Assembly: GCA_963693365.1 (NCBI GenBank)
Contig: CAVNZM010000004.1
Coordinates: forward strand, 13,253,088 to 13,317,087
DNA from: Amoebidium appalachense
Lineage: Eukaryota; Protista; Ichthyosporea
Length of the DNA stretch: 64,000 bases
Direction: 5' to 3'
Numbering within the stretch: the first letter of the stretch is position 1; each line of letters starts with the position of its first letter. Below, one piece after another: positions 1 through 64,000 of this stretch. The position numbers were made by a program, and so were the translations under genes. The notes below the pieces were generated by a model, which saw only the letters and a list, made by a program, of their open reading frames with translations, had not been told where the DNA came from and searched no databases.

Positions 1-1006
1 TTTTTCGTGTGGGTTTGTGTGTGCGTTTGTGTGTGTGTGCGCGCGCATGTGTCTTGTGTGTAACTGCGCCTTGGTTGTTGGCCTGTGTCCGTGTATACGT
101 GTGTGTGTGTGTGTGTGCAAGTGTGAATTTGTGCGTGTTTGTCACGATGTGTGCGTGTGCGTGCGTGTGCATGTCACGGTGTGTGCGTGTTGTGTGTGCG
201 CGTGTGTGTGGTGTGTGTGGTGTGTGTGTGTGTGTAAACTGGGTGGTGGTGGGAGTTGTGTTGATTGATCGAGTATGTGTGGGTACGAAGGGTAGAGAAA
301 GGGAGTGGTGAGTGGCATGTGGCGGTTAGTTGTGTGTGGGATGTAAAGCAGTTGTCGCCTCTAGCATTGGTAGCATGGGTTTGTGCAAAGCGTACATGTG
401 ATCCCAAGGTTTAGCGGGAAAGTGTGAATAGTATGGTATATGCGAAACAGGCAGCAATTTTGCTTGTACTGCAAGTATGTGCTGGCACATGTTAGCACAG
501 TCTTAGAGGTGTCAACACACAACTAAAGTGACTATGGCTTTGCACGGTCGCCATTACACTTTCTATTTGCCTATTCTCTTAGGCGCTATCAGGCAAGCGT
601 TGGGCATATGCAAGGAGTGCCACATAAAACAGCCATGTTTCGAATATACTTGAAATAAATCCACGTAATTGTTTTGATTGCATGCAAAAGAACCAAAAGA
701 AAGGTTGTCCAATCAAATACCGTTTTCCCTCTGGCAAGGCCTTCAGCCCCCCCTCCCCTCCCCCTCCTTCCCGCCCGCCTTCCCGCCCGCCTAGAGGATG
801 GGCCTACCTTTTGTGCCCAGGATAAAGGCAGCCAATCAAATCACCCTGTTCCCAAGGCACCACTATGAATGGGAAGATCCCCCCCCCCCCCATCCCCACC
901 CCCCCCCCCCCCCCCCCCCCCCCCCCGCCCCTCTTTCGCCTTTTTCACGTGTCCCTCTCTCACCACCTGTATATACCTAATTCCAACTTATCCATACCAG
1001 ATTGCA

Positions 1007-1376
1007 ATGCTGCTGCAGCGCAACACGACCATCCTTGCCCGTGCCCTCATCACCGCCTGTGTGTCTACACCCACGAGGTAGGGTGCGATAATGACTGAGA
1101 TGAAGATTTACAGAAGATGAGATTACACTCTTCTGTCGATATTATGTCTATCAGAATGTACCGTCCAATGTCTTTATGGGGAAACAGGAACAGGAAAGGA
1201 GAGACCTCTCCTTTTTTTCCTCATCGTTATTTGGTTGCCAATCCTTTATCGATCTATTTATTGTTTATTATCATGTGTATTTGTGTGTGTGGGCACCAGG
1301 GTAGGCGGTCAGCAGGCGGCACATTTCGTGAGATATCAACCCCTCTTCCTCCCTCCCCCCCGCCCCCCTCTCTCGT

Positions 1377-1450
<74 letters not shown>

Positions 1451-3675
1451 CCTCTCTCTCCCTCTCTCTCTCTCTCTTGCTCCCCCACCCCCCCTCCCCC
1501 CTCTCTCCCCTTCTCACACTCTTCCCCCCCCCCCCCCCCCCCCCCCCCTTTTTTTTTTCTATGCCTGCAGATCTGTACTTAACTGTGCGCAAGAATGGGC
1601 AATCAAGTTACTACGAAGAATTACATGTGTCACATCACCCAGCCGTCTTTTTGCATTCTTGCATTCTGTTGCTCGCTGCATGGGCCTTCACGACTGGGAT
1701 TCTCTTGTTGACCTGGACCATGTTTGCTTCGAATGTCCACTCTGCCTCCTGGGGTTTTTCTTTTTTTTTTTTTTGGGGGGGGGGGGGGGGGGGGAGAACA
1801 TCATAACATCATTCCGGCCACACCAGTAACACTTCTTTTTGTCCTGCCAGAAAATCTGCTTCCTTCCTGTCATTGTTTTCTCGGCGCACCATGGTCTACG
1901 TATCTGCTTCAGAGAATGGCTCGGCTACTGGTAAGTGAAGGGTGTTCGAAACTTACCTGGGAAGTGGCATGTCTAATGGTGGCCAGGGGTTGGGGGGTTG
2001 GGGGGGGGGGGGGGGTCTTCATCGGGAAGGGGTGGTGGTGTGTGCGTGTGTGTGTGTGGGGGGGGGGGGGGGGGGGGGGGGAGGGGGGGGCGGGGGGATT
2101 GTGGGAGGGGGGGGGGGGGGGTGGGGGGGGGGGGGGGGTGGGTGGGGGGGGATGAAGGGATAGACCAGTACTGGGTTGGTCAAGGGCCAAAGAATGGGGA
2201 GGAAGGGGTAATATCGGGTGCTTACGGGTGAGTTCCGATTGTATCTGGGATAAAATTGTGCTCCTCTTCCCTACCGAATAAACATCGGAAATGAAAACAC
2301 GTCAATATTCATCCCCCCCCCTCCCTCCCTCCCACCCCCCACCTACCCACCCACCCACCCACCCTCACCCCGTCCCGGGCTCGTTCACTCGTTGACATTC
2401 ATCCCGGTTTGAGATTCACAATGATTCATCCCTGTGATTTGACATCAACGGTAAGGACCACTATCCTATGGTAAGAAGTAGACACAAATACGATTTCTTT
2501 CACTAGTGTGCATCCAGTGCTTGGTGCCAGACATAACCCAGGGAATGATGCAGGCCAGGTGCCGATTACGTGCGATTTGAGGAGTGATACGATCACGGTG
2601 CCCTGCAAGGGAATGAAGGAGGTGCCAGCCCCCCCCCCCCCCCCCCCCCCCCCCCCCCATGCGGCACGTTACATGCCGGCGTAACATAACTCGGACTATG
2701 GATTTGGCTTTTTTCAAGCCCAAAGCAATGGGTGATACCATATTTCCGGCTTACATCCGGGGGCATAGCTTTCCGTTCGAAGACGTTAAAGTTCCGCCCT
2801 AGTAAGCGTGTTACCACCCTGCGACGTGGGTCAAATCTCATATTTTCCCCTCTGATTGCGAATTCTGCGGCCTTCGGGACTTAATTCTCTTCAGCTGGTG
2901 TAGTATGTTAGCCAGGGAAGTATCGACTTAGGTAGCGACGGGGGAGCTTCCTAGAAGCCCCGTCTCCTGAGTTCCTATCTATATTTTTCTTGCTTCTGCT
3001 TACTGCTGCAACTTTAACCCCCGGCCTTTCCCACTGCCCTTGCCTGCATAAGCAACCCTGCTCGTCTCTGATCAAGACGGGTGACCTACCCATGTTCAAG
3101 TGAAAACAGTATCTGAGTTGGGTTTTGTTAACGAGGTGAATAGGTCGAAACTCGGGTACTGTGGATGGCGTGGGCCCCCCTTGAGGATGGGCTCTGCTTA
3201 TTATGCATAGTCTTTTGTATGGCTTGCATTCTGCATCGTGTTATCCGTTTGTTCTTGTGTACTTCGTACTTTTTGACGCATTCAAACCCCCCCCCCCCCC
3301 CCCCTCCTCCTCCTCCTCCTTCCCCCCTTCTTCCCCCACTCATCCTCTGACCTTCCCCGTCCCCCTTCCCTTCTTCGGTCCTTCACTTTTGAAAGAGAAA
3401 ACGAAATGAAAAGGAATATCTTTCATGCGAACGCCTCGGAAGGGGCAGAGAAAGTATTCAGTCTGTCAGGGGTAGGTTGTATCTAATGGTACCCAGCCCA
3501 TGGAATTACATCACCTGATTCCCAGCCAAGCATACTCCACTGCGATCCAGCAACCCACTCCTTTTCTTCCACCCTACTGCCTCACTCCACCGGCGCACCA
3601 AGCTTTAACCTGTTGTAGTGGGATCGAATGCATGTGAAACCTGTTCCATGTACACTTCCTGACCCCCCCCCCCCC

Positions 3676-3716
<41 letters not shown>

Positions 3717-4968
3717 TGGTTGACCCACCCAAGTTCAGTTGATGCTGCTGTCTGAGTTGGAGCGTCGTATATACGCGGGCTAAGGGGTCGAAACTCAGAC
3801 GCAATTGATGACTTGGGCCCTCCCTGAGGATGGGCTCTGCTTATGACGCATACTGTGCGCATGGCTGATGCTGCATACTTGAATGTTTGCCTTTGCATGT
3901 GTCCTGCACCATGCTTCTCATCGTGTATGCGTACTTCGTACTGTGTTCCGCATTCAAAACCCCCCCCCCCCCCCAACTACACATACAGGCCATGATGGCT
4001 GCCCCTGTGGGTGACGATGTCTTTGGGGAGGACCCAACCATCAACGAGTTGGAAAGGTGTGCTCACACCCGATCCCCCCCCCCCCCCCCCCCCCCCCCTT
4101 CGCTTGCGGAAACAAACCCGTGCTGCAAACGACCTCTAGCATTGAGAGACTCTTGAGTACATGCAACAGATCCCTAACACCATTTTTGTTAATTCTTGAA
4201 TTTTATTTTCTTCTTCTATTTCGTTTTTGCACATGGGTGGAAGGCAGGGAGAGGGGGGGGTGGGGGGTGGGGGGTGGGGGGAGGGGTGGAAGGGAGGGGG
4301 ATGAAAAGGTGCAGTCGGAAAAGAGGAGGGAGGGGAGGTAACGGTGATACTAACCGTCAGAGCAGATATGTGGCTGAGCTTGCAGGGAAGGAGGCCGGGC
4401 TGTTTGTGGCCACCGGCACAATGTCCAACCAGCTGGCCATACGCGCAAAGATAGGGGTAGGCCACCCACTAGTAGTGTACATGGCATGGTGCATGAAATG
4501 GGTGGGTTTTGAAAACACGAATAGTACAAAGAGTGGGGGAAGAGATGGTGTGATCTGTGAAGGTTGCAGGAGGTAAGAGGAGGAGAATTCGCTCAGATCG
4601 GAGGCTGCACAAGAAAAGGTTTGATCGAGAGTGGGGGGGGGGACTTGTCCGGGTGAGGACTAATGGTGGGTGCAAACATAGTTTGGGATTGGGGTTGGCT
4701 GTTAGAGTTGCAGGGCTAGTGGCAAACCGGTAGGTAGGTATGTGTGTGTGTGTGTGCGGTGGTGCTGTGGTGCTGGTGGTGGTGGTGGTGGTGGTGGTGG
4801 GGGGGGGGGGGGGGGAGGGGGGGGGGGGGGGGGGGGGAGAGGGGGGGGGGGGGGGGTGGATCGGAGGGTGTTATGGGAGTTAATGCTTGGCCCCAGGGAG
4901 GAGAAAGTGCGCATTTGGGTGGGTGGGTGGTGGTGTGTGTGTTTTTTTTTTTTTTTTGGTGGTGGGGG

Positions 4969-5006
<38 letters not shown>

Positions 5007-5230
5007 GGAGGGTAAATTCACTGAATGGGAGGGCCCGTGCAGGCACTGGAGTCAGTGGTGTGTGATGCGCGCTGCCACATCTTCAGCTACGAGTGCGGGG
5101 GGGTGGCCTACCATTCCCAGGCACACATGATTCCAGTTACCCTGCCCCCTGGCCGTATATCTCCCCCCCATCCCCCCTCCCCCGCCCAAAAAAAAAAAAA
5201 AAGAAAAAAAAATTGCCCGTATCTTCCCTC

Positions 5231-5267
<37 letters not shown>

Positions 5268-5268
5268 C

Positions 5269-5341
<73 letters not shown>

Positions 5342-5370
5342 ACCATTTCCTTTCCTTCACCCGTCCCTCC

Positions 5371-5412
<42 letters not shown>

Positions 5413-5986
5413 AAAAAAAAAAAAAAAAAGATCGCCAGTATCTTCTCTCAATCGCCCCCCCAAGCAACCCTGCTCGTCTCTGATCAAGACGGGTGACCTA
5501 CTCATGTTCAAGTGAAACAGTATCTGAGTTGGGTTTCGTTAACGAGGGGAATAGGTCGAAACTCGGGTACTGTGGATGACGTGGGCCCCCCCTGAGGATG
5601 GGCTCTGCTTATTATGCATACTCTTTATGTATGGCTTGCATTCTGCATCGTGTTATCCGTTTGTTCTTGTGTACTTCGTACTTTTTGACGCATTCAAAAC
5701 CCCCCCCCCCCCCCCCCCCCCCCCTATTTCCTCTCCTTCACCCGTTCTCCCCCCCCCCCCCCCTCCCCCCTTCCCCCCTCCCCGTCCACCCACACAAGTA
5801 GCCTCACTATTTTGTTAATAATTAATCTCCTGCACCCATACCTCAACTTAGGTTCATCAACGCTGCCCTCGCTCACGGATCACTTGTACACATCAATACA
5901 CCACACGGACACACACACGGACACACACAAACGTTTCTTTCTCTCTCCCTCCCTCCCTCTCCCTCTCGCCCTCTCTCTCTCTCTCT

Positions 5987-6017
<31 letters not shown>

Positions 6018-6121
6018 TAAACCCCCCTTCCCCCTCCCCCCCCCCCCCCCCCCCCAATCCCCCCCTGTCTCTCTCTCTCGTTTCATTCCTCTCTCTATAT
6101 CTCCCCGTCTCTCTCTCTGAT

Positions 6122-6182
<61 letters not shown>

Positions 6183-6865
6183 AGCACCTGACGGTGGAGA
6201 CCATTGCCCCCCACGTACTTGGTCCAGACATGCACCATGCCGTCACCAAGATGATTCTCTTAGAGAACACCCTCGGTGGTGAGCACCCTTCCACCCCCCC
6301 CCCCCCCTCCACCCCCCCCCCCCTCCTCCTTCGTACTGAGTCCCACCACCCCCCCCCCCCCCCCCCCCCCCCCGCCGTCTTTGTTTTGGGTACTGAGTAC
6401 CTACGCCCCCCTCCCTCCCCCTTTCCTTTAATTCTAATGTGGTTACTCTTCCCCTTCAATTTGCGTGTTTGTGGCTTGTATGCATTAGCAGCCCTGCTGG
6501 GTGTTCCCCTGAGCAAATGAAGTGTGTTCAATCTGGATGAACGAAGGATCTGCATGAATATTGAGTTTAGGAGACAAGATAACTGGAAGAAAAGAGAGAA
6601 AGCTCTGTAGGGCCTGGGTGCCTACGGTGCCTTTATCCAAGAACGCCTCCCCCCCCCCCCCCCCCCCCCCCCCCCCGCGCCCTCTCAGCACACACCCGCA
6701 TTAAATGCCACGCACACACACACAAACGTCACCTATCACCACCCTCCTCGAGTGACCCATGTTTGGTTTCCAATCATGCCCATTCCCGGCGCACGTCCAA
6801 ATAACCAAACCCCCTCCCCCCTCCCCCCTTCCTCCCCCCCGCCCAGTACACACGCTTGCGTGCAA

Positions 6866-6896
<31 letters not shown>

Positions 6897-7680
6897 ACAC
6901 ACACACACAGGATCGATCTTCCCGCTTGCCGAGATGCAGCGGATCAAGCAGTATGCCGAGAGCAAGGGCCTGCTGGTGCACATTGATGGTGCACGCCTGT
7001 GGTCCGCATGGTGCGTACCCAACATAGCCGTGCTTTTCCTTTTTTGTTGGTTCCTGGTTTTTTCCCTTCTTCTTCTTTATTATATTTTTTTTTCCAGCCT
7101 TTCAATCTTTCATTCATCCTTTTTTTGCATTTGGGGTGGGGAAAGGGAGGGGGGGGAAGAAGGGGAGGGGGGTGGGGGGGGGTTTGGTGTCAGTGTGAGC
7201 GCGCATGTGTGTGTGTACACACGTGCACATGTTGATAACATGTGGTGGCGGTGGCCGGGGGGGGGGGGGGGGGGGGGGACTCTTTGTAGTGTACGACCTT
7301 CGTGCTAACATACAGGCAGACATAAGAAAGCTATAACAGAAACACCAAAGGTGCCCTGTCAGTCTGCCCGTTGAAGAGCTTTGGAAAATGACCATCTTGA
7401 AGTTGAGAGGTGTTGCATGAGGCATATATACTGGGGGCAGATGGGTTTTATCCAAGGCGGATCTGTGTCTGCCAGTCGGGTGTGGGACGGTCAGTGTGTG
7501 GATGTTGCACCTGGTGCATTGGTGCTTGGCAACATGCCAGGGACATATGCGCTGTTTGCACCTCCAAGGTGCACTTCGGGTCGTCGGAAGCACCACAAGT
7601 TGGAAAAAATCCGTCACACTACAGCATATGCTAGATGGGTAGCTAAATCACTCTCTGCTCCTCCGCCCCCTTCCCCCTTC

Positions 7681-7721
<41 letters not shown>

Positions 7722-10486
7722 AAAAAGAAAAAAAAAGAAAAGAAAAAAAAAAAACGAAAAAGAAAGAAAGAAAAAACCTTCTCACCCACCCTCCCCTGCA
7801 GCATAGCGGCCAACACCAGCCTCAAGGACTATGCTGCATGTGCCGACAGTGTGTCTCTTTGTCTGTCTAAGACCCTGGGTGCACCAGTGGGCTCAGTCCT
7901 GGTTGGCACAAGAGATCACATAGAGAGGGTACTGCCACATCCCCCCCCTCCCCCCCCCCCTCCCCCCCCCCCCCCCCAAAAAAGAAAGAAAGAACAAAGG
8001 GGGAAAAAAAAGGACACAGAAAAACACAAAAAAACTACCGGTTTCCAAGTAAGCGTTAATGATCTGCTCTCACTTGGATTTCATCCCTCCCAACCCAATT
8101 CACTTGCGCTGTCTTCACCAACGATATGACGTAAGGATAGGTACGGAACCGTAGGGGGCATATACAACGACGATTTTTTTTTTCTTTTCTTGGGGGGGGG
8201 GGGGGGGGGGGGGGTTTGAGGAGGTGGCGGTAACTGTTGGGGGCGGTGGTGGTGGTGGTGTTGTTTGGGGGGAGGAGGGGGCCGGGGGGGGGGGGGGGGG
8301 GGGGGGGTGGAAACCTCAAAAGCAGATTGTTTTGAAACGGCATGAGTGTGGTGCTGACAGGTTCTATGCAGGCACGTAAGTTCCGCAAGGTGGTTGGGGG
8401 AGGCTGGCGGCAAGGCGGCATCTTGGCTGCAGCTGGGCTCTATGCAATCAAGAATAACTTCGGAGATGTGATCAAGGTAAAAACATACCTATGGGGTAGC
8501 AAGACACAAAATAACGGTGGAAGCGACCGTTTTAGAGATATCTGATTGGTCAAGATCAAAGTTTATGAGCCAATCGAAATCTTTTGCATCCTTTCTTTTG
8601 GCGGGAAACTTCGTGATATCACGCCCCAGCCTGCAGGCCGCAATACAAGTCAGACAGTGTGTATATCGGTTTATGAGTTTTCATTTGGTTTCAGCAGACC
8701 TCGTTATTTTCCTATTCCTGTTTTTCTGTTTCCTGTTCACTGTCTCATTTGCAATTTTAGCTCAGGAGCACGTATACGCGCAATGTCGTCCAAGCGCTCC
8801 TACGGGAGTTCACTTCAGCAGCAGCACTTGACGACCTGAGCAACCTCAGTCCGAGGTCCAGAAAGCGAGCACGCGACCGTGATTACTCGAAAGAGCGAAG
8901 AAAGTGAAAGAGGGAAGAGACATTACATAGACGACAGGCTGAAAAGGGCAAAAAAAAAAATGGATCTTTTCTTTTCCTTCGCGTTTCAAAATTTTGTTCT
9001 TTTTATCGAGTTTCCAGTCAGTGTGTGTTGTTTACAACGGTGTGTGGTTGCCGCAAAGTTTTGGAATGCGCCATTTGTAACGATTGGCTGAAACAGCACC
9101 ATTGCTGCTATGCCGTTGACCAATAAGAACTCGCTTAAAAAGTCGTAGACCGCTATTTTGTGTCTTGCTACCCCATAATAAATGTGTGATGTGTATATTT
9201 ATTTAGTTTCCACTTCTAGACGAATAAGGGGAAGAGTTAAAGATGGATGTGTCCTTGATGTTAGTTCAGTTGGGAACCCTTCCCTTTAAACGGTATGTCT
9301 GTAAGGGGCACCCTCCGCCCTCCGCACCGTCCCCACCACCACAAGGGGACCGGCTGATCATGGGCTCTCATAGGCAACTCCTGTGTGCGTGTTTGTTGGG
9401 TTCCCTGTATTTCGTTTTTTTTCTTTTTTCCATATTCATACTCACTTTCCAGCATCTAGTGCCTACCACCTGCCTCCCCATCCTCTTCCCCACCGATTTT
9501 TTCGCTGCTGAAAGTTGTTTGTCACGGCCTGAAATGTGATTGGCTGTGCTACCCTGGATCATGTATTGAATGGTGGTGGATGGGTAGTCATTTTGAGTGC
9601 TGTCTCCCTGCGGTTTCTCTAATATACCTTGTATGTTGCCGCAGGGGACAGTCACTAGACAATGTTTGATCGGTACGTCACGGCATTTTATTATCTAATT
9701 TTTGGTTCGTTCAAATTTGCGCTATATAGCTAATACTAGTTAACAAAAGACATGATCTGCCTGTCTAGGCGTTCTAAAATGCTAATTAACATGCCTTTAT
9801 TTACATTTGAAAACCTTTGGAGCTATCTGATTGTTGAATACATATCAAGGGATTTGATTCGTGATTACGACTACATAGACCCGGCGGGGGACGTCCCGCA
9901 GCGTAGTAGGGCCCAGCCACTTACGTAAGCCAGCGGGGATAAAGCCTTGGAGACTAGTGGACGGGATGCATGGGTCGGTGTGTGTGTGGGTGGGGGGGGG
10001 GGGTGGGGGGTGGGGGGGGGGCAGGGAGGGGCGGGAGAGAGGGGGGGGGGGGGGGGGATGATTGGTGATGGGGGGGAAGGGGGGGGGGGGGGGGGGGGGG
10101 GGGGAGGGGGGGGTAAGGATGGGATTGGTGTCAGAGTTAGCATGCCAATGTTGGGCGATCGGGCTCGGACTTAGTTCCGGGTTGGGAGATTCGGTGGCGT
10201 AGAAATGGGGAGGGGATCCGTGGGGCGTGGAGGAGGGCAGGGAACGTTCAAAGACTGACTTAGGTACGCAGGATGTGCACGACCGAGCCAAGCTGCTGGG
10301 TGACGGCTTGGGAAAAATGGGCTTCAAGATCAATGCCGGCTGTAAGCAACCCCCCCTTCACCCCCCCCCCAATATATCTATATCTATATATATATATAAA
10401 CAATGATAATAATAATAAAATGATCATAGTAAGTATATAAATAAATATATCTAAGAAAAAAGATGGGGAGGGGGGGTGGAGGATGT

Positions 10487-10524
<38 letters not shown>

Positions 10525-11597
10525 AGAGAGGATGTGTGTATGTGCCTGTGTCTGTGTGTCACCTTCACGTGGTCTCTCATGCATTGACACGAACGCAGAC
10601 CACCTGTGATTCCGCATGCGCATAAACTAAGGTTGCATACAGATCTACCCACCACTGAAGCCTTCTATCTTTCCATCTTTCCTGTTTTCTGGATGAATGG
10701 GTTCTTTGCCTATATGCATAGACAGATTCATTGTTGTCTTCCGCACAACCTCTCCTTCTTCCCCACTCCCCTCGCTGCCTCCAACCCCTCAGTTCATCCC
10801 CCCCCCTTCCCCCCCCCCTCCCCCCCCCCCCCTCCCCTCTCCCACCCCCCTCTTGTTTCTGTCCTGTGCAGGCTGCATGTCACAAGTTTCATGCCTTCCG
10901 TGTCTGTTTTCAAGGCATGGCACCCTGCTCTGTAGTGCCACCTACCTTTGTGTGCCTCCTTGTAGTGGTGCCCTCTGTTGGGTGATGTGGTGCGGTGGTT
11001 TTGTCAGTGTGCTGCATCGGTCCCCTCCCCTGTCCCTATTTCAGTCACAAATGCGAAAGTTGGGAGAATCTATCAAAAAAACAAGGACAGAGATCTGACT
11101 TTGGTGCAGTTGGGGGGCAGGTGGACACCAACATGGTGTTTGCCGACATGAGTGAGGTCACACAGCGCACGGGCCTGGACTGGGCTGCCGTGGCCGAAAG
11201 GCTGAGGGCAGAGGGCATCATGATCTTCGGGCCCAGGAGAGGTGTGCTCTCTCTCCCTCACTCCCTCCCCCCCCCCCCCCCTCCCCCCCCCCCCCCCCTC
11301 CCCTTCTTTCTCTCTCCTCTCTGCCCCCCCCCCCCCTCCCCCTCCCCCCCCCCCCCCCCCCCCCCTCACCACCCCTGCCCCTGTGCCTGCCCCTCTCCGT
11401 CTACTTTATCTCCTGTTCTCTGCAGTCTTCCCTACCCCCCCCCCCCCCCCCCCCGGGTCACTCTCTTAATGTCTCTCTGTGCATGTGTTTGTGTGTGTAT
11501 ACAGGTGTGGACTAATCAGAGAGACTTTGTGTGTCCCCTTTGTACGTGGAGTGCCCACGAGTACTTGCATGTGGTTTCCGTATGATGGTTTTGTGTT

Positions 11598-11639
<42 letters not shown>

Positions 11640-12112
11640 ATTAACACAAAACCACCCAACAACCACAACCAAAAATCATTATAAATAATAATACCTTTAT
11701 TCTCTGGAACCAAACCGCGTTGTATCAGTTAAAAAGTAGTTGGATCTCGGACACAGAGTGTCACTTCTTATTGAGTAAAGATCGTAAGCAATGATTACAC
11801 CCTCTGTAGGTTTTGCTTAATGACTTCATGATGCTTTGCCTGGAAATTCGGACAGGTGAATTCACTGCCCCTATGAAGGTATATGTCTCCTGGGGAAGGG
11901 GAGAGGGGGGAGGGGGGAAACCACTTCCACACATACATACGATCAGTGAAAACGTTTTTCGGATCAGTCCCGCTAACACGGGTGGTGCAGGTGAGACAGC
12001 AAAAACGAGGCTGGTACTGCACCATCAGGCCCCGAGAGAGTCGGTGGTGCGCATGTTGGAAATCATCGAAGAGATGATAGCCCAGGCAGAGGCAAAGACT
12101 GCAACACAGTAG
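1007..12112 (+). CDS. Low-specificity L-threonine aldolase (PLP-dependent, GLY1/LtaE family), multi-exon
   Basis: Phase-consistent exons: 1007-1077, 1300-1327, 1913-1930 (these three 5' exons tentative), 2559-2621 ([11 protein letters not shown]), 3989-4056 ([11 protein letters not shown]), 4366-4456 ([10 protein letters not shown]), 5043-5154 (HIFSYECGG), 6180-6278 (LLENTLGG), 6911-7010 (HIDGARLW), 7802-7928 ([17 protein letters not shown] lysine), 8372-8476 ([12 protein letters not shown]), 10272-10341, 11110-11241 (VDTNMVF), 11991-12112 (RLVLHHQ...TAG). Confidence 0.93.
2659..3286 (+). mobile_element. Poly(C)-flanked retroelement-like repeat, subfamily A, longest copy (Penelope-like-derived candidate)
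   Basis: 3050-3286 is near-identical to 5462-5699 and 48951-49160; 2980-3080 matches 60521-60633. Bounded by C-runs on both sides and ends cattcaaa(C)n. The 5' part has a decayed ORF (..[17 protein letters not shown]..). The 5' boundary is inferred from the flanking C-run. Confidence 0.75.
3716..3959 (+). mobile_element. Poly(C)-flanked repeat, subfamily B
   Basis: Near-identical to 46488-46737. Shares gtcgaaactc, ccctgaggatgggctctgctta and tacttcgtac...cattcaaa(C)n with subfamily A. C-runs on both sides. Confidence 0.85.
5462..5699 (+). mobile_element. Poly(C)-flanked repeat, subfamily A
   Basis: Near-identical to 3050-3286 and 48951-49160; ends cattcaaaa followed by a C-run. Confidence 0.88.
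8490..9177. mobile_element. Non-autonomous DNA element with 29-bp TIRs, TATGG...CCATA termini
   Basis: tatggggtagcaagacacaaaataacggt at 8490 versus accgctattttgtgtcttgctaccccata ending 9177 (1 mismatch). Internal tgattgg/ccaatc pair; no coding capacity seen. Confidence 0.85.
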
Positions 12113-13202
12113 CTCAAGATTGGGATTGGGAATCCATTACATTTGAAACAACCAAAAAAGTAGGAATATTGCAATTGGGACACAGTGATGTATTGGTGCA
12201 TGAATGTGCTTGTCGATGGCGATGGTGGTATTATGCTGTTTGTTGTTTGTTGTTTTTCGAGATTCAACACTCGCAAGTGAATATGTACCATTGATGACGT
12301 AGGTTTATCCGAGCGTTGCAAGCTGCTTATGGTTTAGAACGTAATACAATCTCAAGCTCACGGGCACAAACAAATATCTGTACAGTATGGCCATGAGAGC
12401 CTTGCCATGGCACCTATGTGCATCAGCCCGAAGTACCAAAAAGAAGCAGTTGGGTCGGATACAGTTGCTAAGTTTTTGAACACACGCAATTGTGATGCCA
12501 GGTGTAAGCATGCACGTGACCACACCTGAGACGAAATAAAAATGTAAATTCTGCAGCTCATCATCCGTACCAGCACATTCATGATGTTAAGTCCGGAGAT
12601 TCCCTCCTCCCCCCCCCCCCCCCCCCCCCCCCTTCCCCTCCCCCCCCCCCCCCCTCTCCCCCTGCCCCCCCTTCCCCCGGAGCGCCATGCAGCAAAACCT
12701 AAGTAACAATAAGTGAGCTGGACTCTGCTCTCCCACAACAATCATAAAGCCTCGCTACCCTTGCTATCAACCCTAACTCTAAGCGGCCTCTTGTGTTATC
12801 CTGCATCTGAAGGTCTAGCCTGAGGTCACGTTCTGTTGCCCCCGTATAATGACCTGCATTTGCACACCTTTGTTCTCCTGTGTGTATGCATGTGCCTGCT
12901 GCCGCACGTGTGTACACACGTGCACACATCGTGTGGCTGTGTGTGTATATGTGGGAGCGCGAGCGGCCCCCGCTGATGTAGTGCTTACGTGTTCAAAGGT
13001 TTGCGTGGCTGTGTCTGTCTAACGGTTTGTGTGGGTGAGACACAGTGCCCTTGCATGTGTATACTTTCGCACGCGTGCGTGCGTGCGTGTACGATGTTTG
13101 TATGTGTGTGCGTGTCTGTGTGTATTTTATGTGTGACTAATGTTAGTCTGAGTGCATGCGTACATCCACGCATGTATTTGTATGGATGTGCTTGTGTGTG
13201 TG

Positions 13203-13256
<54 letters not shown>

Positions 13257-13257
13257 C

Positions 13258-13319
<62 letters not shown>

Positions 13320-13910
13320 TGTGTGTGTGTGTGTGTGCACGCGCGCGCATGCGTGTGGGTGGGTGGTGTTAAAGCTACTTCACGGCGTGTGTCCGTCCTT
13401 GCCTGTTGTCTCACTGTTTGTAAGGTGCATATGCACTTGCACATAACTTATGTGAACAACACACGCGCTTGTAAGGCTCTCTCAGGCTGTTTGTATGCGT
13501 GCACGTGTATCTGCGTGCGTTGCACATCATGATGTGCTTGTTCTTGTTGGCCCTGTTTGTCCCTGTGCTTACAGAGTGCATGGCAGTAAACGTGGAAGGA
13601 GGATCTTGAGAGCGGGAGAAAGAGGGAGGGGGGGGGAGGGGGGGGGGGGGAGGGGGGGGGGAAGCGCTTCGAGAGCCCCAGAGGGGAGGGTTGATTTCTG
13701 ACCGGGGTGCCTTCTACACGCGTAGCCCACCGTATTTGGATAATATTGCATGCTCCAGAAACGTTTCTTGCCAAGTTTATTGGTGTTCTATTTGCTTGTG
13801 GCACTTACAGTGTGAAGGCGTGGCGAAGGTGTTCTAAAATGCATCTAAAATTAAAAAACTAAAACAGGCTCGAATCGAAGAAAGTTCCAAAACATTTATG
13901 GCTAGTACAG

Positions 13911-13964
13911 GCTGTTTTTGATTGGCTTATTCTAACGGTCGTTCCGAAAAACCAATCAGAACAG
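13911..13964. promoter_or_regulatory. Inverted CCAAT-box pair upstream of the glycosyltransferase (or MITE remnant)
   Basis: ctgtttttgattgg...ccaatcagaacag about 400 bp upstream of ATG 14332. Confidence 0.35.
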
Positions 13965-14331
13965 ACATCTGCTTAGCTAGGGAATTCTATTCGCATTCCG
14001 TTAACCTACGTTGCTGCCCTCCTGTGTTCAGTGTACATACGTGTGTAATGGTGTTATTTTCTCTGTCGTTCTCCTTTACGAGGGGTATTTAGTATAAAAT
14101 GATTGATTATTCAGGAGTTAAGAAACAACACCCTGTACTTGCACGTAGCTACACAAGCAAAAAGCATGGTCTGCCTTTTCGCTTTAGCCTGACAAGCTAC
14201 ACCCCTTACGAATCCTTTCATAGTGCACACCTTACTCTTGCCACCAAAGCAGTCAGCTAACGTCAAAAAGAACCTACACCGAAACTTTCCCTAGAAACAT
14301 TAAACTCTAAGGCACACATACATTATCAACC

Positions 14332-15639
14332 ATGTCCTCTTCACGTATTCTTTGGGGTGGTGAGCTAAAAGAAGGCGACCCAGGCAACCGAAACCCCCTA
14401 GTAGTTGCGCGGGCCACTTTAAACGTCCGCCGATCCCTTGCTGCCGCACTCAGTGTCGTTGTTCTCCTTTTTCTGTTCTACCAAGTCAGTAGGCCCCCTG
14501 TGACCCTGTCGATAGAAGCTACTAGCATTGAGGGTCTTGCTTCAGCAAATATAAACTCATTAATAGAGCAAACTCGAAAGCAGGAAGGGGATAGCTTGCC
14601 ACCAGTGGTAAAGCAAGTTCAGTTGGACGAGGAAGCAGAGTATATGGTTGCACAAAACCAACCGCCACCACCACTTTCTGACACCCCCACACCACCTGCG
14701 GTTGAGACACCAGAGACACATGGAACAGCGTCAGCTATCCCTTCTTCCCAAACACCCGCGGAAACACGTTTGGAACCAACATCTGCCCTTCAGTTCGCAA
14801 ACTCCACAACCGAACCTAGCGAGGTGCCCGTCATACCATTTGTCAACATCGTGTTTGCTTTCCGCGACCGCCTCCCAAGGTTGGTGAACCTTCTAAGTCG
14901 GCTGGAGCGCATTAGCACCGACTATGGCGACACACGGTTCCGCGTTATTGTCTCCGACTACGACTCGCCGCTGAAAACAGTGGAGGCCACACGATACATC
15001 CTCAATAGTTGGGCACACGAAACAGGGATAGAGGTCAAATACGTTAATGTTCCGATCCCCAAGCCGCAGGATCCAAGCAAGGGGGTGACGTTTAACAAGG
15101 CCCTTACCATAGTACACGGGGTGAATTTGGTAACTAATGCAGACGACATAGTATTCATCTGTGACGTGGACATGTATCTACCTCTCAATATCTTTGATGC
15201 TGTACGGGAAAACTGCGAGAAAGGAGTGAGGTTCTATGCCCCTGTTTGCTTTTCCCTGTCCCAGCCCGCTGACGGTATGGACCAGTATCTTGGCGCCGGT
15301 GAGCGTCGGACACCAGGGAGAAAAACAGATGCAGCTCAGATTGAGAAGGCGTCACTTGGTAAGGATTCGAACGAGAGGCAGCCGGGAAGAGGGTTGGGCT
15401 TTTGGAGACACTCTGGCTATGGCAATGTTGCCTTGTACAAGTATGACTGGAATAGGGTGGGTGATGTAGTGGGCCAGTTTATTAATCAGAGTAAGTGGGG
15501 CCACGAGGACTTGCATATATTTGGGGAGTTGAATGCAAAACTGAAGGCAGAGAGGAACGAGTTGAGGGGGTTTTACCACTTGTGGCACCCACGGGCTGAG
15601 TGGCAGGTGGATAACGGAGAGCATAAGGGTGTGCTATAG
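14332..15639 (+). CDS. Type II membrane beta-1,4-N-acetylgalactosaminyltransferase-like glycosyltransferase (GT7/CHGN family), single exon
   Basis: 435-aa uninterrupted ORF: N-terminal TM (LAAALSVVVLLFLFY), Pro/Thr-rich stem, then FICDVDM (DxD), FYAPVCFS, GFWRHSGYG, YKYDWNRVG, KWGHEDL and RGFYHLWH, as in CSGALNACT/B4GALNT3-4 catalytic domains. Confidence 0.9.
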   Translation: MSSSRILWGGELKEGDPGNRNPLVVARATLNVRRSLAAALSVVVLLFLFYQVSRPPVTLSIEATSIEGLASANINSLIEQTRKQEGDSLPPVVKQVQLDEEAEYMVAQNQPPPPLSDTPTPPAVETPETHGTASAIPSSQTPAETRLEPTSALQFANSTTEPSEVPVIPFVNIVFAFRDRLPRLVNLLSRLERISTDYGDTRFRVIVSDYDSPLKTVEATRYILNSWAHETGIEVKYVNVPIPKPQDPSKGVTFNKALTIVHGVNLVTNADDIVFICDVDMYLPLNIFDAVRENCEKGVRFYAPVCFSLSQPADGMDQYLGAGERRTPGRKTDAAQIEKASLGKDSNERQPGRGLGFWRHSGYGNVALYKYDWNRVGDVVGQFINQSKWGHEDLHIFGELNAKLKAERNELRGFYHLWHPRAEWQVDNGEHKGVL

Positions 15640-15819
15640 CCCCAGAGTTTATACTATGGGGTGTGTATATAGGCATTTTCAGGCCTGTTTTAGTAAGAAC
15701 ACTGATGTGTTTTTTTTTCTTTTTCTTTTTTATCTTATGGCTTTTCTGAGATTCTGGGGCCTAGGTCATTTGCAAGGCCGTTGGGCGTGTTCGACCTTAC
15801 AAATGCCAGTCGCGCTTCT

Positions 15820-15892
15820 TTAAAGACCATTATAGTTTTTTTAAAAAATGTAAATTTATAAAGCACACCACATAAGGCTCCGGTGTCTTTAA
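15820..15892. mobile_element. Possible tiny TTAA-flanked MITE or remnant
   Basis: ttaaagac...gtctttaa termini around an AT-rich core, in the 3' flank of the GT gene. Confidence 0.4.
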
Positions 15893-16384
15893 CCATCTTT
15901 TGGTGGTAACTCGTTACCTTCAGGCATTTTTTCCCCGAAGAAGTTGTTTCCTGGGTGCGGTGACTGTGTGAAGATGGTGGGGGATCCGGAAAAACGTGGT
16001 CGGTAGGTGCCCCTATGTAAGAAAACTTGTATACAAGTGCCACCGGTGATGCTTGACGGCAGGTTTGAATAAGCAAACCATAAAATCCGTACATGGTTTC
16101 TTCCAAAGCTATGCAACATACTTCTAGGGCCGACTGAACTCGTATAGTACCTTATGGGCACCCGGGGCGTGTCGAAACCCCCCTGCGTGCGCTGTACCTG
16201 CGCACACACACCCGCACCGGACGCGGCACGCGCTCACACAAAACAAAAAAGTAGTACACACCACGCACACACACACACACACAGCCTGGAGAGAGAAGAG
16301 AGAGAGGGAGAGAGAGAGAGCTGGAGAGAGAGAGAGAGAGAGGGAGAGGGAGCTATCTAGAGGGAGAGAGAGTGTGAGAGAGAG

Positions 16385-16476
<92 letters not shown>

Positions 16477-18741
16477 CACACACAAACGCTCACTCACTCA
16501 CGCGGACACGTCTCTCCGACACATATGCACCCAAAATATGCACCCACCCCCAACACCACACACCCACGCACCACCCATGCATCCATCCCGGGGCGACAAG
16601 CAAACAAAGCACATGAACACTATGGCCGTCTGAGGGACGCCCCCTTCGCAGAGGGTGAAAGTGATAGTAAGAAAAACTACAGTATTGATCTGCACTACCA
16701 GTGTGTGTGCACTTCAAGCGAGCTCGACTGACCAGCGGGGGCCAAACATGTCAGCCTTACAGCTGGCACGTGCTCTAGCTTGTATGTACGATAAATCGGC
16801 GCTAGCTGGCTGAGATGCAGTTCACCTATTGTAAATTAATAAAAAGTGTTTCTAAAAAAAAATCGGTCTCTACGTGCGTTTTGTGCCCCTATTCAGCTAT
16901 GCCTTTATTAAGAGTACAAAAGTTTCGCACCCTAGCTGTGTGATGTCATCTCGCCGGGTAGCTCTATTTTTCAAGGTAGGTGAGTCACGTGTTCAGCCGC
17001 TCTCCGTATCGTCCGCGTCTCCTTGAAAAATAAGAGCTACCTTCTGGGTAGCAGGCCTTACGGTACTGTATACGTACGCCCCGCTCCGCGCCAGATATCC
17101 CCGGCCACGGCCCACGGCCGTCTCGAAAAATCTATTTTTATCTTTCTATTTTTAGTAATACTTTTACATTTTGGTAGTATCGATATCCCCTGCGCAGCGG
17201 GGTCACGTGAATGTGATAATACCTTGGAATGAAGGGAATGCAAGGTATGTGCCGTTTTATCCCGGCAAGTTAACGTTCACTGTACGTGACTGGCAAGTCC
17301 CGCCCTGAGACTGACGGCGGACTCGGTGGCCGTTGTCGAGCTTCCGTGTCACTCGTGCCTACACATCATGCATGACTAGTAATTATTAGTTGGCACTAAT
17401 AGTTACTGTGCATCCAACCAATATTATTATTACGCACACTATACTTGTAGTGGCACAGTACTCCAGCTGCTACTGAGGTGAGGTCAATACTCAAACAACA
17501 AAGTATGCACACATGCATGCTTCTTGGAAGTTGGAGCTCCTCAGACAGAAGCCCGTTTACACTTGCCTACTAGGTTAGTCTCAAGTCGACATTTTTTTTT
17601 GTAGATATACACGTTATATTAGGTACCAGACATATCGATATTTGATTTGCAGCGTATGTATGGTATAGATGCAATTGAGCCATATGCATCAGTGAGCATG
17701 CACCAGCAAACAACCGTAAATCTGCAAGCCACGACAGTGCCAAAAAATAAACAACAAGTGTAACGCAAAAGAGAGTCGATGCCAGTTTAAAAGCGAGCAA
17801 ATTGAGTCTTATCAAATCAACTACTATGTGTGCCGGATAATTGTAGACTGCTTTCAATCTCAGACTCGAGACTACTCATAATACCACAATAAGTATACAT
17901 ACCTGTCAATATCTATCTATACGAAAGCCAAAAAAAACCTATGCGAAGGTTGCTGTGTTCTGTGAGTATTGGTTCAATGTGACATAGGGGAGGCTCGAGG
18001 ACTGGAAAACAAAATCCTTTCCAGCCGTCCACGAGTTTGTTCCAGGAAACAGCAAAATGAAGTAAATCAAAGGTGAGGCCTTAGTCCAATTATTGTGCTC
18101 CCATTTTTACACCCTGGCTTTCCTTTCTCTCCTCGATTTTTCACAGTGTCTCTTCTAGGTATTCTGTCCACGTGCACTGTTTTGAACGCTTTTATTTGGG
18201 GCCAGTTTACGGACGTCCCAACACATTAGGCCACCCGCATTCATCCCCTTTTACACAGAAGCAAATTTTTGAAACACACCCATGCTCAAAATAGTGTCAC
18301 ATGATACACACACTGTGCGTGCACACGCACATGCCCCCACACTGTTACAAACGTGTACACATCACGCGTGTGCATGCCTTCACAAATTCACACATACACA
18401 CGTGCATGCACACGGACATGCTCATCCTACAGCCACACACGCACGCACACACAGAGAGAGGGGGGGGGGGGGATGGGAGAGAGAGGGGGGGGGGGGGGGT
18501 GGGGGGGGGGGGGGGAAACCCACACAATCACACATTTTGAACCACACAAACATGTACCTGCACACAACACAGGTGGGCCACACGCATATGCTGGCGAGAC
18601 CGTCACACCCTGATACACAAGCGCACATGTTGTCCATCATGACACAGATATACCCACACTCCGTACGGGCGTGCACACACACAGACACACACAAACACAC
18701 AAACACATGCACACACACACACATACACACACACACACACT

Positions 18742-18826
<85 letters not shown>

Positions 18827-18993
18827 ACACACACACACATCGTGACACGTATGCGCGCACACACGCGCGCGCACACACACCACACACACACACAACCACG
18901 GGGTGCAGGCAGGCACACTTGCAGAATCACAGGCATACATGAACACTGTTGCACTCAATACACATGTTCAGCACAGATACACCAGCCACATGC

Positions 18994-19054
<61 letters not shown>

Positions 19055-19357
19055 CACGCACGCTTAATCGTGCGTGTGCACGCATATACATGCACGCCTG
19101 CACTCCTACACACCCACACACACACACACTTCATGGAGTCCCTCACTTGCGTCCACGCTCTTGCTCACATTCTTATTATCACACAGACACGTACATGCAC
19201 ACACACTCACTCACTCACACACTCACACACACTCACACACACACACCTACTCACACCACACACACACACACAATCACCTACGCGCACACACCAACAACCA
19301 TACACCCATCAGCAACAGTACCTTGGGGAAGAAACAATCATCACTCCCATTGGCAGC

Positions 19358-31281
<11,924 letters not shown>

Positions 31282-31480
31282 CAAGACTGGGAACTAAGTT
31301 ACACAGGAATAAGGAACAAGAAAAGCAAACATGCACGAGAGTGTTTCACTGTGTCTTATCAATACATGGCAAAATGAAGGACGCATGTGTGTGTTCGTGC
31401 GTGTGTGTGTATGTGTGTGCGTGTGTGTGTGCTTGTGTGCGTGTGTGCGTGTGCGTGCGTGCGTGCGTGCGTGCGTGCGC

Positions 31481-31515
<35 letters not shown>

Positions 31516-31918
31516 TGTGTGTTGTTTGTGCGTGCGTGCGTGCCTGTGTACCTGTGTGCCTGTGTGCCTGTTTTCAGGACATCGGGACGCGCGGGGGGGG
31601 AGGGGGCTTTGTGGTGGGGGGGGGGGGGGGGGGGGGGGGGGGAGGGGGGGGAGGGGGGGGAGGGGGGGAGGGGGGGGAGGGGGGGAGGGGGGGGGGAGGG
31701 GGGGGGGAGGGGGGGAGGGGGGAGGGGGGGGGGGGGGAGGGGGGTGGGGGGAGGGGGGTAAACACTGGGAATGCCAAGACCCGTATTCCCTTTCTCACCG
31801 TATGACGTCATCACCTCAGGGGCTCTTCCTCTGGCATGCCAGACGACTGCACGAAGTATCAGCCTCTGCAGACCCAACAGCCGAGGTGGGCTACACACAT
31901 AAGCTCCTGTTTTGATTC

Positions 31919-31964
<46 letters not shown>

Positions 31965-32115
31965 CACCACCACCACCACCAGACACACACAAATACAACA
32001 TACGAACACAAGAACACACATACACTCCCACGGATCACACCACAACCTTCAACCCACACACTTACAGAAATTCGAGAGACAAACCAGCTTTTATATATAT
32101 CATAGCATATATCTA

Positions 32116-32158
<43 letters not shown>

Positions 32159-32217
32159 CTAGCGGTTGCTGCTGCTGTTGTTGTCGTTGTTGTTGTTGTT
32201 TTGGGGGGGAAGTGGGG

Positions 32218-32280
<63 letters not shown>

Positions 32281-33133
32281 AGAGGGAGAGAGAGGGAGAG
32301 AGAGAGAGAGAGAGAGAAACCCGATACCCACATTCGTGATCCAGAACTGAAAAGGCAGGAAACAGAAAGCTATCTTTTTTTGTTTGTTTGGGGGGGGGGG
32401 GGGGGGGCTCCAACTCACACGTTTTCTCCCGATCAAGTCGGTTCCTCTCTATGGTCTATCCGCCAATATACCCTGACACTTTGCCATAAGCTTTTTCATT
32501 TTCCCTCCACGTGCCACCAAACCGTATACATAATACCCGATTCAGGCGAATAGTTGACATGAAGATCCTCTATCTGTGTTGAAACAGTGCCAGCCCCCAC
32601 CAATTCCCATGCATGCGTTCCGGTGTTCTAATCCAATCAAATCCGTTCACTGCAGGCCTTACATAGCAAGTGGAATGCAAGGCCCAACGAACCATGGGCA
32701 CAGATGAGCTGCCATCCACGTGTGATTGGAGGATTACCGGGGATGAACACCTTCTATTGTATTTCAACAAGACTTCAAAGTGCATATTGCGTTGTGTATG
32801 TATGGCTAACACTTTTAGCACCACAACATCAACTTAGTAAGAAAAACATTCACAATGTGGCACAGGTTGAACCCAGCAAACAGTAGATTAAACACAGGCA
32901 CAAAAGGCATGTGGTAGTAGAAGTTTTATGAAGGAGGGCTTATAGACAGCAACCACACACACCGGCAAGTTACCGTACACGCATACGTGCACACACACAC
33001 ACGCATGTCAAATACACATCAAGACTGTTACAGCTGTACAGCACACACAGTCCTTCATGTGCACATACCTTTACCAAGAATGTGTATACATGCACACACG
33101 CCCACTGCCTCACAACCACACAACTGCACGCAG

Positions 33134-33169
<36 letters not shown>

Positions 33170-33184
33170 TCACACTCACACACT

Positions 33185-33215
<31 letters not shown>

Positions 33216-33216
33216 A

Positions 33217-33254
<38 letters not shown>

Positions 33255-33320
33255 CATGCACACGTGCACCCACACTCGCGCACACCCACACACCAACACA
33301 CACACACACACACCCACGCC

Positions 33321-33408
<88 letters not shown>

Positions 33409-34479
33409 AAACTCGCGTGCGCAAACACACACACACACATACACACAAGCGCTCACACACACACACATACACACACACAGCGCACAACACTCAGGCACGT
33501 CAGACACACAAACGTAACGGACAACACAGCTAGTTCTGAAACACGCAAACACAAAGGCAAACAAACCGTGTGTGAACACAACCCACCTAGCCACGCGCAA
33601 CACCACCAAACATGCACGTGGGCTCTGCCAAACTTAGCAGGAAATAGTATTAGCCTAATCCCCCGAAACCCCTGTGAGTACTTTGGTCCGACCCATAGTG
33701 GATCATATTTGTATGGCCAAAATGCCGTCACACACACACATTACCGTACGTATGTTAGCTATGTAGGACAATATGCATCGAATGTGCAGCGCCAGGCAGC
33801 GCGTGAATAAATGAAAGTACAAGTCATTACGTGTCGCGGTGCGGGGGTGACCAAAAAATCTTGCCCAGAAGCCATGTGCTATTCCTTGTGTTCGTACTGG
33901 CAGCCTATAACAGGCTGTGCCCATTTGCCAGCCTATCCGGGATAGTCGAGATCACTCCTTCCATCCTATCCGGGTGCTAGTATTAATATTGAGAGCGCAA
34001 GTATGCAAGTTGGGGTATAATATGTGACGCTGTGGCACGAATAACAGCATTAATGCCATTTGCTTTTGCGTGTTTATATAATATTACTAAGTTTGAATTG
34101 TTTTATTTAGGGCTAAAGGTACCTTGCAACCCAACACACTTGTATAGGCCAGATGCCATCTTATAAATTAAATAGATCGACCCAGCCCAGCAAGTCGAAG
34201 GCCCTTAAGGTGCAATAGACCGCCTCGGCCTACTCTGATTTTCCAAAAACGGATATTTACTTGAAACCCTTAATGTGAGCAACTATTCTGGCAAGTTGAA
34301 GCACCCCCACTGTCGTCGTATTTATTACCATACCAGGCTGTTGGCCTATCGATGATCATACCCTGTCTGTGTGAATGCCCTTAGACTTTTTGTAGTGTTC
34401 TTGTTAAATTAGCAGCGTGTTCTGAGCAACCAAAGAAAATAAACTCGCAGCCTTGCAGCCTGAGAGGGCAGGGGCCCTT

Positions 34480-34519
<40 letters not shown>

Positions 34520-34893
34520 GCAAAGGGGGACATTAGATTTCATGTGACTCAAAACTATGTGCAAAAAATTTCAGGTGAGTCTACACATTTAGGACATCCA
34601 GCGGAAAAAAATCCCAGCGCAAAAATATGCTTAACAACCTTCCTCCCGTGTGACCCTTCCTACCCTTTGACCCCCTTTAAATTGGCAGATTACATGATTC
34701 ACATCCTATATGGCTTATTCTAACTAATACCCAAATTTCGATCATATCAGGTGCCAAAGTTTAACATAGAGTCACTTGGACTAGACCTATTCACTCAAGG
34801 TTCTGGGGGCCCTTCCCTTTTCCTTTGATCAAGTTTTTTTCTCCTCCAGAAGGGAGAAGGAAGAAAGGGAGGGGGGGGGGGGGGGGGGGGGGG

Positions 34894-35145
34894 GGTACGT
34901 ATACGGTTCATATATTGTGGTGCACTTCGAAGCCGGGGGGAAAGGCGGAAGAAAGGGGGGGGGGGGGGGGATTTTACGTTCAAGTCTTGTCCTGCAGCTG
35001 TGCATTTTGGAAAAAGCTTCGAAGTGCACCACAACGTATCAACCGTGTACGTACCTACCCAAAATGCACAGCTGCAGGACTCGACTTGAACGTAAAATCC
35101 CCCCTCCCCCCCCCCCCCCCCCCCCCTTTCCGCCTTTCCCCCCGG
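34894..35145. repeat. Interleaved inverted repeats A-B-A'-B'
   Basis: A 34894-34933 is the reverse complement of 35016-35055; B 34933-35010 is the reverse complement of 35059-35145. Confidence 0.9.
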
Positions 35146-36495
35146 GAAAGGAACATTAAAGTATGCAAGGTAAGTGGAGGTGATGATGGTGGAGGTGGTG
35201 GCAGTGGGAAATGTGTACGTGTGTGTGGAGGGGGGGCGGGGGGGGGGGGGGAAGGGAGGGAGCGGAGTGAAAGAAAGAGAGAGAAGCAAGGTATAGATGT
35301 AGCTACGGGCATGCGCAACGGTGTGGGTAAATGAAGGGAATTTGGCGCGGGCAGGCCTGTTTAATGTGACACTGTTAAGGGGGGCAGGTACTTGATTGCA
35401 GTAAGGAAAGAAGCCCCCGAGAAGGACAAGGGGTCGGGTGGGTGGAATGGGGGGGGGGGGGGGGGGGGGGAGGGAGGAGGAGGTTGCAATGCAGTGTGCC
35501 CTGGTATAGGTGCCCGCGGTGTGTGTGTGTGTGTGTGTACGTGTGTCTGTGTGTGTGTGTGTGTGTGCGCGTGCGCGCATGCGCGCGCGTGTGTGCCTGT
35601 GTATGCATGCACGTATGTGCGTATGTGTGTTGGTGTGGGTGTATGTGTGTGTTTGCTGTGTATGTGCGTGTATGTGCGTGTCTGTGTGAGGTGTGTGCGC
35701 GTGTGTGTGTGTGTGTGTAAGTGTGTGTATGTGCTATGTGCCTCTTTGACGCAGGCTGTTTTTTTTTTTTTTCAGGGGGGGGGGATCTTGACGTGCGTGG
35801 TGGTGTGCATGTCCGCAGGCTTTTTTTAATATTTTATTATTATTATCTTTTTTTGTGGGGGGGGGAAGGGGGGGGATTTGACGTGTGTGGTGTGCATGTC
35901 GAAGGGGAAAGGAACCGTTGGGCACACAAGGAAGAACGTGGTGCCATTGATAGAAGGAAATGAAAGCATGTGGGTAGGGGCAAGGGGGATGAGACAGGAG
36001 GAGGGGCAAAGTTGTGTGGAGAGGATTTTGGTTATTTACAATGAGGAGAGAGGAAGGGTAGATAAGTTCATATCAGGCGGACATCACCCAATATTTATGG
36101 AGCAACAGTGTGTGTGTTTGCATGCCTGCGCCTGTGTGTGTGTGCTTGGGTAATGATTCAGGGGGGAGGGGGATAAAGGGGATCCAACCACATGGGTTTC
36201 TGGATCACATGCTCATTTAATATGCCAAACCGTGAAACCCAAGGGCACGCAATACCTAAAAGCGTTTCCTCTCAAGGCCAACATATAAAACGAAGCTTGG
36301 AGCTACATAGCACTTTTCAGATACTATTAATACAAGAAGATGCCCGGGTGCATACCACCAAGCCTGCACTTTGACACCCCGTGGCATTGCTAACAGGTAT
36401 TGTAAGTTCGCCAACTAAACTAATGGCTGAAGACAACGGTGACGAGGCTACAAATATGGGTGTTCGAAACGTGAATCTTTTTAGGTGCAGGCATA

Positions 36496-36526
<31 letters not shown>

Positions 36527-36646
36527 GTCTCACCCCCCCGTCCCCAAAAGAAAAAAAAAAAAAAGAAAAAAAAAAAAAGAAAGAAACACCTGCCTTTGTG
36601 AGGTGTGTCACTCTCTTTCTGTGGCATACTTCAGGCCCTGAGCGCC

Positions 36647-37843
36647 TCAGTGTTTCTTAGGGGGCTTTGTTGTTCCCATAAACTGGTTCATCATAGCAGT
36701 AGGGTTTGACATCAATGCCATGGGGTTAGCCATCTTGCCGCACTTCTTGCAGGGCTTGTAGGGCTTCTTGATGTTACCCATGCCCATGCACTTGTAACAG
36801 GTCGGCATAGACGTAGAGGTGCCGGTTGCAGGGGTTGAGCTTGTGGCTGCATGGGGTTTTTGTGCCGGGGGAGGGGGACCTTGGTAGTAGTTCTGGTTGG
36901 GTTTGTAGGTAGCCCCGGGTGCAGGTGCCCCGCTTTGGAGTGGGTAGCCGACCGGTGGCTGGCCCTGGGGAGGAGGGTAGCCGTAACCCTGCTGGGTTGG
37001 ATAGCCTGGGGCACCGCCTGGGGGAGGGTAGGCCCCCTGCTGCCCAGGGGGAGGGTAGGCCCCTTGAGAAGGAGCATGTGCCGGGGGATAGCTGGGTTGT
37101 GGAGGATAGCCCTGTGCTGGTGGCGGATATGCTGAAGGCGCACCGTGGCCCGACGGCGGAGGGTAGCCCGGGGCAGAACCGGATGTAGGTGGGGGGTAGC
37201 CCGGGGCAGAACCGGATGTCGGTGGGAGGTAGCCCGGGGCAGAACCGGATGTAGGTGGGGGGTAGCCCGGGGCAGAACCGGATGCAGGTGGGGGGTAGCC
37301 CGGGACAGAACCGGATGCAGGTGGCGGGTAGCCCGGGGTGGAGCCGGTTGTGGATGGCGGGTAGCCCGGGGCAGAACCGGCTGTAGGTGGCGGGTAGCCG
37401 GGAGCCGAGCTCGTTGTGGGTGGAGGGTAGGCTCCTGCCGGTGGGGGGTATCCAGCTTGGCTTTGGGGTGCCGACGGGGCACCGCCTTGTGCAGGCAGCG
37501 CGGATGGAGCCTGAGCCGGAGGGGGATAAGGCGAAGGGGTACCTGCAGGCGGGAGGTAGGGCGAGGGAGCACCCTGGGCGGGGGGAGGGTAGCCCGAGGC
37601 CCCCTGTGGTGGATAGCCCCCATGCCCACCGGCCGCAGGTGGCGGGTAGCTGCTGTCAGGCGCCGGAGGTGCGGAAGGGGGTGCACTAGGTGCCTGGGCG
37701 GGGGGAGGGTAGGGGGAGCCGTAGGGCGCGCTTTGCGGTGGGGGGTAGCCCGAGGTCGGTGGCGGGTAGCCTGCCTGGCTCCCAGCAGGGGGGGGATAGC
37801 CAGGGTACCCCTGGCCGGCCTGTGGAGGGGGGTATCCTGACAT
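36647..37843 (-). CDS. Pro/Gly/Tyr-rich (GYPPP-repeat) low-complexity protein with C-terminal DnaJ-type Zn-finger-like motif
   Basis: 398-aa ORF from MSGYPPP (ATG at 37843) with many YPPP units encoded by non-homopolymeric, synonymously varied codons; C-terminal CYKCMGMG...PCKKCG. Confidence 0.85.
   Translation of the reverse strand: MSGYPPPQAGQGYPGYPPPAGSQAGYPPPTSGYPPPQSAPYGSPYPPPAQAPSAPPSAPPAPDSSYPPPAAGGHGGYPPQGASGYPPPAQGAPSPYLPPAGTPSPYPPPAQAPSALPAQGGAPSAPQSQAGYPPPAGAYPPPTTSSAPGYPPPTAGSAPGYPPSTTGSTPGYPPPASGSVPGYPPPASGSAPGYPPPTSGSAPGYLPPTSGSAPGYPPPTSGSAPGYPPPSGHGAPSAYPPPAQGYPPQPSYPPAHAPSQGAYPPPGQQGAYPPPGGAPGYPTQQGYGYPPPQGQPPVGYPLQSGAPAPGATYKPNQNYYQGPPPPAQKPHAATSSTPATGTSTSMPTCYKCMGMGNIKKPYKPCKKCGKMANPMALMSNPTAMMNQFMGTTKPPKKH
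37161..37400 (-). repeat. 33-nt coding tandem repeat (GSAPGYPPPTS units)
   Basis: About 7 imperfect copies of gggtagcccggggcagaaccggatgtaggtggg (as read on +). Confidence 0.85.
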
Positions 37844-38588
37844 ATTGCTAAGGATGTTGACTAGCGAGATATAAACAGGAATAGTGTGAAGGTAGCTCAA
37901 GTTGACTAGAATGGACCTTGGGATCTCTCTCACACTACAACAAAAAATAATAAAAAATTAAGCATTTGATAGCGCTGCTAAAGTTGATGCTTTTATATCC
38001 AGATCCTCCCCGGCAGGCAGCGGCAGCTGAGCGGCTCACAGTCACGGCGTCACTGGTGGGCCAGTGACTGTTGCTGTGGTTACCGTGACAAAGCGTTGTA
38101 GTTGTTCTAAAAGGTCTGCGCCATAAATATAACTATGTGTTTATTATTGTACATCCCTGTTAGCGCAGTGGTAACAAAAGTTCCTTTTCTTTTCTTTCCT
38201 TTTTGTTCTTTTCCCCCTTTCCTTCTCTTCCTTCCTTTTTTTTCCCTGTCCCACGGGATCTTTGCCCTCCTCTGCCGGATATTTATGATTGGACGCCCTC
38301 TAAATAAGCAATTCTTCCAAGCGATGCTGTGACGTCATTCATGCACGCATAGCCCGATCGAATGATCAGATGATTCTGAGAATTGATGCCCTCTGAGACG
38401 ATCGAGAGCTCGAGAGCGCGAGTGCTAGGGAGAAAAAATACTTGAGTATACATAAATCTACTTTGTGTATGCTCATATATACAGGAGAGAGAGGAGAAAG
38501 AGAACGAGAGAGAGAAAGAAGGAGGGAGGGAGAGGGAGAGACAGACAGACAGACACACGCACACACACACACACACACACACACGCAC

Positions 38589-38776
<188 letters not shown>

Positions 38777-39015
38777 GGGGGGGGGGGGGGGGGGAGAGAG
38801 AGAGAGGGAGAGAGAGAGAGGAGTGTGTGTGTATGTGTGTGTGTGTGTGAGTGTGTGTGTGTGTGTGAGCGACAGAGAGAGAGAGAGTTCGTATGGTTAA
38901 AGACACAAAACATGGACCTATGCATGTATAGGGCTATAACACAGGGATTGGGCAAATTAAATCCTAGTACACTTGGAAGAGAGTTAGGACACAGGCTACT
39001 GGTCTTGTAGAAAGC

Positions 39016-39375
39016 ATGTTGACTTCAAAGGTAGCGCTAGTCTCTGGTGGGAGCCGGGGTATAGGCCGGGCTACTGCTGTTATGTGTGCAAGGGAGGGCG
39101 CCAGAGTGGCAGGTGCGTATGTGGAAGCGCAGCATAGTACCCCTAACACCTCGAAACAATTTAAAACCCCAAGTTTCTGAAGATCTTGGCATACAGATAT
39201 TCATACTTGAGGGACGGACACATGTACGGACACGCATTACCGTTATAACATATACATGCACACGTCACCACACAAGTTCAATAGTGACACAAGGTCTTAC
39301 AGACACACGCGGGAAGTACACCCATACATAACAGGCACCGGATATTTTTTTTCTCCGCCATTCAAAACCCCCTCC

Positions 39376-39411
<36 letters not shown>

Positions 39412-39559
39412 ACACCTCCCTTCTCGACGACCGCCTGCCATAACGGGTGGCCTTGGTCCCACGCAACACGGTAGCCCGTTCCTCATTCCTCCACAATGAC
39501 AACTCAAATGGAAAGGCTGAAACTTTACAACAGATATGCCAGACCAAAACAACAAGAGA

Positions 39560-39613
<54 letters not shown>

Positions 39614-41111
39614 TTCCCCCTCCCCCCCCCCCCCCCACACACAGAGACACACACACACACTCTCTCTCCCTCTCTCTCGTTCCCCCCCTGCACTGCCATC
39701 TACATCCGTACCTTGACAGCAACGCGTTTATCTACATCAACATAGCACATACCTCATCCCCGCCCCCCCCCCCCCGCCCCCCTCCCCCTCCCCCCGTCCT
39801 TCCCCCCTTCCCGCCGTCAATACTCCTACCCCTACCCTACCTCTACCCTATCAGAACACGTCTCTTGATGGCTCTTTTGTTTACATATGCATGAGTTTGT
39901 TTTTTCGAATGACACACATACAGCTCTGGCGCCTATGAACACGTTAAGTGCTAACCATTACTCTACTCCTCCGCCAGTGCTGGGTCGGAACGAGTCATTC
40001 CTCAACGAAGCCGTCTCGGAGCTGCACAGAGTGCATGGTGGGCCCACAGGACACCACCTAGCCGTGGTGTGTGACGTAGCAGACCCGATAGCCGTGAATG
40101 CTGCAGTGGAGGTGGGTGGCTGAGGCTGTGATTAAGGGGAAAAAGACGTTGGGGATAAGGGAACGAACCGACATATGCCTGTGAAAGGGTATTGTCCTTC
40201 CATTTTTTTTTCTTGTTTTTCTCTCTTTTCAATATTTGGAGGGGGGTGGGGGTGGGGGGGTTGGGGGGGAGGGGGGAGGGCGGAGGGATTACCCCCCCCC
40301 CCCCCCCCTTTTCCTTTTATGCGCTTAGCGTCTTGTGTACATGTTGAAAAGAAAGGGGGAGTCGGTTTACAGAGTCATGGACTATCGGGGGCCATGTGTA
40401 CCTGGGTGGTGAATATGACTGACATAGGGGGAGTGGCAGCAAGTGGTAGGCAGCATGGGCCCACCCACCGTGCTGGTCAATGCGGCAGGTCAGTAGCAGC
40501 CAAAGCACGTGCCTGCCTGCATGGACAAGTGTTGGCTAGCTTTGACTGTACAGGCACCAGGCACTATGGGCTTTCTTTCCTGCAACACAACCCCAGCCCC
40601 CCTTTTTGCCCTTGTCTGGCCGAAATCGAAGAAGTACGTAAGGCAGTTGCAATCCCCTTTCTTGGTAGACTGGTTGTGTGTGTGTCTGCTTGTGTGTTTT
40701 TTTTTTTTGGGGGGGGGGGGGGGGGACGGTGGGAAGGATGGGAGATGCCATGCCCACTGGTTTTTCAGCCGCTCACATATGAGTGATGCCTGTACCCACT
40801 AACCAGTTCATTGCAGGCATAGCCCGGGACAGTCTGCTGCTACGAGCAAAGGATAGCGACATCCAGCAGGTAGAAAATAAATGAAAACTACCCCCTCCCC
40901 CCCCCCCCCCAAACCCCCCTCTCCTCCTCCTCCCCCCTCCCCCCCCCCCCTCCCCGCCCGCCGCGCTCTTCCTCCTGTTATGAATCACGTTCCCTGTACA
41001 TTGTATATTAGTATATGGGTATTTAAACACCCAATGCCCCACATGTTGTGAGTCGCTCATTGCACTGCTGCTCATTTTTGTTCAGTGACCATTCCTCTCC
41101 TCAGAACCCCT

Positions 41112-41158
<47 letters not shown>

Positions 41159-43819
41159 GTGCCTGCGGGAAAAATAAAATAGAAAAGATACACACACACT
41201 AAAAAAGGAATGAACTAGCCTCATCCGCTCTCCCTCGATTTATCTTCATTGCAGACATGAACTCTATTCGTGTCACAGGCATAATTTAGCAGTGCTGCAT
41301 GGGATACTGAGGCATGGCAGCACACTGTGCACCAGCACACATGCATATCACTGATCAATGGGGTGGGGCCATGGCCCAAGCCAGCAACTGGGCACCAACC
41401 TGCTTGGCCCCATGTATTTGTGTAGGGCTGCCCTGCGTCCAATGATGAAGACCCACGGTATTCCCCCCCCCCCCCCCCCCCCCCCCCCTCCCCCCCCCCC
41501 CCCCCCCCCTTTTTTTTTTCTGCATCGAAGAAGAACGTGAATGGAAAGGTTCCTGTCTGGGGCCCTTCTTAAGCAGCGGTATTTGGTGTGTGTCTGTGTA
41601 CGGTACATGCCAATTGCGCACCCTTGAGATTTTTTGGAGTTTTTTTTCTTTTTTTCTCGTTATTTTTACTGGTTGGTGCCTTTTCTTTCTTTTTCAGAAA
41701 TTTGGATTTTAAAAATTTGGGTGTCCCCCCTCCCCTCCTCCCCCCCCCCCCCCCTCCTCCCCCTCCCGGAGGGGGTGAGACGGAGGGGAGGGTGAGGGTC
41801 GGTGGGTGTGGGGTGGGTGGGTGGGTGGTGGGTGGGCGGGCGGGGATGTGAGGGTGTCGGTGGGTCGGTGGGGTGGGGAGGGAGGGAGAGAGAGGGGGGG
41901 GGGGGGGGGGGGGGGGGGGGCGGGCGGCTATGGAGAAGTGGATGCCTGGGGACGGCTATTTGCGGACTGCAAGTGAGGTTACATGGAACCGGCATACCGG
42001 AGGGTTCTTGTAAACCTCTAGTTCCACACCAGCCGATGTCGCTGTAGGCAAATCCCGCATTGCACCATGGCATTGCGTTGGGTTGTGCATGTGCCGCAGC
42101 CACTGCCTGACATCTTTGTGTGCACCAGAGGGCTGCATCGTCAACATCGGCAGTGTGGTGGGCCTGACAGGCAATGCAGGCCAGGCTGCCTACAGTGCTG
42201 CAAAGGCCGGCCTTGTGGGTATGTCTGTGTGAAGGTCTGGGTGTTCATGCTGCCTGTTTCTATGCATGGGTTCAGTTTCAGGAGTGCGCCGATTTTTTTG
42301 CCTGCCTGCCTGCCTGCCTGCCCGCCCGCCTATTTGCCTGCCAGCCACGTGCACTTCCTTATTTTATTTGTGTATGCCCTTTGTACTATATCTCCGCCTT
42401 CCCCCCCCCCCACACACACCCTCCCCTCCTCCCGCCTCCCTCCCCCTTCTCCTGTCTCCAGAGCTGTTGCCGGCTTTTGGTAGCTGTTGCATGGATCATG
42501 AGATATCATAATTCTTGTAATTTTTAAAGCAACCACCACCCGCTTCTTCCATTTTAGCCCAGATCGAGGTTGATCCGATTGAGGATTTTAGATTGCCCTC
42601 TTTCAGCCTGTGAAATTCTCGATTCTATATCTAGCCATCGAGGACTCAGATTTGGCGGGAAAAATTGCCCATTGAATGACGTCACACCCTCGACGGCTTA
42701 ATGGGATCGAGAAATTCACACGTCGCGCAAGGGCAATCTAAAACCCTTGATCGGGTCAACCTCGATCACGGCTATTATGGAAGAAGCGGTGGTTGCTTTT
42801 AAGGAGAGCAGACAAGTGCTGACTGGTTGGCCCCTACGTGGGGGCTGCAGGGTTCAGCAAGACGCTGGCCAAGGAGGTGGGCAGCAGAGGCATTAGGGTC
42901 AACGTGGTGGCCCCGGGGTTCATCGATACAGACATGACCAAAGGCAAGCACTTACCATTGAAACCTCTACCCCCCCCCCCCCCCCCCCCCCCCCCCATTC
43001 TGTTTCTCTGGTTTTCGTGGGCGAGGTGAATGGGTCGAAAGTCGGGTACTGGGCATATGTGTGGTTTGCACACTTCATTGTGTTATCCGTTATAAATATG
43101 TACTTCGTACTATATAACACATTCATCCCCTCCCCCTTCCCCCCCCCCCCCCCTCCCCCCCCCCCCCCCCCTCTTTTTCCTTCTCACTCCCTTCAATTCC
43201 TCCCCCCCCCCCCCCCCCCCCTCCCCCCCCCTTTATCCCCCCTACCGAAGCACGTGCATACATAGCCAAGACAGCACCAGAAGGACATGTATTATATTAG
43301 TGAGATGCATATTTAATGGATGTTTCTAACCTGCCGGGTGGCAGGTATGGGAGAGGAGGCAAGGCAAGCCATTCTTGAGCGGTTGATACTGAAGAGGTTT
43401 GGGGAGCCCCAAGATGTGGTGGAGGCGGTGAGGTTTCTGCTGGCCTGCCAGTACGTCACAGGCCAGGTGCTGCCCTCACTCATCCCTTGGCTTTTTAGCT
43501 ATCTGCCATTCAAACACCCCTCCCTCCCCCTTTTCTTCCACTACATCATTGTCTGGTCTCTTGCGCTTCCTACAAGCACCCTCATCACAACCCATCCTCC
43601 GCATTCAAGAGGGTGGGCTGTGCCTATTATGCATACTGTTTGTGGGTTTGCACTCTGCAATATGCTGTCCGCTAGAAGTGCGTACTTCTTACTCTATAAC
43701 ACATTCTAAACCCCCCTCCCCTCCCCCCTCATACCCCGGGCACATTGGCAAAAGAAGACACACTGATAAACTTGTGCCACACACAGGTGATTGTGGTTGA
43801 CGGCGGCATGTCCCTATGA
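39016..43819 (+). CDS. Short-chain dehydrogenase, 3-oxoacyl-ACP reductase (CBR4/FabG-like)
   Basis: Exons 39016-39112 (VSGGSRGIG), 39978-40111 (CDVAD), 40440-40488 (LVNAAG), 40817-40869 (IARDSLLL), 41385-41457 (TNLLGP), 42129-42218 (IVNIGSVVG...YSAAKAG, YxxxK), 42851-42943 ([16 protein letters not shown] donor), 43345-43466 (RFGEPQDV...YVTGQ), 43787-43819 ([10 protein letters not shown]-stop). Confidence 0.93.
42524..42802. mobile_element. Foldback MITE with TTAA ends (Kolobok-like termini)
   Basis: ttaaagcaaccacc..cgcttcttcca..tagcc..gatcgaggttgatccgat..ttttagattgccct mirrored at the right end; imperfect inverted arms of about 120 bp. Confidence 0.87.
43021..43126 (+). mobile_element. Diverged, internally deleted copy of the poly(C)-tailed family
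   Basis: cgaggtgaatgggtcgaaagtcgggtactg...gtgttatccg...gtacttcgtac...cattca then a C-run. Confidence 0.7.
43591..43710 (+). mobile_element. Diverged 3' fragment of the poly(C)-tailed family
   Basis: gagggtgggctgtgcctattatgcatact...gtacttc...cattctaaa(C)n matches the 3' half of subfamily A. Confidence 0.65.
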
Positions 43820-44594
43820 TGTGGGCCAACAAGAAAACGGACATGTGCTCCTACCCTTGCGTTTTGCGGGAAGAGCTTCTTACTGTATGGGCTGCATACT
43901 TGCATGATACTTTTCTTGTGTGATCCAAGTTTATAGTGCAAACGTAGAAAATCTCTAATGAACATAGGTCATAGCGCTGTGGGCAGCGTGTGCGTGTGTC
44001 CGTGTGCGTGTGCGTGCATGCATGCGTGTGTTCGTGCTTGCGTGCGTGGAAATAGTGTGCAGCATACTGTACCTGAAATTGGACATGAATTTCTTGTGTA
44101 TGTTTGGTTACACTTGCCTGCAGCTAGAGGTTTTTTCCTTATTGGAATATGCTTTTAAACGGTATTGGGTGTCAGGAGCCAATTTGGAGATAGGTGAAAC
44201 ACGTGTACTAATCTGAAGTTCGTTGTATATGACGAAGGTCGGGTTGATTTATCTTTGCACACATGCATTCAAGATTCCCCACATGTACACGGGCTGGTCT
44301 GGGCACTTGCATTAGTGGGACGTCGACAACGTTCTATTTATGTCTCGGGGTCAGCCTTGTTGAAAGATAGTGCGGCTTGTGGCTGGCCCGGCGGTGCAGC
44401 TACAAACACGAAATAAAAAATAAAATTTATCGGCACGTATACAGTTACGTTACATACGTTGCACGTGCATACACGTGTATACCACAGCGCTACAGCAGAT
44501 AGGTTCCACTGCAATTTGGGCTGTACACAAGGCTGGTATACGTACATGCACAAGTGTATATACCCTCGGGACACCGTAGTGCTGTACATGTGGG

Positions 44595-44653
44595 CAAGGC
44601 CTCCTATACTGAGGCCTCCTATATACTAACATGTTAGTATATAGGAGGCCTTG
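44595..44653. repeat. Perfect 40-bp palindrome with partial direct duplication
   Basis: aggcctcctatatactaacatgttagtatataggaggcct (44612-44651), preceded by caaggcctcctata. Confidence 0.9.
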
Positions 44654-45214
44654 GTGCTGCTACCTTCTGAGGATAGCTCTTAGTTTTCAATTGCAAGGGG
44701 ACGCGGACGACCCAGAGAGCGACTGATCACGTGACTCACCTGCCCTTGAATACGGGCAGCTGCCGCCTGTGTCCATGTAACACAGCGTGTGACGTCAGAT
44801 GACCTTTGAATTGGTCATAAGGAATTGTAAAAGCAGTCGATGAGGTTTCCATGATTTAGACTAATCGTTTGGCGCCAAAATATCAAATGCTGCGGTCTCG
44901 GACGTCACAAGGTAGCAAGTGCACTTTTATGTTCAGGTTTCACGGGGAGGAGGAGGAGTGTGGAAGTAATTATTTGTGTGGGTTAAACAATGCCCTGTTC
45001 AGACACACTCTTGATCTAAACGTAAGAGCTGTTTCGCTGCACTTTGAAGGGCACGATTACCGATTGTGTCTACCTCACGTGCTCAAGACAAGTAGGTGCA
45101 CTGCTGATTGCCGTGATCAAGCAGTTTTGCCGGACCGCTAGTTCTCCGTGTAGAGTCTTGTAGCGAGGGCCAATATTTAGCCTAATCAAGGCGTGAGTGT
45201 GTGAGTGTGTAAAC

Positions 45215-62571
<17,357 letters not shown>

Positions 62572-62575
62572 GTTG

Positions 62576-62622
<47 letters not shown>

Positions 62623-62752
62623 ACACGCTCTCTCTCTCTTCTTTTGCACCAGTGTGTGTTTGTGCAGATGCGGATGTGTGGAAGAAGAGTAGAGGAAGAG
62701 CAAGTAGACATGCGAATGAGGGGTGTTTTCTCTCTCTCTCTCTCTCTCTCTC

Positions 62753-62787
<35 letters not shown>

Positions 62788-63571
62788 CCCCCCACCCTCC
62801 TTCCCTCCCTCCCTCCCATCCTCCCTCCCTCCCTCCGCCTCTCTCTCCCTCCCTCCACCTCTATCACCGCCCTCCCTCCCTCCGTACCTCCATCCATCCC
62901 CTCTTGCTCTTCCCCCCCCCCTCCCCACCCCACCCCACCCCCTTCTCCTCCCCTTCTTTTGGGAGGAAGGGTGAGGGGGGTGGGGGGGGGGGGAGGGGAG
63001 GGGAAGAGAGAGATTTCAGTGTGACCATAGCTATAGAGATTGAGTGGTGGCGGACCAGCCCCCCCGCCCCTCCCCCCACCCCCCCCCCCCCCTCCCCCCG
63101 GCTCCTCACCCATCCTCCGTGGTGGCTGCGTGTCTCCATTCTTCGTACTATTTACCTGCCTCTCTCCAGCTGCTATAAATACCCTTGATTGAATGAGGAT
63201 GCGAGGGAGGTGCATTAGAGCTTTGCTGTATTGGGACGTGTTGTATTTACATGTGGTACGTCTCTTGGTCGGTATGCTGGTGGGTGGATGGTTTTCTTTT
63301 TTTTCTTTTTCTTTCTTTTTTTTTTCTTTGTGTGTGTGTTGTGTGTACGCGCGCGGTCGTGTGTGTGTGTATGTTTTGGTTCTCTTTCTCTCTCCCTCTC
63401 TCTCTCTCCCTCTCTCCCCTCCCCCCTCCCCCCTTCCCCCTTCCCCCCCCCCCCCCCCCCCCCTCTCCCTCTCCCCCCCCCCCCCCCCCTCTCTCTCTCC
63501 CTCCCCCCCCCTCCCTCCCTCCCTCCCTCCCTCCCTCCCTCCCTCCCTCCCTTCCTCCCTCCCCCCTCCCC

Positions 63572-63636
<65 letters not shown>

Positions 63637-63954
63637 TCTCGCTCTCTCGTCTCTCTCTCTCTCTCTCTCTCGCTTCTTCTCTCTCTCTCTCTCTCCCTCC
63701 CTCCCCCCCTCCTCTCCCTCCCCCTCCCCCCCCCCCTCTCTCTCTCTTTCTCTCCCTCCCCCCCCCTCCCCCTCCCTCACCCCCTCCCTCCCTCCCTCTC
63801 TCCCTCCCTCCCTCCCTCCCTCCCTCCGTCCCTCTCTCTCCCCCCCCCCCCCCCCTCTCTCTCTCTCTCTCCCCCTCCCCCTCCTTTGTGTGGGGGGGAG
63901 TGGAGGGGGGGGGAGAGGGGGGGAAGGGGGGAAGTCCAAGGTTTCAGGTGGATG

Positions 63955-64000
<46 letters not shown>

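Follow-up and report, generated by a model that had tools for sequence, protein, structure and literature searches.

Hammerhead ribozymes order their conserved strands cyclically as NUH, CUGANGA and GAAA. A dispersed repeat in the 64-kb stretch of Amoebidium appalachense DNA analyzed here (the window) carries these words in the order NUH, GAAA, CUGANGA, and a first-pass annotation read them as a new pseudoknotted or obligate-dimer hammerhead. Does the repeat encode a hammerhead, and how would it be wired? From the modeled structure, we think it fairly probable that the 3' region of this high-copy, probably Penelope-like repeat folds into a pseudoknotted hammerhead with its core opened at the A9-G10.1 step. 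The strand order that drew attention is not new, since it is that of the published type SGC; the opened core looks new.

The repeat and its insertions

The window is eukaryotic DNA rich in introns and in runs of C and G. Compared with itself, it shows eight copies of the repeat, all in + orientation: five have the complete motif and three are partial (Table 1). A 3' signature is common to all eight copies, each of which runs into a C-tract, and the 5' ends vary. In contigs from two public runs, summed depth is ~10^5 to 10^6 over two copies versus 12–33 over the unique intron between them (2950–3990) and drops towards 2660, that is, towards the 5' end of the element; the ~10^4-fold excess over the adjacent unique intron is not a copy number, and the runs are possibly the source of the window. 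We guess both runs to be RNA, and the element contigs in them are no evidence on expression.

Dispersed high-copy insertion, 5' truncation and (C)n targets tentatively place the repeat with the Naiad/Chlamys elements. In the parts of Craig 2021 used here (PMC8557442), Chlamys-type elements show 5' truncation, (C)n targeting and a fixed 3' end; the repeat resembles Naiad and Chlamys in truncation and high copy number, Chlamys in its (C)n targets, and both in that its 3' region has the core words of a hammerhead but no canonical fold. Unlike the Naiad and Chlamys elements described, it gave no reverse transcriptase or endonuclease match: neither a reverse transcriptase nor a GIY-YIG domain was found among the 180 partly overlapping frames scanned (of 518 in the window), and protein searches with the short upstream frames of the longest copy (2660–2884) returned no match. 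None of the copies in the window is full-length. A by-eye resemblance of one upstream frame to a Naiad reverse transcriptase tail was not counted, as those searches were empty. The Chlamys-1_pPol 3' end does not match the repeat, and two 11-nt words of the repeat are absent from the Craig 2021 files used, where line breaks could mask a match. The repeat is likely a very abundant mobile element of Naiad/Chlamys, Penelope-like type, a class assigned from element traits and not from a reverse transcriptase match. The mobile-element setting claimed in the annotation is borne out to this extent: the hammerhead-like fold is part of a high-copy, 5'-truncated repeat.

Several features of the insertions are worth recording. 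The window holds 103 C-runs of at least 12 nt and 52 G-runs, and this supply of C-run targets only partly explains the + strand bias of the eight copies (~0.04, simple odds). The copies at 48951 and 3716, which belong to different subfamilies, start at the same point within the P5 hairpin, possibly a stall point of reverse transcription. In one partial copy, similarity to the element starts a few bases at most from where the cut is predicted (42998–43015; a single case). Aligned public-run contigs show no cluster of junctions at that site, and copies span it. One such contig has short telomere-like repeats joined within the element at 3148–3158.

Five of the eight copies lie inside introns of two recognizable + strand genes. 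The host of the 5462 copy is identified as threonine-aldolase-like by Pfam Beta_elim_lyase matches in two exon frames. A short-chain dehydrogenase gene (38968–43820, +) holds two partial copies in successive introns. Elsewhere in the window, a single open frame of 442 aa at 14311–15639 matches Pfam CHGN (chondroitin GalNAc-transferase-like); database searches with this frame and with a glycosyltransferase exon as queries found no relatives. Self-comparison also returned other dispersed repeats (20–256 / 59719–59953; 16387–16579 / 33093–33252 / 59815–59943) and a further dispersed family (18781–19308 / 30236–30503 / 33137–33475).

Table 1. Elements of the motif in the 5462 copy, and copies of the repeat in the window. 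Helix assignments are predicted; energies are in kcal/mol.
Feature	Position	Strand	Remarks
P0 5' strand (closing helix)	5462–5470	+	partner 5600–5610; duplex −7.5; outer 5 pairs with probability 0.79–0.99 (nested ensemble)
P5 hairpin	5472–5494	+	abuts G10.1; −8.9; present in whole-copy minimum free energy (MFE) fold
Stem II 5' strand (IIa), GACCUA	5495–5500	+	G10.1 = 5495; upstream of cleavage block; partner UAGGUC 5552–5557
P4 5' strand (P4a)	5501–5508	+	8/8 pairs in all 5 copies
Block S	5517–5533	+	stem III 5' strand 5517–5529; GUU triplet; H17 = U5530; stem I 5' strand GGG 5531–5533
Stem I-to-II linker	5534–5551	+	weak, partly palindromic hairpin −1.7; homodimer −15.8
Block G	5552–5573	+	stem II 3' strand 5552–5557 (C11.1 = 5557); GAAA 5558–5561; stem III 3' strand to 5573
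P4 3' strand (P4b)	5578–5585	+	pairs with 5501–5508
Stem I 3' strand and CUGAGGA	5589–5598	+	CCC 5589–5591, adjoining CUGAGGA 5592–5598 (C3 = 5592, A9 = 5598)
P0 3' strand (P0b)	5600–5610	+	one U after A9
3' tail of 5462 copy	5611–5699	+	small hairpin 5671–5681; fixed 3' end into poly-C
A-type copy, longest	2660–3286	+	627 nt; motif 3050–3199; carries C3U
B-type copy	3716–3959	+	begins 6 nt before stem IIa
A-type copy	5462–5699	+	5'-truncated; between C-runs; sense intron of threonine-aldolase-like gene
Partial copy, internal deletion	42998–43126	+	linker, IIb and GAAA retained; without block C
Partial diverged copy	43600–43710	+	degenerate core and 3' tail
B-type copy	46468–46737	+	IIa 46501; H17 46537 (U); GAAA 46569; core 46603; degenerate 5' flank
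A-type copy	48951–49160	+	begins 6 nt before stem IIa; without P0a and most of P5
Partial copy, ribozyme region deleted	60522–60708	+	5' flank fused to 3' tail

A conserved motif in two subfamilies

From 5' to 3', the motif runs P0a, P5 hairpin, IIa, P4a, IIIa-GUU-Ia, linker, IIb-GAAA-IIIb, P4b, Ib-CUGAGGA, P0b. Every strand named in the annotation was found in place in the A and B copies, and the claim that both subfamilies keep the same pairings held for stems I–III across the five copies, with changes on both sides of helices. Three helices, P4, P5 and P0, extend the set that the annotation had described. Measured from the junction, helix lengths are 6 pairs for stem II (one copy has 5), 13 (A) or 9 (B) for stem III and 8 for P4 in every copy; stem I is as short as the annotation had cautioned, with 3 pairs in A and 4 in B, the third being G-C in A and A-U in B. 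All five copies have C11.1-GAAA between stems II and III, an A15.1-U16.1 pair and the NUH triplet (GUU). The box adjoining stem I reads CUGAGGA in four copies and UUGAGGA in one, and C is the majority letter in public-run contigs. The outer flank is more limited, being degenerate in the B copy at 46468 and truncated inside P5 in two copies; B-type contigs from the public runs also bear the A-type P0a/P5 flank (loose ends at 3082).

A descriptor of the strand order (IIa, then IIIa-U-H-Ia, then IIb-GAAA-IIIb, then Ib-CUGANGA) matched exactly five sites in the window, whereas 100 windows given a local dinucleotide shuffle averaged 0. The descriptor was derived from the five copies, so the five matches are partly circular and the controls supply the false-positive rate. 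It also matched none of 313 loci among those listed from phage scans (79 and at least 120) and metagenome scans (0 and 114), which were chosen for core words and serve as controls only. Across the five copies, 24 named pairs were formed in 99.2% of 120 cells, versus 20–50% when the registers were slid by 1–3 columns. Four of the counted pairs differ between A and B in both partners, namely two in stem II, one in P4 (of 7 counted) and one in stem III; stem I, counted by junction register, also shows a both-sided change. Compensatory change is thus present in stems I, II and III, within two subfamilies only. In alignment shuffles, two measures were matched in 0/500 controls, and the pair-count measure was not exceeded, with 55/500. 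The covariation, which comes from two subfamilies only, is suggestive and not statistical proof. Variants at 5% frequency at 3087 and 3142 seem compensatory, but they are unlinked and maybe come from B-type contigs; they were not counted.

The subfamilies differ at about one third of the columns (85/128 invariant), yet all unpaired core letters are identical; 5592–5612, which takes in the core and its next 14 nt, is identical at 21/21 positions between A and B, versus 54–64% identity in loops and tail. Judged from its sequence, the motif is a real, conserved RNA element.

Wiring of the core and competing readings

The annotation's argument that this order is not a circular permutation holds for hammerhead types I–III, and the canonical permutation occurs in no copy; a scan of the window for canonical orders gave one unrelated weak site. 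Reading A as a canonical type I through GAAAC-UCGG-GUA was rejected: the triplet is missing from B at that point, and stem II is not preceded by any CUGANGA. By eye, the P4-III internal loop could be a kink-turn in B but not in A, and that reading was dropped. At gathering threshold, Rfam gave no matches over the window. The comparison with Rfam hammerhead and HDV models that the annotation had proposed gave four weak matches at E≤10, among them a partial Hammerhead_1 match in Block G below the cut-off (E=3, 14 bits versus 34), and no HDV family.

As to topology, the analysis supports the annotation's pseudoknotted, hammerhead-like fold but not the novelty of the order. Type SGC (HRIMA-1 and variants) has the order NUH, GAAA, CUGANGA, an additional helix that connects stems I and II on their far sides, and cleavage validated with compensatory mutants, at rates of 0.007–0.19 per minute (Eckert 2023; PMC10085705, in the passages used here, as below). 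Cleavage in vitro is established for both SGC and CSG; SGC sequences came from metatranscriptomes, with none in the genome of a known organism, CSG was published from two metagenomic sequences, and the non-circular wirings lie outside the genomes of known organisms save for one doubtful bacterial case (PMC10085705). The term 'SGC' is absent from the passages used of a 2026 retrozyme preprint. Our motif shares with SGC the S-G-C block order, a linker from stem I to stem II, and a helix tying the far sides of these stems. That helix is P4, formed by the strands that follow IIa and precede Ib; we infer that it corresponds to the helix of stem I-II interaction in SGC and CSG hammerheads.

The motif departs from SGC in the core strand. 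In SGC, CUGANGA leads straight into stem II and the linker is ~3 nt (PMC10085705), whereas in the Amoebidium repeat A9 leads into the closing helix, the linker is 18–22 nt, and the stem II 5' strand lies at the 5' end of the motif; the repeat is also high-copy and eukaryotic, where SGC is metatranscriptomic. The annotation's caveat, that the covarying stem II strand does not directly adjoin CUGAGGA, proves to be the point that looks new: the best partner of IIb lies ~100 nt upstream of CUGAGGA. Block C (Ib-CUGANGA-IIa) is not intact, and CUGANGA does not continue into a stem II 5' strand with 2 nt or fewer inserted; a descriptor requiring a stem II of at least 4 bp matches only the two B copies, through a 2-nt insertion. 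By comparison, Perreault 2011 (in part) reports core insertions of only 1–2 nt, and known alignments in Eckert 2023 have none longer than 1–2 nt beside CUGAnGA (PMC10085705). Like CSG, the motif would have the same pseudoknotted cycle opened elsewhere; unlike the motif, CSG keeps block C intact and has no P0/P5 junction. The pseudoknot-containing, pistol-like hammerhead likewise stabilizes its core with an extra pseudoknot helix. Its pseudoknot is made by a stem II loop whose stem consists of A9-G12 and G10.1-C11.1, and its core strand is not described as opened in the passages used (Zhan 2024; PMC11300833). The type I hammerheads of Penelope-like elements and retrozymes (RF00163) share the core letters, and those of Penelope-like elements the 3' position, with the motif; type I is a nested three-way junction. 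We found no description of a core-opened hammerhead in the literature searched, mostly open access. Strictly defined, the motif falls outside types I–III and SGC on one defining feature, and its hammerhead function is predicted.

In the model that we favor, the wiring would be a circular permutation of the SGC/CSG pseudoknotted cycle (S-G-P4b-C-P4a) that places both ends of the RNA within block C. P0 would stack on P5, and the two would meet stem II and the A9-G12 pair in a four-way junction that could keep normal core geometry without the A9-G10.1 bond, while P4 would clamp stems I and II. The predicted cut is after U5530 (U46537 in B). Cleavage would serve to process element transcripts that are tandem or arise by read-through, a role also proposed for the hammerheads of other Penelope-like elements, and gating by a competing fold or an element protein could allow copies to be tolerated in sense introns.

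Could stem II form in the usual place? If the strand after CUGAGGA were IIa, the motif would be an ordinary type SGC with upstream GACCUA as a competitor or off-switch. The S-G-C order fits such a reading, B copies can pair 6 nt with the downstream strand after a 2-nt insertion, all five copies pair 2 after the extra U, and two copies have no P0a or P5. However, the downstream strand is invariant while IIb changes, whereas the upstream strand changes with IIb, and the downstream duplex is weaker (−2.2/−5.4 versus −6.7/−8.7 kcal/mol upstream). The octopus and EuTe Naiads described below have no downstream partner by eye, in the ends shown. We consider placement of stem II downstream improbable. 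Less credible still is the intermolecular part of the annotation's proposal, in which two RNAs would swap blocks through a duplex of the palindromic linker and cleave only as dimers. Minimal Penelope hammerheads can act as dimers, a palindrome sits at the same place in both subfamilies, as the annotation had noticed, and in the 5462 copy the linker homodimer is far stronger than its hairpin (Table 1). These palindromes are weak, however: the share of shuffles doing as well is 0.016 in the 5462 copy and 0.06–0.58 in the other four, so that only one of five linkers beats 95% of shuffles. Stems II and III reach full length in the monomer, and the relatives read by eye have linkers of 1–5 nt, with no palindrome in the ends shown. 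An obligate dimer is accordingly very unlikely. The remaining suggestion, an HDV-like ribozyme or the head of a tRNA-derived SINE, draws on GCUAA before the helix in B and on words at about 5519–5532 and 5553–5563 that we take to be A-box and B-box look-alikes. The strand order misfits HDV, with no P3/L3/P1 in HDV order by inspection and no nested double pseudoknot (P1-P2-P3-P1.1-P4, with J4/2 C). The J4/2 C is present in B only (GCUAA versus GGGAA/GUGAA in A), and neither HDV nor a tRNA family is among the four weak Rfam matches. ARAGORN found no tRNA genes, and at least 440 nt of the repeat precede the box-like words, which are not a 5' head. We give this suggestion hardly any weight.

A further reading keeps the hammerhead ancestry and drops the catalysis: a dead or vestigial hammerhead, retained for its structure, in which nested hairpin III and P4 would signal to the element's reverse transcriptase. 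The nested hairpin dominates predicted folds; the GUU triplet, the short stem I and the copies in sense introns would suit a dead ribozyme; and the Poseidon hammerhead cut only with the element protein, with cleavage unneeded for insertion in vitro (Frangieh 2024; PMC11167929, in the parts used here). Against this stand the unpaired core letters, identical across subfamilies that are otherwise so diverged, and the co-variation of pseudoknot stems I and II. We judge a relic unlikely, though the least so of these alternatives.

Predicted folding bears on how fast a core-opened hammerhead would cut. Whole copies have unremarkable plain folding z-scores (−1.6 to +0.5), as expected if two stems form pseudoknots. 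The nested part of the active fold lies 7.4 kcal/mol above an MFE fold that buries CUGAGGA, before pseudoknot stems I and II are counted. In this competing fold, the strand 5472–5478 leaves the P5 hairpin and pairs over the core; the P5 3' arm (5479–5494) resembles the core and the sequence following it (5592–5603), which is the source of the off-fold, and the likeness may record an old duplication. U17 pairs with A14 with probability 0.65–0.91 and could extend stem III. Given the GUU triplet, the stem I of 3–4 bp, the pairing of U17 and the competing fold, cleavage is likely to be slow or gated, and gating would agree with the presence of copies across the cut site and in sense introns.

Relatives and implications

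Relatives were sought by eye in the Craig 2021 supplement (PMC8557442), which shows ~350–420 nt for each of 29 Naiad consensus 3' ends and 14 Chlamys ends. Three of the 29 Naiad ends, two from octopus and Naiad_EuTe, appear to have the core-opened order, with a closing helix directly after A9 and a hairpin abutting G10.1; their helix sequences are unrelated and their linkers are 1–3 nt. These three surfaced through core word searches and are not a random sample. Six nematode Naiad ends (three Nbra, Hcon, Hpol and Asuum) read by eye as intact type CSG with an outer helix, the Hpol triplet being GUU. In the other 20 Naiad ends and all 14 Chlamys ends, no motif was recognized within the sequence shown. 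In the parts used here, Craig 2021 labels eight elements 'HHR_half_core', including Naiad_Ovul, Naiad-3_Nbra and Naiad_Hpol (PMC8557442).

Taken together with the window copies, these ends point to a broader proposal, on which we would lay even odds: that Naiad/Chlamys elements carry pseudoknotted hammerheads, of type CSG in nematodes and, here and in octopus and clam shrimp, of an active seventh wiring with a four-way junction at A9-G10.1 and an on/off switch in host introns. Eckert 2023 counted six possible wirings on the assumption that block C is uninterrupted (PMC10085705, in the passages used), and a natural core-opened form, if true, would break that assumption. The link between A9 and G10.1 would then be replaceable by a helical junction and offer a new insertion point for engineered switches. 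If true, the finding would also hint that non-circular forms interconvert by circular permutation in tandem repeats, and it would answer the puzzle, posed by Craig 2021, that a canonical hammerhead is missing from the proliferating Naiad and Chlamys elements.
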